This document shows positions 1-64,000 of a stretch of DNA of 64,000 nucleotides, piece after piece. Where the stretch lies: NCBI GenBank assembly GCA_944324245.1, contig CALUVO010000009.1, forward strand, positions 19,793 through 83,792, read 5' to 3'. A model generated the notes under the pieces. It was given only the letters and a program-made list of their open reading frames with translations. It had not been told where the DNA came from and made no database searches. The stretch comes from Candidatus Gastranaerophilales bacterium. GTDB lineage: Bacteria; Cyanobacteriota; Vampirovibrionia; Gastranaerophilales; Gastranaerophilaceae. The first letter of the stretch is position 1, and every line of letters begins with the position of its first letter. The position numbers and the translations under genes were made by a program.

Positions 1-2
1 TA

Positions 3-503
3 AAAAATAAAGTTCATACAAAGATATTGAATCCTGAATTAAGAGAAAATCTGGAAAAAATAATTGATGAAGCAGCCGTCAAATTTAAAAAACAAACTGG
101 CTCATCAACAGCAGGCGGAACCGGCAGAACTGCAACAGCAGATAATAACGCATCATCAACAACAGGCGGAACCGGCAGAACTGCCGGTGCTGACTTTGGT
201 TCGTCAGCTACAAGAACTGTTCCTGAAATCTTAAACGAACTGTCTGATGGAGAAAAAGATCTTCTAAAGGCTACTTTAACAAAAATTCAAAAATCTCAAA
301 TGCTAAGTGATACAGAAAAATCTCTGCTTGAAAAGATTTTTGGAAAGAAATACAGCGATTTAGTTAAAATTAAAAAATCAGATTGGGCTGAATTAAGTAA
401 ACAGTTTCACCCTGATAAAATTGGCGGATATGAACTATCAAGCACAATAAATAGTTTCTTAAATGAATTCAAAAGGAAAAGCCGCTCATTGCATACATTT
501 TAA
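3..503 (+). CDS. J-domain-like protein; 5' end may lie outside the window
   Basis: The frame is open to the window edge and the first start codon (TTG) is at 27. The C-terminal 'AELSKQFHPDKIGG' carries the HPD signature of DnaJ J-domains. The N-terminal part is Gly/Thr/Ser-rich and repeated. Confidence 0.5.
   Translation, partial: KNKVHTKILNPELRENLEKIIDEAAVKFKKQTGSSTAGGTGRTATADNNASSTTGGTGRTAGADFGSSATRTVPEILNELSDGEKDLLKATLTKIQKSQMLSDTEKSLLEKIFGKKYSDLVKIKKSDWAELSKQFHPDKIGGYELSSTINSFLNEFKRKSRSLHTF
102..184 (+). repeat. In-frame 51-bp tandem duplication inside the J-domain-like CDS
   Basis: 'tcatcaacRgcaggcggaaccggcagaactgc' occurs at 102-133 and 153-184 (one mismatch). It encodes SST(A/T)GGTGRTA twice. 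Confidence 0.8.
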
Positions 504-506
504 TTG

Positions 507-545
507 CAAAAAGCAGTACAAAGTATCTATCTGTACTGCTTTTTG
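507..545. terminator. Bidirectional rho-independent terminator between convergent genes
   Basis: 'aaaaagcagtaca' (507-520) pairs with 'tgtactgcttttt' (532-545). An A-tract precedes the hairpin and a T-tract follows it. Confidence 0.75.
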
Positions 546-565
546 ATTAATTATATATTAGACAA

Positions 566-1120
566 TTAGTCATCTATCGGCATTGTTATTATATATTTGT
601 GTCCGTGTTTTTCTTTTGTTACTTTTTCCACATTTATTTCTTCAGGAAGCACAAAGCTCTGTGTAAATGTATAAATTTTATCCGAGTGTTTGCCTGATTT
701 TTCGTTTCTTCCTTTAATGCTGATTTTATTTGATTGAATATCTATATTCAAATTATCAGGATTATTGTCAAAGGGTCTGAGGTTTATAATCATCTTGTAT
801 GCGTCGAGATTATCATCTTTAAATGTTTCAACAGGATTTTTTACTACCATCATTGCCTTATCATGCATAGGAAAAGCACCCATATCACGTTCAAACATTC
901 TATCCTGCTCCTGCAGGATTCTGTCTATGTTCTCAACGGGCATTGCCGGCATATAGTAGGCATGGCGCATTTGATCCAGCACATAATAAACTGCAAGATA
1001 ACAAGCAAGAAAAAGTACAACTAAAAGCAGTGCAAATTTTATCCAGCCGCCTGTATGTTTGTGCGGGATTATATTATATTCATCAATTTTTTGTTCTTCA
1101 AATTCTTTGTTTTCATCCAT
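566..1120 (-). CDS. Membrane-anchored Hsp20/alpha-crystallin-domain protein
   Basis: An N-terminal TM helix (FALLLVVLFLACYLAVYYVL) is followed by an ACD-like C-terminus: 'IINLRPF...NIDIQSNKISIKGRNEK...TFTQSFVLPEEINVEKV'. Confidence 0.6.
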   Translation of the reverse strand: MDENKEFEEQKIDEYNIIPHKHTGGWIKFALLLVVLFLACYLAVYYVLDQMRHAYYMPAMPVENIDRILQEQDRMFERDMGAFPMHDKAMMVVKNPVETFKDDNLDAYKMIINLRPFDNNPDNLNIDIQSNKISIKGRNEKSGKHSDKIYTFTQSFVLPEEINVEKVTKEKHGHKYIITMPIDD

Positions 1121-1276
1121 AATAAAGCTCCCTTCTTTCTATTGTCAGTATTGTATAAAAGCAGGAAATCTTTTTTATCCGTCATTTATGCATTTGTTTC
1201 AGGCAATATTTTTTTTAGCTCTGTTATTATTCTTTTTAATACAGTTATTTTTTCTTTATTTTCTGTTTTGAACAAA

Positions 1277-1984
1277 TCATTTATATTTTTTTTCAAAGTT
1301 CTCCGGCAGGATTTTACAGTGTGTTTTTGCATATTTTATCATCCTTTTTTCACCAGGATGATACACTTCATTTAACGCAAATATAATATCAAAATAACTT
1401 GCAAGAAACGCTGCTATTCTGTGATTTATACTCACAGGATCATTCCTTTTTACAGCAAATTCTATTTGTGCAAGATACGAAGCATTCTTTTTGTCGCACA
1501 AAAGCATAAGATTTCTTTTTATTATATTCTCCTTAAGCTCCTGTGGATAACATCCGCTTATCATATTTTGAAGATTCAAAAACCAGTTGTCTCTGTCATA
1601 GAGTATGAGTGATGTTTTTACATTATGTAAAAAGCAGGTAGAGTAACCGTTTGATGCTATATGCTTATTGTAAATATTATCAATCGTTTGTGTTATCCAG
1701 TTTTTACACCGAAACATAAAATCAAGTCCTGTTTTGCCGTCTTTTAGTATCCATTCATCACCGGTTTCAAAGTATCTGTTATCGATTTCATAGTCATCTG
1801 AGTATTTTTTTGCGAGTTCTGTTCGAAACTCAACAGGAATTTCTTTATCCGAATAAATGTACAAATCGTAATCAGAAAGTTCGTCACTTTGCTGTGAAGT
1901 TCTGGAACCTGCCAGTACGACTGCATATACACAATCAAGTGCAGAATATGCATTTGCTATTTCTTTTAATATCTTTTCTGTCAT
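1277..1984 (-). CDS. Nucleotidyltransferase-domain protein (DUF4037-like C-terminus)
   Basis: 'VVLAGSRTSQQSDELSDYDLYIY' matches the GS..DxD minimal nucleotidyltransferase motif. Confidence 0.55.
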   Translation of the reverse strand: MTEKILKEIANAYSALDCVYAVVLAGSRTSQQSDELSDYDLYIYSDKEIPVEFRTELAKKYSDDYEIDNRYFETGDEWILKDGKTGLDFMFRCKNWITQTIDNIYNKHIASNGYSTCFLHNVKTSLILYDRDNWFLNLQNMISGCYPQELKENIIKRNLMLLCDKKNASYLAQIEFAVKRNDPVSINHRIAAFLASYFDIIFALNEVYHPGEKRMIKYAKTHCKILPENFEKKYK

Positions 1985-2064
1985 AGTTTTTCCTTGGTTA
2001 ATTTATTTAACAATGTATGTTTGAAATTTTCTTCCTCTACATTTATATGCTATAAAGTACATGT

Positions 2065-2928
2065 ATGAAAAAGTTCTTATCTATATTTATTATATTAATA
2101 AGTTTCATAAATTGTGCAACAGCCGAGGAAATAGGGCTGAAAAATGCGCAGGAGCAAAAGGTAAAATATACCCCGAAAGTAGAAAAAGAAACAAAAGAGC
2201 TTACTATAGATGAAGAAACAGCTCTTAAAGGAATAGTAAACTTACAGCAGCAAAAGGATCTGGAAGATATTGATATGCTGTGGAAAGCAGCAGTAGAAAA
2301 TAACGATATTATAAAATTTGCTATGCGAAAACTCTCTATTCCTCCGGATCAGCAGAGATATCATTCATCTATTCTCGCAAAATCTGTATCGGCTCTTGTG
2401 AACGGAGCATCATTTGTTCCGGCTTTTTTCGGAGCAAATTATATGGTTCAGTCAGCTTCTTATGCTACAGGCAGGCTGGCTAATAACTATATTTCAAAAA
2501 TTAACAACCCTAAAGAAGTTCCCCTTACAGATACAGAGTTGATTGAACTTGCCGGTATGATTGAATCATTGCAGGATCAGATTATAAATTCTTATTACAA
2601 TTACAAAATGGCATTAGGGCAGGTAAAAGATACCCGACAGAGACTTGTTTTGTATAACAAAAATTACTCACAGGCACTTCGCGGCAGTAATGAAATGGAA
2701 ATTATAGTATCCGGAAATATGTACGATGATTTGCTGTTTGAAGAATATCAGCAGATGAGAGAAGCACGCAAATACCAGATGGATTTGGAACGTCTTGCAG
2801 GGAAAAAGACCGTACAGAATCTGAATCTTTATCAGTATGCGTTTAAAAATGAACTCTTTTCACAAAAGCTTATGAACTCAAATACACCGGATTCTTCTGT
2901 TCAGGGAGGCAAAGATGCTAAAAAATAA
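2065..2928 (+). CDS. Secreted hypothetical protein, paralog A (TolC-like coiled-coil tail)
   Basis: Has a signal peptide. Shares the motif 'LW..A..N....KF...KLS.P', a Gly/Ala/Ser-rich hydrophobic core and a C-terminal coiled coil with the next ORF. Confidence 0.6.
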   Translation: MKKFLSIFIILISFINCATAEEIGLKNAQEQKVKYTPKVEKETKELTIDEETALKGIVNLQQQKDLEDIDMLWKAAVENNDIIKFAMRKLSIPPDQQRYHSSILAKSVSALVNGASFVPAFFGANYMVQSASYATGRLANNYISKINNPKEVPLTDTELIELAGMIESLQDQIINSYYNYKMALGQVKDTRQRLVLYNKNYSQALRGSNEMEIIVSGNMYDDLLFEEYQQMREARKYQMDLERLAGKKTVQNLNLYQYAFKNELFSQKLMNSNTPDSSVQGGKDAKK

Positions 2929-3814
2929 ACTTTCTTTGCTGTTTATTGTTCTATTTGCTTCAGTATTACCTGCTTTTGCTATCAATCTTGAGGATATTTC
3001 AGAGCCGCTTCCGCCGGCACGCCGTCTCGGTATAGGCAGCAGTCCGGAAAATCCTTATAAAGTTTCTGAGACAAGTAAAAAAGTTCAATCAAAAGAAGCT
3101 AACCTTGATAAAGAAGGTGAAGCTGTAAAAAACATTACATATGCTGATTTAAGTCTTAAAAAAATTGCGGAAGAAATAAGTTCGGATTCCGAACTGGATG
3201 CACAGGATGTACTTGCGGATTTTCAGCTTTTATGGGTTGGGGCTGCGCAAAACAGTGAAACAGTAAAGTTTATCGTATACAAACTCTCTAATCCTGATGA
3301 AGACAAACCTAATGAAAGTGTTGTAAAAAAGATTATTCAGCCTATTTCTACGGTAGGAAGCTTAGCCGGTATAGGAATGGGAAACCCGATTGCCGCTATT
3401 TCTTCTATTATGGGCAGCAGTGTTTTAGGTTCCATGTCTGTTGATGATAAAGACCTGAACTATAGATTTTCTAAAGTAAACGATGCTGACATGATTGTCT
3501 TAATCAGAAAAATAGAAGAATTGCAGAGAAAAATTGTTAACTACTATTTTGATTATATGACAGCAAGAGCCTTGCTTATACGCTCTGACGATATAGTTTC
3601 AAAAAGACGTAATGCTTTTATGAACGCTCAAAAAATGACTGATGAACAGGTGATTATGCTGGATGCATATTATAGAGAAGCCTTAAATAAGCAAAGCAAG
3701 CTGCGTTCTGATTTCCTTGCAAAACGTTCGGCGCTTGAGCAGATAGTCGGTATGGAAACACTTGCCCAGTTTGAAGATCTTATTACGCAGCGTGAAGCAA
3801 AAGATAAAAAATAA
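2915..3814 (+). CDS. Secreted hypothetical protein, paralog B
   Basis: Overlaps the previous gene by 14 nt. It has the same three-part architecture: 'FQLLWVGAAQNSETVKFIVYKLSNP', 'VGSLAGIGMGNPIAAISSIMGSSVLGS' and a coiled coil. Confidence 0.6.
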   Translation: MLKNKLSLLFIVLFASVLPAFAINLEDISEPLPPARRLGIGSSPENPYKVSETSKKVQSKEANLDKEGEAVKNITYADLSLKKIAEEISSDSELDAQDVLADFQLLWVGAAQNSETVKFIVYKLSNPDEDKPNESVVKKIIQPISTVGSLAGIGMGNPIAAISSIMGSSVLGSMSVDDKDLNYRFSKVNDADMIVLIRKIEELQRKIVNYYFDYMTARALLIRSDDIVSKRRNAFMNAQKMTDEQVIMLDAYYREALNKQSKLRSDFLAKRSALEQIVGMETLAQFEDLITQREAKDKK

Positions 3815-3863
3815 CTATCTTTGGTATAGTTAATTCACAGGTGTATATGTCATTTGTATGTTT

Positions 3864-5279
3864 TTATAAATTATCGGTTTGTTTTGTATTGCTGTCAGTG
3901 CTGAGCATATACAAGTCCTGCCCGCCTACTGCTTTATACAAGCCGATAGTTGATATCAGATAATTTACTTTATTTGCAGTTTCTTCGCTTTTTGTCATCA
4001 AATCCTGCTGTTTGCTGTATAAAACTTCGAGATTAGACGCTGCGCCGATTTCATTTTTGTGTGTCATTAATTGATACTTTTGATTTTCAATTTTGGCTCT
4101 TTGTGCACTCTGGTTGTAGTTTCTAAGATTCGTTTTTACCTGTGCCGTGCTGTCATTAATCTCTTTTATGCTGACAAGAATGGTCTTGTGATAATTTTCC
4201 ATTGCCTCATCAGCCTGATTCTTTCTTAATTTAAGAACAGCCATTTTTCTCCCGCCGGAAAACAAATCGAATGATGGCATTATACCTGCATTTGCAAGCT
4301 GCGCCGGTCTGTTAAACATTGAATCCCAGTGATATGCATTTAAACCTATCTGTCCGTAGATTAAGAATTTGGGTAAAAAATCACGTTTTGCTACTTTTAC
4401 ATCATAACCGATACGTTTAATTGTATCTTCTGCCTGAATATAATCCGGTCTTTTGTCAATTGCAGTAGAATCAATAGATTCCGGAATATTAGAGAGTATC
4501 TCGAGGCTGTCGCAGTCAGTACGTGCAATTTTTTTGTTACTGTCAGAAAGATATACTCTAAGCTGGTTTTCAAGAACTTCCTGTGTATGCAGCAGGTTAT
4601 TCAGAACTTCTTTTTGAGAAGTTAAGAACTTTTGTTCATTCAAAACTTCATTTATAGTGCACAACCCGTTTTCATATTTCTTTTGAGTTTTTTGAGCAAT
4701 TGTTTCTTGCAATTCCACTATTTCTTTTTGATTTTCAATGAGCTTGTCTGTTTTTATTAAATTAAAATAATCAGAAGCAAAAGCGGAAGTAAGTGCAATA
4801 TATCCGGCTCTTTCCTGCTGCTTGATTATATCGAGCTGTTTTTCTATACTTTTGGTTTTTAATCTGTTTTGTCCCCAGATATCTATTTCATAGCTGGCAG
4901 TCAGCGGCATAAGATAGTTCCACTGCGCATAATCAGGAATCATCATGTCTCCGAAATATTGTTCGCTGCCTTTCATTACACGACCGAGTTTTCCGTCAAA
5001 TGTTACCTGCGGCAGTTCATTGGCTAGAGACATTTTTACGACATTTTCGCCTTCTTTTACCTTAATGGCTGCTATTTTTAAATCATGGTTCTTTTCATAC
5101 AGCTCCTGCATATAGTCTGTCAGTATCGGGTCATTATATTTTTCCCACCACGTAATATTTAGATATTGCGTTTTGTCAACTTCCTGATTTTTCTTAGCTT
5201 TTTTTGCTATGGCTTCGTCTGCACAAAAAACAGGCACGACAAATAAAAGTGTTATTAATGCGGCTAGTATTTTTTTCAT
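3864..5279 (-). CDS. TolC/NodT-family outer-membrane efflux protein
   Basis: 471 aa with a signal peptide ending '..PVFC'. Contains two coiled-coil/beta repeats typical of OEP-family proteins. Divergent from the marR-hlyD-MFS operon. Confidence 0.8.
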   Translation of the reverse strand: MKKILAALITLLFVVPVFCADEAIAKKAKKNQEVDKTQYLNITWWEKYNDPILTDYMQELYEKNHDLKIAAIKVKEGENVVKMSLANELPQVTFDGKLGRVMKGSEQYFGDMMIPDYAQWNYLMPLTASYEIDIWGQNRLKTKSIEKQLDIIKQQERAGYIALTSAFASDYFNLIKTDKLIENQKEIVELQETIAQKTQKKYENGLCTINEVLNEQKFLTSQKEVLNNLLHTQEVLENQLRVYLSDSNKKIARTDCDSLEILSNIPESIDSTAIDKRPDYIQAEDTIKRIGYDVKVAKRDFLPKFLIYGQIGLNAYHWDSMFNRPAQLANAGIMPSFDLFSGGRKMAVLKLRKNQADEAMENYHKTILVSIKEINDSTAQVKTNLRNYNQSAQRAKIENQKYQLMTHKNEIGAASNLEVLYSKQQDLMTKSEETANKVNYLISTIGLYKAVGGQDLYMLSTDSNTKQTDNL

Positions 5280-5304
5280 AAATTTTTACTTCCCTAATTT
5301 TTTC

Positions 5305-5332
5305 TTTTTGTGTTATTATGATAACACAAAAA
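5305..5332. promoter_or_regulatory. Candidate MarR operator (perfect 12-bp inverted repeat, 4-nt spacer)
   Basis: 'tttttgtgttat tatg ataacacaaaaa' lies in the divergent tolC-like/marR intergenic region, 24 nt upstream of the marR ATG. Confidence 0.5.
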
Positions 5333-5355
5333 ATTTTAATATAAAAAATTACACT

Positions 5356-5826
5356 ATGCAAGAAACACAAACAAACAATCTGCTTAACAAAAAAGTAGGA
5401 GCAATGCTGGTAGCTACGGGTATCTTATCCAGAGTCATGGCACTGCAGGAATATGCCGTAAAAAAATATGAAATTACGCCGGAGCAGTATCTTGTACTAT
5501 CCATTATTATGGATGCAGGTACAGAACTTTATCAGCGCCAGATTTCCGAAATTACATACAAAGACCGGCCTAATGTCAGCAGAATAATTAATATTTTGGA
5601 AAATCAGGGACTTGTAAAAAGAATAGAAGATGTAAATAAAAGAAAGATTTTTAAAATTGCAATTACACAAAAAGGAATAGAGCTGCGAAAAAAAATTCAG
5701 CCTACTATGTATGAGCTGAGAGCTGTTACTACAGAGGGAATCAGCAATGAAGATCTGGAAAAAACTTTGAAAATTCTGGAAAAAATGCAGCTCAATATGG
5801 TAGATAAAGTAAAACTACAAATATGA
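5356..5826 (+). CDS. MarR-family transcriptional regulator
   Basis: Winged-HTH region 'LSIIMDAGTELYQRQISEITYKDRPNVSRIINILENQGLVKRIEDVNKRK'. The start is placed at ATG 5356. The longer ORF from 5209 would overlap the tolC-like start. Confidence 0.8.
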   Translation: MQETQTNNLLNKKVGAMLVATGILSRVMALQEYAVKKYEITPEQYLVLSIIMDAGTELYQRQISEITYKDRPNVSRIINILENQGLVKRIEDVNKRKIFKIAITQKGIELRKKIQPTMYELRAVTTEGISNEDLEKTLKILEKMQLNMVDKVKLQI

Positions 5827-5844
5827 TTTGAGAAGGAATACACT

Positions 5845-6975
5845 ATGAGCAACGAAGAACAAAACCAAATGAATAACATAAATGGAAATAACATTAATAA
5901 CGCAGAAGAAAATACCGCTGAAATTGATGAAGATATTGATGACGGTGAGGATCACAGACCCAGTTACAAAAAGAAAAGGGTAATAGTGCCTGCTATTACT
6001 GCTGTTATTTTCTTTCTTGCCGGTATTTATTTTATGATTCACTCTATTTATTATCAATCAACTGATGATGCATTTGTTGAGGGGCATATAGTTTCTATAG
6101 CGCCCCGTGTCTCCGGCCCTGTTGAGCAGATGCTGATTGATGACAACATGCCTGTAAAAAAAGGACAGCTCCTTATTGTTATTGATCCGAATGATTACGA
6201 GGTTAAACTAGCCCAGACAAAAGCTAAACTTGCCGAGGCAAAGGCAACATTAAATATTTCTGAAAAAGATATAACAAGGTCTAAATCGGAATTGCAAGAA
6301 TCCGCTCATGACGTTGCTTCAACAAGTTCAAAACTGGATTTTGCAAAGAAAGATTACAAAAGATACTCAGAAATGTATAAAGAAGGTATCTCTTCAAAAC
6401 AGGACTACGATTCCAGCAAAACAGGCTTAACCGTTGCAAAGTCAAATTACCGTTCCGCAATGGAAAAGGAAAAAGCCTCAAAAGCAATGCTCGAAAGTGC
6501 AAAAGCAAAAAAAGAGGCATCCATAGCTGATATAGAAAGACTGGAAGCCGAAGTAAAAGAGTGTGAACTCAATCTTTCTTATACAAAAATATATGCCCCG
6601 CAGGACGGATTAATCACGAATAGAAATGTTGAAAAAGGCAACTACGTACAGGTTGCGCAGCCTATGTTTGCAATAGTTCCGGAAAAAGTCTGGGTAGTTG
6701 CAAACTTTAAAGAAACACAGCTTACAAACATGAAAAAAGGCCAGCCGGTACAAATAAAGATAGATACTTATCCCGGCAAAAAATTTAAAGGGCATGTTGA
6801 CAGTATTCAGCGTGCTACAGGGGCAAAAGCAAGCCTATTCCCTCCGGAAAATGCCGTAGGAAGTTATGTAAAAATCGTACAGAGAGTACCTGTCAAAATT
6901 GTATTTGATGAAGATATTTCAAAATACAATATAGTACCAGGGATGTCAGTAGTTCCGGAAGTCAAAGTCAAATAA
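5845..6975 (+). CDS. HlyD/EmrA-family periplasmic adaptor
   Basis: One N-terminal TM helix, a long coiled coil, and the beta-barrel motifs 'YTKIYAPQDGLITNRNVEKGNYV' and 'GMSVVPEVKV'. Confidence 0.85.
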   Translation: MSNEEQNQMNNINGNNINNAEENTAEIDEDIDDGEDHRPSYKKKRVIVPAITAVIFFLAGIYFMIHSIYYQSTDDAFVEGHIVSIAPRVSGPVEQMLIDDNMPVKKGQLLIVIDPNDYEVKLAQTKAKLAEAKATLNISEKDITRSKSELQESAHDVASTSSKLDFAKKDYKRYSEMYKEGISSKQDYDSSKTGLTVAKSNYRSAMEKEKASKAMLESAKAKKEASIADIERLEAEVKECELNLSYTKIYAPQDGLITNRNVEKGNYVQVAQPMFAIVPEKVWVVANFKETQLTNMKKGQPVQIKIDTYPGKKFKGHVDSIQRATGAKASLFPPENAVGSYVKIVQRVPVKIVFDEDISKYNIVPGMSVVPEVKVK

Positions 6976-6990
6976 GGTAATAAAAAATAA

Positions 6991-8565
6991 ATGAGTTCAG
7001 CCGAAACACGAACAGTAACAGGGAATCCATTGCCGCAAATGGATACCCGACAAACACCAATATGGCTAATAGCAATAAGCATTTTATTGCCGACCTCGTT
7101 TGCTATGCTTGCAACATCAGCTACAAACGTAGCTATCCCTTATATTGCAGGATACTTCGGGTCTACCGTAGATGAAGCCAACTGGGTAATTACCATATAT
7201 ATGATTGCAAATGCAATTCTTATCCCTTTAACAGGATGGCTTGAAAACTATATGGGGCGGGTACTTTTCTTAAAAGTTTTTATTACTATTTTTACAATAG
7301 GTTCCCTTATCTGTGCTATGGCAAGCAGTTTGAATATGCTTGTTGCAGGAAGATTGATACAGGGTATAGGTGGAGGGCCTATGATGCCTATATCTCAGGC
7401 AATTTTGATAGCCAGTTTCCCTTATAATAAAAGGGGGCAGGCAATGGCATTGTTCGGGCTTGCCGTTATGGTGTTTTCTATTATGGGGCCTACATTCGGC
7501 GGGTTTATCGTGGACAATTCTGCGTGGCAGTGGATTTATCTTGCTAATATACCTGTCGGGATTTTTTCTGTTGTGCTTGTTCATTGCAATATTGCTGAGC
7601 TCAAAAACAGAGTTAAGCCTGATAAGGTTGATTATGTCGGATTTATAGCACTTGTTTTATGGCTTATGTCAATGCAGATTGTTCTTGATAAAGGACAGCA
7701 GTACAACTGGTTTGATTGTACGTGGATTGCGTGGCTTGCAGGTATATCTTTGTTTTCTTTTATATTCTTTATTGTATGGGAATTGGAATACCACAGTCCG
7801 ATTGTTAACCTGAGAATTTTTAAAGATAAAAACTTCTTTATAGGAACAATACTAGGTTCTTCTGTAAATATGATTATTTATGTAACGATTGTACTTTTAC
7901 CGAGTTTTTTACAGAGTCTTATGGGCTACAATGCCATGCTAAGCGGCCTGGCGCTGGCACCCCGTGTATTTTCCTGTATAATAATGCTTTTGATTATTGG
8001 TCCTATGGTAGAATTTCTGGATAACAGGATACTTATTGCATCGGGATTCTTTTTCTTAGGTTTGTCTACAATATTTTATGCAAATTTGAATCTGGGAATA
8101 TCTTTTCAATTTGTAGTTGTACCGAATGTACTTATGGGAGTTGGGGTAATTCTTGTCTTTATCCCTGTATCAGGGTTGGTTCTCGGTACTTTGCCAAAAT
8201 CAGAATTGTCTAACGGAGCCGGTCTGCACAGTCTTTGCAAGTGTGTAATGACGGCTTTTGTTGTGTCGATGTCATCAACTCTCGTTGCAAGGCTGTCTCA
8301 GGTTCACCAGACATATCTTGTAGAAAACCTGTCTAATTTTAATCTGATTTTTCAAAACAGGTTGCACTCAATGGCAGGACATTTTATGTCGTTTGCGAGC
8401 AATTACGCAACTCATAAAGCAGGCGGATTGTTGTACAAGCAATTACTCTCACAGTCAAAATTGATGGCTTATGTGGATGTATTTGAAATTTTTGCACTTA
8501 TAGCGTTTATACTTATACCTTTCGGATTTTTATTGAAAGTACCGAAAAGAGATGGAAAAATGTAA
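6991..8565 (+). CDS. MFS transporter, DHA2 (EmrB/QacA) family
   Basis: 524 aa and about 14 hydrophobic segments. Contains the motif 'GRLIQGIGGGPMMP'. Lies immediately downstream of the HlyD gene. Confidence 0.85.
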   Translation: MSSAETRTVTGNPLPQMDTRQTPIWLIAISILLPTSFAMLATSATNVAIPYIAGYFGSTVDEANWVITIYMIANAILIPLTGWLENYMGRVLFLKVFITIFTIGSLICAMASSLNMLVAGRLIQGIGGGPMMPISQAILIASFPYNKRGQAMALFGLAVMVFSIMGPTFGGFIVDNSAWQWIYLANIPVGIFSVVLVHCNIAELKNRVKPDKVDYVGFIALVLWLMSMQIVLDKGQQYNWFDCTWIAWLAGISLFSFIFFIVWELEYHSPIVNLRIFKDKNFFIGTILGSSVNMIIYVTIVLLPSFLQSLMGYNAMLSGLALAPRVFSCIIMLLIIGPMVEFLDNRILIASGFFFLGLSTIFYANLNLGISFQFVVVPNVLMGVGVILVFIPVSGLVLGTLPKSELSNGAGLHSLCKCVMTAFVVSMSSTLVARLSQVHQTYLVENLSNFNLIFQNRLHSMAGHFMSFASNYATHKAGGLLYKQLLSQSKLMAYVDVFEIFALIAFILIPFGFLLKVPKRDGKM

Positions 8566-8573
8566 AAATTGAA

Positions 8574-9116
8574 TTATTTGCGTATGCTAAATTCACACCC
8601 GCAGTATTGCTGGCGATAGAAATCATTCTTTTTAGCTATTTCCATTGTTTTTAAAAATCCGTTCTGCTTTTTAAAATCCTGAGAAAGAAACTTCAATCCA
8701 AAAATTTTTGCAGCATTTTCTCCTGATATAAATACATTTTTAGAAACTTTATGAGGGCTTACTGTTAACGTTGTTGTAAAAATATCTATCCCTAGTTCTT
8801 TTGCTTTTTGTGCTGTTTTATTCAGTCTGTACTCAAAACATTTGCTGCATCTAATGCCTTTTTCAGGTTCTTGCTCCAGTCCTTTTATGTATGCATGCCA
8901 TTTTTCAGGTTCATAATCATCAATTATGTATCTGATGCTCTCCTGTTCACAGTATTTTATAAGTTCATCCCGACGTCTTAAGTATTCTTCTTCAGGATAA
9001 ATATTGGGGTTACAAAAGAAAACTACGGGAGTGTAGTTTTCTTTTAATAGTTCTATCGGATATGCCATACAAACTGCGCAGCAGGCATGCAGAAGTATTT
9101 CGGGTTTATCGTTCAA
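8574..9116 (-). CDS. queH: Epoxyqueuosine reductase QueH (DUF208)
   Basis: 'LLHACCAVC', 'CSKCFEYRL' and a C-terminal 'YCGCEFS' Cys pattern characteristic of QueH. Confidence 0.8.
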   Translation of the reverse strand: MNDKPEILLHACCAVCMAYPIELLKENYTPVVFFCNPNIYPEEEYLRRRDELIKYCEQESIRYIIDDYEPEKWHAYIKGLEQEPEKGIRCSKCFEYRLNKTAQKAKELGIDIFTTTLTVSPHKVSKNVFISGENAAKIFGLKFLSQDFKKQNGFLKTMEIAKKNDFYRQQYCGCEFSIRK

Positions 9117-10308
9117 TTGCGCCCGCCTTTATAAGTTTTGTTTTCAATTCTTCATAAGGCATTATCCCTACATGTGTTTCTATATTGATTCTTATCGCAG
9201 GAACGCCGTCTATACCTATGTGGTTAGCTTCATCAATTTCTTTTTGAAGTTCTTTTTGCGTTTTTTCAGAGTGGGCATCCTGTTTGAGTTTTTCTATATT
9301 CAGTCCTCTTATTGATTTTGCATTATTGAGGATTGATTCTTCTCCTTGAAATTCTTTGTCAAAAAGCAGAGAATTCATATCCCAGTACTTGCCCTGATAA
9401 CCTGCAGCAATAGCATATTTTGCCATCAGGCACGAACCCGGATGCATTTGTGTAGATAATGCGGAGTTACAGTCCTTATCCAGCGGAAGATTGTGATGAA
9501 CGACTTTTATATTTTTCAGTTCATTTACCGCTCTTAGCATCATTGTATTTAGCACAAAACAGAACGGACATTGATAATCTGTATATTCATGAACAACCAG
9601 TTTTGCATTATGTTCGCCCAAAACATTACCCGTTGTCTTGTATCTCTCATCAGGTTTTGAAAAATACTCGAGTTCTTTTTGCATTTTTACCTGAGGCGCA
9701 AGTATATCGGATATCTCCGTATAAACAAGAACACCAGCCGCAGCAATTGCAAGTATGACAAAAGTTATTGCGTATTTTTTTATTTTTAATGCTGCAATAA
9801 AATCTTTAAAACTTGTTGCAAAAACCTGAAAGATATTTTCATCTTTCGGTTTACCGACAATACCTATTAGAAGATTTAAAATATATGTGAAAAAGCAAAG
9901 TATACATATTTTTTTGATTTCAAATATTGAAATTCCTGCTAATGTCATTGAAATCAGAAAAGCAATAATACCAAGAGCGCAAATGTATGACTCGGGCTTT
10001 TGGAAAACTTCTAAAAAACCGAATATTCTAAAACCTTTTATTTCTATTTTTTGAAGTTTATCTGCAAATGTAAACACAAGAAATATAAAATACAAAAACA
10101 CGCCCCACAACGCCAGAGGTATGCCGAAAAACTGTGAATGTGTTGTTTTTGCCACACCGTCACAGTCTATTAAATCATTGATTGAACAAAAACTGGACAG
10201 TGCATAGGGATTGAAATTTGCATCCCAGTATATAAAAGACAGCTTTATTGATGTAATAAGTCCTATTAATGCAAGAACCGTAAGCGTTATTCTTTTTGCT
10301 GTATTCAT
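9106..10308 (-). CDS. VKOR-domain / DsbA-like thioredoxin fusion protein
   Basis: The N-terminal membrane domain has 'CSINDLIDCD' and 'CILC'. The C-terminal thioredoxin fold has 'YTDYQCPFC'. ATG 10308 abuts the upstream stop; the ORF track start is 10329. Confidence 0.75.
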   Translation of the reverse strand: MNTAKRITLTVLALIGLITSIKLSFIYWDANFNPYALSSFCSINDLIDCDGVAKTTHSQFFGIPLALWGVFLYFIFLVFTFADKLQKIEIKGFRIFGFLEVFQKPESYICALGIIAFLISMTLAGISIFEIKKICILCFFTYILNLLIGIVGKPKDENIFQVFATSFKDFIAALKIKKYAITFVILAIAAAGVLVYTEISDILAPQVKMQKELEYFSKPDERYKTTGNVLGEHNAKLVVHEYTDYQCPFCFVLNTMMLRAVNELKNIKVVHHNLPLDKDCNSALSTQMHPGSCLMAKYAIAAGYQGKYWDMNSLLFDKEFQGEESILNNAKSIRGLNIEKLKQDAHSEKTQKELQKEIDEANHIGIDGVPAIRINIETHVGIMPYEELKTKLIKAGAIER

Positions 10309-10309
10309 T

Positions 10310-11686
10310 TTATACCTCTTTATTCTCAATTTTCATAATCAGAGCAGATGCCATTGCAATCATTGTCCAGAACAAGAATTGCACCTGCGGTCTGAAATAT
10401 ATTGTATCAAATAATCCGTGAGTCATCACACCTATAATGATTAATATTGCTGAACAAACTACTGCCTTATCGGCTAGGCTGTTAGTATCACAAGAAACTT
10501 TTATATATTTTATTGCATCAAATAAAAACAGCCCGAGAAAAGCTGCAAATGCAAGAAGTCCGAATATTCCGCTTTCTACCGCAATCTCTAAAGGAACAGA
10601 GTATGTGCTCAGTGCATCAAATCCGGTTATCATATACAGTCCGTATATTTCTCTAAAAGTCTGGTTGCCTGCTCCTATTCCTAAAATCCAGTTGTCACAA
10701 AACATGTTCCACGAAGAATGATAAACATTCATTCTAAATGATGTAGAAGAATCTCCTCTAAGCAGGAATATGGAAAGTATTCTCTTTGTAATCTTGGGTA
10801 CAGCAATCAAAATTAATGCAAAAAGACTTATTATCGTGACAATAATTTTATGCCAGAGTGATTTTATTTTTTTTGCAAAAGAAAAATCAGTGTTTAGAAT
10901 AACAGTAACGAGTAACATTGCAGCTGCAATTATTGCTCCGAGTCCTAAATATGCCCCTCTTGAACCTGTAAAAAATATTGCTAATGAACAAATAAGAAAT
11001 ACCGCAATACCGAGAATAAACCTTTTTCTTTCTTTTTTGGCAAAAGATACGGCCAAAAAGCCTATTACATAGCTGATGCCTGCGACAAGATATCCGCCAA
11101 GAAGATTGGGATTTAGCGGTTTTAGTGTTCCGTAGGCTCTTGCTATTGCATCTTCAGGATTTATATAATTTGTATCCTGCCATGTAGAGATTTGTTCCAC
11201 CCCGGAAAAATTCTGGTATATTGCAATTATTCCTTCAATACAGCACAACCCTGAAACAAGTATAAAAAACCAGCGGATTTTATTTTTGTTTGTTTGAAAG
11301 TAATTTGCAGCACAAAAATAGTACAGGATATAAATTACTGTCTTTAAAAAGCCATGGATACTCTGTCTTAATAGTTCAGAATTAATGGTACTGATAAAGC
11401 AAATAACAAAATAAACTATAATTGCTGCATCAAATTTTGTGAAAACAATTTTTGATGATTTTTTTGTACAAAGTTTGACAAATGTAAGACAAATCACAGC
11501 AAAAGCAATTATTCCCAGCTTTTCACTTTCCATAAATGATGAAGCAAAGAGAGTTAATGACATAAAAAACAAAATAATTTCATCAATTTTAGAAAGTATA
11601 AAACTGTTTTTTGTAATTACTTCCAGTTTGTTTTGCAAAAGAGCAAAACACTGATTCTTTAATTCCAGTATTTTTGATTCAATCAT
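10310..11686 (-). CDS. O-antigen ligase (Wzy_C) family membrane protein
   Basis: 458 aa and polytopic. Contains the loop 'TGSRGAYLGLGAIIAA' typical of O-antigen ligase/polymerase-like proteins. Confidence 0.7.
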   Translation of the reverse strand: MIESKILELKNQCFALLQNKLEVITKNSFILSKIDEIILFFMSLTLFASSFMESEKLGIIAFAVICLTFVKLCTKKSSKIVFTKFDAAIIVYFVICFISTINSELLRQSIHGFLKTVIYILYYFCAANYFQTNKNKIRWFFILVSGLCCIEGIIAIYQNFSGVEQISTWQDTNYINPEDAIARAYGTLKPLNPNLLGGYLVAGISYVIGFLAVSFAKKERKRFILGIAVFLICSLAIFFTGSRGAYLGLGAIIAAAMLLVTVILNTDFSFAKKIKSLWHKIIVTIISLFALILIAVPKITKRILSIFLLRGDSSTSFRMNVYHSSWNMFCDNWILGIGAGNQTFREIYGLYMITGFDALSTYSVPLEIAVESGIFGLLAFAAFLGLFLFDAIKYIKVSCDTNSLADKAVVCSAILIIIGVMTHGLFDTIYFRPQVQFLFWTMIAMASALIMKIENKEV

Positions 11687-11688
11687 GA

Positions 11689-12327
11689 TTATTTAGCAAT
11701 TTTTTCTTTATTTGTATCTTTTTCGGATTGTTGAGTTTTATCCTGAGTATTGTTTTTTTCTATAGCTTTTGTTTCTTTGCTTTCAGCAGCTTTTAGTTGT
11801 CTTAGCTGTTCGTTGATAATAAAAACATCTTTATCCGTAAGTTCCTGGACATTTGATATTGTCCCGCCTGTGCGATAGTTATACCCCTCAAGAACAATAG
11901 GCGTACCTATTTTTATTTTATTTCCGCCTGCGACAGCCCCGTCAGCAGTGATTTTGGCTTCGTCCATAAGTGTTATAACAAAATCATACTGGTATGGCTG
12001 TGAAAAATCGTCCACAACTATAAACGGCTGCTGCGGATTATTTACAGGGAGAACAATCTTTCTTGGCTGGTAAGCAACATCTATTATCTTAAGTTTTGTA
12101 TAAGGTACATTTCTTATTGTAATAAAAGTCTCTTCGCCGGCTTTAAACGGTATCTGTGTATCAGTTATTGAAACACCTTTTATCATAACCTGAAAAGCAA
12201 TTTTTTTAGTTGCTTCAACAGGTGTCGACGAAAATTTATTTTTTCCTGCGTATACAAGAACACCAATAGCAATCACCGCAATAACTGCTGCTATAATTAT
12301 GTAATCAAATGGTTTAAGCTGTTTCAT
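11689..12327 (-). CDS. DUF4330-like membrane-anchored protein
   Basis: One N-terminal TM helix and a beta-rich body. Tightly packed between the ligase and heptose kinase genes. Confidence 0.45.
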   Translation of the reverse strand: MKQLKPFDYIIIAAVIAVIAIGVLVYAGKNKFSSTPVEATKKIAFQVMIKGVSITDTQIPFKAGEETFITIRNVPYTKLKIIDVAYQPRKIVLPVNNPQQPFIVVDDFSQPYQYDFVITLMDEAKITADGAVAGGNKIKIGTPIVLEGYNYRTGGTISNVQELTDKDVFIINEQLRQLKAAESKETKAIEKNNTQDKTQQSEKDTNKEKIAK

Positions 12328-12360
12328 CTTTAACCCCCCCCGGTATTTAATACTAACAAT

Positions 12361-13443
12361 TTATGCTTTAATAGTGTAATTCTGCATGTTCATTTTATTA
12401 AGACTTTGTTTTATTTCATCAATAGTTGTAGTTGCACATCCGAATGACCGAATAACTATACTTGCGGCAATGTTACCTATAATGGCAGCATATTTTGGCG
12501 GTGCACCGGCAGCCAGTGCAAGTGTAAATGATGCAACAACCGTATCGCCTGCACCTGTTACATCAAAAACATCCGTTTTATTAAAAACAGGAACATCTGT
12601 ATGTTCTTTTTTACCATGTTCAAAAACTGCCATACCATCACCGCCTCTTGTTAATAGAAGCACTTTTGCTTTCGTGATATCCAATATGTCTGCGCCTGCA
12701 TTATTGAGTGTTTTTTCGTCTCTTATGAAATAACCGACAGCCTTTTCACTGTCCGGCTGGTTGGGTGTAAGCGCATAGACGCCTTTGTATCTTTGCATAT
12801 CTTTTTGGACATCGGCTACTATGATTTTATTATGTTTATTGGCACAATTTATAGCGGCCTCAATAATTCTGTCGGTTAGAAGTCCGATATTGTAATCGGA
12901 AAGTATAACCGCATCGTGCAGCGGTACAGCTTTTTCTATGTTTTCTATTATTTTGTCTTCAATTTCTTTTTTTATCGGCTTTGCATCAACTCTGTCAATT
13001 CTGACAATCTGCTGTGATACAGAATGGAAGCTTGCACCTGAGATTCTTGATTTTACTGTAGTAGTACGGGATTCATCCTGCACCATAAAATCCGTGTTGA
13101 TTCCGGCTTTTTTAAAGGCTTCTAACAGCATAGGTCCGTAGTAATCATTGCCGTATAAGCCGATTGCCGAAACTTTGCCTCCGTTAATTGTTGCAAGGTT
13201 GTGAGCAGCATTTGCCGCCTGTCCAAGAATAATATTTGTATTTGCATGCCGGAGAATAAGTACGGGTGCTTCTCTTGAAATTCTCTCTGTGTCTCCATAT
13301 ATCATTTCATCAATGCCCATATCTCCTATTATGAGAACTTTGGGTATATTTAATCTGTCTATGTATTTATCAAGTTCTTCTCTATTAAAATCAAAATTTT
13401 GTAATTCGGGCATTTTATTCTCCGTATTTTGAAAAATATTCAA
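12361..13443 (-). CDS. D-glycero-beta-D-manno-heptose-7-phosphate kinase (RfaE domain I / PfkB family)
   Basis: 'VLIIGDMGIDEMIYGDTERISREAPVLIL' and the C-terminal 'DVTGAGDTVVASF' PfkB signature. Confidence 0.8.
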   Translation of the reverse strand: MNIFQNTENKMPELQNFDFNREELDKYIDRLNIPKVLIIGDMGIDEMIYGDTERISREAPVLILRHANTNIILGQAANAAHNLATINGGKVSAIGLYGNDYYGPMLLEAFKKAGINTDFMVQDESRTTTVKSRISGASFHSVSQQIVRIDRVDAKPIKKEIEDKIIENIEKAVPLHDAVILSDYNIGLLTDRIIEAAINCANKHNKIIVADVQKDMQRYKGVYALTPNQPDSEKAVGYFIRDEKTLNNAGADILDITKAKVLLLTRGGDGMAVFEHGKKEHTDVPVFNKTDVFDVTGAGDTVVASFTLALAAGAPPKYAAIIGNIAASIVIRSFGCATTTIDEIKQSLNKMNMQNYTIKA

Positions 13444-13556
13444 ATATCCTTTAACTGCGGGTCATATTTTTAAAAATAGTGTAGTATAATATTTTTAGTT
13501 TAGCATAAAAAAATGTATAAACAGTACAAAAACAACATACAACAAAATGAGGTAAA

Positions 13557-14141
13557 ATGACAGGTACTCCTGACGACAACAATGATGATTTTCATAATCT
13601 TGACTTTGATGAAAAGTTAGAGATTGAGAAACTTCAGGCAACCATCAGAAGCATGAGTAATTTTTCTGATGATTCGGAAGGCTTTTTATCGCAGAGTCCA
13701 AAAGCTTTGATGGAAGGCGGAATAAACTTGCAGCCGGATTCAGGTGCTGAGTTTGATCCTTATGCTGAAATAGAAAAGCCTGTTGTTAGAAATACAGGGC
13801 CGAGAGCAAAGAAGTTTGTCGTAATGGTAAACGCAGAAAATGTAGAATTTTTTGACAAGATACCAATGGAAGAAAGAACACATTTGTTTAACAATCTTCT
13901 TTCTAATTATAAAAAAAGTCTTGAACAGGCAAAACAAAAGAAGCATTTGATTAAATTTTCTAAACACATGTTTGTGGCAATAATGACTATTTTATTATCT
14001 TTACCTATAATGTTTGTGGTTGTTAATAAATCAATTGAATTAACAATACAAAACTATAAAGATGTGCAAAACAGTTTTGAAAAGCTCTATGAAAGCCGGA
14101 ATCAGGGCAGATTTAATAACATACACAGAACAATATACTAG
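13557..14141 (+). CDS. Hypothetical protein with C-terminal TM helix
   Basis: A good ORF with RBS-like 'aaatgaggtaaa' upstream. No recognisable domain. Confidence 0.5.
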   Translation: MTGTPDDNNDDFHNLDFDEKLEIEKLQATIRSMSNFSDDSEGFLSQSPKALMEGGINLQPDSGAEFDPYAEIEKPVVRNTGPRAKKFVVMVNAENVEFFDKIPMEERTHLFNNLLSNYKKSLEQAKQKKHLIKFSKHMFVAIMTILLSLPIMFVVVNKSIELTIQNYKDVQNSFEKLYESRNQGRFNNIHRTIY

Positions 14142-14155
14142 ATTTTTAAAGGTTT

Positions 14156-14812
14156 TTGATGATTAAGGACAGGGTATTAGAAAAGATAAAATTTGAAAAC
14201 AAGCTATATTTTGTTGGGTTGTCTCTAGGGTCATGCTCTACTAACGAAACAGGTGCTGCTGTTATTGATAGAGATTTAAACATACTAACATTGGATAAAT
14301 TATTCTCAATGGAGGATGTAAGATTCTTTTTTAAGAGAATGGTAGGGAAACAAAATTCTATTATAAATATAGCTTTGCCGGAAAATCCTCAAATGCTGAA
14401 TGCAAAATGGAAATTGATTTCAAGAGAATATCAGCTTATACAAAGCTGTGAATTGATAAATCAGGACAGTGACTGGATACAGAGATATTCCCACAGGGGA
14501 TGTGACTTTTTTAATGAGTTAAAAGAACAGGGAATTGATATTTTTCGTTATGACATACACGAGCTTAAATCATCTTTCGGGCTGTCAGGTATATATAAAG
14601 ACAGGTCACCCGTTGATTGTAAGGCATTGCAAAGCGCATTAAAATACCGATTCGGATTTAAGGAATTGCCTTCTAACATGCTTCCAGTTTCACAGCTGGA
14701 AGCTATTTTGGGGGCGTATCTCGGTATAATCATGGCATCGGATAAAACAGGATATAATGCAAAAATAAAGGCCAATTACAATGATATAAGTGTTATAGGT
14801 TTAGATATTTAG
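14156..14812 (+). CDS. Hypothetical protein (possibly RNase H-fold, DUF429-like)
   Basis: The N-terminus 'YFVGLSLGSCSTNETGAAVIDRD' resembles the first strand/Asp of RNase H-like folds. This assignment is weak. Confidence 0.4.
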   Translation: MMIKDRVLEKIKFENKLYFVGLSLGSCSTNETGAAVIDRDLNILTLDKLFSMEDVRFFFKRMVGKQNSIINIALPENPQMLNAKWKLISREYQLIQSCELINQDSDWIQRYSHRGCDFFNELKEQGIDIFRYDIHELKSSFGLSGIYKDRSPVDCKALQSALKYRFGFKELPSNMLPVSQLEAILGAYLGIIMASDKTGYNAKIKANYNDISVIGLDI

Positions 14813-14931
14813 ATTGAAAAGAAAAATTTTTCTATTGGTGAAATAATAAAAATAAACATGTTAAAACTTAGTATTATTAACTATTTTAGTCTATTTTGAG
14901 AATTTGCTATATATGTTACATAATAAAACAG

Positions 14932-14960
14932 TTGAAAATAAAAAATCAGCATATTATAAT
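14932..14960 (+). promoter_or_regulatory. Near-consensus sigma70-type promoter upstream of tRNA-Asp
   Basis: TTGAAA (14932-14937), a 17-nt spacer, then TATAAT (14955-14960). It lies about 135 nt upstream of the tRNA. Confidence 0.6.
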
Positions 14961-15096
14961 TCATTTACGGACATGTTAGATGTCTTTGAAAATAGAATAA
15001 CGTGATATGGATCGTAGCCCTGTGAGCGAGAGCGAACGGTTTTAGATTAAGACCAAACTAAGCTACAATTCAAATGAAAATTGAATAATATGGTAT

Positions 15097-15174
15097 GGGA
15101 TCGTAGCTCAGTTTGGTTAGAGTGTCTGCCTGTCACGCAGAAGGTCGCGAGTTCGAGCCTCGTCGGTCCCGCCA
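15097..15174 (+). tRNA. tRNA-Asp (anticodon GTC), CCA encoded
   Basis: Manual cloverleaf: acceptor GGGATCG/CGGTCCC, D arm GCTC..GAGT, anticodon arm TCTGC-CTGTCAC-GCAGA, T arm GCGAG-TTCGAGC-CTCGT, discriminator G, CCA. Confidence 0.92.
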
Positions 15175-15180
15175 TTAAAT

Positions 15181-15209
15181 AAAAAAGTCACCTTTGGGGT
15201 GGCTTTTTT
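15181..15209. terminator. Terminator hairpin after tRNA-Asp
   Basis: 'aaaaaagtcacc tttgg ggtggctttttt'. Confidence 0.7.
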
Positions 15210-15335
15210 GTTTAACAAGAGGAACGAGAGGCTAAAAAGTTGCATTAGTTTTTTAAAAAACTCACCCACACTAAAGCCTCGTTGACCTCAGCCCTTGGCG
15301 AACTTTGTGAGCCTTAGGGATGAAGTCCCTACCTG

Positions 15336-15379
15336 GCGGTCCCGCCATTAAAAAAGAGCCTTTTAAGGCTCTTTTTTTT
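15336..15379 (+). repeat. Second copy of the tRNA-Asp 3' end plus its own terminator
   Basis: 'cggtcccgccattaaa' at 15337-15352 is identical to 15164-15179. It is followed by the hairpin 'agagcc ttttaa ggctct' and a T-tract. Confidence 0.85.
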
Positions 15380-15402
15380 AATACATTTTTGAACTTTTAT
15401 AT

Positions 15403-15744
15403 TTATATAAGTCCCCATAAACCAGTTAATAAAATATTTTTAGGAGCTTTCACCTCTTCGTCAAGTACAGTAAATAGAGCTTTATCAAATACTTTTAAAT
15501 TATGTAACCCTGGCTCACCTGTTCCCCAAAGAAGAATATTTTTTGCGTCTTTATAAGACATTTTATAAGGATTATCTGCGTTAGCAATATTTTGTGTAGT
15601 GCTATATTTTTGTCTAAGTTTATTTACTGCTGCTTCATCCCATAAACCTGCGCCAATATTGCCATTATTAACTTTCACTCTGTACATACCGTTAGGTAAT
15701 TTCATTACATTATAATTCCCAATAATTTCAAATTGTGCAACCAT
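15403..15744 (-). CDS. Hypothetical protein (113 aa)
   Basis: A clean ORF ending just upstream of the 15350-15379 hairpin. No recognisable domain. Confidence 0.5.
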   Translation of the reverse strand: MVAQFEIIGNYNVMKLPNGMYRVKVNNGNIGAGLWDEAAVNKLRQKYSTTQNIANADNPYKMSYKDAKNILLWGTGEPGLHNLKVFDKALFTVLDEEVKAPKNILLTGLWGLI

Positions 15745-15829
15745 AAAACCAACCTTTCATCGAATCATAAATATAACTAACCTTATATTTATAAACTATT
15801 TCGTTAAGTATAAATTGCCATATCATGAT

Positions 15830-15865
15830 CAGAGGATATCATATCATATCATATCATATCCTCTG
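15830..15865. repeat. Pentanucleotide microsatellite (TATCA x ~4.8) embedded in an inverted repeat
   Basis: 'cagaggatatc atatcatatcatatcatatc ctctg'. It lies about 90 bp upstream of the 15744 start codon. Confidence 0.85.
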
Positions 15866-16026
15866 TCCTAACTGGATTTGAGATTAACAAAATTTGTATT
15901 TACAAAAGTTAATATTTATAATAAATTACGATATTAGCTCAAATTCTTTAAGAATTTGAGCTATCTTTAAAAGTTGATTAAATTTATAATAACTGGATAA
16001 ATTGTTTGCATAACTTTGAACTAACA

Positions 16027-16088
16027 GTTCGAACCTGGAAGCGTCAGTTCCGCCATTATTAAAAAACTCCACTTTATGTGGAGTTTTT
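16027..16088 (+). repeat. Degenerate tRNA-3'-end-like block plus terminator (copy 3)
   Basis: 'gttcgaacctggaagcgtcagttccgccattattaaaaaa' is followed by the hairpin ctccac/gtggag and a T-tract. Confidence 0.7.
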
Positions 16089-16251
16089 GTTTCATGTTTC
16101 GGATGATTAGTGTCGAGAACTCTACAAAGTCAAAGCCCGAGAATAAAGTAGGTCGGATTTACAAATCCGACAAAATTATTTGTCAGCATAGTAATGCTGA
16201 CCTACTCCTAATAGTATAAAAACCGTATTATATTATAAATTCTTCGTTTAC

Positions 16252-16287
16252 TTACAAATCTTCTTTAGATTTTTGTTTCTCTTTCAG
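16252..16287 (-). pseudogene. Orphan copy of the last 12 codons of the tpsB-like gene
   Basis: 34/36 nt identical to 17302-17337. It still reads LKEKQKSKEDL* versus LKEKQESKKDL*. Confidence 0.75.
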
Positions 16288-16458
16288 TCAGTATATTAAA
16301 ACAATTTTTTATTTATTGTTGATTATATATTTTTTCTTCTTGCAAGATGTAAAATGAGCAATTTGTTTATGGTTATAATCTTTTAATTTTAAATTTAAAA
16401 ATCAAGTATACAGACAGGGCTAAAGTATATAGTTCGTGTTTCAGCTCGACAATAATCA

Positions 16459-17067
16459 TTACTTCAATTCTTCTGCTTTGTACACAGAATAACCTTCATA
16501 ATGGTAACTTGCATCAAGGCCTTTCATATAGACTTCTCTGCTACTGATTTCTGTAGTTAATGCTTCTTTTAAAAGGGCTTTTATTTCCACGCTTTTAATT
16601 GGACTTCTTTCCATTGCCAATAGATAATCTTCCTTGTCTATTTTGCTCCAATCAACAACTTGCCCTAACTCTTTTTTTAAAATCAAATCAAGCCAAATTC
16701 TTGCACTTCGACCATTACCTTCTCTAAAAGGATGGGCAACATTCATTTCTACATATTTTTCAACAATCTCATCAAAATTAGATTGCGGCATATTGTCAAT
16801 GTGTTCTAATGCACATTTGAGATACATAACAGGTGCAAATCTAAAATTACCTTTTGCAATATTTACAGTTCTTATTTCTCCTGCAAAATCATAGATTTCA
16901 TCAAACAAATATTTGTGAATAAAAGCTAGAGATTCAAATGTTCCAACTTTCAAATCGTAAATAACCTTGTTCTCAAAAAGCTCTATTGCCTTAAGCTTAC
17001 TTATTTTTTCTTCTACTCTAAAAAGCTCTGTTGAATCAGTTATTCCTAATTTGTTTTCTAAAGTCAT
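16459..17067 (-). CDS. Fic-family protein, class III-like (AMPylase/Fido domain)
   Basis: Contains the Fic motif 'HPFREGNGRSAR'. The C-terminal 'SYHYEG' fits the (S/T)xxxE(G/N) inhibitory helix motif. About 200 aa, single domain. Confidence 0.85.
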   Translation of the reverse strand: MTLENKLGITDSTELFRVEEKISKLKAIELFENKVIYDLKVGTFESLAFIHKYLFDEIYDFAGEIRTVNIAKGNFRFAPVMYLKCALEHIDNMPQSNFDEIVEKYVEMNVAHPFREGNGRSARIWLDLILKKELGQVVDWSKIDKEDYLLAMERSPIKSVEIKALLKEALTTEISSREVYMKGLDASYHYEGYSVYKAEELK

Positions 17068-17182
17068 AATTACCCCTATATGACTATTCTATCATAAAAA
17101 TTGTTAATTAGTTTGCTTATCTTTAAAGAAACTATAGATATATAATTTGTTTGTAAATTTTGATAATATCTCTTCAACAAAA

Positions 17183-17243
17183 GTTCGAACCTGTGAGCGT
17201 AGTTCCAGCAATTATCAAAAAGAACCCAAAAGGGTTCTTTTTT
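17183..17243 (+). repeat. Degenerate tRNA-3'-end-like block plus terminator (copy 4)
   Basis: 'gttcgaacctgtgagcgtagttccagcaattatcaaaaa' is followed by the hairpin gaaccc/gggttc and a T-tract. Homologous to 16027-16088 but with a different hairpin. Confidence 0.7.
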
Positions 17244-17301
17244 GTCTTTTGGACAGCTCTTATTAATAATTTATTTGTCAATAAATTTACTAAAAGTGTA
17301 A

Positions 17302-18468
17302 TTACAAATCTTTTTTAGATTCTTGTTTCTCTTTCAGATTCCGGCGCAATTCGAGTATCCTGTCAAAGTCAGGAGCCAGTGATAATTCAAAGCTGAATCT
17401 TGGGTTCCTTCTGTAAACCTCGTGGTTGTTGTGCATCAACGGAATACCCCAGTATAATCTGGCGGAAGCATCGGCCGGAAGTGCAATTCTTAAACCAAAA
17501 CCGCAGCTGACTATGTAATCATCAGAGTTGTAGCTTCTTGCTCCGGGACCTTCGCCTTTAAACGGATAAATACCGGCGTGGTCGATAAATAGAACACCTT
17601 TTATGTATTTGCCGAGGAAAGAAACTTTTCTTTTTTCTCCGTTCTTTTTGTTTTTCAGCGTAATCGACTGCGGCGCAAGAGGAAAAACAAGCTCTCCGCT
17701 TAATATATAACCGGAACGGCCTATTAACAAACCTTCCGAGTAACCTCTGATTGTAGCTAGACCGCCTGCTTGAAACTGGTCTATGTAAGGCATGACATCG
17801 GTAGGTGAATACTGGTATGAAGCTCTGAATTGACCTACGATTCCATGGCTGAAATCGTGTAGCCTGATTAAACTTCCTGTGTATTTAAAATATTTTGAAT
17901 TGTCATCAAATATAGGGAATGCGTGGTATACACCCTGATTTAAGTACCAAATGCCTCTTTTAGAATCATATCTTGCGCTTAACGCTGTTTCCGCACTGGC
18001 TATTTTGTCTGTGTAAAGACTGAAATCACCGAATCTTGTGTTTGCCTGCTTGTAGTTGATTGCGGTGTAGCTGGTCAATTCAAAGTTCGGTTTTCTAATA
18101 AGCGGGTGTGTATAGTACAAAGAATATGTGTATGAACGGCTTTTGATATCAAATATTTCATAAGGGCCTTCGCCGATATTTGCAAAGCTGGATGAAAATG
18201 TAAACCCGACCCTGCCGTCATACTTGTTTACGGGAATATTGTAATCAGCAAAAGGGGTCACTGAGTATCTGCTCACATAGCTGCCTATTGACAATCTGTC
18301 ACGCTGCCCGAATAAGCTGTCTGCTGCCAGCATCAGCCCGCCTCTGAGCTCTCCTATAGTTTTTCTTCCGGCATTATCCATCAATGCCACTACATGGAAA
18401 GGATTTTTTTCTTTAGCCTGAAGGTTTATATCTGTTGTTGCTGTCGGTTCGGCAGAGGGAAGTCTTAC
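17302..18468 (-). pseudogene. ShlB/FhaC/HecB-type TpsB transporter, 5'-truncated (signal peptide and POTRA region missing)
   Basis: The frame is open only to 18468 (389 codons at most, versus about 550 typical). It starts within '...TDINLQAKEKNPFHVVALMDNAGRKTIGELRG', the barrel-entry region of the TpsB family. It has beta-barrel-like alternation to 'RFSFELSLAPDF'. Confidence 0.7.
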
Positions 18469-21400
18469 TTATAATACGGATAACAAACTTGATATCGGTG
18501 AAAAAGGAATTATTGCTTCCGACAAAGATGTAATAATAAACTTTGATAACGGAACAAACAGTTTTAATGCAAGAACCAAGTCTGTTAAAGTATCAAGATT
18601 GTTATTTGGTATACCTATTACTGACACCAATGAGAGAAGTAATATAACTAAAAATTACCAAAATGCAATGAATTTGGACGGCGAAGTTTCAGCCGGTATC
18701 GGTTCACAAAAATACATGCAATAGACAAAGACGGAAATATTGTTAAAGATTCATTAAAAGGCTTTAGCGATAAAGATTATAAACAGGAAGAGGCAGGAAA
18801 TAAAACTTCTGCCGAAGTTACACAAGATGCAATTGACTCTATAGAAGTTCAGCAGGATTATTTAGAATCCCAGCTTGCAGCGCTCGAGGAAGATAAGGCA
18901 GCAAATCAGGAAAAAATTGAGTATTATCAAGCTCAAATTGCTGAACTTCAAGAAATTATAAATAATTATAAAAATACTGAAAGAATTTCAGAAAACGAAG
19001 TTAATACATCTATAGAAAATAATATAAAAAATAATATCGTTTCAAAGGCCGGCACCGGTGCTGATGGTTCAAGTCTGCCGGCAGATGCCTATACAAAAAT
19101 ACAAGAACAGTACGAAAATAAAATTGCAGCAGCAGAGAATAACTATAATGCTGTTATAACCGATGCTAATAAAACTCAGGAAGAAAAAAATGATGCATTT
19201 AACAAGTATCAGGAAAACATTAATAATGCACTTAAAAATGTATTAAATGAATATAGATATACATATACGATAACTGACAGTGAGGGTAAAACAGAAACAA
19301 AAGAAACAGTATTGAGCCCGTCTCAAATAGATAATATTCTTGCTTTTGTCGAACAAGAACATGGTAAATATTCAGTTGATTCAAACGGTATGGCAATGTA
19401 TAACGGTAAAATTGTAGACAATGATTCTTATAATACAGCTATATCTAATGTAGAAAACCAAATAACGGATTTGAAAACCCAACAAGAAGTTTACTCGAAG
19501 GCAAATGAGCAAATCGCTGAAAAAGCATTTGATTTGAGCAAACAAATTTCTGATTTAGATAAACAAATAGCTCACTTAGAAGATAATCCGCTTGACGGAA
19601 TAGAAATATCAAATGCGTATATTGAGTTTGATGATATTATTACCCAAACACCAAAAATAGAAATCACAGGTATCACAAAAGATAACCTGAGTGGTGATGG
19701 CGAGTTTAAAATTTATCTCCCGGGATTGACTATAGACAATTATTCCAACAGTGATTTGATTTTCAATGTTGTTAACCTTGCCGCTAGAGAAAACGGCGGA
19801 TTAACAATAGGCGGAGTAAGCTTTGATTCTTATCTTGATACTGGTAAACCAATTGCTGACAAGGTTCTATACGTAACAGAAAGAAATAATGATGCGATAA
19901 AAGATAATACAATTACAATAAATAATTATTTTGACCATAACAATCCGCTAAATGCAGGTAAAAATCCATCTGATATTATTTTTAATAATATAGTTTCAAC
20001 ATCTGACTTAATCGATATCTGGAATGAAAGCGGAGATATAACCTTCAAAAATGCGCTTACTTCTGACAGAAAGAGTATAATCGCAGCTCAGGGCAATATT
20101 GTATATGACAATCAAAATACTGATTTTGCTCTTAATAAGGCTGATGACAGAGTTATCGCAGGACAAAATATTACAATTAATGCAAATAATATTAAAAACA
20201 ACGGTACAATTAAGGCAGGTCGTGATGTCAGAAATATCACCATCACAGATGATATGCTCAATAACCTTGTCTATGACCCGACAACAGGCAAGACAAATCT
20301 TATTAGCTTAGGCGGCAGTGACAAGTCTGCTTATCTCAATGACAACGGCAATAACATAAAAGCTATCTACGAAGACGGTAAAATTAAATTGTTTGTTACA
20401 TCTCAAGATGGCGGCAATATTGACTTAAACGGTACTGTCACAGGCAGCGGAACCGTATCTTATACTAACGGTTACAGTGAGGTTAAAGTTACCAATAATA
20501 CTGATAAAACACTTGTTATAAACGATTTTAATAACAACAAAATGAACGGATCACTGGATAACGCAGCAGATACTCTGACAGTAAATAAACTGGGCAAAGA
20601 TTCTGCTGTTACAACAATAGTTTCCAATGGAAAAATAGAAACATCAGGTGTTATCCAAAACGGCAAAGACGCTTTAAACAATCCGTCCAATAACAGCGTG
20701 CTTACTTTGCAGTCAGAAAACGGTGTTTTAATTAACGCTCTTAATGACGGGCTTGGAAACAGAATAAATACTATTGATTCTGTCGGCTTGTTAAATGTTG
20801 TAAACAATAATGCTTCATCTGTAACAATTGACGGTACTGTTCAAAATACAGGTGATATTAAGATACAAAATTCCGGTGCAGACGGCCTTGTTATAACCCA
20901 AAATGGTGTTGTCAACAACAATGACGGTAATATAGAACTCGTAAACAACGGTAATGAAGGTATAGTTGTTTCAGGCACTGTGTATAATGCAAACGGTTCA
21001 ATAAAACTTGACAACCAGAATACTCAGGCAGGAATACTTCTTGACAGCACAGGCTTTGTTCACAATGATAAAGGCGGAGATATAACAATCCAAAATATTG
21101 GCGCAAACGGTACTGTTATTCAGGGTATTGTTCAGGCAATAGTTGATAAAATTAATTTAATAAACTCTGATTCTGATATCCTCATCGGTGACGATACAAC
21201 TAATGACAAATATCTGAACGCTTTAAATAATGATATAAATATAACAATAACAAATGGTGATTTATTGAATTCCGGCGTGGATAAAACGTTAATAACAGCA
21301 GGTAAAGATTTAAATATCAGCGTCACAGACGGTGATATCGGAACAACCGATAATGCGATTGCCGGTAAAAAACCGGGATTTGGCATAAATGCTTCAACAA

Positions 21401-23334
21401 GGGATAAAACAGAATCAATAAATATCAACGTAAAAGGTAAAATCACTGCCAGTGCAGAAAATAATACAAAAACGGATGACAGACTCATCAACCTTACCGC
21501 AAAAGATTCGGATATGAAACTTAATCAGATAAAAGCTGACGGAAATGTCATTCTTACGGCTGCCGAATGGGATACGGAAGACAGAAATCCAACACCCGGA
21601 GAATATGATCCGGAAAACTATTTTACCGGATATTCAATTATTAATGCTGCAGATGATAAAACACAGCCAAATATTGTCGGCAAGAACATATCTCTAATTT
21701 CGAGCAATGATATAGGTTCATCAGATAATTACGTAACCTATGAACAAACAGGTACGGACAATGATTACTTTAGCGCAGAGGCAGAAAATGACCTCTATGT
21801 ACAAGGTATGGGTGATAAATCCAATATCTGGCAGCTGATATCAAAAAGAGGTAATATTGCTTTATCATTTGACGGTGATTCCGTAATAAGAGAACTTACA
21901 AGCGGAAAAGATATTCAGATAGTAAGCAAAGGTAAAAATCTCACTATTTATGATATAGGCAGAGTCAGCCATATTCTTGATCCTATGGATGACATTCTCT
22001 ATCCTCACGACAGAATCGAACTCTCATCTGTTGTCCCTGAAACTGTTAATATCGCAGTTTTAGATGCCAAGGGCGGAGAAGATGCTTATTCAACATTAAA
22101 TATATATAATGCATTTGTTAAAGGTACAAATGATGATAAAGCAGACGTTACATTAAAAGCGGATAAAATAATTGCTCATGCGGCAGAAGCAGCAGACTCG
22201 GTTATTTCAAACGCTGCAAGACCAAATGGATTTGATGCAAGTGAGGGCAGAGATTATCACGATGATTTGAGTGATGATACATCTGAAATCCTTTTTGCAA
22301 CAGGTTTTAATACATCAGGTGACGGTGCTCAGCTTACTTTTGATGTAGGCGGGGTATCACCGGAGCTTGTTGCTGCAGTGAATGAAGATATTAACGGCAG
22401 AAGCTACAACAGTCAGGAGGTAATTGAACCTGTATATATCTTTAACAATGAATACGGATTTAAAGATACTGTATATAAAGCAAACGATGTTACTTTGTCA
22501 TTGAATTCATCTTCCGAATCACCTGCAGATAACAGAGGTATGTATTTTGACAAACTGTATACAGACAATGCATATATTGATACAAAAGATTTGAATCTTG
22601 ATTTAAAAGATGCTTTTGTTACTAATTATGCTGAGTTCAGAAACGGTAACTTGAATGCTGATGCAGGCGGTCATATTGTTGGTGACGGATACAGATGGCT
22701 GACAATTGTTGACAACGATTATCAAAGAAATCTTTCATCAATATACGGAATTAATTTGACATCACAGCTCTATACAAAACTTACCGGTTCTTTCGGCTTG
22801 CATATGGGTAATTATATAAGCCAGCTGACAAAAGCACCTGTTGTTTATTACAATCCGTATGTTGTTGTTAATATTCCGCAGACGGAAAACAGTTTCTACA
22901 GATTGACTTACAAAGATGACAAAATCCAAAAAACTACAACAACACCGGAATTTGAAGATATAAACAAAGATACATATAAACCGACCAAACGTCAAAATAT
23001 CAGATTCTCACTCGGTAAAGACGACAAAGAGGTGCAAATAGCAAACAGACGTATTATCAGCATTATAGATATTTCAAAAGGCGGCCTTGCCATAGAACAT
23101 GACGGTTCTTTGAAAAAAGGCGAAGAGTTTGTTATTAATCTGACTTATCATGATGTTACGGCATCGCCAGAGGTTCGTGTAGTCAGAGTTAACGGAAACA
23201 AAGCAGGATTGCAGTTTATAAATCTTGATAATGCTACAGCAAACAAAATCCTTTACATAAACCTGTCGGCTTCTAAAGAGAATACTGATATAAATTCTTC
23301 GAATAAAGCAACTATGATTATAGAAAAATTGTAA
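18461..23334 (+). pseudogene. Giant beta-helical repeat (FhaB/TpsA-like) protein with C-terminal PilZ domain; 5'-truncated and frameshifted
   Basis: Frame 2 is open 18422-18724 (TAG at 18722). Frame 1 is open 18652-23334 with no start codon before TTG 19312. It contains repeats such as 'AGQNITINANNIKNNGTIKAGRDV'. The C-terminus has 'RQNIR' and 'DISKGG'. Confidence 0.7.
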
Positions 23335-23340
23335 AAATGC

Positions 23341-23385
23341 ATATAGTCAGTTAGTTTATACGATAGTTATACTAACTGACTATAT
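23341..23385. repeat. Perfect 15-bp-arm inverted repeat after the giant gene
   Basis: 'atatagtcagttagt' (23341-23355) pairs with 'actaactgactatat' (23371-23385) around a 15-nt loop. No T-tract follows. Confidence 0.8.
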
Positions 23386-23472
23386 ATGAAACTAACGGTA
23401 GCTTTATGACTTTAGCCGGAATCTTTTCTAAATGCAACTAATTTAGTAAAAATTGTTTAGAGACTTTTTTTA

Positions 23473-24360
23473 TTAAGAAAAATGCTGCTGTAATTTTTCT
23501 AAAAATAATTTTGCCGCAGGAGAAAATACCTGATATTTTTTCCAAACAATATCAAGACCTGATTCCAGCCTTGGTGATAAAGGTCTGAAACACAGATTGC
23601 TGTTTGTTGTATTAATAAGTTTATCAAGTGTTACTGCATACCCCATGCCTGCTTCAACCATAATGGCTGCGTTATAAACAAGATTGTATGTAGCAACAAT
23701 ATTGAGTTTTTCAAACTCTTCACCAAACCAATCCAAAAATCCGCTGTCAGCAGAATATTTCTTTGACATTTGTCTTGATGCAATCAATGGTGCGCCTGTC
23801 AGGTCATCCAGAGAAGCCAGCTTTTTGCCGGAAATAGGGCTGTCATTCCTTGCAATAATACCCCACACATCTTTATCGGGCAGCGTTATATTGTCGTATT
23901 TTGATAAATCTATAGGCTGAATAAGCACACCAAAATCAAGGAGACCTTTGTCCAATTTTTCCGTAACATCTTCTGCATTACCGCTATAGATATGAAATTT
24001 TATTTCCGGATATTGTGTTTGAATTTCTTTCATAACTTTTGCGATATGTTTCATCGAATCAGTTTCTCCGCATCCAATGTATATATCACCCTGGATTATA
24101 TTGCTTATGGATTGAAACTCTGCTTCGGTCTTTTCAACCATTGTTACAATTTCTTCTGCTCTTTTTCGCAGCATCATTCCTTCAGGAGTCAAAGAAACTT
24201 TGTATTTTCCTCTTATAAGCAGTTTTTGACCCAGCTCTTTTTCCAGATCCTGCAATTGTCTGGACAGTGTCGGCTGTGTAAGATGTAATGAATTTGCTGC
24301 AGCTGTTATGCTGCCTTCTCTGGCTACTGTTAAAAAATATCGTAAAACCCTGATTTCCAT
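23473..24360 (-). CDS. LysR-family transcriptional regulator
   Basis: N-terminal HTH 'MEIRVLRYFLTVAREGSITAAANSLHLTQPTLSRQLQDLE'. Divergent from the 24504-29534 operon. Confidence 0.9.
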   Translation of the reverse strand: MEIRVLRYFLTVAREGSITAAANSLHLTQPTLSRQLQDLEKELGQKLLIRGKYKVSLTPEGMMLRKRAEEIVTMVEKTEAEFQSISNIIQGDIYIGCGETDSMKHIAKVMKEIQTQYPEIKFHIYSGNAEDVTEKLDKGLLDFGVLIQPIDLSKYDNITLPDKDVWGIIARNDSPISGKKLASLDDLTGAPLIASRQMSKKYSADSGFLDWFGEEFEKLNIVATYNLVYNAAIMVEAGMGYAVTLDKLINTTNSNLCFRPLSPRLESGLDIVWKKYQVFSPAAKLFLEKLQQHFS

Positions 24361-24503
24361 TTATTTGCATCCTTATAATATGTTTTGTTTGTTATGTATT
24401 GATAATGTGTATTATGTACAAGTTTGTTTTATTCTACATTTCTGTAATTATGCCTGTCAAGCATTTTTAGTTATGTAATATAAGTATTTGCTATTTTGGG
24501 ATA

Positions 24504-24764
24504 ATGGTAAATAATGAAGAATATGCAGGAGAAATTATCTTGAAAACCTTTAATTCCCAAATTCTTCAAAACCTCAAAGATGCTGATTGCGATAGTGTTT
24601 TAATTGAGCAGTTTTTTAATCTTGAAAAAGAAAACAAAATTTCGGAACAAATTAAACTATTAAAAAAACATAAAACTAAATTGTTAGACAATTTGCATAA
24701 ATATCAAAAACATATAGATAATCTTGATTTTTTAATATTTAATCTTGAGCAGACAAAAAAATAA
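24504..24764 (+). CDS. Small coiled-coil hypothetical protein
   Basis: 86-aa ORF, first gene of the LysR-divergent operon. No domain recognised. Confidence 0.4.
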   Translation: MVNNEEYAGEIILKTFNSQILQNLKDADCDSVLIEQFFNLEKENKISEQIKLLKKHKTKLLDNLHKYQKHIDNLDFLIFNLEQTKK

Positions 24765-24777
24765 TAGGAGTAAAATA

Positions 24778-25665
24778 ATGGAAATATTAAAAGTAATTAC
24801 ACCCAGAGGTCTTGAACTAAAAGGTGCAATCTTCGGCGATAATACCAATGATATTGTTCTTGTTATGCTGACAGGAATTTGTTCCAATGTTTTTCAAAAC
24901 GAGCTTTTGTACACAACAGGAAAGCTCCTTGAAAAAAACGGCATTACCTGTATCATTGCTCACGCGCATGACTCTTTTTCCTGTTTTGCATACAGCGATT
25001 TTTCCATAGGAAAGCAAAGACATGCCGGCACTTTCAACGATGATTTTAATATGGTTTACGAAGATATTGAAAGCTATGTGAGATACGCAAAAGAAAAAAT
25101 GGGTTTTAAAAATATTGTGCTTGCCGGTCATTCTCTAGGTTCCAATAAAATAATACATTATCTTGGAAACACTCCTGATGACTTTGTAGATTATTTTATT
25201 GTTTCATCCCCTGTTGATATTATGCACTGGTGGCAGGTTATGCCAAATATCGACAAATGCTTTGAAATGGCACAGGATTGGGTCAAAAATGGCAGAGGGG
25301 ACGATATCCTTCCGTTTATGTTCGGCGGATTTTCTCCGATGACAGCCAATAGTGTTTTAGGATTTTACAATGCGGAAAATCTTAAAAACTGTCCTGTGTT
25401 AAGTAAACAAGGCGAAACAGATTCTTTGTATAATATAAAACCTAACGGAACCTTTTTAATAGGCTCAAAAGACTCTGTCACAGGCGACAGCCCCAAAGGG
25501 TTTATGGAAACGCTTAACTCATGGACAAAACACCCTTCCCGTAATCAGGTAATTGAAGTTAAAAACGCTTCTCATATCTTTTTTGGAAAACACAACGAAT
25601 ATGCTGATGTTGTTTTAAACTGCGTAAAATCTTTTCTTAAAGAACAAGACCTTGTGCCGGTTTAG
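24778..25665 (+). CDS. Alpha/beta hydrolase
   Basis: Nucleophile elbow 'GHSLGS'. ATG 24778 is preceded by 'taggag'; the ORF track start is 24745. Confidence 0.65.
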   Translation: MEILKVITPRGLELKGAIFGDNTNDIVLVMLTGICSNVFQNELLYTTGKLLEKNGITCIIAHAHDSFSCFAYSDFSIGKQRHAGTFNDDFNMVYEDIESYVRYAKEKMGFKNIVLAGHSLGSNKIIHYLGNTPDDFVDYFIVSSPVDIMHWWQVMPNIDKCFEMAQDWVKNGRGDDILPFMFGGFSPMTANSVLGFYNAENLKNCPVLSKQGETDSLYNIKPNGTFLIGSKDSVTGDSPKGFMETLNSWTKHPSRNQVIEVKNASHIFFGKHNEYADVVLNCVKSFLKEQDLVPV

Positions 25666-25725
25666 GCAATAGTTGCAGACCTTAATATCTTTAAACAGTA
25701 GATTATCTTTTATGAGGAGATATTT

Positions 25726-26586
25726 ATGAAAAAAAGCATAATAAACCAAACATTTGATGAAGAACGCTCTTTGTATAACATAAAAAATACAGAAGTTTTA
25801 AACTGTAAATTCGAAGGCCCTGCTGACGGAGAGTCTGTTTTAAAAGAAGGCAGAAATTATACAGTCAAAGACTGCTCTTTTTCTTTAAGATATCCGATGT
25901 GGCACGCAAATAAATTTGTTTTGCAGACTTCTTCAATGGATGAAAAAACAAGAGCGCCTCTGTGGTACTGCAAAGACGGCAGTATCTTAAACTGCAATAT
26001 CAACGGCATAAAATGCCTGAGAGAGTGCAGCGATGTCAAAGTGGACGGCTGTAATATTGTTTCGCCTGAATTCGGCTGGAGATGTAAAAAATTACAAATA
26101 TCAAACTCAACAATAGACTCTATGTATTTTTTGTTTGAGTCAAAAGATGTTGAGATTGAAAACCTTACTATGACAGGAAAATATTCATTTCAATATATGA
26201 AAAATCTTCATATTAAAGATTCAAACCTTGATACAAAAGACGCCTTCTGGCACAGCAAAAATATTGTTGTTGAAAATTCCATCGTAAAAGGCGAATACTT
26301 AGGCTGGTTCTCAGAAAATTTGACCTTTATAAACTGTAAAATTATAGGAACGCAGCCTCTGTGTTACTGCAAAAATTTAAAACTCATAAACTGTGAGATG
26401 GAGGCCACAGACCTGTGTTTTGAATACTCTGATGTAGAAGCTGATATAAAAGGACACATTGATTCTGTTAAAAATCCAAAGTCAGGCACTATTGTTGCTG
26501 ATTCTGTCGGCGAAATAATATCAGAAGATGCAATCATGAAATGCACAGGACAAGTCTTGATAAGAGAACAAAAACTTTCGGCATAG
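25726..26586 (+). CDS. DUF3737-family (right-handed beta-helix-like) protein
   Basis: The N-terminus 'INQTFDEERSLYNIKNTEVLNCKFEGPADGESVLKE' and repeated 'I.NS...G' turns are as in DUF3737 proteins. Confidence 0.55.
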   Translation: MKKSIINQTFDEERSLYNIKNTEVLNCKFEGPADGESVLKEGRNYTVKDCSFSLRYPMWHANKFVLQTSSMDEKTRAPLWYCKDGSILNCNINGIKCLRECSDVKVDGCNIVSPEFGWRCKKLQISNSTIDSMYFLFESKDVEIENLTMTGKYSFQYMKNLHIKDSNLDTKDAFWHSKNIVVENSIVKGEYLGWFSENLTFINCKIIGTQPLCYCKNLKLINCEMEATDLCFEYSDVEADIKGHIDSVKNPKSGTIVADSVGEIISEDAIMKCTGQVLIREQKLSA

Positions 26587-26597
26587 GAAAACAAAAT

Positions 26598-27200
26598 ATG
26601 AATAACAATCAGATTAATATGGACGAATTTTATAAACACGTGTCAGAAGGCCGGATTGTAGAAGCAGAGTCAGATATGGGACTTGCCTTTCATGAAATGG
26701 CACAAAAGGCATTAAAAATTACAACAGAGCTTAACAATAAATACCATGCGCCAGAAGAAATAGTTGAAATTTTTTCAAAACTTACCGGAAAAAGTGTGGA
26801 CAAATCTTTTAGAATGTTTCCGCCTTTTTATACGGATTGCGGAAAAAATATCACTGTGGGCAAAAATGTATTTATTAATTCCTGCTGTAAGTTTCAGGAT
26901 CAGGGCGGAATTTTTATAGATGACGGATGTTTAATCGGACATAATGTAATTATTACAACGCTAAATCACCTGATGCAGCCGTCTAAAAGGCACTCTATGC
27001 AGCCAAAGCCTGTTAACATCGGCAAAAATGTATGGATAGGCTCTAATGTTACAATTGTCCCCGGCGTGACAATCGGGAAAAATGCTATAATAGGTGCAGG
27101 CAGCACCGTGGTCAGTGATGTTCCCGAAAATGCAATCGCAGTAGGGTGTCCGTGTAAGGTTATTAAATACATACAAGATGATGAGGTAGAAAATGGTTAA
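26598..27200 (+). CDS. Sugar (maltose/galactoside-type) O-acetyltransferase, left-handed beta-helix
   Basis: Hexapeptide repeats 'IGKNVWIGSNVTIVPGVTIGKNAIIGAGSTVVSDVPENAIAVGCP'. The start is placed at ATG 26598. Confidence 0.8.
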   Translation: MNNNQINMDEFYKHVSEGRIVEAESDMGLAFHEMAQKALKITTELNNKYHAPEEIVEIFSKLTGKSVDKSFRMFPPFYTDCGKNITVGKNVFINSCCKFQDQGGIFIDDGCLIGHNVIITTLNHLMQPSKRHSMQPKPVNIGKNVWIGSNVTIVPGVTIGKNAIIGAGSTVVSDVPENAIAVGCPCKVIKYIQDDEVENG

Positions 27201-28230
27201 AAAGTTTTTAATTTCATTAGCAGTGTTCACATTAATTATAGGAGGTGCAGCAATGAGTATGGCAAAAAGTAATGATTGGGATAAAACTTTCCCCAAAAGC
27301 GACAAGGTTGATATTCAAAAAGTTAGTTTTAATAACAGATATGGAATAACCCTCGTAGGAGACTTGTACACACCGAAAAATAAACCGTCAGAAAAAATGG
27401 CGGCCATTGCCGTTGCAGGGCCTTTTGGTGCAGTAAAAGAACAGGCCTCGGGCTTGTACGCACAAACAATGGCTGAAAAAGGTTTTGTAACATTAGCATT
27501 TGACCCGTCATACACTGGCGAAAGTTCTGGAGAGCCTCGAAATGTTTCTTCACCGGAAATTAATACAGAAGATTTCAGTGCGGCAGTTGATTTTTTGAGC
27601 AATCAAAAGGAGGTTAATCCCGACAAAATCGGTATTATCGGTATCTGCGGATTTGGGGGCTTCGGCTTGAATGCTGCTGCTATTGATACAAGAATCAAAG
27701 CCACAGCAACGGTTACAATGTACGATATGACAAGAGTCACAGCTAACGGCTATTTTGATTCTATGGATGAAAAAGCACGTTATGAGTTGAAAGAATCTTT
27801 GAATAAACAACGCACAGAAGACTTTAAAAACGGTACTTATGCCAAAGCTCCGGGGCTTCCTGAAAAATTAACAGGAGATGAGCCTCAGTTTGTAAAAGAT
27901 TACTACGGATATTACAAAACACAAAGAGGCTTCCATAAACGTTCCATAAACTCTAACGGAAACTGGAATACAACAGCATCTCTAGCATTAATAAATATGC
28001 CGATTCTTGCCTACAGCAATGAAATCAAAAATGCCGTGCTTATGATTCACGGAGAAAAAGCTCACAGCAAATATTTTTCAGAAGATGCCTTCAAAAAACT
28101 AAAAGGCGATAACAAAGAACTTTTGATTGTCGAAGGTGCAAACCACGTTGATTTGTACGACAATCTTGAAAAAATTCCGTTCGACAAAATTGAACAGTTC
28201 TTCACTAAATATTTGAAAGAAGGTAAATAA
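27193..28230 (+). CDS. Secreted alpha/beta hydrolase (dienelactone-hydrolase-like, Cys nucleophile)
   Basis: Signal peptide, 'GIIGICGFGG' (G-x-C-x-G) and 'IHGEKAHS'. Confidence 0.65.
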   Translation: MVKKFLISLAVFTLIIGGAAMSMAKSNDWDKTFPKSDKVDIQKVSFNNRYGITLVGDLYTPKNKPSEKMAAIAVAGPFGAVKEQASGLYAQTMAEKGFVTLAFDPSYTGESSGEPRNVSSPEINTEDFSAAVDFLSNQKEVNPDKIGIIGICGFGGFGLNAAAIDTRIKATATVTMYDMTRVTANGYFDSMDEKARYELKESLNKQRTEDFKNGTYAKAPGLPEKLTGDEPQFVKDYYGYYKTQRGFHKRSINSNGNWNTTASLALINMPILAYSNEIKNAVLMIHGEKAHSKYFSEDAFKKLKGDNKELLIVEGANHVDLYDNLEKIPFDKIEQFFTKYLKEGK

Positions 28231-28685
28231 TGAAAAAATTATTATTAGTATTTATGGCATTTATACTTACAGGAGGCGCTATGACCATGGCAAAAGAACT
28301 CGAACAACCTTTTGCAAAAGGAGAAATCAATCCTTACAACAAATTTTTTACAGGTACTACACACCTGCAAAGGCTTGTTGCAAAAGACGATATCTGGAAT
28401 TCTTCCATTGCAAACGTAACTTTTGATAAAGGCGCCAGAACAAACTGGCATAAACACTCGGGCGGGCAGATTCTTCTTGTAACTGCAGGCGAAGGCCGTT
28501 ATCAGGAAAAAGGAAAAGAAATTCAAATCCTTAAAAAAGGTGATGTGGTAAAAATTCCGCCGAATGTTGAACACTGGCATGGCGCAGCACCGAAGAGCGA
28601 ATTTGCGCATATCTCTATAGAGCCAAATTTGCCGAATAACGAAACTACATGGCTTGAACCCGTAACAGACAAAGAATATAAGTAG
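28230..28685 (+). CDS. Secreted cupin-domain protein
   Basis: 'WHKHSGGQILLVTAGEGRYQEKG' and 'VEHWHGA' cupin motifs. Confidence 0.75.
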   Translation: MKKLLLVFMAFILTGGAMTMAKELEQPFAKGEINPYNKFFTGTTHLQRLVAKDDIWNSSIANVTFDKGARTNWHKHSGGQILLVTAGEGRYQEKGKEIQILKKGDVVKIPPNVEHWHGAAPKSEFAHISIEPNLPNNETTWLEPVTDKEYK

Positions 28686-29534
28686 GTGAAAATTATGATA
28701 AAAAAAATACTGGCGCTGCTTATTGTATTAACGGTTCTACAGAGCTGTGTTTTTGCAAAAGCAGCAAAAAATGAGGATAAAAACATGACAAGAACAGATA
28801 TTTGCAAAGAAAATTATAAAACACTTTTTGGCGGAGAAGCTTTACCGGCAACAGGCGATGACCCTGAAATGATGGCAATTTTGCAAAAATACATCTTTGG
28901 TGAAGTTTTTACTGTGGGCAATCTGGACATAAGAACACGTGAGATGCTTACCGTCACATCACTGGCTGTTCAGCAGACTATGCCGCAGCTAAAAGCACAT
29001 ATTAATGCAGCTTTAAATATCGGAGTAACCCCGATAGAGCTAAGAGAATCGATTTACCAGCTTGCTCCGTTTATCGGCTTCCCGAAAACTTTGAATGCTT
29101 TAGGTGTTCTAAACGAAGTATTTAAAGAAAGAGGAATAAAAACACCTCTTGAATCAACTGCAACCGTTAAAGAGAATGAACGCTATCAAAAAGGTTTTGA
29201 AATTCAAAATCCTTTATATGGTGATGAAATTAAAGAATCAATGAATAGTTTGCCTGATGATATGGGGGCTGATGTTGCAAGATTTTTGACAGAAGTCTGC
29301 TTTGGTGACTTTTATACAAGAAAAGGTCTCGATATTAAAACCAGAGAACTGCTTTTTATTGCAGCTCTTGTTACAACCGGAAATACTGAAACTTTAAAAA
29401 GTCATATTAAAGGTAATTTAAAAGCAGGAAACTCAAAAGAAACAATTGTTTCAGCAATTATTCAGTGCCTGCCGTATGTAGGATTCCCTGATACTTTAGC
29501 GGCTTTAAGAGTATTAAATGAAGAGTTGAAATAA
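28686..29534 (+). CDS. Carboxymuconolactone decarboxylase (CMD/AhpD-like) family protein, two CMD repeats
   Basis: 'TRELLTVTSLAVQQTMPQLKAHINAALNIGVTPIEL' and a second 'TRELLFIAALVTTGNTETLKSHIKGNLKAGNSKETI'. Confidence 0.75.
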   Translation: MKIMIKKILALLIVLTVLQSCVFAKAAKNEDKNMTRTDICKENYKTLFGGEALPATGDDPEMMAILQKYIFGEVFTVGNLDIRTREMLTVTSLAVQQTMPQLKAHINAALNIGVTPIELRESIYQLAPFIGFPKTLNALGVLNEVFKERGIKTPLESTATVKENERYQKGFEIQNPLYGDEIKESMNSLPDDMGADVARFLTEVCFGDFYTRKGLDIKTRELLFIAALVTTGNTETLKSHIKGNLKAGNSKETIVSAIIQCLPYVGFPDTLAALRVLNEELK

Positions 29535-29565
29535 TTTTAAAAGTTCATTATAGAATAAAAAGAAA

Positions 29566-29588
29566 GAAAGGGGCTCTTCGCCCCTTTC
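29566..29588. terminator. GC-rich hairpin between convergent genes
   Basis: 'gaaaggggc tcttc gcccctttc'. The A/T tracts are only partial. Confidence 0.5.
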
Positions 29589-29711
29589 CATTCTAAATGA
29601 ACATAAAGTCAGTATTTTTAACTGATGTATATATAAAGATTTATTTTTTACAGAAATTGCAAAATAACAAAAAATTGTAATATATTGTTACTTGTTTTCT
29701 GATTTTAAAAT

Positions 29712-30320
29712 TTATATCTTTTCCGAATTTTCGTCACCTATAAACCACTCTATAAGCGGTTTCTTTTCTCCGAATGAAAAATTATATCCACGTTCAAAAT
29801 CAGGATTTGTTAAAAAGTCATAACTTATATTAAAAGCTACCGGTTCTTCTTCTATGCCCGTAGCTTTATATTTTTCGGAAGATATTTTCTCTCCGCTGTC
29901 ATCTATAACATTTGCATAGTTGTATCCCTTAAAACAGCAGAACGGGACTTTTATTTTTCCGTTTTCATCATATGATAACAATCCGAACGTACGGCAGACA
30001 ATCCCTCTGTAGTTATATACGGTGCAGGCATCGTTTATCAAAAAAGGACAATCATATAAAAAAGTTTCTCCTTTTTTAGCGTTTTTCTTATCCTGTTCAA
30101 TTTTCTTGATATTAGACACAATAACTGCTCTTGTGTCATCGTCTAACTGCATTGCACCTTGCATAAGCAAGTCAATTTCAATTTCCGAGTAAGGAAACTC
30201 TGCATTTTTGCAGCACATTGCGCACCCTTTTTGGCATGCTATATAAGGTCTTTGCATATCAAAAAATTTCGTTAATTTTTCATCCAAAGACTTCAAATAA
30301 ATAACATAATTTTCTAACAT
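29712..30320 (-). CDS. YkgJ/UPF0153-like cysteine-cluster protein
   Basis: 'CQKGCAMCC' near the N-terminus and 'CPFL...C' later. The motif spacing is slightly atypical. Confidence 0.5.
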   Translation of the reverse strand: MLENYVIYLKSLDEKLTKFFDMQRPYIACQKGCAMCCKNAEFPYSEIEIDLLMQGAMQLDDDTRAVIVSNIKKIEQDKKNAKKGETFLYDCPFLINDACTVYNYRGIVCRTFGLLSYDENGKIKVPFCCFKGYNYANVIDDSGEKISSEKYKATGIEEEPVAFNISYDFLTNPDFERGYNFSFGEKKPLIEWFIGDENSEKI

Positions 30321-30459
30321 TGTTTCTCCCTGTAAAACATTGCTATACTAAAAGCAAACAACTTTTTTATTACCGAACCTTGAAAGTTATTTGCTGATAT
30401 TTTTTTATATTTTTTGATTTAATAATATTTTATTATTATTGCTTTAATAATGCACCAAT

Positions 30460-31296
30460 TTAATAATTTATAATGGATTGTACGAACTCTGGGTCGTAGT
30501 GGTTTATAAAGAGACTTTCGCCTTTGTCCAGACTTCTCAAAGTTGCCATATCATCTTTGGAAAGTTCAAAATCAAATATTTCAAAATTTTCTTTCATTCT
30601 TTCTTTGTGTGTAGATTTTGGAATAACAATGACATTTTCCTGTGTTAAAAATCTCAACGCAACCTGTGCAGCTGTTTTATTGTATTTGTCACCTATTGAT
30701 TTCAAAACTTCATTGTTAAAGAAATTGTTTTCGCCTCTTGCCATAGGACTCCACGACATAAGCTGCGTATTGTATTTATCCATATATTCGCGCAAAGTTT
30801 TTTCCTGCTGAAATACGTGTGTTTCCATCTGGTTAACCATAGGTTTAATTTCAACAAAATTACACAAATCGACAAATCTGTCAGGGAAAAAGTTTCTGAC
30901 TCCGATTGCTCTTGTCTTGCCGTCTTTATAGGCTTTTTCCATAGCTCTATAGGTTCCGTAATAATCGCCGAACGGCTGGTGGATTAAGAGCAAATCCACA
31001 TAATCTGTTTGTAATTTTTTCAAAGATTCTTCAATGGACTTTGCGGCTTTTTCTTCGCCTGAGTTTGTTATCCAGACTTTTGTCACAAGAAAAAACTCAT
31101 CCCGTTTAATCCCGGATTTTTTGATGGCAGCTCCGACACCTTCTTCATTATAATATGCCTGTGCCGTATCAATCATTCTGTAACCGACATCAATAGCGTC
31201 TGTTACGCATCTTTCGCATTCTTTCGGGTCAACAAGAAATACCCCGTAGCCTAAAATAGGCATTTCAACACCGTTATTTAATTTTATTGTCTGCAT
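30460..31296 (-). CDS. Aldo/keto reductase (2,5-diketo-D-gluconate reductase-like)
   Basis: 'GYRMIDTAQAYYNEEGVG' and 'LLLIHQP'. About 278 aa, as in the AKR small subfamily. Confidence 0.85.
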   Translation of the reverse strand: MQTIKLNNGVEMPILGYGVFLVDPKECERCVTDAIDVGYRMIDTAQAYYNEEGVGAAIKKSGIKRDEFFLVTKVWITNSGEEKAAKSIEESLKKLQTDYVDLLLIHQPFGDYYGTYRAMEKAYKDGKTRAIGVRNFFPDRFVDLCNFVEIKPMVNQMETHVFQQEKTLREYMDKYNTQLMSWSPMARGENNFFNNEVLKSIGDKYNKTAAQVALRFLTQENVIVIPKSTHKERMKENFEIFDFELSKDDMATLRSLDKGESLFINHYDPEFVQSIINY

Positions 31297-31458
31297 ATTT
31301 ATTCTCCTTTTGTTGGGTAGCTAAATCTTTTTGAATTGATAATATTTATTATGTAAGAATTTATAAAGAAAACAATCTTTTTTATTTGTTCATTTTTTCT
31401 TTTTGTTGCGATGCAAAAAGAAAAAACGAACCAAAAAAGAAAAACACGCTAATTAAAA

Positions 31459-31540
31459 ACAGACTCTAATGCATTTATCTCCAAAATTTTCTAAACGCTT
31501 ACGCTAACGAAAATTTTGTTCGTAAATACAAAGAGTCTGT
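31459..31540. repeat. Nested long hairpin in an ORF-free gap
   Basis: acagactct (31459-31467) pairs with agagtctgt (31532-31540). It encloses aaaattttc (31483-31491) paired with gaaaatttt (31509-31517). Confidence 0.6.
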
Positions 31541-31608
31541 AATTAAAGTTACAACGGCAAAGCCGTAGACACTATGTGTGCAGCTTCGCTGCAAATTGTT
31601 TTATGTTT

Positions 31609-31934
31609 TACAGATAATTGTTAAAAAAAGACCTTTGCGTAGTGAATTACAGAAAGTTGCATATACAACATCAAACGAGGTACTGTCCGAGGCACGGGGA
31701 AATTATTGCGGATTTTGCGTAGGCTGTAGCGAAGCGAAACGCCGAAGTAACGCCGAAATAGTGAGCGATGTTTTGTTCTGCAAAACAATGCGAACGACTT
31801 GAAGGCGTGAAGCAATAATCCAAGACTATAAATATTTTTATTAAAGCAATTTTGACGTGCCGAGTTGCCGAGTCGGGTATATGCTACTTTCTGTTTGAAC
31901 GAAGCAGCAGGTCGACTTTTAATAATTATCTGTA
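31609..31934. repeat. 326-bp element bounded by imperfect ~60-bp terminal inverted repeats (MITE-like, or a long hairpin RNA)
   Basis: 31609-31626 versus rc 31917-31934 (17/18). 31649-31666 versus rc 31877-31894 (17/18). The interior is G/C-enriched and has no credible ORF. Confidence 0.6.
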
Positions 31935-32002
31935 TAAATTTCTGTCGGATTGTCAATGTACGATTGCTTAATGAATTACCCTAAAAATAGCCTATATCGA
32001 GA

Positions 32003-32665
32003 TTATTCTCCTTGTAAAATACGTTTTGCCATTGTTGCACCCGCATCATAAGCTTTTTGTAAATCTTTCGGGAACTGTTCTTCTTTATGTTTTAATTTTT
32101 TATTTTTATCAAATGTTTCGACAACATATTTGTTATAATCGTTGAATTGATATGTATCATACGCAAAAATTCGCTCAGGTTTTGTGAATACTGTTTCTAT
32201 CATAAACTCTGTTCTGTTGAACATATCAGGATACATTTGATTAGCCAGTTCTTCTGTAACATTCATTGTATAAATCATTGCTGTTTTAAGCCTTTTGGGG
32301 GCAATTGAAGGATAGCCCTGCTTGTATTCAAAAAATGGAAACGTAAGGCGCTCAATAAAACATCTCATCATACCTGTTACATCGCCGCAGTATATTGGAC
32401 TTGCCAGAACAATCACGTCTGCTTGTGAGATTTTATCTAATAATGGCGTTAATTCATCCGGATATGCACATCTGCCAAAGTCTTTTCCATCTTTTAATTT
32501 ACACGAAAAACAGCTTCTGCATCCTTTAAAATCAAGGTCATAAAGATGAACAATTTCAACATCTGCACCGTTGTTTTTTGCTCCTTTAGCAAAACTCTCG
32601 CACATTTGAGAGGTATTCCATTTCTTCCTCGGTGAGGCATTAATTATATATATTTTTTTTGTCAT
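32003..32665 (-). CDS. Flavodoxin-like NAD(P)H-dependent FMN reductase (iron-sulfur flavoprotein-like)
   Basis: 'IYIINASPRKKWNTS', 'CRSCFSCK' and 'ADVIVLASPIYCGDVTG'. Confidence 0.75.
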   Translation of the reverse strand: MTKKIYIINASPRKKWNTSQMCESFAKGAKNNGADVEIVHLYDLDFKGCRSCFSCKLKDGKDFGRCAYPDELTPLLDKISQADVIVLASPIYCGDVTGMMRCFIERLTFPFFEYKQGYPSIAPKRLKTAMIYTMNVTEELANQMYPDMFNRTEFMIETVFTKPERIFAYDTYQFNDYNKYVVETFDKNKKLKHKEEQFPKDLQKAYDAGATMAKRILQGE

Positions 32666-32714
32666 TATAGTCTCCCTTTTTATTAAAGAGTCTGGAACAG
32701 TGTCCTTATCTCCA

Positions 32715-33293
32715 TTACAGCCACTCTTCCGCCCATTTTTGCAATTCGTCTTCCTCTACAGTCACGGGAAAACATTTGCCAGCAAAGACTTTTGCCTTAG
32801 GAACAAGGGCTTGCATATTTTTACCGGAATTTCCGATAGGGCTGCCGCCTGAAGTTGCAAAAGGTATAATGATTTTTCCTGAAAAATCATAAGATTCCAT
32901 AAATGTGTCAATAATAGAAGGCTCTCTGTACCACCATACAGGGAATCCGACAAAAACAACGTTATAAGCCTGCATGTTTTCTACTTTTGAAGAAATAGCC
33001 GGACGGCTTGATTTATCATTCATTTCTACAGAACTTCTGCTTTTAGGGTTCTGCCAGTTCAAGTCATCAGCTGTATAAGGCTGTGCCGGAACGATTTTAA
33101 ACAAATCTGCACCGGTTGTTTTAGCTAATTTTTCAGCTACTTTTTCAGTTGTTCCTGTTGCCGAAAAATATGCAACCAGTACTTTTTTATCTGTCATAAT
33201 TTCCTCCTTTGTATTTAAACTACAGCCTGTTAATATAACTAAACATCCAGCCAATATTACACAAAATGATAATATCAAAGCATATTTTTTCAT
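32715..33293 (-). CDS. Flavodoxin with lipoprotein signal peptide
   Basis: 'MKKYALILSFCVILAGC' lipobox, then 'VLVAYFSATGTTEKVAEKLA'. The start is set at ATG 33293. Confidence 0.7.
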   Translation of the reverse strand: MKKYALILSFCVILAGCLVILTGCSLNTKEEIMTDKKVLVAYFSATGTTEKVAEKLAKTTGADLFKIVPAQPYTADDLNWQNPKSRSSVEMNDKSSRPAISSKVENMQAYNVVFVGFPVWWYREPSIIDTFMESYDFSGKIIIPFATSGGSPIGNSGKNMQALVPKAKVFAGKCFPVTVEEDELQKWAEEWL

Positions 33294-33475
33294 TATTTTA
33301 TTACCTTTCCAAAAAACTTCTCTGCCTGTGTATTGTATAACATAATTTTGCACTATACACTACAGGTCTGTACTACCCTCTTACCCGAATTTGCAGATAC
33401 TTTATCTTGAAAATATTTTTTCATAACAGGACCCATTATTTTTAGCAATATTATTTTATTATTTGATAGCAGCTA

Positions 33476-34492
33476 TCAGTCAATAGTTTCTCCTTTATAA
33501 TCTATCGCTTTAACCGTTCCGAGTTTGTGGATATCCTCGTCTGTGCGGTTGCCATAGATTGTAATTTTATTCAATTCTTTTTCGATATTGTTAAATTCTT
33601 CATCCGTGAGAATAATATCAGCTGCGCCAAGGTTTTCTATTACTCTTTCATCTTTTCTCATACCCGGAATCGGTACAACGTGAGGATATTTATGAAGCAT
33701 CCATGCTAAAGAAATTTGAGCCGGAGTAATACCCTTTTTATTTGCGACTTCATTTAACAAATCCAATAGCGGCTGATTTTTCTCAACGTTTTCTGGTGCA
33801 AACCTTGTGATTACTCGTCTGACATCATCGCCTTTATATTGAGTGTTTTTATTATATTTGCCGCTTAAAAATCCGCTTGCCATAGGCGAAAAAGCTACAA
33901 ATCCGATATTTAACTCCTTGCACAGAGGTATAACGTCTTTTTCAAACATCCGCTCCATCATTGAATATTCGCTTTGAATAGCTGTCAACGGAGTAACTGC
34001 GTGGGCTTTTTTAATCTGTTCGGGTGTCGACTGTGACTGTCCCCACGCACGGATTTTGCCTTCTTTAATAAATTCGCCCATCCAGCCTGCAACTTCTTCC
34101 ACATTAGAATCTAAAGGCACTCTGTGTTCATAATAGATGTCAATATAATCAGTTTGTAGTCGTTTTAAAGAAGCATTCAGAGCATTAGTAACACCTTTTT
34201 TGCTAAGTTTACCTTCAGGAATTTCCTGCTCCGGCTGGAATACAGGAACAAATTTTGTTGTAAGTATAATTTTATCTCTGAAAGGCTTAACCGCTTTGCC
34301 TACGAGAGTTTCGTTTGTATAAGGACCGTAAGCTTCTGCCGTATCAAAAAGTGTGCATCCTAAGTCAAAAGCTTTGTGCATAAGTCTAATTGATTCTTCC
34401 TCGGTCGGTATCGCACCGTAACCGTGAGAAAATCCCATACAGCCGATACCGACAGCAGATACTTCAATATCTCTAAGCTTTCTGTATTTCAT
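33476..34492 (-). CDS. Aldo/keto reductase (Tas/YajO-like, ~338 aa)
   Basis: 'GIGCMGFSHGYG', 'LFDTAEAYGPYTNE' and 'IDIYYEHRV'. Confidence 0.85.
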   Translation of the reverse strand: MKYRKLRDIEVSAVGIGCMGFSHGYGAIPTEEESIRLMHKAFDLGCTLFDTAEAYGPYTNETLVGKAVKPFRDKIILTTKFVPVFQPEQEIPEGKLSKKGVTNALNASLKRLQTDYIDIYYEHRVPLDSNVEEVAGWMGEFIKEGKIRAWGQSQSTPEQIKKAHAVTPLTAIQSEYSMMERMFEKDVIPLCKELNIGFVAFSPMASGFLSGKYNKNTQYKGDDVRRVITRFAPENVEKNQPLLDLLNEVANKKGITPAQISLAWMLHKYPHVVPIPGMRKDERVIENLGAADIILTDEEFNNIEKELNKITIYGNRTDEDIHKLGTVKAIDYKGETID

Positions 34493-34505
34493 AATTAATT
34501 CTCCT

Positions 34506-35123
34506 TTATTTCAGATATGGCTTAAATATAGCCGTGAGTTGAACATCGCAAAATTTGTCTGTCCAGTCTAACGGTTCAAATTTTCCGTCTGACATGCACC
34601 AGCAAAGCATCATGCCGTAAAGCTCGCTGATTATAATATGGGTTAATAACTCAACAGGAGTATCTTCTTTAAGTTCCTTTGCATTTTTCAGGATACTTTC
34701 AAGCATTTCGTAATCATAGAACCATTTTTTGCTGTCCATTGTTTCCGGTACATTATTCGGGTCAATTACATTTCTTATCCACTCTCGACAAATTTGTATC
34801 CCGCAAAATTCAACCTGTTCCATAAAACGGCGAAAATAATGCCTGAGTCTGTCAAACAATTCAGCATTTTCCATTTGTTCAAGTTCATCAGTAATTTCTC
34901 CAAACGGCGTTCTGCTGATTTCCATAACAATATCTTCTTTGCGTTTAAAATAAACATAGAAGGTACCTTTTGCAACACCGGCTTTTTTTGTAATATCTTC
35001 GACATTAATTGCGTCAAAGCCTTTTTCTTTAATAAGCTCCAACCCTGCGGATATAAGTTTTCGTTTAGTTTCAATGGCTGATTTTTGTCTTTTATTCATT
35101 AAATCACCTGTTTTGCTTTTCAA
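34506..35123 (-). CDS. TetR/AcrR-family transcriptional regulator
   Basis: N-terminal HTH 'ETKRKLISAGLELIKEKGFDAINVEDITKKAGVAKGTFYVYF'. An alternative ATG lies at 35099. Confidence 0.85.
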   Translation of the reverse strand: MKSKTGDLMNKRQKSAIETKRKLISAGLELIKEKGFDAINVEDITKKAGVAKGTFYVYFKRKEDIVMEISRTPFGEITDELEQMENAELFDRLRHYFRRFMEQVEFCGIQICREWIRNVIDPNNVPETMDSKKWFYDYEMLESILKNAKELKEDTPVELLTHIIISELYGMMLCWCMSDGKFEPLDWTDKFCDVQLTAIFKPYLK

Positions 35124-35141
35124 AAATCAGTATAACTATTT

Positions 35142-35173
35142 ATTGACCTAAAGTCAATGACTCATGGTCAATT
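35142..35173. promoter_or_regulatory. Candidate TetR operator: two overlapping palindromes
   Basis: 'attgac ctaaa gtcaat' (35142-35158) and 'aatgac tcatg gtcaatt' (35156-35173), just upstream of the tetR start. Confidence 0.5.
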
Positions 35174-35217
35174 ATTTATTTTCTATTTTAAGAAAAATTT
35201 ACTGTTATAATACATGT

Positions 35218-35628
35218 ATGTTTTCAAACAGCGATATAAGTGAAATAAAAGCACAATCAATCAGATATTTAATAACGGGCGGCTGGAATACTGTCTTTGG
35301 TATTGTTGTATATGCTTTGCTTATTAAACTTTTCGGGGAAAATCATTACCTGTTGTTAGCTGTTCTGTCTAATATTATAAGTATTACAAATGCCTATATA
35401 TGCTACAAAATTTTCGTTTTTAAAACAAAAGGAAATATCCTGAAAGAATATTTGAAATGCTATGTTGTATATGGTATTTCTATGCTTATGGGACTTTTAA
35501 TTTTGTATATTTTTGTTGATTTGATGCATATTTCACCGGTAATAAGCAACATTATTTCAGTTTTGCTGCTTACTGTTGTCAGTTTTATCGGGCATAGATA
35601 TTTTTCATTCCGGACAAAAAACAAGTAA
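35218..35628 (+). CDS. GtrA-family membrane protein
   Basis: 'RYLITGGWNTVFGIVVYALL' and 4 TM segments. The start is set at ATG 35218. Confidence 0.7.
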   Translation: MFSNSDISEIKAQSIRYLITGGWNTVFGIVVYALLIKLFGENHYLLLAVLSNIISITNAYICYKIFVFKTKGNILKEYLKCYVVYGISMLMGLLILYIFVDLMHISPVISNIISVLLLTVVSFIGHRYFSFRTKNK

Positions 35629-36552
35629 TTATTTACTGTTTTTTTCATCTATTGCAGAGATTATTTCATAACAGATGTCGTTATAAGGAGTTTTTATATT
35701 ATATTTTTTTCCTAACCTGGATATGCAGCCTGCAAAAATATCGACTTCTGTTTGTCGTTTTGCCTCTATATCCTGCAGCATTGATGTTTTTGTTTCCGGC
35801 AGCATTGTCTTTATTACATTTAAAATCTCAGGTATAAGTGTTTCTGTGTTTTTAACACCTTGAGCTTTTGCAATAAGCTGTGCCTCTTTCATTAGATTAA
35901 TAGCAAAGCTATTAACTTTTTCGTATTGCTGAAAGTCTCCATATGATGCATTTAATACAGCAGAGGCTTGATTGTATCCGACATTTACAAGAAATTTCCA
36001 CCACATGGAATATTGCATATCACAAGGTATTTCATAAGGAATTTTTGCTCTGTCAAAAAGCTGCTGTACAAGTTTAACTTTTTGAGACTTTGTTATATTT
36101 TCTTTTTCGCCGAATACCGTTTTAAATACACCATCGTGAATTATGTTTCTGCCTATTCTTGTACTTGTGTGTCCTATATAGTATGAATACAGAATTTTAT
36201 CCCGTCCGTATGCTTTTGCGACTTCTTCTTCACTATTGATACCGTTTAGCAAAGACAAAATTATTGTATCTTTGGATACAAAATTTTTTATTTGAGATAA
36301 AGCCTCTTTTAACCCTGAATTTTTCGTTGCAATAATAATCAAATCAGCCGTAAAATCGCTTTTATCAGGTGTTATAAAATCAAATTTATATTCTTTGCCG
36401 TTAAAAATTGTCGGATTATTTTTATATTTTTCTATTCTTTTGCTGTCAGCAAGAATTTTTATGTTTATATTTTTTGTCTGTGAAAATTTTACGGCATATA
36501 TTGTGCCTATAGCACCTAGACCGCATATAATTACATTATTAATCTGTTTCAT
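35629..36552 (-). CDS. panE: 2-dehydropantoate 2-reductase (ApbA/PanE family)
   Basis: N-terminal Rossmann fold 'VIICGLGAIGTIYA' and the C-terminal ApbA_C-like region 'SMLQDIEAKRQTEVD'. Confidence 0.75.
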   Translation of the reverse strand: MKQINNVIICGLGAIGTIYAVKFSQTKNINIKILADSKRIEKYKNNPTIFNGKEYKFDFITPDKSDFTADLIIIATKNSGLKEALSQIKNFVSKDTIILSLLNGINSEEEVAKAYGRDKILYSYYIGHTSTRIGRNIIHDGVFKTVFGEKENITKSQKVKLVQQLFDRAKIPYEIPCDMQYSMWWKFLVNVGYNQASAVLNASYGDFQQYEKVNSFAINLMKEAQLIAKAQGVKNTETLIPEILNVIKTMLPETKTSMLQDIEAKRQTEVDIFAGCISRLGKKYNIKTPYNDICYEIISAIDEKNSK

Positions 36553-36555
36553 AAT

Positions 36556-37296
36556 TTATTTTATTGTAAATGACGCATTTACTACAGCGTTGATTTTTTT
36601 GTCTTTTGCATTTGTGTTATAGATTCCGTAGTCAGACACATCTGTTGAATCTTTTGCAACGATTTGGAACACCCCCATTTTAGCGGAATTCATTACACCT
36701 ATGTGACCGCCTGTGCTTTTTACCATGCTCTGCGCTCTTTGTTTTGCGTCTTTTGTTGCTTCAGCGAGCATTTTAATCTTTAACTCATTCAGGTTTGAAA
36801 CATAGTATTCAACCATATTAGAGGTTAATTCTACATTTTTGTCCACAAGTTTTACTACATCCTGCGATATCTTTGTTACAGCGTCAACATTTTTTGAAGA
36901 TACTTCTACATTCTGAGATAGTCTGTATCCGTCAATTTCATTTGAATCATAACCGTTAGCAAGTTTTTTGTATACAGGGTATGAAGATACCGGAGTAAAC
37001 TTTATGTCTTCTTCTTTCATACCAGATGCAATCAGAAATTCTTTTACATTATTTTTATCTGCATTTATTTTTGCATAACCGGATTTTAAATCTTTGCTTC
37101 TTGTCTCGTAATAAGCTTTCCACACGGCAAGATCAGAGGAAATTTCCTGTGAGGCTGAGCCGGTTACAGTTATTGTTTGATTCTGAAGTTTTTGATAAGA
37201 AACTACAGCATGAGAAAGAATAAATGTGGAAATCATAGCTCCTAATGCAATAACTATACCCAAAAGTATTATCTGATAATCTTTTATTTCTTTCAT
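36556..37296 (-). CDS. SIMPL-domain (DUF541) protein
   Basis: An N-terminal TM helix, then 'ITVTGSASQEISSDLAVWKAYYE...', typical of the SIMPL/BP26 family. Confidence 0.7.
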   Translation of the reverse strand: MKEIKDYQIILLGIVIALGAMISTFILSHAVVSYQKLQNQTITVTGSASQEISSDLAVWKAYYETRSKDLKSGYAKINADKNNVKEFLIASGMKEEDIKFTPVSSYPVYKKLANGYDSNEIDGYRLSQNVEVSSKNVDAVTKISQDVVKLVDKNVELTSNMVEYYVSNLNELKIKMLAEATKDAKQRAQSMVKSTGGHIGVMNSAKMGVFQIVAKDSTDVSDYGIYNTNAKDKKINAVVNASFTIK

Positions 37297-37363
37297 TATT
37301 AACTCCTTTACTAAATTTTATATAAGTATAATCTATTTTTTTATTTTTTGCTATTATTATTTT

Positions 37364-37705
37364 ATGTTTAGACAAATAGCACCTATAATACTTTTAACAA
37401 TATCAAATATTTTTATGACCTTTGCATGGTATGGTCATTTGAAATATAAAAACACAGCGTTATGGATTGTGATACTTGTAAGCTGGGGTATTGCTTTTTT
37501 TGAATACTGTTTTCAGGTGCCGGCAAACAGAATAGGCTACGGATATTATGATGCAGCTCATTTAAAGACAATACAGGAAGTTATTACTCTTGTTGTGTTC
37601 TGCGGATTTTCTGTTTTTTACCTCAAAGAAGAACTTAAATGGAACTATATAGTAGGCTTTTTATTTATAGTTCTTGCTGTATTTTTTATATTTAAAAAGT
37701 GGTAA
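37364..37705 (+). CDS. DMT-superfamily small membrane protein (DUF486)
   Basis: 113 aa with 4 TM segments and 'FMTFAWYGHLKY'. Confidence 0.65.
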   Translation: MFRQIAPIILLTISNIFMTFAWYGHLKYKNTALWIVILVSWGIAFFEYCFQVPANRIGYGYYDAAHLKTIQEVITLVVFCGFSVFYLKEELKWNYIVGFLFIVLAVFFIFKKW

Positions 37706-37784
37706 TTTCATATATTCTAGTGTCGCGGTTGCCGCCGGCTCACCTATTTAAATGACACTTAAAATTTTTGAAATTACCACTTTT
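37695..37784. terminator. 90-nt extended hairpin between convergent genes, with a GC-rich repeat core
   Basis: A perfect 16-bp stem: aaaagtggtaatttca (37695-37710) with tgaaattaccactttt (37769-37784). The inner stem is agtgtc/gacact. The core 'tctagtgtcgcggttgccgccggc' recurs at 42155. Confidence 0.6.
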
Positions 37785-37800
37785 AATTTTGTGTTAAATT

Positions 37801-38445
37801 TTATTTCTCTGCAGCTTCTTCAGCCGGTGCTGCTTCTTTGTCATGACAGGGGCATTTGCAGTCAGCTGGTTCAGCTTGACCGGAATTGTGGCAGCCGCAC
37901 TTGCAGTCAGGCGGGCAGGCAGGATTTTCGCAGGGTTCTTTCGGCGGCATCATTGCACCGTGATGAGGACCTTTGGGCGGGCACATCATGTGCATTTTGT
38001 CAAATTCTGCTTTTGTTTCATCTTTAATTTTTTGAAGTTCTGCTTTTTGTTCTGGTGTCAGCAGTGCTTCGAATTTTTTCATGCTGTCTTTTCTGATTTC
38101 TCTTTCTTTAGCAAAGAGTTCTTCCATTTTTTTCTGTTCTTTTTTTATTTTTTCTCTGTAAGGTGTGATTGCTTTTTTCTCATCTGCTTTAATTTTTTCA
38201 AGCTGAACCTTTTGTGACTCTGTAAGATTGAGTCTTTCTTCAAATTCTGTTTTTTTTGCTTCTCTAATTTTTGCATGTTCTTCGGGACTCAAAGGCTTTT
38301 TGCACTCTTTCATCGGTGCAGGCTGTCCGTCTTTTTCACAAGGACCTTTTGCAGGACAATTAGCCATTGCAGGTGCTGCAATTATTGCACTCAGTGATAA
38401 AGCCATTGTTCCTGTCAACAATGCAGATAATAATGTTTTTTTCAT
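37801..38445 (-). CDS. Periplasmic CpxP/Spy/ZraP-like LTXXQ protein with Cys/His-rich tail
   Basis: Signal peptide, 'LTESQKVQL' and 'LTPEQKAEL'. The C-terminus is 'CENPACPPDCKCGCHNSGQAEPADCKCPCHDKE'. Confidence 0.65.
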   Translation of the reverse strand: MKKTLLSALLTGTMALSLSAIIAAPAMANCPAKGPCEKDGQPAPMKECKKPLSPEEHAKIREAKKTEFEERLNLTESQKVQLEKIKADEKKAITPYREKIKKEQKKMEELFAKEREIRKDSMKKFEALLTPEQKAELQKIKDETKAEFDKMHMMCPPKGPHHGAMMPPKEPCENPACPPDCKCGCHNSGQAEPADCKCPCHDKEAAPAEEAAEK

Positions 38446-38772
38446 TTAACTCTCCTTTTCTTCCATAATACATAAATTCTGCATTACTATTTTTTATTAA
38501 GTTTCTTTACATAAAAAATATTTTCTTAAAATGCCGAATTTGGGTATTAACATTAAGTATAATTATCTTTTGGCATCTGTCAATGGTTCTTTAAAGGCAT
38601 TTTTTACTTATATGTAATAATTTAGCTGTATTGCAGGTGATAATTAGTGTTAAAGGTACACTGATTATTTCATGAAACTAAATATACCCATGTGGGTTAT
38701 ATATTTTAAACACCGCACCTAATATAGTAGATAATGATTTATAATACTAATTAAACAATAAGGAGTTAGATT

Positions 38773-39450
38773 TTGGAAAATGCAAAAAAAATTTCTTTGT
38801 ATATTGTTGAAGATTACAAACTGACAATAAAGTCACTGACTCATGTAATTGAAAAATCTCAAGATTTTGAGATATTAGGTTGTTTTGGTACAGCAGAAGA
38901 ATTTTTAAAAGTATTTGATTCAAAAAAATCCGATATTGTTATTATGGATATAGAGCTTGGCGAAATAAATGGTCTGGTAGCAACAAAATATATTAAAGAA
39001 AATTCTCCTGAGACAAAGGTTGTGATTCTTACTTCCCATGAAAATGATGATGAGGTTATTGCAGCATTAGCGTTGGGTGCAAATGCGTATTGCTTAAAAG
39101 ATATAGAAACATCGTCTTTGTTTTATGTATTAAAAGAAGTTTACAAGGGTGCACTTTGGCTGCATCCGCATGTCGCAGTGGTTGCTAATCATTTTGCACC
39201 AAAGCCTAATCTGCCCGGTGATTTGAATAATCTTTATACTCAAATATCTGAAGATTATAATCTTACAAAAAGAGAACAACAGGTTATTGAATATATTGCA
39301 GAAGGCAAGACAAATCTGGAAATTGCGAAATTGATGAATATAAGCAGGCATACAGCAAAGGTACATGTAAAAAATGTACTGTCAAAATTGTCTGTAAGTG
39401 ATAGAGTACAGGCTGCGGTAAAAGCAGTAAAGTCCAAAATAATTCAATAG
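38773..39450 (+). CDS. NarL/LuxR-type response regulator
   Basis: Receiver domain 'DIVIMDIELGEINGL', and the LuxR HTH 'LTKREQQVIEYIAEGKTNLEIAKLMNISRHTAKVHVKNVLSKL'. Confidence 0.9.
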   Translation: MENAKKISLYIVEDYKLTIKSLTHVIEKSQDFEILGCFGTAEEFLKVFDSKKSDIVIMDIELGEINGLVATKYIKENSPETKVVILTSHENDDEVIAALALGANAYCLKDIETSSLFYVLKEVYKGALWLHPHVAVVANHFAPKPNLPGDLNNLYTQISEDYNLTKREQQVIEYIAEGKTNLEIAKLMNISRHTAKVHVKNVLSKLSVSDRVQAAVKAVKSKIIQ

Positions 39451-39459
39451 GAGAATCGT

Positions 39460-41109
39460 GTGTTAACCAAAAGAGTGTACGGAAAAATACTGTTTTATTT
39501 TATTTTTTTTATATTAATTACTTTTTTAATTAAAAGTCCTTTAATCCATCTGTCTTTAAAAGACGCTTCTGTAATATCTCTTGTAGTGCTCTGGATACAT
39601 TCTTTAATAGATAAGAGGTATCTTTTAAGCAAACTTTCCCAAAAATTTAACAACCAGAAATCTCTTATTAACAATCTGTTTATTAATTGTCCGAATCTTA
39701 TATATTTAAAAGACAATAATTTTAATTATATAGACTGTAATCCACAGATGAAAAAATTAATATGTATAGATGGAAACACTGATATTGCTGGAAAAAATGA
39801 TTTTGATATATTCCCTACAGAAACAGCTGAGACACTCCGTCAATATGATAAAAAAGTTATTGAAAAAGGAGAGATTGTCTCTTATAAAATAGAAAAGAAG
39901 TTCTTTACCGGTGAAACAAAAATCTATGATACGATTCTTGCTCCAACAATAAATAAAGAAAAAATTTCCGGTGTTCTGGGCATTATGAGAGATATAACTC
40001 AAACAGAAGCATTAAGAGAAAAATATCTTATTAAAAATGCTCAACTAAACAGTATACTTGATAATGTGCCGTTTGTAATTTACCTTAAAGATATTGAAGG
40101 AAGAGTAATTGCCTGTAATAAAATTCTTGAAGATTATATAAAACAGCCGGTAAAAAATATTATTGGAAAAAATCTTTCAGAAATGTTTTTACAGGATATT
40201 TCTGAAAAAATAAAAAAAGAAGATGCTCAAATCATAAAAGATAAGAAAAAAATATCTTATGAATCGAATTTAAATATTTTTGGTAAAGAAAAATCCTGGT
40301 ATTCTGTATCAAAATCACCGATATTCAATGACGATAATGAAGTTATTGGAATAATAGTTTATTTTATTAATATAGATGATGAAAAGAAGCTGCAGGCGCG
40401 AAAAGAAACATTTGTTGCTACTTTGACCCATGACCTAAAAACACCTACAACCGCACAGATGAATGCAATGAAACTGCTGCTTAACGGTTCATTGGGACCT
40501 TTAAATCCACAGCAAAGTGAAATGGTCGAGTTGAGTCTTAATTCAAATATTTATATGTCTAATATGATTTCTACAATTCTTGCTACTTACAAATCCGAAA
40601 GCGGCGAAGTTTTGCTTAAACCAGAACAGTTTGATATTACCGAGCTTATTAGTGCAACCTGCAAAGAAATATGCAATCTGGCACGCACAAAAGATCAAAA
40701 TATTATAGTTAAGTCTTCTATTGATAACCCTTTGATAACAGCAGACAAACTTCAGTTGAAACGGGCTGTCGTAAACCTGATATCAAATGCAATCACATAT
40801 GGCTTTGACAAAACTGATATTGAGGTTCTCTTAAGAGAGGAAGATAACAGGATATTCCTTGATGTGCTTAACCATTGCAGGTATATTCCTCCTGAACGGA
40901 TGAAAGAAATTTTTCTTAAATATAAATCAAGCGAAAATGCAAAATTTAATAAAGCAAGTACAGGGCTTGGTCTGTATTTGTCAAAGCAAATCATAAACGC
41001 ACATTCAGGAGAAATCCATGCAAACAGCTATGAAAATCAGACATGCATATTTGGTTTCAGTATACCAAGAGTGCAGAAACCTGTTCCAGAAGAATCAGGC
41101 GTTAATTGA
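39460..41109 (+). CDS. Membrane sensor histidine kinase with two PAS-like domains
   Basis: N-terminal TM helices, the H-box 'FVATLTHDLKTPT', the N-box 'LISNAITY' and the G-box 'GLGLYLSKQII'. Confidence 0.9.
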   Translation: MLTKRVYGKILFYFIFFILITFLIKSPLIHLSLKDASVISLVVLWIHSLIDKRYLLSKLSQKFNNQKSLINNLFINCPNLIYLKDNNFNYIDCNPQMKKLICIDGNTDIAGKNDFDIFPTETAETLRQYDKKVIEKGEIVSYKIEKKFFTGETKIYDTILAPTINKEKISGVLGIMRDITQTEALREKYLIKNAQLNSILDNVPFVIYLKDIEGRVIACNKILEDYIKQPVKNIIGKNLSEMFLQDISEKIKKEDAQIIKDKKKISYESNLNIFGKEKSWYSVSKSPIFNDDNEVIGIIVYFINIDDEKKLQARKETFVATLTHDLKTPTTAQMNAMKLLLNGSLGPLNPQQSEMVELSLNSNIYMSNMISTILATYKSESGEVLLKPEQFDITELISATCKEICNLARTKDQNIIVKSSIDNPLITADKLQLKRAVVNLISNAITYGFDKTDIEVLLREEDNRIFLDVLNHCRYIPPERMKEIFLKYKSSENAKFNKASTGLGLYLSKQIINAHSGEIHANSYENQTCIFGFSIPRVQKPVPEESGVN

Positions 41110-41695
41110 TTTTTGTAAGAACTTCGTTCAGATGTTTGCAATTTGAATGAAGCGATAAAAATACTGTTTGTACAGTGTTTATGATTTCGCTTTTTGCCGG
41201 AATTTCTTCTGTATTAAAAGGCAAAAAGTATAAATCCATAGGCAGACAACCTTCTTCATTTGGATAAAAATATGTTATATCCAGTTTATGTGCATTTAAT
41301 GATTCGTAAAATTTAATACGTCTTATAGTATTTGGCTTGCTTTGTTCTGGCTTTTCTACCTCGAGATATATGCCATTGTATTCTTTGGCAAAATATTTTT
41401 TTAAATTATCAAAGATTTGGTGTCCGTATCCTCTTGATTGGTATTGTTTCATAACAGCAACATAATCAAGCCAGAGATTTTTGTAATATTTATCTTTAAA
41501 AACAATAAAATACCCTATACAAATATCATCAGAAATTGCTGAATAAAGGTTGTAATCATTACCCGAAAGCAGTGAGACAAAACATTCATATGACTTCAAT
41601 TCGGACATTGGAAACTGTTTTGTCATATCAATGTATACAGTATTAAAAAAGCTGATGTCTTCTTGTTTTATAACAAACATAATCTGCAAACTCAA
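41102..41695 (-). CDS. GNAT-family N-acetyltransferase
   Basis: 'YVAVMKQYQSRGYGHQIF' acetyl-CoA binding motif (Q/RxxGxG/A). Confidence 0.75.
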   Translation of the reverse strand: MSLQIMFVIKQEDISFFNTVYIDMTKQFPMSELKSYECFVSLLSGNDYNLYSAISDDICIGYFIVFKDKYYKNLWLDYVAVMKQYQSRGYGHQIFDNLKKYFAKEYNGIYLEVEKPEQSKPNTIRRIKFYESLNAHKLDITYFYPNEEGCLPMDLYFLPFNTEEIPAKSEIINTVQTVFLSLHSNCKHLNEVLTKIN

Positions 41696-41754
41696 ACAAA
41701 ATTAATATGTGTATTATAGCAAAATAATACACATAAATATGCTATAATTTTTTT

Positions 41755-42147
41755 ATGAAAAAATTTTTATTCTTTAATGTTAGTTTAGTATTGTGTTTTT
41801 GGGGGATTTGGGGTGCAAATATCGTACTATCAGCCTCAATGTTTGATGAAAACGGGTCATATTCAGGAAGCTGGAAACAAATGACAAATGTTACATCTTC
41901 CTCCACCTCTTATTCAAATAGATACAAAAGCAGTGATTATTCTTCTTCTGCATGGTATGCCAACAATAGGAAACAACAGGCGCAAAGACAGAATAGCTCC
42001 TTTTCAAATGAAAATTATGTGCAAACAAACGCTGTGCCTTTCAGATATAATACGCTAAACTATACAAGGATAAGGAAAGTAAAAGGCGGTTACGGTGACT
42101 ATAATGCGAAATGCTCAGATATAGGTGATGTAAGCTTTTGTCATTAA
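41755..42147 (+). CDS. Small secreted Ser/Asn/Tyr-rich hypothetical protein
   Basis: Has a signal peptide and low-complexity sequence. No domain recognised. Confidence 0.45.
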   Translation: MKKFLFFNVSLVLCFWGIWGANIVLSASMFDENGSYSGSWKQMTNVTSSSTSYSNRYKSSDYSSSAWYANNRKQQAQRQNSSFSNENYVQTNAVPFRYNTLNYTRIRKVKGGYGDYNAKCSDIGDVSFCH

Positions 42148-42154
42148 TATCTAA

Positions 42155-42555
42155 TCTAGTGTTGCAGTTGCCGCCTGCGGTCTTGAAATCAGACGTTCGG
42201 AAAAGCGTGGATTCCCCTCACAAGGGGCGTTCCCTCTCTTCGTTCATTCTGCCCCGTCTGATTCCGCTTTCTTGAAATTTCTTCTCGCTCGTTGCTGCCG
42301 CTGACTATGCTTTGCTACCGTCTGCTTGCATTCGCTCACCGGGTTTCACCCGTCCGGAATTTCGCTGACCGCAGCCGGCACCTGCTCACTTTTGAATTCT
42401 TTTGCCTCTGTGTCGAACAAAAGTTGACTAAATGTCATATTTTAAGAGAGGGGCTAAGTGAGATACGAAGTATCTCCGTGCAGTATAAAAATTGGAAACT
42501 GTCTGAGCGTGAAGAAAATCCAAGACGTAGTCGGAGTCAGTTGACGATATGAAAT
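42155..42555. repeat. GC-enriched, multi-hairpin, ORF-free composite repeat region
   Basis: The 14-bp outer stem 42167-42182 / 42367-42381 encloses hairpins at 42188/42255, 42214-42227 and 42340-42352. It shares blocks with 37716-37739, 61618-61645 (inverted) and 31805-31826. Confidence 0.6.
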
Positions 42556-42816
42556 TTATCCGAAAAATCTGTTTATAAAATCAGTAATACCCGCTTGTTT
42601 TTTGTTTTCACTGTTATTGAGGCACTGCATAATATCAGTTTCCGCATCATAATTATCAGAATATATGCTACAAGACTTTTCTGTATGTGCGCCCGTAGCG
42701 TCAAGCAACGGTGCAGAATCTTTTGGCATATACACACCTCGTGACTTGCTTACATAATTATATTTGGCAAACGGATTGTAATAGTTTGCTGGATTTATCA
42801 TATTATTGCTGCTCAT
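42556..42816 (-). CDS. Small hypothetical protein with N-terminal NPFAKY motif
   Basis: 86-aa ORF. The motif is shared with the 43360-43548 product. Confidence 0.4.
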   Translation of the reverse strand: MSSNNMINPANYYNPFAKYNYVSKSRGVYMPKDSAPLLDATGAHTEKSCSIYSDNYDAETDIMQCLNNSENKKQAGITDFINRFFG

Positions 42817-42911
42817 ATTTTTTATATAAGAATGATTTTTTATAAATCAAAATTTTTATAGTAAATATTCTCAAACTTTACAAAACTTAAAATTAATAAT
42901 ATAATGTAGTA

Positions 42912-43295
42912 ATGGAAGAATTGAATTTAAAATGTTATGCGCACCTTGGTGATGCTGTATATGAGGTATTTATCAGAGAAAAAGTTGTCTTGTTGACATC
43001 TAAAATGTCTAGAATGCACAAATTAAATACAGCTCTTGTTAGAGCATCTTTTCAGTGTGAATTATTAGATGTTCTGGATCCTCATTTGACAGAAAAAGAG
43101 CAGGATTTAATAAGACGTGGCAGAAATTTACCTCTTGGCACTGCAAAAAAAAGGAACCAGACATTGCATCATATGGCTACGGGGTTTGAAGTACTGGTTG
43201 GCTATTTACATATGCACGACCATGACCGACTTTTAAAATTGTTTAAAATCATGTCTGATTATATAAATTCAAAAGATCATATAGTAAATGAATAA
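42912..43295 (+). CDS. mrnC: Mini-ribonuclease 3 (Mini-III)
   Basis: 'YAHLGDAVYEVFIRE' and 'GRNLPLGTAKK...' with 'ATGFEVLVGYL'. About 127 aa, a single RNase III catalytic domain. Confidence 0.8.
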   Translation: MEELNLKCYAHLGDAVYEVFIREKVVLLTSKMSRMHKLNTALVRASFQCELLDVLDPHLTEKEQDLIRRGRNLPLGTAKKRNQTLHHMATGFEVLVGYLHMHDHDRLLKLFKIMSDYINSKDHIVNE

Positions 43296-43327
43296 CCTGC
43301 TTAAATCGAAAAGCAGGTTATTTTTTA
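43293..43327. terminator. Bidirectional terminator
   Basis: 'taacctgctt aaatcgaa aagcaggtta' followed by tttttt. Confidence 0.75.
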
Positions 43328-43359
43328 TTTTTTGTATATAAATTTTGTTTAGTAACATA

Positions 43360-43548
43360 TTATGCAATATAGTTAGTACCGAATCTTGTCGCACCTAAGA
43401 AAACACATTCCTGAAGCATTGCATCCATTGAACGATAAACTTTTCTTGAAGGTTTCTTTTCTGCTTCTTCTACTCTTTGTTTAGTGATTTCATATTGTGC
43501 TGCTATTGATAATGTATAATTTGCAAATGGATTTGTTACTACGCTCAT
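43360..43548 (-). CDS. Small hypothetical protein with N-terminal NPFANY motif
   Basis: 62-aa ORF directly downstream of the 131-aa ORF. Confidence 0.4.
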   Translation of the reverse strand: MSVVTNPFANYTLSIAAQYEITKQRVEEAEKKPSRKVYRSMDAMLQECVFLGATRFGTNYIA

Positions 43549-43600
43549 TTTATTTCTCTCTCTTAGTCTTGTCTGCCTTAAATTTTGGGTCTCTTATTTA

Positions 43601-43996
43601 TTAGTTACCGTATTTGAATGTTTTTTCGATGCTGGAATCTCTATTCTTTTCCCAGCCCTCAATTTGAGTTGCTGCCATTTTCTGGTTGGTTTCTATTTGT
43701 TGTTTCTGAATATCTAATTGTTGTTCTTTTGCTTGGATTTCAGCAAGTTTTGCTTCGAATTGAGCACTGAATGCAGAGCTGTTGACCCATTCGATTACGC
43801 CATCAGCAACTTCGCCTTCTTCATCAGTGTTTGCTGCGATGTATGACTGGCTGTATGACATCTGCTGCATTGTGATTGATGCTTCTTCGTTAGCCAATCT
43901 TTGGAGCTGATTCATAATTATTGTCAATTGATATTCACAATCTGATTGAATGTTAGTTAAATTTTGTGCTGTTAAATGTGAAATTGCGAAGCCCAT
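43601..43996 (-). CDS. Coiled-coil hypothetical protein (131 aa)
   Basis: A clean ORF rich in Gln/Glu heptads. No domain recognised. Confidence 0.45.
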   Translation of the reverse strand: MGFAISHLTAQNLTNIQSDCEYQLTIIMNQLQRLANEEASITMQQMSYSQSYIAANTDEEGEVADGVIEWVNSSAFSAQFEAKLAEIQAKEQQLDIQKQQIETNQKMAATQIEGWEKNRDSSIEKTFKYGN

Positions 43997-44225
43997 CTCT
44001 TTATCCTCATTTACTTTATTTATCTCTCGTATATATATAAAGTAAAAAAGTATATAAAAATTGCCTTTTTGATATATACTTTGCTTAATATTTCTTAATA
44101 ATTATACATGTAAAAAGCTAAAATGCAGTCATATCAACAAAATTAGTTTTACAAAAGAGTATATACTCACATAGAATTATTTTGTTTTATAATTTAGTAG
44201 TTGAAATTTTTATATCAAAAAGGGT

Positions 44226-45515
44226 ATGGATATGAATAATACTGTTGTAATCGGTGCACAATGGGGAGATGAGGGTAAAGCAAAAATCACGGATTTGCTT
44301 TCAGAAAATGCAGATATAATAATACGTTATCAGGGAGGCTGCAATGCAGGTCATACTGTTGTCAATAACTGTAAGACTTTTAAATTTCACCTCATACCAT
44401 CCGGTATATTATACAAAAATAAATTGTGTTTTATCGGTGCAGGAACAGTTATTTATCCTGACGTGTTAAATAAAGAAATAGAAAATTTAAAAAAAGAAAA
44501 TATTGATTTATCCGGTTTAAAAATATCTCCGCTTGCTTCTGTTACAATGCCATATCATATTGATATAGACGGTTATTCTGAAGATACAGCAAAAGGCAAA
44601 GAAAAAATAGGCACAACGAAAAAAGGTATCGGTCCTACTTATACGGACAAAGTTTCCCGCCACGGAATAAAAGTTCAGGATTTATTTGACACAGATGGTT
44701 TATCCAAAAAGCTGGATATAATACTTCCGTTAAAAAATAAAGAATTAACTCAAATTTATGGTCTAAAACCTTATTCCAAAGAACTTATTTTGGCGCTTTG
44801 CCAAAAATATGCTGATATTATAAAACCTTATATCTGTAACGACTGGCAAAAAATATTCCATGATGCAATTCTTCAAAAAAAATCAATTCTTTTTGAAGGT
44901 GCACAGGGCGTAATGCTTGATGTTGACTGGGGTACATACCCTTATGTAACTAGTTCCAACCCTGTAGCCGGCGGTGCTTTTACAGGCAGCGGTTTTGGTC
45001 CGAGCATGGCAGGAGAAATAATTGGTGTATCAAAAGCTTATATTACAAGGGTTGGAGAAGGTCCTTTTGCAACTGAATTAAATGATGAAACAGGGAAAAA
45101 AATCAGAAATATTGGTCATGAATTCGGGACCACAACAGGACGACCGAGAAGAACAGGCTGGTTTGATGCAGTTGTTGCAAAATACGGCGTACTTGTAAGC
45201 GGGTTAACATCAATGGCTGTTACAAAACTTGATGTATTTGATACTTTTGAAGAAATCAAAGTTTGTACAGCATACAAAGACAAAAGAACCGGTGAAATTT
45301 ATGAATACTATCCGACAAATGTGAATGTCCATGAATATCTGGAACCGGTATATGAGACACATTCCGGCTGGTTGACAGATATTACCGGTATAAAAAAATA
45401 TGAAGACTTGCCGGAAAATGCAAAAAAATATCTTGTCCGTCTGGAAGAACTCATGGGGGTAAGGATATCTATAATCAGTGTAGGGCCGGACAGGCACCAG
45501 ACAATATTCAGATAA
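44226..45515 (+). CDS. purA: Adenylosuccinate synthase
   Basis: 'VVIGAQWGDEGKAKITD', 'GGCNAGHTV', 'GTTKKGIGPTYTDK' and 'GTTTGRPRRTGWFD'. Confidence 0.97.
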   Translation: MDMNNTVVIGAQWGDEGKAKITDLLSENADIIIRYQGGCNAGHTVVNNCKTFKFHLIPSGILYKNKLCFIGAGTVIYPDVLNKEIENLKKENIDLSGLKISPLASVTMPYHIDIDGYSEDTAKGKEKIGTTKKGIGPTYTDKVSRHGIKVQDLFDTDGLSKKLDIILPLKNKELTQIYGLKPYSKELILALCQKYADIIKPYICNDWQKIFHDAILQKKSILFEGAQGVMLDVDWGTYPYVTSSNPVAGGAFTGSGFGPSMAGEIIGVSKAYITRVGEGPFATELNDETGKKIRNIGHEFGTTTGRPRRTGWFDAVVAKYGVLVSGLTSMAVTKLDVFDTFEEIKVCTAYKDKRTGEIYEYYPTNVNVHEYLEPVYETHSGWLTDITGIKKYEDLPENAKKYLVRLEELMGVRISIISVGPDRHQTIFR

Positions 45516-45551
45516 TAGAGCTGAGTGAATATATTTATAGAGGAAGTATTT

Positions 45552-46829
45552 ATGTTATTCTTTAGTTTTATTTATAATGCGGTTTTAATTTTTGCGGCAA
45601 TTGTTCTGCTGCCTGTAATTTTGATTGCGCTTGCTGCTGTTCCAAAATTCAGAGCGGGCTTTTGGACAAAACTCGGTTTTTATGGAAATATAAATTTGGA
45701 TAAAAACAAAGAAACACTATTCTTCCATGCTGTTTCTGTAGGTGAAGTGAATGCAATCGAGGCTCTTGTCAAAAAGACAAGAGAAGTTTTTCCGGATGTT
45801 AATATTGTTTTGTCGACGACTACAAAAACCGGTCAGGAAATAGCACACAAAAAGCTTTCTGATACGGTTAATGCAATAACTTATTTTCCTTTTGATTTCT
45901 TTTTTAGCGTACTTGCATTCTTAAACACAGTTAAGCCTGACAAGATAATTATTGCAGAAACTGAAATCTGGCCGGATTTTGTATACCTTGCAAAGAAAAG
46001 AAATATCCCTGTGTATATTGTAAATGGAAGACTGTCTCCTCATTCATATAATGGCTACAAGAAGTTTTCTTTCTTTTTTAAACCTGTGCTTGCTCAGTAC
46101 AAGGGTATTTTTATGCAGACAACTGACGATGTTCAAAGAATTATTGATGTCGGGGCAAATCCGGAAATTACAAAATTTATGGGTAATTTAAAATTTGATA
46201 TAAAACCGACAATGAATAAAGCTCAAATTACAGAACTTGCAAACGGTCTAGAGCTTAACGGAGCAAAAATGATTGTAGCCGCAAGTACTCATAAAGGCGA
46301 AGATGAAATTATTTTATCAGTATTTGAAAAACTAAAGAAAGAATTTCCTTCGTTAAAGCTGCTTCTTGCACCGAGGCATCCGGAACGATATGAAAAAGTA
46401 ACTGAACTATTGAAAAAGTCCGGCTTTAAATACGGCAAAAGAAGCAATAATGATACATTTGCAGATAATGATATAATTATGCTGGATACAATGGGTGAGC
46501 TGATGAAGATGTTTTCAATATGTCATTTTGCATATATTGGCGGTAGTTTTTCAAATACAGGCGGACATAATCCTCTTGAGGCAAACATCTGGGGCAAACC
46601 TGTTTTGTCAGGAGATTGTGTTTTTAATTTTAAAGACATATATTCTTATCTTACAAAAACTAATGCGGCAAAACTATGTGCAACACCCGAAGAACTTTTG
46701 CAAGAGATGAAAAAACTTATAGAAGATGAAAATTTCTATAAAACTGCATGTTACGATACTTACCAAATTTTTGAAGAGAACTCCGGTGCTGTTGATTTTG
46801 TTATCAATGTTTTGAATGACCATAGATAA
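45552..46829 (+). CDS. waaA: 3-deoxy-D-manno-octulosonic acid (Kdo) transferase
   Basis: N-terminal TM helix, 'HAVSVGEVNAIEALV' and 'FIGGSF...GGHNPLEA'. ATG 45552 has a 'gaggaag' RBS; the ORF track start is GTG 45525. Confidence 0.85.
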   Translation: MLFFSFIYNAVLIFAAIVLLPVILIALAAVPKFRAGFWTKLGFYGNINLDKNKETLFFHAVSVGEVNAIEALVKKTREVFPDVNIVLSTTTKTGQEIAHKKLSDTVNAITYFPFDFFFSVLAFLNTVKPDKIIIAETEIWPDFVYLAKKRNIPVYIVNGRLSPHSYNGYKKFSFFFKPVLAQYKGIFMQTTDDVQRIIDVGANPEITKFMGNLKFDIKPTMNKAQITELANGLELNGAKMIVAASTHKGEDEIILSVFEKLKKEFPSLKLLLAPRHPERYEKVTELLKKSGFKYGKRSNNDTFADNDIIMLDTMGELMKMFSICHFAYIGGSFSNTGGHNPLEANIWGKPVLSGDCVFNFKDIYSYLTKTNAAKLCATPEELLQEMKKLIEDENFYKTACYDTYQIFEENSGAVDFVINVLNDHR

Positions 46830-46853
46830 TTCAAAATATGATAATATGATTTT

Positions 46854-49361
46854 ATGACTAACAGCTTTTTAAAAGAAAATACTGATATATTGTATGATTT
46901 CCCTTTTGATTTACAAAAGGAAAATCTTCATAATCTTTTAAACTTTTATTCCTCTGATAATCAAGTATGTTTTTTAGAAGGTCAGACAGGATGTTTTAAA
47001 ACGGAATTGCTTGATTATTCTTGCAGATATCTAAAAGATAATGTTCTGTTGTTTAAATTTAAATGTTTTGAAGGAACTACTCTTGATGATATTTTTCTTT
47101 CATTTTTTGAGGATTTAAAAAAATACTCTCATCAAAAAAAGATATCTTTTACAAAGATAGAAACAAATTCCCTGTCAAAAAGAATAAATACCTATCTAAA
47201 TCATATAACGCTGCCATGTGTTATCGTAATTGATTCATTGGAAAATATATACAGCAAACGAAATAAAGCAGAAACAGATGAGATTATTTCTTATCTCAAA
47301 CATCTTAAATCAATGAATAAATTTAAAATAGTTCTGCTTTCTTCTGTTTTTGACAATACAATAAAATCTGATTTAGACAACGTAATTCATCTGCAGATTC
47401 AGCCTTTTGACAAAGAGCAGGTAAAACAATATTTCCAACATTTTTCTATTGAGTTAGAGTCGGATTGTCTTGACAATTTTTTTAATGTTACAAGAGGAAA
47501 TATTCTTTATACAAAACTTACAGCGAATTTATTATCAACTTTAAAAATAAATCTAGAGACATTAATAAGTGAATTTCAAGGTAAAAGAATTACTTATGAA
47601 GATTTTATTTTACAAAAACTTATTACTTTTATACCCGAATCCGTGAAAAAGTCTTTCTTTATGCTTTCTTTGTTTAACGAGGGTATAAAAGAGTATTATC
47701 TAACAGAGAATCATTTTTTTACTAAAGAGCAAATTCTTTATTTTAAAGAAAAATCGATTCTTTGCGAAGAATACGGCGTAGTATTTTTAGAACAGTATTT
47801 AAAAAAATATCTGCAAAGCTCTGTGTCACATTCTGATAAAATAAAAATACACTCTTTCTGGCGTGATTTTTATACATCACAACTTCCTGTAAAACCAAAT
47901 GATCGTGTTATTTTAATTTCAAGAAATACAATGAGAGCACAGATTGAATATCATTCAGCTCTTGTTACCGAAAGAAAAACAAACGAACAAAAATCTCCTG
48001 ATATGTCTCTTATGAGTTATTTAAACAGTAACTTGACAGCCTGGAATATAAAAAATACAAATATTGATGGAAAAGACGATAACGAAACTACTGAAGAACA
48101 TGTAGAACATAAAAAACGGCCGGTTCCTCCGAAAAGCTTGATAGAAAGAGATAAAAGATTTGAAAAATATGCGCTTACAAAAGATGAAATTTCACTTCTT
48201 TCACTGCCTGTTGATATGCAGAAAAAAGAAGAATCTATTGCTAAAGAAAATTTGTACAGAACAATAGAACAAAAAGAAGAAGCATTAAACATAGAAAAAA
48301 AGACCAATTCATTAAAATTTCTGTTAGATAAAGTGTTAGAATTAGAAAAATCTCATGATTTTGAAACGGCTATTACTTTATACAGTAATATGCTTTCTTT
48401 GAAAGATGACAAAGATTTTGATGAATTTCAACCTTTGATACTTGACAGACTTGCAATTTGTTCCAAAAAAATGAACAAAATGACAGACGCAATTGACTTT
48501 TATAACAAACTTACTGAACTTTATGCATCCCGGAATAATCAGGATAAGGTAAACGAAGTCAGGCTTAAAATAGCCGCAATATACAAAGAAACCTATAAGA
48601 TAAACCATGCAAGGGTGATTTTTGAAAATTTTGTAAATAAAAAAACTCAGGCGTCTGACAATATTGTATTTCATTCTTACATAGAGCTTGCAGATATTGA
48701 AGAAGATTTATCTAATACTGAGAAGGCGGTTGAATATTATAAAAAAGCTTTTGCACTTATTAATGACACTCTTAAATTAGAAGAGAATTATCTTGCACAG
48801 GCTTATTTTAAATATGCACTTATACTTGATGACTACAATCAAACGCAAGGTGCACTTGATTTTTATCAAAAATGCATTCAAAATGCCACTGACAAGTGTA
48901 TCTACAAATCAGCTGCATATACTAATATAGCTGAAATTATAAAAGAAACGGGCAAACTCAAAAATGCATCTGATTATTATAAACACGCATTAAAAATAGA
49001 TATAGAAAACTCAAATTACGAAGGCGTTTATTATATATGCCTGAAACTCGCACGATTATATGAATCTTTAAATCCTGACAAAGTATCTGACTGCCTGTTA
49101 AAATCCCTATCTGCGGCAAAAAGAACTAAAGAAAATATTTATATAACAAATGCATACATAGAAGTCGGGGATTACTATTGTGAAAAAAGTAATTACGAAA
49201 AAGCATTGAAATCATTTATGCTGGCTGAGAAAGCGTTATTAAAACAAGAATATGCCCGGGAAGATAAAAGTTCTCTAGATTTGAGGATTGATAATATAAA
49301 GAAAAAACTTTCAAAAAATCAAATTTTAAAAATAGAAAATGAAGTAAATAGAAATGAATAA
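46854..49361 (+). CDS. STAND-like P-loop NTPase with C-terminal TPR array
   Basis: Walker A-like 'GQTGCFKT', Walker B-like 'CVIVIDSLE', and multiple TPR-like 'A...Y..A' repeats in the last ~350 aa. Confidence 0.6.
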   Translation: MTNSFLKENTDILYDFPFDLQKENLHNLLNFYSSDNQVCFLEGQTGCFKTELLDYSCRYLKDNVLLFKFKCFEGTTLDDIFLSFFEDLKKYSHQKKISFTKIETNSLSKRINTYLNHITLPCVIVIDSLENIYSKRNKAETDEIISYLKHLKSMNKFKIVLLSSVFDNTIKSDLDNVIHLQIQPFDKEQVKQYFQHFSIELESDCLDNFFNVTRGNILYTKLTANLLSTLKINLETLISEFQGKRITYEDFILQKLITFIPESVKKSFFMLSLFNEGIKEYYLTENHFFTKEQILYFKEKSILCEEYGVVFLEQYLKKYLQSSVSHSDKIKIHSFWRDFYTSQLPVKPNDRVILISRNTMRAQIEYHSALVTERKTNEQKSPDMSLMSYLNSNLTAWNIKNTNIDGKDDNETTEEHVEHKKRPVPPKSLIERDKRFEKYALTKDEISLLSLPVDMQKKEESIAKENLYRTIEQKEEALNIEKKTNSLKFLLDKVLELEKSHDFETAITLYSNMLSLKDDKDFDEFQPLILDRLAICSKKMNKMTDAIDFYNKLTELYASRNNQDKVNEVRLKIAAIYKETYKINHARVIFENFVNKKTQASDNIVFHSYIELADIEEDLSNTEKAVEYYKKAFALINDTLKLEENYLAQAYFKYALILDDYNQTQGALDFYQKCIQNATDKCIYKSAAYTNIAEIIKETGKLKNASDYYKHALKIDIENSNYEGVYYICLKLARLYESLNPDKVSDCLLKSLSAAKRTKENIYITNAYIEVGDYYCEKSNYEKALKSFMLAEKALLKQEYAREDKSSLDLRIDNIKKKLSKNQILKIENEVNRNE

Positions 49362-50073
49362 CGAACAAATCAAAAAAATAGAACAATTAACAGATATTCC
49401 TCTTTCAAAGCTTGCAATACAAAGACTGAATGACTTTGAGCAGCTTTTTAGGTTTTATAATTCACATACAAACCTAGTAAGTAAAAATGATGAGAAAAAT
49501 CTGTTTGAAAAACATATTTATGATTCATTGAATTTGTGCCTTTTTATAAAAAAATACAACATACAAAATGATGCCAAACTTTTGGATATAGGTACGGGCG
49601 GAGGGTTCCCTTCTATACCGTTGAGTATAATATATCCGGATATGCAGATTTATCCGCTTGATTCAATTGCTAAAAAAATAGGTTTTATAGAACTTGTGCA
49701 AAAAGAATTGCGTCTGGATAATCTGCATCCGCTGTGTTGCCGCATAGAAGAGCTTTCATCCGACTACAGAGAGTTTTTTGATGTTGTGACATCCCGTGCA
49801 GTTGCACAATTGAATGTGCTTCTTGAATATTCTGTGCCTTATGCTAAAGTAAGCGGATATATAGTTGAATTTAAGTCAAAAACTACTAATGAAGAACTTG
49901 ATACGGCAAAAAATGCTCTGACTGTTTTGCATAGCAAAACAGCAGATTGTATAAAATACAATCTGCCGTTGATAGAAAAGCATGACAGAGAATTAGTTGT
50001 TATACAGAAACTTAAGTCTGTTGCAAATATTTACCCGAGAAAATCCGGTCTGCCCAAAAAAAATCCTCTTTAG
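49354..50073 (+). CDS. rsmG: 16S rRNA (guanine527-N7)-methyltransferase
   Basis: 'LLDIGTGGGFPSIPLSI' SAM motif and 'FDVVTSRAVA'. Confidence 0.9.
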   Translation: MNNEQIKKIEQLTDIPLSKLAIQRLNDFEQLFRFYNSHTNLVSKNDEKNLFEKHIYDSLNLCLFIKKYNIQNDAKLLDIGTGGGFPSIPLSIIYPDMQIYPLDSIAKKIGFIELVQKELRLDNLHPLCCRIEELSSDYREFFDVVTSRAVAQLNVLLEYSVPYAKVSGYIVEFKSKTTNEELDTAKNALTVLHSKTADCIKYNLPLIEKHDRELVVIQKLKSVANIYPRKSGLPKKNPL

Positions 50074-50082
50074 CTATCTTTC

Positions 50083-51744
50083 TTATCCCATTGCAGCTAT
50101 TTGCTCATCAGGTAATTTTGTTTGTACAACAACTTTTTGCTGTACCGGCTCCTGATGAATAAAGCCAATAGGTTTTCTCTGGTTTTTCCCGGATGCCTTT
50201 ATGTTCTGGCTTATATATTTCTCCAGCCCTTTATAAAAATCATCTTCTATCAGGATAACATTATCTATTTCGTCTTCTTTTAGCGTTCCATTCTCCATTT
50301 TTTCAAATATATTCAATCTTTCATAAGCCATATCATATGCATTATCATTAATACAGTTTAAATCCGAGCCATTGAATCCTTTTTCGTGCAGCTTCTTAGC
50401 GAATTTTTGCCTGTCAAAATTTTTATCAATATTGAAATCTTTGAGCTGCTTGTCAAGAATATCTCTGAGTTCTTCCAGATTTGGATTCTTTATTTCTATT
50501 TGTTTGCCCAGTCTGCCTCCTCTTACAATTGCATCATCCAGCGTTTCAATTTTATTAGTTGTTGAAATTACAAATACCTGATCATTATTTTTTTCAAGAT
50601 TACTTATAAGTCCGAGTATCTGGTTCAATTCATCGGCGGCATATGGCTGAAGAGCACTTCTTTGTTTGAATACTGCATCACATTCATCTACAAGAATAAT
50701 ACTGGGCTGATTGTCTATTGCATCTTGAAAGACTTTTCTCCAGTTTGCTTCTGTCTGGCCGACAAGTCCTCCTCGTAAAGATCCTGCATTTACTTCAAAA
50801 TAGCTTGCACCTGCATCATTCGCAAGAGCTTTAGCTACAAATGTTTTACCGGTTCCGGGTGGCCCGTACAGAATAATTCCGTGGTTGAGCTTTTTCCTTT
50901 TTTCATACCACTTTGGATTTTTTATTGGATACAAGATATTCTTTTTAAGCTCGTCTATTACGTCTTTCATTCCGCCTACATCTGCAAGTCCGAAGGACTT
51001 TTTTTCATTTTCTTCAAGAAACAAATCTTTAAATGTTTTTTTGTTTACATTGTTTATTGATGTTTTTACTTCTTCTGTCACATTTATTGGTACAGAAAAA
51101 CATGCTCTTAGTGAACTAAGATTCTCCGTAGATTTCTCTTTTAAACTAAATTGAAATGCTTTATCCGGAAATTTCAATATATCCATACCCAGGTTTTCAC
51201 CGACAAGAACTTTTGCATTTTCTTGCAGCCATATACTTGATTTTTGACCTAAAAGATAATTTTTCTTTTGCAGATTTGTAACAAGCAGCGGGTTGTCACC
51301 AAGATTTATTAATCCTGGTGACAATTCAGTTCTGACAATAGCAATAGCTTCTGGTATCTTTTCTTCTGGAATAAAAAATATTCTTTTTATTACATCATCA
51401 AAAACATCTACCGATTTGTTTATAAACTTTTGTGCGATTTGTTTGCTTCTTGCAGCAATAATTACATCAGAGCTGCCCAATATTTCGTAAATTGAAGCAA
51501 GTCTCTCTTCAAAAGGTATGACTTTTATTACTGATGGAATAAGTGTACTAACTTTTTCTATTCCTTTAAAAGATATATTATTTTTTTTGTTTACAAGCAG
51601 TTTTCCGTAATTGTAATCTTGCAATTGTGTAACCGGTAATTGTGAAACATTTGGCTGTATATTATTATCAGATTTTGCTGCTGTGCAATTCGGGTTGCTG
51701 TTTAATCTAAAAGTGTTGTAGTAAGTGACCGGTGTAATTTTCAT
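50083..51744 (-). CDS. AAA+ ATPase (classic AAA clade) with ~270-aa N-terminal domain of unknown function
   Basis: 'GIILYGPPGTGKTFVAKALA' and 'IILVDECD'. Confidence 0.8.
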   Translation of the reverse strand: MKITPVTYYNTFRLNSNPNCTAAKSDNNIQPNVSQLPVTQLQDYNYGKLLVNKKNNISFKGIEKVSTLIPSVIKVIPFEERLASIYEILGSSDVIIAARSKQIAQKFINKSVDVFDDVIKRIFFIPEEKIPEAIAIVRTELSPGLINLGDNPLLVTNLQKKNYLLGQKSSIWLQENAKVLVGENLGMDILKFPDKAFQFSLKEKSTENLSSLRACFSVPINVTEEVKTSINNVNKKTFKDLFLEENEKKSFGLADVGGMKDVIDELKKNILYPIKNPKWYEKRKKLNHGIILYGPPGTGKTFVAKALANDAGASYFEVNAGSLRGGLVGQTEANWRKVFQDAIDNQPSIILVDECDAVFKQRSALQPYAADELNQILGLISNLEKNNDQVFVISTTNKIETLDDAIVRGGRLGKQIEIKNPNLEELRDILDKQLKDFNIDKNFDRQKFAKKLHEKGFNGSDLNCINDNAYDMAYERLNIFEKMENGTLKEDEIDNVILIEDDFYKGLEKYISQNIKASGKNQRKPIGFIHQEPVQQKVVVQTKLPDEQIAAMG

Positions 51745-52298
51745 TAATAAATTCCCCTTTTCTCTAAAGTATATTTATATGTTTTAAATAATAATTTCAA
51801 AAAAAACCGCTTATCTTTTCAGACTCGCGGATGCAATTTTTATAGATAAAGTGTGTTTTTAACAATTATATTCCACTGTTACATACGCGGATTTGAGAGA
51901 GCACATACGCATTGAACGCATAATTGACCATATTGCAAGAAATACTAATCTCGTATTGAGTACAAAAGCGTGATGACAGTGTTTATTTAATATAATAAAT
52001 TCTAACAAATTCTTTTGCTCCATTTATTAGTACTACATCTGTAAATGTATTATATAAAAGTACACTATGTTTCGGTTTTCGTCAATAGTTTGTTATATGT
52101 GTAGTATTTAAGTGAAAATTAAAAAATTACACACATTTTCGTTAATTTTATAAATTTAATTTATGTTTTTTGCTTAAAAACACTGATTATTTATTTAAAA
52201 ATAGATTTTGTTTATATTTGTTTGTATTTATTGTAAAAATAACACTTTATATTATTGTTACATTTCTTAACATTGCTGGTAAGTTATTTATAAGAATT

Positions 52299-52991
52299 TT
52301 ATGAATTAGCAAATTCTTCTTTTCTTAATTCAGTATTGTCTTCTTCATCATCAATATAATCATATCGACACATTTGTGCAACAGTCTTTCCCCATTGCTC
52401 AATGATTTCATCCTGCGGTAATTCATAGGAAATAGGTTTTCCTATTTGTACTATTACTTTGGCTCCAAAAGGAATCCAATTATATTTTTCACATCCCGTT
52501 ATAGAAACAGGAAGAATATCCCATTTTGCCGCTTTTGCAATTACTGCAAAGCCTTTATTTATTTTTTCAATGGTTTTGTTTCTTCTTATTCCGCCCTGAG
52601 GGAAAATACCCAGAAGCCAGTTAGTTTTGTACAAATCCTTTACTGTTTTTATTGTTGAAACTTCTAATTTTTCTCTGTTTACAGCAAAAGCTCCCAGCCA
52701 ATCCATATTGAAACGGAATAAAAATCCGTCATCTTCAAACAGTTCTTTCTTTGCCATATATGCAATAGGCTTTCTGACTGCTACTGATACCAGAAAAGGG
52801 TCAAGATAGGAGATATGGTTCGCTGCACAAATAAACTTTTTATTTTTAGGAATATTTTCTCTTCCTTTTATTTCAAATTTGTAAAAGAACCAGAAAACCG
52901 GTATGGCAACAAAAATGCACCATAATGCCTGATAGAGCATTCTTATAATATTAAATTCTTTTGCATATCTTCTTGCATAATTCCTTGTCAT
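52299..52991 (-). CDS. plsC: 1-acyl-sn-glycerol-3-phosphate acyltransferase
   Basis: 'AANHISYLDP' (HX4D) and 'IFPQGG'. Confidence 0.8.
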   Translation of the reverse strand: MTRNYARRYAKEFNIIRMLYQALWCIFVAIPVFWFFYKFEIKGRENIPKNKKFICAANHISYLDPFLVSVAVRKPIAYMAKKELFEDDGFLFRFNMDWLGAFAVNREKLEVSTIKTVKDLYKTNWLLGIFPQGGIRRNKTIEKINKGFAVIAKAAKWDILPVSITGCEKYNWIPFGAKVIVQIGKPISYELPQDEIIEQWGKTVAQMCRYDYIDDEEDNTELRKEEFANS

Positions 52992-53018
52992 TCAATACCC
53001 CTAATTCCAGTTAAAAAC

Positions 53019-53657
53019 TTATTCTAAAACATACTCTTTGCCGGTTAAATCTGAAATAGTACTGCACCATTGCTGCATCATATCATCTATGTTGTCGCTG
53101 TATGGTATCATTTTCCCGATTTTGATTGTGAGATTTGAAGAAAACGGCCATTTAGGCTTTTTGTCTGAGCCAATAATTGCAACCGGCAGTATACCTGTTT
53201 TTGTGGCTTTTGCAAAAGAAGCAAAGCCTTTTGATATTTTTTCTATTCTGTCACTGGAATCTCTGGTTCCTTGAGGGAAAAGCCCAAGCATCCATTTTGT
53301 ATTTTTTATGTTCAATGCTGTTTTTATTGTGGATACTTCTACTTTATCTCTTCTGACAGCAAAGGCACCGCAAAAATCCATCAATAATCTGGAAAAGAAT
53401 TTTTCGAACAATTCTTCTTTTGCCATAAATGCTATAGGTAAATCAAGAGCAAATGGCAGCAAAAAAGGGTCTCTGCCGGAGATATGGTTTGCTGCAACAA
53501 TAAATTTATCTTCATCAGGAATATTTTCTTTGCCTTCTACGTGGTAATTGTACATTAATTTTATGTATGCACCAAAAAATATATTGCACGTTACCCATTG
53601 GAATATAGTCCTGAATTTATTATAAATTTTTGCATCTCTTTTTGAAAAAGTACTCAT
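53019..53657 (-). CDS. plsC: 1-acyl-sn-glycerol-3-phosphate acyltransferase, tandem paralog
   Basis: 'AANHISGRDP' and 'LFPQGT'. ATG 53657 gives the same N-terminal length as the paralog; the ORF track start is TTG 53708. Confidence 0.75.
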   Translation of the reverse strand: MSTFSKRDAKIYNKFRTIFQWVTCNIFFGAYIKLMYNYHVEGKENIPDEDKFIVAANHISGRDPFLLPFALDLPIAFMAKEELFEKFFSRLLMDFCGAFAVRRDKVEVSTIKTALNIKNTKWMLGLFPQGTRDSSDRIEKISKGFASFAKATKTGILPVAIIGSDKKPKWPFSSNLTIKIGKMIPYSDNIDDMMQQWCSTISDLTGKEYVLE

Positions 53658-53740
53658 TTCTGTATTTTCCCCAACAATTTCTTTAAGCACTTTATAGTAT
53701 TGTAGCAAAAATAAATTGTTAAATCCAATAAGCCTGCTGG

Positions 53741-54820
53741 CTATAAGTCCATAACCTTTAGTATATCATCAAGTTGAGAAGTTGTCTTTTTGACTTCACA
53801 TCCCGAATATTTTATGGCGGAATCAGGATCTTTTAAGCCATTGCCTGTTAATATGCAGACAATTTTCTTTCCGTTTTCAATAAGACCCAATTTCATAGCC
53901 TTTATAACACCGGCTACAGATGCAGCACTTGCCGGTTCCGCAAGGATTCCCTCGGATGAAGCAAGGAGCTTGTATGCTTCTATAATCTGTTCATCTGTTA
54001 CAAAGTTTATAATGCCGCCTGATTTGTCACGCGCATTTTCAGCCTGCTTCCAGCTTGCGGGATTTCCTATTCTTATTGCTGTTGCAATAGTTTCCGGCTT
54101 CATAATTCTTTCGCCTTTTACTATTGCAGCTGCACCCTCTGCTTCAAATCCCATCATCTTAGGAACATGTGTAGATTTGCCGATATTAAAGTATTCTTCA
54201 TAACCTTTAAAATAAGCTGTTATATTTCCGGCATTTCCAACGGGTATAAAATGATAATCCGGTGCATCATCTAATGCATCACAAATTTCAAAAGCACCGG
54301 TTTTTTGTCCTTCTATTCTGTACGGGTTAACAGAGTTTACAAGAGTAACAGGATATTTTTCGGAAATTTCGATTACTCTCTCAAGTGCTTCATCAAAATT
54401 TCCTTTGATTGCTATAATTTCGGCTCCGTACATCATAGCCTGTGACAATTTGCCAAGAGCAATATATCCGTCAGGTATAAGTACATATGTTTTTAATCCT
54501 GCTTTTGCTCCGTATGCAGCAGCTGCTGCTGAAGTGTTGCCGGTAGATGCACAGATAATAGCTTTTGCACCTGCTTCTTTTGCTTTTGTTACTGCCATTG
54601 TCATACCACGGTCTTTAAAGCTTCCGGTCGGGTTTGCTCCTTCAAATTTCAGATAAATTTCACAGTCAAGTCCGATTTTTTTTGCCAGATTATCCGCTTT
54701 TATTAATGGTGTGTTTCCCTCATTAAGAGTTACAATTTCTGTCGTATCACTTACAGGAAGATATTCTCTGTATCTGTTTATTAAGCCTTTATAATGACCT
54801 GTCTGTTGAAAATTATTCAT
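53741..54820 (-). CDS. thrC: Threonine synthase
   Basis: PLP lysine motif '[11 protein letters not shown]' and 'GNAGNITA'. Confidence 0.93.
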
Positions 54821-54825
54821 TTTGT

Positions 54826-56100
54826 TTACTCCATTACTCTTATTAAATTATTTATATTTAAAATGTTTGAATTTTCTTTTAATTCTTTTATTGCGGATTT
54901 TATATTACTTTCTTTGCAGGCTTCTGTTATAACAACAATGTCAGCCGTATTTTTTTCATCAATGCCTTTTTGTAAAACGCTTGCAAGACTAATATTGTGC
55001 CGTCCGCAAATTTCGCCTATACATCCTATTACACCGGGCGTATTTGATGCGGTAACAGCAATATAGTATTTATTTATTGTTTCATTGATATCTGTTTGTT
55101 GTGCGTTGATTGTATGACTGCACTTCATTAAAGGTAAGATATCATTGCTCCCGATACTTTTTGCAATAGCAAGAATGTCACCGAGTACAGAACTTGCTGT
55201 AGGAAACATGCCTGCACCTGGTCCGGCAAACATTACACGTCCTACTGGAAAACCTTCCAGAACAACACTGTTGGTAACACCGTTTATTGCAGCAAGACAA
55301 TCTTTAACGGAGACAAGCATCGGATGAACTCTTACATCTGTTTTATTTTCTTCTGTTAATTTAGCAAGAGCAATAAGTTTTATTTTGTAACCCAGTTCTT
55401 TTGCAAATTTCATATCTTTTGCACTGATTTTTGTAATACCTTCTCTGTAAATTTTATTTATATCAACTCTTTGATTAAGAGCTATTGTTGCAAGAGTTGC
55501 TATTTTATAAGCAGAGTCATAACCTTCTACATCACCTGTAGGGTCTGTTTCTGCATAGCCAAGAGCCTGCGCTTCTTTTAAGACTTCTTCGTAGGAGACA
55601 CCTTCTCGTTCCATTTTTGTTAAGATGTAATTTGTTGTACCGTTAAGAATTGCTTCTATTTTGTGTATCTTATTACCGGTAAGAGTTGTTTTTATAGGCA
55701 TAATTATCGGAATACCTCCGGCAATTGCCGCTTCATATAATATAACCGTGTTCTTTTCGTTGGCCAGTGCAAAAAGTTCCTGACCTTTTTTTGCAAGCAA
55801 TTCTTTGTTAGCTGTTACAATATGTTTACCGTTTAAAATAGCTGTTTTTAATAAATCATAAGCAGGGTCGACTCCGCCTATTACTTCTACTACTATATCC
55901 AATTCAGGGTTATTAACTATTTCAAACGGATTGTTTGTCAGTATGGATTCATCAAGATTTTCGATATCTCTTTTTTTGTTGAGGTTTTTTACTGCAATTT
56001 TTACAATTTCTATATTAGCAAAGTCTTTTAATACCTTTACAACTCCTGTACCTACAGTACCGAGACCTATCAGACCTATTTTAACTTTTTGTTCTTCCAT
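54826..56100 (-). CDS. hom: Homoserine dehydrogenase with C-terminal ACT domain
   Basis: '[13 protein letters not shown]', 'GTTNYILT' and '[14 protein letters not shown]'. Confidence 0.93.
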
Positions 56101-56163
56101 TAATATTCCCTATGTCGATTTAATTATTAATTATTGTAATTAAATCATAAAAATAATACCTGC

Positions 56164-56195
56164 ACAAAAAAATAAAGGGCACTTTTTGTGCCCTT
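56164..56195 (-). terminator. Rho-independent terminator of the 56246-57553 gene
   Basis: On the minus strand: 'aagggcac aaaaa gtgccctt' followed by TATTTTTTT. Confidence 0.75.
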
Positions 56196-56245
56196 GAAAC
56201 CTACCATACCTTAATTATAAACCGAGGAATTACATATTATTTTTA

Positions 56246-57553
56246 TTAGATAACCTGTTCATCTGTTATATTTGCTTCGTTGTCAAATTTTTTATAAACT
56301 GCTTGTTCTACGCTATGTAATGTAGTAAACAAATTGTTGATTGCATCTGATACAGAATCTTTGTCTTCTTTGGTCAAATCATTACCACTAACTCCGTTAA
56401 AGCTGGATTCCATATTTTGAACTGCATTTTTTAGATTTTTAATTGTTTCTTCATCGCAATAACCTGAATCAATAAGATCATTTGTTCTGGAAACTAATGA
56501 TTCTTTAATCCTTTTAATGAATGGTTTAGCATCGTCATCACCCCAGCCGTTTTGCGTTAACCAGCCGTGATTATTTCCAGTGCCCCAGTTATTGCATTCA
56601 TCAAATATTTTTTCAGGAAGTGTCAATCCATCACCATTCATTTCGTTATGCTCATTGAATGTTTGGATAGTTTCTACAACATTGTATTTTGTAGTAGCTT
56701 TTGAAGCTTTTGCAAGTTCGGTTTTATTTGTTCCTGCGCCATCCATTGCCTCAAAGTATAATTCTGCTGTTTTCTTATAACCGTAAGCTGATTGTGCTCT
56801 TTCGATTATATTTTGATTCGGTCTTGTTACAGCATTGCTGTCAGTATCTTCCTCAGTATCTTCTTTGGATTCTTTTTCACCTATTTTTGTTGTGTGTGAT
56901 TCTACTATTTTCTTCAACGTAATGAAATCATCTCTGTCGATTTTTCCTGTTTTTGCATATTTACCAGCAATTTCACGGATTTTGTTAAATTCTTCTTCGC
57001 TTAATTCAGGGTTTTCATTTGTCATATAATCATTTATAAGATTCATTAATCTTTGAAGAATAGTTGTTTCTGTTCCGTCTTCAAGTTTAATTTTTCCGCC
57101 TAATGCAGCCTGCCATTTAGGATCAGAGCCTAATCTGCCGATAAATGCGCTTACATCTGATTCATCTATTTTATCTGCAAAGCCAGAAGATTTGCCATTA
57201 TTTACAGTAGGATTGGTCGTATTGTTTACAGGAGGCAATTGGCCGATATTTACATTAGTTCCTGATGAAAGATTCATCATGGAATTTTGATACCAAGCTG
57301 ACATATTAGACATATATTTATTTAAAATTGGCATCCATTTTGCATTAAACATAGCTACTTGATTTACAAGATTGTTGGTTGCCCAATCAAAATTGAATAA
57401 ACCACTGTCATTCCAGGTGCCAAGTGAATCCTGCGGAGACATTGCTGAGAAATCATAAGACCACAAGCTGGTCGGCATTGCGCTGTATCCTGTAATTGCT
57501 GAATCAGGTATCCAGTAATTATTATTTCCGTTAACTCCAATTCCGATAACCAT
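56246..57553 (-). CDS. Hypothetical protein (435 aa), Asn/Trp-rich N-terminus
   Basis: A long clean ORF with its own terminator. No domain recognised. Confidence 0.55.
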   Translation of the reverse strand: MVIGIGVNGNNNYWIPDSAITGYSAMPTSLWSYDFSAMSPQDSLGTWNDSGLFNFDWATNNLVNQVAMFNAKWMPILNKYMSNMSAWYQNSMMNLSSGTNVNIGQLPPVNNTTNPTVNNGKSSGFADKIDESDVSAFIGRLGSDPKWQAALGGKIKLEDGTETTILQRLMNLINDYMTNENPELSEEEFNKIREIAGKYAKTGKIDRDDFITLKKIVESHTTKIGEKESKEDTEEDTDSNAVTRPNQNIIERAQSAYGYKKTAELYFEAMDGAGTNKTELAKASKATTKYNVVETIQTFNEHNEMNGDGLTLPEKIFDECNNWGTGNNHGWLTQNGWGDDDAKPFIKRIKESLVSRTNDLIDSGYCDEETIKNLKNAVQNMESSFNGVSGNDLTKEDKDSVSDAINNLFTTLHSVEQAVYKKFDNEANITDEQVI

Positions 57554-57786
57554 AGTTTTGTCCCCTAATATTCCTTTAAATTAATTTCCTCTAAAATAAA
57601 GACTTTTGTAATTCAGTCTTTTTAAATTCCTCGTTCCTGTATTAATATAAAAAAATTTGGGGATTAAAAATTGCCTTTTTGATAAATGTTTAGTTTACAA
57701 AACTTAACAAAAGCTTTAAGATGCCTGAAATTGTTTTCATGCTAGAATCTTACATGTAATTGTTAAAAAGATGAGGTTAGTAAATT

Positions 57787-59466
57787 ATGACAGAATTATC
57801 ACCTTTACAAAAAGCAAGATTAGCTTTTAAACCGGTATTGCCTTCTACATTGGCTGCAGGCATTAAAAAAGTAGCTGTAATAGAAGGAGACAAAACAGAA
57901 TGCGTAAAAGATCAGGATCAGATTAAAAAACTTTTTGCTAATACATACGGCAAATGCACAGTAACTTTTAAATCAGGCGAAGAACAAAACTTTGCTGCAA
58001 GAAATGTAGGCGTAATTCTTTCTGGTGGCCAAGCTCCCGGAGGACACAATGTAGTTGCAGGTTTGTATGATGCACTGAAACAGGCTAATCCTGACAGCAA
58101 ATTATACGGCTTCCTTGGCGGTCCGTCAGGTATCATAGACGGTGAATATATTGAATTTACCGACGAAATTATTGATGCATACAGAAACACAGGCGGCTTT
58201 GATATTATAGGCTCAGGCAGAACAAAACTCGAAACAGAAGAACAGTTTGAAAAATCTTTAGCTAACTGCAGAAAACTCGGTATTTCAGGTATTGTTATAA
58301 TTGGCGGTGACGATTCTAATACTAACGCAGCAATGCTTGCTGAATGGTTTGTTTCTAAAAATGCAGGTATTCAGGTTATTGGCTGTCCGAAAACTATTGA
58401 CGGAGACTTGAAAAATGAACAGATTGAAATCTCCTTCGGTTTTGACACAGCTACAAAAACTTATGCAGAGCTTGTCGGTAATATTCAAAGAGACGTTAAT
58501 TCTGCTAAGAAATACTGGCATTTTGTTAAAGTTATGGGAAGAAGCGCAACACACGTAGCGCTGGAAGTAGCACTGCAAACTCAGCCCAATATTACTCTGA
58601 TTTCCGAAGAAGTTGAAGAAAAGAAAATGTCATTAAGACAAATTGTTGATTATATGGCAGATATCATTGCAAGACGTGCAAATGACGGCAAAAACTTTGG
58701 AGTAGCTTTGATTCCGGAAGGTTTGATTGAATTTATACCTGAAATGAAGACAATGATAGCTAACCTGAATGATGTTATGTCTGTTCTGGAACAGGATGCT
58801 TCATATAACAAGCTCACAGTTCCTGCTGACAGATTTGATTATATTGAAAGCAGACTTGAACCGGAAAATGCAAAAGTTTTTGAATCTCTTCCTGTGTTAA
58901 TAAAGGCTCAATTGCTTATGGATAGAGACCCTCATGGAAATGTTCAGGTTTCTAAAATTGAAACAGAAAAGCTTTTAATCGAAATGATTAAGGTAAAACT
59001 TGACGAAATGAAAGCACAGGGTGAGTTTATGGGTAAATTCTCTGATCAGTGCCATTTCTTCGGCTACGAAGGAAGATGTGCTTTTCCGTCTAATTTTGAT
59101 GCAAATTACTGCTATGCATTGGGCTACAATGCATATGCTTTAATTCAGTCTGGTTTGACAGGTTATCTTTCTTCTGTAAGAAACCTCACAGCGCCTTCTA
59201 CAGATTGGATTGCAGGCGGTGTACCCCTTACAATGATGATGAATATGGAAAGACGCCACGGACAGATGAAGCCTGTTATACAAAAGGCTCTTGTTAAACT
59301 TGACGGGCCTGTCTTTAAGAAACTTGAAGCCAACAGGGAAAACTGGGCAATGAATGATGAATATGTATTCCCTGGCTCAATACAGTACTGGGGTCCGAGC
59401 GAAGTTTGCGATATAACAACGCAAACATTAAAACTCGAAAGAGATTCCGCTTTAGCTTCTGTATAA
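57787..59466 (+). CDS. pfp: Diphosphate--fructose-6-phosphate 1-phosphotransferase (PPi-PFK, long form)
   Basis: '[15 protein letters not shown]', '[12 protein letters not shown]', 'PKTIDGDL' and 'MGRSATH'. Confidence 0.9.
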
Positions 59467-59471
59467 CTCTA

Positions 59472-59499
59472 AAAAAGCCGGTTTTACAACCGGCTTTTT
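59472..59499 (+). terminator. Terminator after pfp
   Basis: 'aaaaagccggtt ttac aaccggcttttt'. Confidence 0.8.
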
Positions 59500-59609
59500 A
59501 ATATTTAATTAAAAATTGTAAATTCTTTAAATAAAAAGTAGCAAAAATATTTTTGTTTAAAATTTAATACAAAAGGATATTTTGTAAATTTAGGAAGAGA
59601 GGTCTTATT

Positions 59610-60245
59610 ATGCAAATCAATGCAATTTCTGCAGGTGCAGTTTCACGTGGCAACAATGTGTCTTTTAACGGTCAATGGAAGAAAAGAGCTGTTTATAACG
59701 GTGCTGATTTTCATATCTATAACAAAAATGAGTATATTCCTGACAAAAATGAAACAGCGTATGACATTTCAAATGCGTGGAAAAAAGAAACAGGTTTGTA
59801 TCCTATTGATTGGGTAAAAAAAGTTAATCCGTACAACCAAATAAAAAAAATCCCATACGGAGGAGAAATAGAAACAGAATATTCTATTAAAGGCAAAAAA
59901 TATATGCCTCTTGATGTATTAAAAGCTTCTGCGCTGCAAAAGTTAGAAAAGATAGAGAAAGAGGAATCCCTGAATAAAGAAGATAACCGTTTGGATGCAT
60001 TATTTGATCTTGCAGAGATTTCTAATATGGAAGATGATAAAAAAGCTGCAAAAGATTATGAGTCAGAAATAGTAAAAATATATGTAAACCAGAATTCTTT
60101 GAGACTCAAAAATGCTGTTGTAAGCAAGATGAATGAATATAAAGAAAATTGGGGCAGTGCTGTTTGGGCAAAAGATGTATATTCTTCAGGTCCCAAAAAT
60201 CTATATGAAGATTCTGATAAAATGATTAAAGATTATAAAGCATAG
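59610..60245 (+). CDS. Hypothetical protein (211 aa)
   Basis: RBS 'ggaagagagg' upstream. N-terminus 'MQINAISAG..GNNVSFNG'. No domain recognised. Confidence 0.5.
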   Translation: MQINAISAGAVSRGNNVSFNGQWKKRAVYNGADFHIYNKNEYIPDKNETAYDISNAWKKETGLYPIDWVKKVNPYNQIKKIPYGGEIETEYSIKGKKYMPLDVLKASALQKLEKIEKEESLNKEDNRLDALFDLAEISNMEDDKKAAKDYESEIVKIYVNQNSLRLKNAVVSKMNEYKENWGSAVWAKDVYSSGPKNLYEDSDKMIKDYKA

Positions 60246-60250
60246 GAATT

Positions 60251-60304
60251 ATAAACTATAGGTAAAAAGCGGAGGATATCCTCCGCTTTTTACCTATAGT
60301 TTAT
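60251..60304. terminator. Perfect 54-bp palindrome (27-bp arms, no loop) with a bidirectional terminator core
   Basis: 'ataaactataggtaaaaagcggaggat|atcctccgctttttacctatagtttat'. Confidence 0.8.
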
Positions 60305-60325
60305 CCGCCTGTAGATTAAATGCGA

Positions 60326-61141
60326 TTATTCATTGTTCTGCTCTTGTGTCTTCTCGTTTATCTTCAGAGTTCTTCTGATAAATTGCGCAGCAAGATCGTT
60401 AATAATAAGAAACTGATAAAAAAGTACAAAAGGTATTGCCAGTATACCAACTATAGTAAGTGTGAGGATAAAATTAACTATATTAGCCATTATTGTAATA
60501 GCAAATATGAGTAACAAATAAATAAAATATTCAAAAAAGTTTTTGGTAATAAATTTTTTTATAAGAGAAAAATTGAAAAAAGAAGCAAATTTTAGATTTG
60601 TGCAAAAAGCTAAACTGGATGAACTTATTAAAACTACAGCAAAAATAAATATAATCAGTGCTAAAAAAGTCATAAATATAAGACTTAATATAATAGCAGC
60701 TTTATTCTGCACATGTATTGTTATACAAAAGAAAATCAGAGGTGCCATCCAAATTATAAAAAGTACAATGCAGTATATACAAATAGCAATATTCGACTTT
60801 AATCCGAGCCAGAACATATCAGCCCAGCCGGTCCAATCCGGCAGAGGCGCATCCGGTCTAAATATTCGCAAATTAATATTTCTTGCAAAATACCCGCTTG
60901 AAAATATACCGAGTACAATGCAGATAATGAGTAGAACAAAGCCTGCAATCAGTGCATGTGGCAGCAGGTGTATGTACTGTTTTAGCTGTTCTGATTTTAA
61001 ATCGCTTATATATCTCAAAGCATAGTTTAAGATATTCATAACAGCAACGCACACCATAAACAAAGATCCGATTATCAATTTCTTTTTGCAATCCTTGTCT
61101 TTGAACATATAGCTGATTGCATTATCTATATTTAAAAACAT
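60326..61141 (-). CDS. Polytopic membrane protein (DUF4013-like)
   Basis: The N-terminus 'NAISYMFKDKDCKKKLIIGSLF' resembles DUF4013 starts. About 6 TM segments. Confidence 0.45.
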   Translation of the reverse strand: MFLNIDNAISYMFKDKDCKKKLIIGSLFMVCVAVMNILNYALRYISDLKSEQLKQYIHLLPHALIAGFVLLIICIVLGIFSSGYFARNINLRIFRPDAPLPDWTGWADMFWLGLKSNIAICIYCIVLFIIWMAPLIFFCITIHVQNKAAIILSLIFMTFLALIIFIFAVVLISSSSLAFCTNLKFASFFNFSLIKKFITKNFFEYFIYLLLIFAITIMANIVNFILTLTIVGILAIPFVLFYQFLIINDLAAQFIRRTLKINEKTQEQNNE

Positions 61142-61211
61142 AGTTTCACTCCTTTATCCTTGTTATTGGGATATTATAGCATATTTACAAATTCTGCTGT
61201 AAAATTTTTTT

Positions 61212-61409
61212 ATGGTATACAAGAACAAAATGAATGAAAAATGGAAAATATGCAGTTTCTGTAAGTATATAAAGTTCTGTACAGCCGGACAGGGCAGGAT
61301 ACAGGATCTTGCTGACAATCCTGTAGCGTATAATGACATAGGCTGCTTTGATTATGAAATATATAAAGTGTCCGCTGCCAAAACAAAGCAGCTTGGGTTG
61401 TTTAAATAA
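61212..61409 (+). CDS. Small Cys-containing hypothetical protein (65 aa)
   Basis: An ORF with 'CSFCKYIKFC'. No RBS is evident and it ends 4 nt before the tRNA-Gln promoter -35. Confidence 0.25.
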   Translation: MVYKNKMNEKWKICSFCKYIKFCTAGQGRIQDLADNPVAYNDIGCFDYEIYKVSAAKTKQLGLFK

Positions 61410-61412
61410 TTC

Positions 61413-61441
61413 TTGACATGAAACTGTGTGCTCGATACTAT
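61413..61441 (+). promoter_or_regulatory. Sigma70-type promoter for tRNA-Gln
   Basis: TTGACA (61413-61418), a 17-nt spacer, then TACTAT (61436-61441). The tRNA starts 46 nt downstream. Confidence 0.6.
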
Positions 61442-61486
61442 ATATATTACGGATGATTTGGGTGCCCGGTAATAAAAACAGAATAT

Positions 61487-61562
61487 TGGGGCGTCGCCAA
61501 GTGGTAAGGCAGCTGGTTTTGGTCCAGCCATTCCGGAGGTTCGAATCCTTCCGCCCCAGCCA
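61487..61562 (+). tRNA. tRNA-Gln (anticodon TTG), CCA encoded
   Basis: Acceptor TGGGGCG/CGCCCCA, anticodon arm GCTGG-TTTTGGT-CCAGC, T arm GGAGG-TTCGAAT-CCTTC, discriminator G. Collinear with the E. coli tRNA-Gln layout. Confidence 0.9.
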
Positions 61563-61588
61563 AAAAGCTCTCACATGAGGGCTTTTTT
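61562..61588. terminator. Terminator hairpin after tRNA-Gln
   Basis: 'aaaaagctctc acat gagggctttttt'. Confidence 0.7.
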
Positions 61589-61592
61589 ATTG

Positions 61593-61925
61593 CGGAAGGA
61601 TTCGAACAAGTTCTCATCCCCTCTCGTAAATATGACATTTAGTCATATTTACTCGGCAGAGTGCCTCAGCCAAAAAAAGCTCTCGCGAGAGGGCTTTTTG
61701 TTTTTACGAAAGGATTCGAACAAGTTCTCATCCCCTCTCGTAAATATGACATTTAGTCATATTTACTCGGCAGAGTGCCCCAGCCAAAAAAAGCTCTCGC
61801 GAGAGGGCTTTTTGTTTTTACGAAAGGATTCTTCGATTCCCCTCTCGAAAAACGATACTCAATCGTTTTTCTCGGCAGATTGCCCCAGAAAAATAAAAAG
61901 GTCTACATTGTAGACCTTTTTATTT
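61593..61925 (+). repeat. Three tandem 114-bp units, each with an inverted T-arm fragment, a variable hairpin, a copy of the tRNA-Gln 3' end and a terminator
   Basis: Units are at 61593, 61707 and 61821. Units 1 and 2 are nearly identical. Unit 3 has the same flanks but different hairpin and terminator stems. Confidence 0.85.
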
Positions 61926-62425
61926 TTCTATTGGACGATGGATGAGAACCGCAGGTGAGAATCGCGCGAGTGAGCAGAGTGTACTTTTTTGTCCAGTTTG
62001 ATTTGTGTGGATAGATAGATTATTTGGGTAAAGTTGGCTTTGTATGGGAGATGCCGGATAGAAAAAATTAAGTTTACTAAAATAATCAAACTGGAAAACT
62101 TTACTTTTTCTAGACTGTACGGTGTAAAGAAACTGGACAATACAGAAAATGGGAACTTGCCTCAAAGCCCCTCTGTGTAAAGGAATTTTAGAATAATTTA
62201 GGGTTACAGAAAAGTCCGGTATGTCCGATTTGTAGGACTACTATACTCACAAAAATGTAAAAAGTGGAAGAGAAGATGCCCAATAGCCTTATTTCTGTAA
62301 GACAATACCTGATAACAAACATAGGACTTTTGCCGTCAAAACATAACACGAGTTCCGTAAAAAATATTTTTCTGCCACAAAACGAAACTATAACGGAACT
62401 TTTTTAAGGAACCAAACGGAACCTG

Positions 62426-62737
62426 TTATTTAGACTTTTTCTTCCCCTCAACATGTTCTTTAATAACTTTATAAACATACCTAGTGGTTGTTTCGCAGGC
62501 TAGGGCAATTCTATTTACGCTTGTTGCATCAAGATAATTCTCAATAATATACTGCTTTTTGTATTGTTGATTGCAATGAGCATGGATTGAAAACTTTTCT
62601 CCTGCTGCATAGAACATTAATTTTTTAGTTGCTTCTAAGCCAATAATAGAGCAGAGATATTTTAAATCTTCTGTCGGCAAATTCTCTTCACTTATGTATT
62701 TTAACCATACAGGTTCTGTTTCAGAATTTCTAACCAT
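62426..62737 (-). CDS. Mor/repressor-like HTH protein
   Basis: The C-terminus 'SVNRIALACETTTRYVYKVIKE' is an HTH like the Mu Mor family. The start is set at ATG 62737. Confidence 0.5.
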   Translation of the reverse strand: MVRNSETEPVWLKYISEENLPTEDLKYLCSIIGLEATKKLMFYAAGEKFSIHAHCNQQYKKQYIIENYLDATSVNRIALACETTTRYVYKVIKEHVEGKKKSK

Positions 62738-62762
62738 ATTACACCTTATCTTAATTATAGTA

Positions 62763-62790
62763 CAAACGGAACCCAAGAAGGTTCCGTTTG
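62763..62790. promoter_or_regulatory. Palindromic operator candidate in the divergent promoter region
   Basis: 'caaacggaac(c) ..caagaa.. (g)gttccgtttg' has perfect 10-bp arms. The half-site AACGGAAC recurs at 62352-62358 (rc), 62392-62399 and 62414-62423. Confidence 0.5.
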
Positions 62791-62955
62791 GTTACGTCTG
62801 AAAAATTTTCTTAATACATCAAATATTTTGTTTTTTCAATATCACTTAAACAGTGATTTTTGAGCATTGAAAAAATCAAAACTAATATGTTTCGATATGG
62901 ATACATTGACTACACTTTTGAAGAAAGCAGAGTTAATGTGTGTGAGGAGGAAAAT

Positions 62956-63665
62956 ATGCAAACTTCAAACGTTGACTGGATTACAACTAAAGAACTTGCC
63001 GTAATTAAAGGAGTATCTGAAAGAGCTGTTCGTAAAGCCATTAGTAAAAACAAATATGTAATCAGAAAATGCTCTAAATCTTATGAAATTTTAGTAACAT
63101 CTTTAGAAGAAAATGTTGGAGAAAAAATAACAGCATCAAAGAAAAATCTGCTTTAATAACTCCGATATCGTATATTGTTCCGGAAACACAAAAGAAATTT
63201 GCTCTTGCAAAATATGATTTAATCAAAAAATGGGATGAATTTAGAAAAGGTAAGAAAAATAAAACAATTGCCGGAAAAGATTTTCTTGACGCATATAACA
63301 ACAATTGTATTTGTGAAGAATTATTTGATGTAATAGGCAAAGTTGCAATCGGAACAATTTACGAGTGGCATAAAAAACTCCGTAACTACAATGACGATTG
63401 GCATTGTTTAATTAATAATTATACTTTTTGTGAAAAGACTAAAAAAACATTAATGAAACCTGAAGAGGAAGCGGAATTACTTAAAAATTTATTTCAATTA
63501 ACCATGGCATTTTATTCTTAAAAAATAATTATTATGATGAAGCTCTATTCGGGGACAAAAAAGAAGTCATTATCAAATATAGCCTGTTCAACTTAAGTTC
63601 AATTAAGGTTTATAAATTGAACGGAGAATTTTTGTGTGAGGCAAAAAGGGTTGAAGCTATACTTC
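62956..63665 (+). pseudogene. MuA-like DDE transposase remnant: N-terminal HTH domains, frameshift, stop, internal deletion, short C-terminal fragment
   Basis: 'WITTKELAVIKGVSERAVRKAI' (62956-63156). The frame shifts by -1 to 'PETQKKFALAKYDLIKKW...IGTIYEWHKKLRNY' (to TAA 63519). Then comes 'KEVIIKYSLFNLSSIKVYKLNGEFLCEAKRVE' (63532-63665). No DDE core is present. Confidence 0.6.
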
Positions 63666-63901
63666 CTCTGGCAACTTGCTTGACCTATATAAACAACTTC
63701 TTTTGCACTATCATCAGTAGTACCATTGAATAAAAAATAGATTCCTGATTGCTTTAATTCTTTTCTGTCACTACTTTTCTTCAAATCTTCTCTGTTAATT
63801 TTGAATGCAACGCAAGTTGTTCCGGCAACAGAACATTTAATTCTTTTATTAGGCTTCCCATCCATTAGAAAAAGTTTTATTGTTTTCTTAAATTCAGCCA
63901 T
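63666..63901 (-). pseudogene. GIY-YIG nuclease-family gene, 3'-truncated at the junction with the transposase remnant
   Basis: 'MAEFKKTIKLFLMDGKPN...SGIYFLF...EVVYIGQAS', after which the frame runs into the antisense of the transposase fragment. RBS 'ggag' lies upstream of ATG 63901. Confidence 0.5.
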
Positions 63902-64000
63902 TTTTACTCCACTTTTTTTTAATGATAGCATAAAAAACAAATCTTTAAATTTGTAAACCATAATGCTTTGTTTATTTTAGCGAAAAAGCTCCTAAAGTAA

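Follow-up and report, generated by a model that had tools for sequence, protein, structure and literature searches.

What is the gene-free stretch of about 400 bases near 42 kb of the window (the whole 64,000-nucleotide stretch of DNA that was analysed), and why does it share short blocks with three other places that lack open reading frames? The preliminary description, made from the letters alone, had seen in these blocks a dispersed modular family of intergenic repeats comparable to BOX or BIME elements. This view is borne out: all four loci are members of a single repeat system, dispersed, modular and mosaic in the manner of BOX, BIME and NIME, further copies are present in large numbers in related genomes, and orthologous intergenic sites, once compared, differ in content. 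The 42-kb stretch itself is a decayed patchwork of small hairpin-forming repeats, with at least six modules (M1, T, an inverted U, a core, hairpin A and the end of an element E), every one of which is carried again by related genomes. We regard it as reasonably probable that these modules form a lineage-specific family of nested, non-autonomous hairpin repeats of the Gastranaerophilales (Melainabacteria), and that the 42-kb locus is a partly decayed nest of them.

The 42-kb locus and related sites in the window

The features of the 42-kb locus are the following:

42148..42175, plus strand: M1 (TATCTAATCTAGTGTTGCAGTTGCCGCC), its first base 1 after the stop codon of a 130-aa gene
42180..42267, plus strand: T, a hairpin-like insert with terminal inverted repeats GTCTTGAAATCAGACG ... 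CGTCTGATTCCGC
42268..42365, minus strand: inverted U-family module, reading GCGAAATTCCGGACGGGTGAAACCCGG ... GAGAAGAAATTTCAAGAAA on the minus strand
42366..42385, plus strand: closing arm, complementary to 42164-42182 (17/19 bases; self-match and MFE fold)
42407..42451, minus strand: degenerate core, CCTCTC-TTAAAATATGAC-ATTTA-GTCAACTTTTGT-TCGACACAGA (covariance model)
42452..42492, minus strand: hairpin A, before the core, TATACTGCACG-GAGATAC-TTCG-GTATCTC-ACTTAGCC
42500..42526, plus strand: 3'-terminal fragment of a second U-family module (GTCTGAGCGTGAAGAAAATCCAAGAC; nine-copy alignment)
42527..42557, plus strand: 3' terminus of element E (GTAGTCGGAGTCAGTTGACGATATGAAATTT), touching the stop codon of a minus-strand 86-aa ORF

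Elsewhere in the window, the same system is represented by:

31700..31826, plus strand: complete U-family module (GCGGATTTTGCGTAGG ... GGCGTGAAGCAATAATCCAAGAC)
37710..37739, plus strand: solo M1, 5 nt past the stop codon of a DUF486 gene
61487..61562, plus strand: tRNA-Gln(UUG) gene, CCA encoded (ARAGORN, Rfam)
61563..61672, plus strand: trailer unit 1 of tRNA-Gln, core at 61620-61662 (62.2 bits)
61673..61786, plus strand: trailer unit 2, core at 61734-61776, 96% identical to unit 1, with a terminator
61787..61888, plus strand: trailer unit 3, core at 61841-61881 (35.7 bits)

The M1 28-mer matches 37710-37736 and eight loci outside the window at 88-100%, namely seven genome loci (L062, L021, L034, L070, L060, L014, L007) and L088, the orthologous site of a relative. 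The similarity noticed earlier between 42155 and 37716 is real (42149-42178 against 37710-37739, 25/30, E 0.01), and the blocks as first delimited do begin 8 and 11 nt past a stop codon. The suggestion that the 37.7-kb copy is the 42-kb element minus 190 bp had to be abandoned, since 'gccgccggc' is part of the M1 consensus (L034, L062) and no deletion is needed; this site is a solo 30-nt M1, which resembles L034 at 80% over 54 nt. T has homologues in L026, L044, L064, L040 and L062, and its absence from a coreless copy of E in L062 identifies T as an insertion there. The inverted U module is matched by blastn in L064, L029 and L013 and takes its place in an alignment of nine U copies, all of which have their termini in common. 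A third match, between 42507-42526 and 31805-31826, had been put forward as weak and perhaps due to chance. Within the window the similarity is indeed not above chance; the match is nevertheless real, both sites being the conserved 3' terminus (...GCGTGAAG..AATCCAAGA) of U-family modules. The 42500..42526 fragment is identical at 21/21 positions to the U end in L040, the segment 42488-42557 matches L064 at 93% (E 5e-19), and 31708-31825 matches L021 at 80% over 128 nt (E 4e-23), with L043 as a further match. In the MFE fold, the arm at 42366..42385 closes a long stem that encloses T and U; its self-match with 42164-42182 is not significant alone (E 1.4). Hairpin A also adjoins cores in L054, L034, L013, L070, L021 and L062. 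Element E is a dispersed element of ~178 nt with two complete and identical copies in L062, and its 3' terminus gives 12 matches in nine sources (the window and eight other loci) at 88-100%. A protein-coding remnant was considered and rejected: Pfam gives no match for the 86-aa ORF within the locus, and the modules occur in both orientations and in non-coding settings.

The four loci had also been described as rich in G and C. Most 300-nt bins nearby have a GC content of about 0.25-0.38. Three of the loci exceed this (42000-42599 with 0.43, 61500-61799 with 0.46 and 31500-31799 with 0.40), whereas the 37.7-kb site is not visibly enriched at 300-nt resolution.

The core module and its family

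The block of 27/29 bases first noticed between the 42-kb locus and the tRNA-Gln trailer extends to 39 nt at 85% identity (42420-42458 on the minus strand against 61613-61650 and 61727-61764, E 7e-5 with the window as target), and it is the top of a 45-nt core module, built as CCTCTC, a 9-12-bp hairpin and TCGGCAGAGT. The proposal that the shared modules include sequence derived from tRNA ends is not upheld for this block, which is the apical part of an independent hairpin module: cores in tRNA trailers have tRNA-derived pieces at their flanks, whereas the 42-kb copy has none. The flanks of the core are invariant and at least five different hairpins are found between them. In the stem, 89.9% of cells are paired and both sides change in 7/12 pairs, a covariation equalled in 0/500 shuffles. 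The flanks are not complementary, the core thus being without terminal inverted repeats; a closing stem CCTCTC/GCAGAG was tried, in which only CTCT/AGAG can pair, and is unsupported because changes in one flank are not matched in the other.

Four cores lie in the window. Each of the three tRNA-Gln trailer units has one, and the fourth is the degenerate copy at 42407-42451 on the minus strand, the best-preserved piece of the 42-kb stretch. This copy scores 39.8 bits (E 6e-8, core covariance model R1), with six stem pairs broken and the 3' flank damaged. It is most likely a dead copy, because it lacks tRNA flanks, lies inside other repeats and has lost pairing. An exact 22-base pattern scan located the core at 71 bacterial genome loci, mostly in Gastranaerophilales metagenome-assembled genomes (42/71 from named Gastranaerophilales or Gastranaerophilaceae), and several genomes have 4-8 loci. 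The genome set comprises 105 cores, window included, after removal of two false regex matches on the minus strand of the window, and copies in genome-derived loci exceed 100. A second hairpin variant, that of trailer unit 3 (CGATACTCAATCG), recurs in >120 metagenome contigs, and the core is present in hundreds of copies. As loci were collected by core search, copy number per genome and the tRNA-linked share are not an unbiased census.

A stem kept by compensatory changes is what would be expected of structured non-coding RNA genes or parts of them (e.g., tRNA-like decoys or a multi-copy sRNA family) conserved for RNA function. Compatible with this are the strong fold of element E (-54.6 kcal/mol for 175 nt), the folding energy of the 42-kb region, modestly better than that of shuffles (z -2.9 for the minus and -1.75 for the plus strand), and the duplicated promoter-like sequence that precedes 5'-side units. 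However, taken relative to tRNA transcription, downstream cores are sense and upstream cores antisense, and therefore the same RNA could not be made in both settings. Moreover, the first terminator stands before the 3' units, modules occur in both orientations and in shuffled order, and the 42-kb core has lost six stem pairs. With Rfam 15 at gathering scores, only tRNAs reach threshold in the window and 18 loci; searches of the 42-kb locus, the trailer and L062 that were relaxed to E up to 1-10 likewise gave tRNAs alone, anything else being absent or scoring far too low. An RNA function as the reason for conservation is accordingly considered very unlikely. A tRNA or tRNA-like fold on the minus strand of the trailer units was also sought: ARAGORN reports none, and by inspection no acceptor stem is possible.

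Association with tRNA and tmRNA genes

A general preference of the repeats for gene 3' ends, one of the expectations at the outset, is not found; the strongest positional rule, not noticed in the preliminary description, is adjacency to the ends of tRNA and tmRNA genes. Within the genome set, 48/105 cores lie <=450 nt from such a gene, and all 48 obey a single polarity, 20 being downstream on the same strand and 28 upstream on the opposite strand. In an independent metagenome set 84/92 cores follow this rule. For the eight exceptions the nearest tRNA is probably not the partner of the core, the flank being unlike the nearest tRNA in every such case shown. Most cores with judgeable surroundings adjoin a tRNA or tmRNA gene with one polarity, and the core is found at >15 different tRNA species as well as in non-tRNA repeats, in many genomes.

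At its TCGGCAGAGT end the core runs into a duplicated piece of tRNA terminus, usually nt 1-11 or nt 63-73, and the CCTCTC end faces a hairpin built from an arm of the neighbouring tRNA. The duplicated piece ranges from 6 to about 45 nt and is most commonly exactly 11 nt. In the genome set, most tRNA contexts (Met, Leu, Val in L016, His, tmRNA) have the junction at nt 11 or nt 63, and 52/75 junctions of the metagenome set are 11-12 nt from the tRNA end; exceptions are nt 67 for Gln, nt 6-7 or 19-20 for Pro, nt 18 for Val and nt 26 for Ile. Before the junction only a weak T-N-C is seen (our own reading), and no conserved 4-5-nt target was found. The real tRNA is left intact beside the units, which are ~105-135 nt long and form tandem arrays; those on the 3' side bring a terminator with them, those on the 5' side a promoter-like spacer. 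In the tRNA-Gln trailer, unit 1 contains a terminator, tRNA nt 53-68 in reverse complement, nt 53-62 as a direct copy, the core and a copy of nt 67-76, and unit 3 ends with tRNA nt 67-73 and another terminator. To judge from what is known to us, this tRNA-end rule looks new.

Direct repeats of tRNA or tmRNA 3' ends around inserted DNA are the classic integrase signature, and here too a direct repeat of the tRNA end flanks the insert with the gene restored. The units could thus be remnants of site-specific integration into tRNA and tmRNA genes, i.e., small integrative elements or decayed att regions that entered via an integrase and left tRNA-end direct repeats, with the core as a recombination site gaining and losing cassettes. 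Single-unit loci (L056, L032) agree with this, as they duplicate the tRNA end only and the insert brings the terminator. So do the cargo genes 3' of tRNA-Gln that have a half core on one side and a full core on the other (parDE in L071, a further gene in L049) and three independent breakpoints located exactly between the hairpin and TCGGCAGAGT (L071/L017, L049, L021). Against it, no integrase is found next to any unit or elsewhere in the collected loci, the units are very short, tRNA 5' ends show a mirror-image form, and the duplicated block starts at nt 63 with the hairpin in the stem, which is not an anticodon-loop or T-loop crossover. Cores also occur far from tRNAs within other repeats, and an exact-pattern scan of viral contigs for a phage origin gave no match. 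Integration remnants are on this evidence a rather unlikely explanation.

The order of the unit parts (direct tRNA end, inverted tRNA arm, direct partial copy) recalls yet another process, in which no dedicated element takes part: template switching or fold-back during replication at natural hairpins such as tRNA arms and terminators would create direct-inverted-direct duplications like tandem inversion duplications, the core being passively co-amplified. The A-run/hairpin/T-run terminators and the palindromic T loop at the junctions, and the tandem arrays, would fit. However, such a process accounts poorly for the same core with invariant flanks at so many tRNA species and in non-tRNA repeats of many genomes, for a junction position fixed at 11 nt and for a core that is never within the inverted copy; we give it only a slight probability.

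Nesting, probable mobility and cargo

The favoured explanation, a family of nested hairpin repeats, supposes that its modules are mobile or duplicative DNA, as comparisons suggest. Combinations of M1, T, U, V, core, hairpin A and E vary across intergenic DNA (window, L013, L020, L026, L034, L040, L062 and L064 compared). Filled and empty sites were compared for the core (two sites, both in E), for T and for U; they reveal no target-site duplication and the replacement of 5-8 nt. The site orthologous to the 42-kb locus is empty in L091, L092 and L093 and has other content in L088, L089 and L090, of which L089 and L090 encode an identical 129-aa protein. The tRNA-Gln array has two or three units within the species, a difference that assembly collapse could explain. 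Cargo between cores includes the toxin-antitoxin pair parDE in L071 and a 1.6-kb segment in L015.

The proteins that might move the modules were sought in the collected loci. No transposase, recombinase or reverse transcriptase was found near the copies or in ~590 kb by a crude motif scan and neighbour clustering: scans of the ORFs for tyrosine/serine recombinase, Y1 HUH and IS110 motifs found none, and among 545 ORFs of the genome loci no family occurs in more than five loci. Of three YxDD matches examined further, one is a PLD protein, one a TPR protein and one is without a family match. Nor do the collected loci contain a parent autonomous element with the same ends.

Comparison with known repeat systems

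Nothing on this system was found in searches of the literature on repeats of Gastranaerophilales, on small dispersed repeats of cyanobacteria and on hairpin repeats linked to tRNAs. The system shares features with several others. As in BOX- and BIME-like mosaics, several short intergenic modules vary in order and orientation. The proteobacterial REP/BIME/REPIN elements, moved by RAYT (Y1 HUH) transposases, are likewise imperfect palindromes outside genes, short and highly repeated, which have conserved flanks that are not palindromic, combine into mosaics and keep their stems by compensatory change, and the core is such a 20-40-nt imperfect palindrome, extragenic and in many copies. Their enzyme is encoded elsewhere in the genome, and we infer an enzyme in trans for the core family as well. 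Unlike them, the core has no GTAG/CGTC tag at the palindrome end, its flanks being CCTCTC and TCGGCAGAGT (GTAG is seen nowhere but in the opening bases of the non-palindromic 3' terminus of E); the cores of one array all have the same orientation, without inverted doublets; and no RAYT was found by the crude HUH/Y motif scan of ~590 kb. REPs, for their part, are not known to be tied to the ends of tRNA genes or to come with duplicated pieces of tRNA.

Heterocystous cyanobacteria, of a related phylum, reportedly contain nested mini-elements, the small dispersed repeats (SDR) attributed to Elhai et al. 2008. Like the modules reported here, these are very small, nest in each other and in larger hairpin-rich intergenic elements, extend stem-loops upon insertion and involve no target duplication and no known enzyme; their sequences differ and the core modules are longer (45 nt). 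To our knowledge, SDRs are neither tied strictly to the ends of tRNA and tmRNA genes nor joined to them at 11 nt. PATEs, derived from IS200/IS605 and moved by single-strand, hairpin-guided transposition, resemble the core in having no terminal inverted repeats, no target duplication, one end at which ~10 conserved nt follow a hairpin and an apparent preference for foldable DNA. They differ in that the two hairpins of a core unit are unrelated in sequence, only the weak T-N-C and no conserved 4-5-nt target was found, no Y1 transposase is seen and core orientation follows the tRNA, not the direction of replication.

Integrase att sites in tRNA and tmRNA genes (Williams 2002 classes), with their tandem cis-mobilisable remnants, share the duplicated end, the intact gene, the accumulation of tandem inserts and the accessory cargo at the site. 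Core units, however, are about 110 nt, lack an integrase, have a mirror-image 5' form, place a hairpin in the stem of the displaced copy and contain an inverted tRNA-arm copy. Of the terminal inverted repeats that mark MITEs, T (GAAATCAGAC/GTCTGATTTC) and U (GGATTTT/AAAATCC) each show a pair and the core, with its non-complementary flanks, shows none; a target-site duplication of fixed length is found for none of the core, T and U. Modular mosaics of short intergenic repeats are also known as Neisseria NIME/dRS3 arrays, Correia elements, pneumococcal BOX and Rickettsia RPE, of which RPE inserts into structured RNA genes and dRS3 serves as a recombination target. Their sequences are unrelated to the modules described here, and none is known to have the tRNA-end polarity and junction rule.

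A possible mechanism and its implications

The core beside partial copies of tRNA ends points to an undescribed kind of structure-guided mobile DNA. Within the preferred reading of a nested, non-autonomous family, modules would insert into one another and into stem-loop regions without target-site duplications, and a structure-directed DNA transaction would place the core by reading a folded tRNA gene, perhaps as a single-stranded cloverleaf or a cruciform, symmetrically from either end. The enzyme would be encoded elsewhere and work in trans; arrays would then lengthen or shorten via unequal recombination, and the cores may be recombination hot spots able to trap cargo. It counts against this explanation that no single mechanism could be derived for the core together with both tRNA pieces, the inverted arm copy and the direct partial one. 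Transposon target-site duplication, hAT-type P-nucleotide, tandem-inversion-duplication and RNA/reverse-transcription models were considered, none of which yields the direct copy, the inverted copy and the core together, and the last is contradicted by the duplication of untranscribed promoter sequence in L055.

A more specific version is advanced only tentatively, namely that a tRNA or tmRNA gene is recognised from either end and a hairpin element joined 11 nt in, i.e., one helical turn from the end of the tRNA body. The intact gene would be regenerated, the element would supply a terminator or promoter, and the segment complementary to the neighbouring tRNA arm would be the specificity determinant. 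The Met-3' and His-3' units would be of the same element lineage; both tRNAs have identical nt 52-63. That the inverted tRNA piece (Q) might be an antisense guide is kept as a lead only, since it crosses the junction in 3'-side units and fails to do so in several 5'-side ones (Met, Val). If the more specific version is true, the core family would be a miniature mobile element of a new, tRNA-targeting class, served by a new kind of enzyme or guide. The geometry itself offers a clean, testable signature of the putative structure-reading enzyme, in three parts: the same polarity on either side of the gene, a junction 11 nt from its end and an intact tRNA. A partner protein, if found, could reveal a new way in which mobile DNA targets safe sites beside essential genes.

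Gastranaerophilales, the gut relatives of cyanobacteria, are common bacteria of gut and rumen for which metagenome bins are almost the only source, and we know of no study of their non-coding DNA. The repeat system provides a sequence tag for this lineage and marks sites of rearrangement and cargo gain. Its modules also break short-read assemblies, and because of them Gastranaerophilales assemblies break at tRNA genes.

Modular repeats of the 42-kb locus

The repeats are nested hairpin modules that occur across the lineage, insert without target duplication and vary in their occupancy of orthologous sites; one of them, the core, follows a strict tRNA-end geometry. The region 42148-42557, without a convincing ORF, is bounded on each side by the stop codon of a convergent gene: on the left a 130-aa gene, which ends at 42147, and on the right an 86-aa ORF on the minus strand with its stop codon from 42556. 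Sensitive blastn of this region against the whole window gave exactly two non-self matches above chance: 42420-42458 (minus strand) with the two long tRNA-Gln trailer units (39 nt, 85%, E 7e-5), and 42149-42178 with 37710-37739 (25/30, E 0.01). Both similarities had been reported in the preliminary description, whose finding of a dispersed modular repeat family is correct, the class being of a known kind. The third proposed similarity, at 31805, is missing from the blastn result; as nine aligned U copies share their termini (GCGGATTTTS...AAATCCAAGA), this match nevertheless represents two U modules that are homologous at their 3' ends. The G/C enrichment described for all four loci is seen at the 42-kb and 61.6-kb loci (0.43-0.46) and at 31.5-31.8 kb (0.40), most nearby 300-nt bins having about 0.25-0.38. 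Compared with shuffles, the folding energy of the 42-kb region shows a modest gain (z -2.9 and -1.75).

Repeat modules identified in the window (bit scores from the core covariance model)
42148-42175: M1
42180-42267: T, with terminal inverted repeats
42268-42365: U-family module, inverted orientation
42366-42385: arm complementary to M1
42407-42451, minus strand: degenerate core, 39.8 bits
42452-42492: hairpin-A module, which precedes cores in seven other loci
42500-42526: second U module, fragment
42527-42557: 3' terminus of element E
37706-37758: solo M1, matching locus L034 (80% over 54 nt)
31700-31826: complete U-family module (80% over 128 nt with locus L021, E 4e-23)
61620-61662: core, 62 bits
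61734-61776: core, 62 bits
61841-61881: core with variant hairpin, 35.7 bits

All parts of the 42-kb locus recur elsewhere as homologues, whose order and orientation vary. Element E is a dispersed repeat of about 178 nt whose fold consists of two long hairpins (-54.6 kcal/mol); no Rfam family matches it. One locus (L062) contains a pair of 100% identical copies, 3.6 kb apart and set in unrelated flanks (3508-3682 and 7100-7274). Other identities were rejected for the repeats: a known RNA family, since Rfam returned only tRNAs even at permissive E-values; a protein-coding remnant, the ORF inside the 42-kb locus having no protein-family match; and a phage origin, with no match among viral contigs.

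The U module at 31.8 kb is held in a 706-nt ORF-free region (31297-32002) that also contains a 29-nt inverted repeat (31606-31634/31909-31937) and a 28-nt one (31378-31405/31414-31441). DNA homologous to the left part of this region directly follows a 129-aa gene in contig L089, which indicates that the region is itself rearranged or mobile.

The core module and its distribution

The block shared by the 42-kb locus and the trailer is the top of a 45-nt module consisting of CCTCTC, a 9-12-bp stem, a 5-nt loop and then TCGGCAGAGT. In a scan of bacterial genomes, one to a species, CCTCTC-N(2-7)-ATATGACATTTAGTCA matched 71 loci, 42 of them named Candidatus Gastranaerophilales or Gastranaerophilaceae and nearly all others from unnamed MAGs of gut, rumen or faecal origin; a Muribaculaceae-labelled MAG accounts for two loci and a Clostridia-labelled MAG for one. 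Several genomes supplied 4-8 of the loci each, and many matches lie at contig ends, as expected of a repeat that breaks assemblies. A search with the flanks only revealed at least five other hairpins between the same flanks (CGATACTTAATCG, GCAACACCGTTGC, AATTCACCGAATT, ATGCCACCGGCAT and AGTGACATTTAGTCACT).

The alignment of 92 pattern matches from the 71 genome loci, six contigs of the window's species (L001-L006) and the window showed the shared block as the top of this 45-nt module. Across 24 distinct copies, the stem is paired in 89.9% of cells and both sides have changed in 7 of 12 pairs; neither shuffles nor register shifts came near these values. Searched with a covariance model, filters off, the window contains four cores and none at 37.7 kb or 31.8 kb. 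In the minus-strand core at 42407-42451, six pairs are broken and the 3' flank is damaged.

Polarity of cores at tRNA ends

The loci can be read as one architecture in two mirror forms. In the downstream form, found 3' of a tRNA or tmRNA gene with the core on the same strand, the order is tRNA, terminator, reverse complement of nt ~52-68, direct copy of nt ~50-56/62, core, tRNA-end copy and flank, the last direct copy starting at nt 63 (nt 67 in Gln). In the upstream form, located 5' of the gene with the core on the opposite strand, the 5' flank with tRNA nt 1-11 is followed by the core, here reading ACTCTGCCGA-hairpin-GAGAGG, D-arm pieces (one direct, one inverted), a promoter-like spacer and the intact tRNA. 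The Met-3' and His-3' units have terminator and inner hairpin in common, and nt 52-63 of these two tRNAs are identical.

The genome-derived loci and the window gave 107 regex hits, and removal of two false ones (the minus strand of the window's trailer) left 105 cores. A tRNA or tmRNA gene is no more than 450 nt away from 48 of them, and the polarity rule holds for all 48: 20 are downstream and on the strand of the gene, 28 upstream and on the other strand. Of the remaining cores, 38 are too near a locus edge for judgement and 19 have no nearby tRNA.

tRNA piece fused to ...GCAGAGT
nt 1-11: Met, Leu(CAG), Leu(GAG) and one Val lineage
nt 63-73, the 11 nt that precede CCA: Met, His, Leu(CAA) and tmRNA
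Exceptions: Gln, nt 67-73; Pro, nt 1-6/7; Val, nt 1-18

To test the rule independently, metagenome contigs were scanned for the CGATACTTAATCG hairpin variant, which occurs in more than 120 of them. The loci fetched contain 149 cores, 92 near a tRNA, and 84 of these 92 obey the polarity rule. For the eight others, the nearest tRNA is probably not the partner; among the cases listed, none has a flank that matches this tRNA. The junction lies 11-12 nt from the tRNA end in 52/75 cases; other classes fall in the D loop (nt 19-20) or the 5' strand of the anticodon stem (Ile, nt 26). Glu, Lys, Leu(UAG), Leu(UAA) and Pro(UGG) are new tRNAs among the 52.

Site occupancy, rearrangement and cargo

Filled and empty sites were obtained by comparing the coreless E of L062 with E copies in three other loci (L026, L064 and L040). 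No target duplication accompanies the two cores, T or U at these sites; instead, 5-8 nt have been replaced. A separate case is L021 (~340-760), where the core that follows tRNA-Leu(CAA) is interrupted by ~330 nt of inserted DNA, which carries a U module and replaces the hairpin's right arm, with the right-hand break exactly before TCGGCAGAGT.

Contigs encoding the identical 130-aa protein are from human-gut metagenome assemblies, and each has the same 408-nt spacer. Contigs carrying orthologues of this gene differ in what follows it: an AT-rich spacer of 110-134 nt without repeats and then gyrB (L091, L092 and L093); an inverted E terminus directly after the stop codon and then gyrB (L090); a homologue of the window's 31.4-kb non-coding region, after the same 129-aa protein as in L090 (L089); or a terminator, M1 and T, and then the contig end (L088). 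The 42-kb site is thus empty in some relatives and differently filled in others, and in the window it is a synteny breakpoint: here the repeat nest, the 86-aa ORF and a mini-RNase III gene stand in place of the gyrB of L091 and L093.

Within the window's species, the trailer has two units in contigs L081 and L083 and three in L082 and the window, a difference that could be assembly collapse. Of ten short-read contigs of this species (L078-L087), seven stop within the tRNA-Gln gene, six of these in the T arm or beyond it, which fits tangling of the assembly graph by the trailer's inverted T-arm copy.

Other loci carry cargo. In L071 (5002-5545; also in L017), a half core and a full core downstream of tRNA-Gln enclose a parD/parE toxin-antitoxin pair that has a promoter region of its own, and in L049 other cargo follows a half core downstream of the same tRNA. 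In L015 (1775-3442), a 1.6-kb segment between 95-nt direct repeats that include cores looks like a cassette; its only ORF (220 aa) belongs to no known family.

Possible mechanism and relation to known systems

In the way it works, the system resembles REP/BIME, NIME and the nested small dispersed repeats known from cyanobacteria. It lacks defining features of REP/REPIN elements (a GTAG tag, inverted doublets) and of classical MITEs (a fixed target duplication, a parent element). We could not find a description of the tRNA-end polarity and 11-nt junction rule observed in two independent data sets. A single RNA function for the core is unlikely, because it is sense downstream of tRNAs and antisense upstream and because a terminator precedes the 3' units.

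The mirror forms would coincide if each DNA strand were read inward from the gene end: either strand would then present ~11 nt of acceptor-stem-side sequence, ACTCTGCCGA-hairpin-GAGAGG and a hairpin built on the folded strand's first arm. Since nt 1 and nt 73 are unmarked in double-stranded sequence, placement is probably guided by structure, e.g., a single-stranded cloverleaf or a cruciform. Untranscribed promoter sequence within the duplication at locus L055 argues against an RNA intermediate. The repeats are not flanked by an enzyme of their own, as no protein recurs beside them and no recombinase, HUH or reverse-transcriptase motif was found in about 590 kb of locus sequence; the enzyme would have to work in trans. 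Unequal recombination may then alter the arrays, and cores may serve as breakpoints for cargo. We could not reduce direct copy, inverted copy and core to any single known reaction covering all three, and models of an integrase remnant and of template switching both remain as rivals; the present loci lack the defining features of integrase att sites, as an integrase is absent and the hairpin lies within the displaced copy.

Other repeats in the window

A perfect 54-nt palindrome (60251-60304; 27+27 nt, no spacer) between the convergent genes 59610-60245 (plus strand) and 60326-61141 (minus strand) is probably a bidirectional terminator. A 104-nt direct repeat (52780-52883/53449-53552, 70% identity) falls in adjacent minus-strand ORFs, 52299-52991 and 53019-53708, which are probably tandem paralogues. 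Near the window start, two 32-nt direct repeats with 97% identity lie 51 nt apart (102-184).

Follow-up and report, generated by a model that had tools for sequence, protein, structure and literature searches.

By analogy of function, the closest described counterpart of the element reported here is the integron attC/cassette system, including the integrase-less attC clusters (CALINs). As with attC, the site folds into a hairpin whose ends are short and conserved and whose stem varies and covaries, its arrays run in one orientation, many of its units lack an ORF while others have a single promoter-proximal gene, and an incoming cassette joins precisely where an existing site ends on its 3′ side (as at locus L130, below). 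As with CALINs, most arrays have no adjacent recombinase. Unlike attC, however, the core is without R″/R′ boxes (RYYYAAC ... GTTRRRY): its invariant blocks are CCCCTCTCG and CTCGGCAGAGT, with no AAC...GTT pair. No intI or attI was found on inspection of the ORFs within 2.5 kb of the units at 121 loci. Also in contrast to integrons, the attachment sites are inside tRNA or 5S rRNA genes, every module contains a gene-end copy, a feature that integron cassettes never have, and the site, where there is cargo, is on the promoter side of the cargo gene.

With the integrative elements that target tRNA genes, and with CIMEs (cis-mobilisable elements, of which only the att sites are left), the element shares a gene kept intact by a supplied replacement end, partial gene-end copies at the junctions, arrays that arise by accretion and a crossover in the T-loop. 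It differs from them in having no integrase, in modules of only 77-133 bp, in the use of one conserved site for many tRNAs, for 5S rRNA and for tRNA 5′ ends, and in a reverse-complement copy of the target that lies beside the direct copy. The REP/REPIN sequences and other miniature palindromic repeats (MITEs, Rickettsia palindromic elements and small dispersed repeats of cyanobacteria) are likewise short, non-coding, hairpin-forming and lineage-specific, with tens of copies per genome, subfamilies of stems and presumably mobilization in trans, but the present element has no GTAG-type REP head, is tied to gene ends by a fixed junction instead of being scattered between genes, and comes with a target duplication of 14 to roughly 190 bp.

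Tandem repeats behind a tRNA gene have a precedent in the 178-bp units 3′ of Escherichia coli tyrT, each of which starts with the last 19 nt of tRNA-Tyr. Those units too lie directly behind the gene and each holds a copy of the tRNA 3′ end, but they are a duplication at a single locus, whereas the element forms a family spread over the genome, has a conserved hairpin core and is also present at tRNA 5′ ends and at 5S rRNA genes. The element is a member of none of the systems compared (integrons, tRNA-targeting elements, REP/MITE sequences or tyrT repeats). A literature search found no description of it, and this hairpin element of gut Melainabacteria is previously undescribed.

The tRNA-Gln array

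The array that led to the family is in a window of 64,000 nt, the whole stretch of DNA analysed, from a Candidatus Gastranaerophilales bacterium (Table 1). An earlier note, made from the letters of this window, had described three head-to-tail units of 114 bp after tRNA-Gln(UUG). The tRNA is called both by ARAGORN and by the Rfam model, Tandem Repeats Finder reports the 114-bp period, and the three units are borne out; the length holds for units 1 and 2, which are 96% identical, but not for unit 3, which has 107 bp and is more diverged. The period extends over 61553-61831 (2.5 copies, 92% matches), and as 61553 begins the last 10 nt of the tRNA, the start of the array lies inside the tRNA 3′ end. 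Matches to CCCCTCTCG-N(15-45)-CTCGGCAGA number three in the window, as against none in 100 shuffles, and a covariance model of the core recovers the three copies at 57-59 bits together with a degenerate solitary one, which has a 7-bp hairpin with a TTC loop just upstream.

Table 1. Features of the tRNA-Gln array and of the solitary core, in coordinates of the window.
Feature	Position	Strand	Basis
tRNA-Gln(UUG), intact	61487..61562	+	ARAGORN; Rfam tRNA, 55 bits
Native uninterrupted site within tRNA-Gln: T-loop GTTCGAATCC; TTCC; gene end GCCCCAGCCA	61539-61548; 61549-61552; 61553-61562	+	sequence
Terminator-like hairpin after tRNA-Gln (AAAAAGCTCTCACATGAGGGCTTTTTT), A-tract before and T-tract behind	61562..61591	+	repeat family D2, inverted repeat I12
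Unit 1, left part	61592..61619	+	inverted repeat I8 (16 nt, 100%); sequence
Unit 1, core	61618..61662	+	pattern match; covariance model R1, 59.1 bits, E=4.5e-12
Unit 1, pieces of core: CCCCTCTCG; hairpin TAAATATGAC-ATTTA-GTCATATTTA; CTCGGCAGAGT	61618-61626; 61627-61651; 61652-61662	+	
Unit 1, tRNA 3′ end copy (GCCTCAGCCA, 61663-61672) and terminator-like hairpin	61663..61703	+	repeat families D2, D4; terminator scan
Unit 2, left part: ACGAAAGGATTCGAAC, AA, GTTCTCATCC	61706..61733	+	inverted repeat I9: 15 nt, 93% complementary to tRNA T-arm
Unit 2, core, hairpin type as in unit 1	61732..61776	+	pattern match; covariance model, 59.1 bits
Unit 2, tRNA 3′ end copy (GCCCCAGCCA) and terminator-like hairpin	61777..61817	+	repeat finder; terminator scan
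Unit 3, left part: ACGAAAGGATTC, TTCG, ATTCC	61820..61840	+	inverted repeat I17; sequence
Unit 3, core, other hairpin type (AAAAACGAT-ACTCA-ATCGTTTTT); 3′ block mutated to CTCGGCAGATT	61839..61881	+	pattern match; covariance model, 57.2 bits
Distal CCA-less tRNA 3′ end copy (GCCCCAG) and different, perfectly palindromic terminator (21-nt arms)	61882..61929	+	inverted repeat I7
Degenerate solitary core, intergenic	42405..42453	-	covariance model R1, 21.3 bits, E=0.004; sequence

The cores of the array are 43-45 nt long, each composed of CCCCTCTCG, a hairpin and CTCGGCAGAGT. The hairpin of units 1 and 2 is perfect, as had been noted, though its arms measure 11 nt (100% complementary) and not 10. 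Unit 3 was correctly said to differ from the others both in its hairpin (AAAAACGAT/ATCGTTTTT) and in its terminator (61887-61929), so that one array combines two hairpin types. The conserved 3′ block that had been proposed needs trimming: it holds for CTCGGCAGAGT (AGATT in unit 3), but the GCCYCAGCCA behind it was copied from the tRNA 3′ end and falls outside the conserved core. For the same reason neither 'cgRaaggattcgaac' nor 'gccccagcca' is a conserved part of the element, as both are copies of the neighbouring gene and such copies are different at every locus. The left part of unit 1 begins with the segment at 61592-61607 that the note had recognized as exactly reverse-complementary to 61539-61554 (16 nt, 100% by repeat finder); it comprises the T-loop, the 3′ strand of the T-stem and the first acceptor bases. 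AA and a direct T-loop-like copy, GTTCTCATCC (61610-61619), follow, and the reverse-complement and direct copies together form an imperfect palindrome. In unit 3 this palindrome is shorter and its centre is unlike that of units 1 and 2.

Two other loci, L166 and L066, are syntenic relatives of the tRNA-Gln locus. L166, a close relative, has one unit where the window has three, so copy number varies in nature and the three units are not obviously an assembly artefact. The CCA-less end that closes the window array also occurs in L166 and in L073; under an insertion model it is probably the original end of the gene.

One core beside many RNA genes

A scan of one genome per species, with the two conserved blocks as query, gave approximately 30 real loci among GC-rich chance matches, and a metagenome scan added 105 further loci from gut and rumen. 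The family as compiled has 145 cores in 122 loci with 79 distinct core sequences, and so the element is not unique to the window, which was one of the checks that the note had proposed. All real loci that carry a taxon name are assigned to Candidatus Gastranaerophilales, Gastranaerophilaceae, Melainabacteria or ‘uncultured cyanobacterium’, with Ca. Spyradomonas and Ca. Limenecus among the named hosts; a few loci are in bins labelled otherwise. Among 2.9 million viral contigs there was no real copy, the eight matches all being GC-rich chance occurrences without a hairpin. There is a second element family, GCGTGAGCGAGCTGAGG..., and one locus (L233) has variant core flanks.

This distribution bears on the simplest account of the array, that unequal recombination or slippage duplicated the tRNA 3′ flank in tandem at this one place, as with the tyrT repeats, with the hairpin a mere spacer, or else that the array is an artefact of assembly. 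The start of the repeat within the tRNA 3′ end and the near identity of units 1 and 2 speak for it, and unequal recombination certainly adds to the change in copy number between the window and L166. It leaves the shared core unaccounted for: the same core is found in many genomes, at over 100 loci that have no relation to each other, arrays of 1-4 units recur across independent assemblies, and different hairpin types stand inside one array. Local duplication is thus very improbable as the whole story, and as a sufficient explanation it is refuted by the family-wide distribution.

Between loci the sole conserved part is the core, CCCCTCTCG-[hairpin]-CTCGGCAGAGT, of 41-49 nt, in which the hairpin has 8-12 bp and a loop of about 5 nt. 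Invariance of its end blocks is partly by construction, as the search required both, and degenerate cores do occur, both in the most distal parts of arrays and, in the window, at 42405. Across the 79 distinct cores the stem shows 96-97% Watson-Crick pairing, with 3-6 pair types at every position. RNAalifold, run on 28 representatives, found compensatory changes at four of the five variable pairs that MAFFT had kept in register. The claim that pairing is preserved while sequence changes, made on three units, therefore holds for the family. There are at least eight stem types (..ACGATACTCAATCGT.., ..TGACATTTAGTCA.. and ..CAATTCACAGGATTG.. among them), and the 27-nt type carries a conserved C.C mismatch. 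Stem types recur across genomes and contexts, and one array can hold two of them. No GTAG, the head feature of REP sequences, adjoins the hairpin in the distinct cores examined, and readings of the core as an attC consensus, a K-turn or a class-II tRNA D-arm do not fit its sequence.

The surroundings of the core follow a rule, given here with every locus oriented to show the core as CCCCTCTCG...AGAGT. Around the core there is always a duplicate of part of a neighbouring gene's end, and the real gene, intact, is at a fixed distance upstream on the core's strand. For 82 of 144 units the uninterrupted native site was located 72-135 nt upstream on the same strand (times n in arrays), and the remainder are mostly at contig ends. 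It consists of a segment X1, then one of the pentamers ATTCC (32 cases), ACTGC (16), CTTCC (4), GCTGC (4), ATTTC (3) or AATCC (1), and then a segment X2. In the duplicate the core takes the place of 3-8 nt whose last letters are ATTCC, CTGC or a similar motif, which in tRNAs lies in the T-loop on the sense strand or in the D-loop on the antisense strand, and its left junction is always after CC. X1 is copied for 9-15 nt only and X2 is copied to the gene end and beyond, so that the AGAGT side of the core is a gene-end copy with its terminator or leader. Modules are 77-133 bp long.

Two arrangements result. In the first (arrangement A; Gln, Glu, Phe, His and Thr) the units are downstream of the tRNA on the same strand; the T-arm contains the junction, which is 14 nt (in Gln, 10 nt) short of the CCA end, and the copy comprises the tRNA 3′ end (last 10-14 nt) and its terminator. 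In the second (arrangement B; Leu with four anticodons, Val, Pro and Met) they are upstream of the tRNA on the opposite strand; the junction lies 11-12 nt into the gene, within the D-loop, and the copy comprises the first 11-12 nt and 16-25 nt of leader. The same construction is behind 5S rRNA at 11 loci, in one of which (L135) approximately 90 nt of the 5S 3′ part and the terminator are copied. The few sites away from RNA genes include one after a protein gene (L207) and the CCCCAGCC family. In all, 82 of the 145 units are within 600 nt of a tRNA, as compared with 13% of locus bases that close. The note had asked whether the units always follow tRNA genes; this is so for the five tRNAs of arrangement A, but not for the opposite-strand units upstream of tRNAs, those after 5S rRNA or those few elsewhere.

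In arrangement A a reverse-complement copy of the uninterrupted T-loop, the T-stem and the first acceptor bases precedes the direct copy of X1, and the two make a palindrome, the core interrupting its right arm. The reverse-complement copy, which is the first part in the note's description of a unit, tracks the local tRNA, even to the unusual TTCAATT loop of tRNA-Glu. A second perfect hairpin, usually with a C-G closing pair and a TTC loop, is present 7-13 nt upstream of the core in about 40 of 112 distinct left flanks. The tRNA-Thr gene is without CCA, and its units copy the genomic flank, GGTTTTGTAG..., so the duplication was made from DNA and not from mature tRNA; this also rules out a retro-copy of mature tRNA, with the associated idea of a primer-binding site. 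A CRISPR array was discarded as well, the sequence between cores being itself repeated and a copy of the tRNA flank instead of unique spacers.

Might the units be tRNA pseudogenes, or pieces of split or permuted tRNAs? Their flanks are indeed tRNA-derived (the T-arm reverse complement and the 3′ acceptor strand, or nucleotides 1-11 and 19-28), yet there are only some 10-25 nt of tRNA sequence per unit, and neither ARAGORN (29 loci) nor Rfam calls a tRNA in any unit. Deletion of the core, in 49 combinations of offsets, restores a tRNA in one of 145 cases; this is L209, where a second full-length copy of tRNA-Glu, with a core in its T-loop, lies 434 nt behind the intact copy. The pseudogene idea is refuted as a sufficient explanation and retains scarcely any likelihood.

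Structured RNA deserves more thought. Here the units would be transcribed with the tRNA as read-through trailers or as leaders and would act as a signal for processing, termination or stability, or as a small RNA. The stem covariation is strong, the transcript of tRNA plus array folds far better than its shuffles (z = -12.6), upstream units include a copy of the tRNA leader, and at the tRNA-Thr locus no terminator separates the tRNA from the units. Mismatches of the G.T type, which as G.U would be tolerated in RNA, are on the tRNA-co-directional strand in seven of nine independent cases (7 vs 2 events). This bias could reflect selection on RNA or merely mutation bias linked to transcription, and the comparison of G.T with A.C mismatches as a guide to the folded strand is confounded by the latter, leaving the tRNA-sense strand suggestive. 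Against RNA, the core is tRNA-sense in downstream units and antisense in upstream ones, so that a transcript co-directional with the tRNA would carry complementary versions of the conserved blocks in the two arrangements. Furthermore, terminators precede most downstream units and no promoter is predicted inside the units, distal units decay, and there are copies of the element behind protein genes and copies that have cargo genes between the cores. An Rfam 15 scan of 60500-62600 (E<=10) gave only sub-threshold, terminator-like matches on the units, to leader, sRNA and miRNA models, and no family was matched at two non-tRNA contexts (L035 and L190). With neither an Rfam family nor a tRNA call, the statement that no annotated class has this layout stands. 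An RNA function for the units is accordingly judged unlikely. The note had left the choice between a selected RNA or DNA structure and a recombination site with a variable palindrome undecided, and the wider evidence favors the latter.

Cargo and the search for an enzyme

That the units carry no ORF had been taken as an argument that they are not att scars. A 112-aa ORF (61575-61913) does span them, although it is merely the repeat read in one frame, so in substance they are ORF-free; the argument itself fails, as there are cargo-bearing versions at L130, L145 and L001, and in their light the window units look like empty att-type modules.

Cargo between cores is present at only 3-4 of the 122 loci. 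In L130 the order is tRNA-Phe, a normal left part, a first core, an insert of 1.1 kb, a second core and the tRNA-Phe 3′ end. The insert has one ORF of 227 aa on the other strand and then the conserved motif TTCTTCTCAAACCAACTGTT... before the second core; this layout places it exactly at the AGAGT/X2 junction and implies that it brought its own core. L145 is laid out in the same manner with a different ORF: tRNA-Phe and its terminator are followed by a degenerate unit, 1.15 kb with a 250-aa ORF, a core and the Phe 3′ end. At the end of a tRNA-Gln gene, L159 has a motif-core-X2 end like that of L130, and in L001, 2.2 kb lie between units with identical flanks.

The cargo genes are themselves found in other places. 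Members of the 227-aa family (75-100% identity) are convergent to the 3′ ends of tRNA-Phe, tRNA-Tyr, tRNA-Ser(cga) and tRNA-Val(tac) in different genomes, about 100-250 nt away, and unit-like left parts flank the gene there; relatives with 50% identity have a fixed chromosomal site upstream of dxs. The second cargo family, that of 250 aa, is ADP-ribosyltransferase-like on the strength of a Pfam match with E=0.008 only. It is mobile, with five different neighbourhoods in which the TTTTTCTCAAAYCTTGTGTTAATTTAC end that adjoins the core in L145 is always retained, and is mostly away from tRNAs. Pfam searches of the cargo ORFs gave one such weak ADP-ribosyltransferase match, one MORN-repeat match and one nothing; no recombinase was among them. 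The content is in each case a single gene, with the core on its promoter side, and the motif TTCTCAAACC..CTGTT adjoining the core is common to two unrelated cargo genes.

All-against-all clustering of ORFs, for 30 and then 121 loci, revealed no recurrent recombinase or transposase gene within 2.5 kb of the units; the only clusters are of syntenic housekeeping genes and pilins. Pfam found no transposase or integrase among 17 ORFs of the window near the array, the solitary core and tRNA-Asp, and a Mu-like look of the ORFs at 62.4-63.5 kb was dropped for want of Pfam support. The enzyme invoked below is therefore hypothetical.

These results weigh on the possibility that the units are scars of integrases, left by prophages, ICEs or islands whose interiors disappeared after integration in tRNA T-loops, with the core as a remnant of the element end. 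The T-loop is the classic position of integrase crossover, and partial gene-end copies are a hallmark of such integration; both are matched here. Cargo stands between cores in L130, L145 and L001, and just downstream of the window array, at 62.4-64 kb, there is an AT-rich stretch of ORFs without family matches. The account fails, however, on three points: none of the loci showed an integrase within it or close by; a single core frame of 20 nt is used at no fewer than 12 different tRNAs, at 5S rRNA and at sites outside RNA genes, whereas tyrosine integrases are normally site-specific; and integration into the tRNA 5′ part through the D-loop, with a leader copy, is no integrase pattern known to us. 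The cargo of single genes and the lack of a real match among the viral contigs also speak against it, and integrase scars are an improbable origin for the family.

A possible insertion module

The reading preferred here is that the element is a lineage-specific, non-autonomous DNA insertion or recombination module of Gastranaerophilales (Melainabacteria), the units of the window being without cargo; the chance that this is right is put at about even. It is preferred over structured RNA mainly because the conserved blocks are on opposite strands relative to tRNA transcription in arrangements A and B, and further because most downstream units are behind terminators with no predicted promoter and because there are cargo-bearing copies and copies away from RNA genes. 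A recombinase or transposase acting in trans would recognize the core or cross over at it, probably on folded single-stranded DNA, and strands would be joined directly 3′ of AGAGT. Modules, whether or not they bring a cargo gene, would come in through the native site or through a junction of core and gene end already in place, such entry would build the polar arrays, and recombination between units may also make the arrays grow and shrink. The three modules of the window correspond to cassettes that are empty, or to solo att junctions.

A simple crossover does not account for the 9-15 nt copy on the left side, for the reverse-complement copy of the T-arm or for the second upstream hairpin. Several models for the origin of a first unit were compared with the junctions, namely Campbell integration, a long target duplication from staggered nicks, target-primed copying and snap-back, and none fits every feature.

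A bolder proposal, offered tentatively and thought somewhat doubtful, is that of a previously undescribed cassette-capture system which resembles integrons in its working and is unrelated to them in sequence. In such a system the hairpin site (CCCCTCTCG-stem-CTCGGCAGAGT, with TTCTCAAACC..CTGTT in addition when cargo is borne) would be recombined by an enzyme into ATTCC/CTGC motifs in the T- and D-loops of tRNAs and in 5S rRNA, and the compensating duplication of the gene end would keep these essential RNA genes intact while single-gene cassettes gather alongside.

For those working with such genomes there is a practical side. The units yield tRNA-like fragments and repeats that can confuse tRNA annotation, the assembly of MAGs and binning; several of the contigs that carry them bear labels of other taxa. 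As the sequence signature is sharp and the geometry strict, the responsible enzyme should be findable by phylogenetic profiling and its reaction testable in vitro. The setting is an uncultured gut lineage, the Melainabacteria, whose mobile elements are scarcely known. The element seems to serve there as an insertion site for small gene cassettes, and if its core is a recombination site, it would represent a new way in which such cassettes find a safe landing pad in essential RNA genes.

Variant cores and the hosts that carry them

At L233, one of the other core-bearing loci, a variant core is fused to a tRNA-Tyr 3′-end copy, and because its flanking blocks differ from those that the searches demanded exactly, the family counts are under-counts. 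At L209 an intact tRNA-Glu(CUC) copy is present 434 nt upstream of the core-bearing copy, and ARAGORN calls the latter as a tRNA only once the core has been deleted. Typical units also occur on contigs titled Anaerovoracaceae or Muribaculaceae (L003, L083 and L109), and as the host range of the element is otherwise strict, these contigs may be mis-binned Gastranaerophilales.

Positions of array-associated, solitary, variant and tRNA-embedded features
Feature	Source	Position	Strand	Details
Tail after unit 3	Window	61930-61990		GGATGAGAAC, then ...GAATCGCGCGAGTGAGCAGAGTG
ORF, 112 aa	Window	61575-61913	+	spans all three units; product a repeated peptide
Degenerate solitary core	Window	42405-42453	-	CCCCTCTCT-hairpin-TTCGACACAGAGG; intergenic; flanks inspected 42200-42480
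Second tRNA-Glu(CUC) copy	L209	361-495		full-length; core in T-loop; ARAGORN call only with core removed
Variant core	L233	3725-3870	-	same hairpin (CAAAACGATACTTAATCGTTTTG), other flanking blocks (..TCTCTACG / CTGTTCGCCAACGGAGT)

Leaders and neighbours in the window

The ORF through the units is almost certainly an artefact of the repeat being read in frame. Directly 5′ of tRNA starts is ..AATAT, often accompanied by TTGACAAT (window 61475-61486; L085, L030, L045, L083 and L109), in a position too near the tRNA 5′ end for a standard -35/-10 pair, and units lying 5′ of a tRNA on the opposite strand carry a copy of this leader. The window's other tRNA, tRNA-Asp (15097-15174), is without a unit; nearby (15400-23400), a 1340-aa ORF lies together with a Fic/DOC protein and a ShlB/FhaC-type transporter in what looks like a two-partner secretion locus. 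Immediately upstream of the solitary core is a 7-bp hairpin with a TTC loop, and the minus-strand sequence downstream of the core is GA-rich, non-coding and crowded with GTGAGC/GAGCGA motifs.

The AT-rich stretch adjoining the tRNA-Gln array (62400-64000) may be a mobile-element remnant. Its short ORFs have no Pfam match; around one of them (62426-62776, minus strand) there are about five copies of the motif AACGGAAC/GTTCCGTT (62350-62800), and a AAACGGAC triplet resembling this motif lies in the 1.1-kb cargo between two cores at L130.

Array tails and a second element family

The GGATGAGAAC of the window's tail is the reverse complement of GTTCTCATCC found in the units, and similar tails follow arrays at other loci, among them L159 and L001. 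At L209 (143-250) there is an element of a second family, about 95 nt long (GCGTGAGCGAGCTGAGG...), within a partial copy of the tRNA-Glu T-loop. This suggests that the same trick is used by more than one element family.
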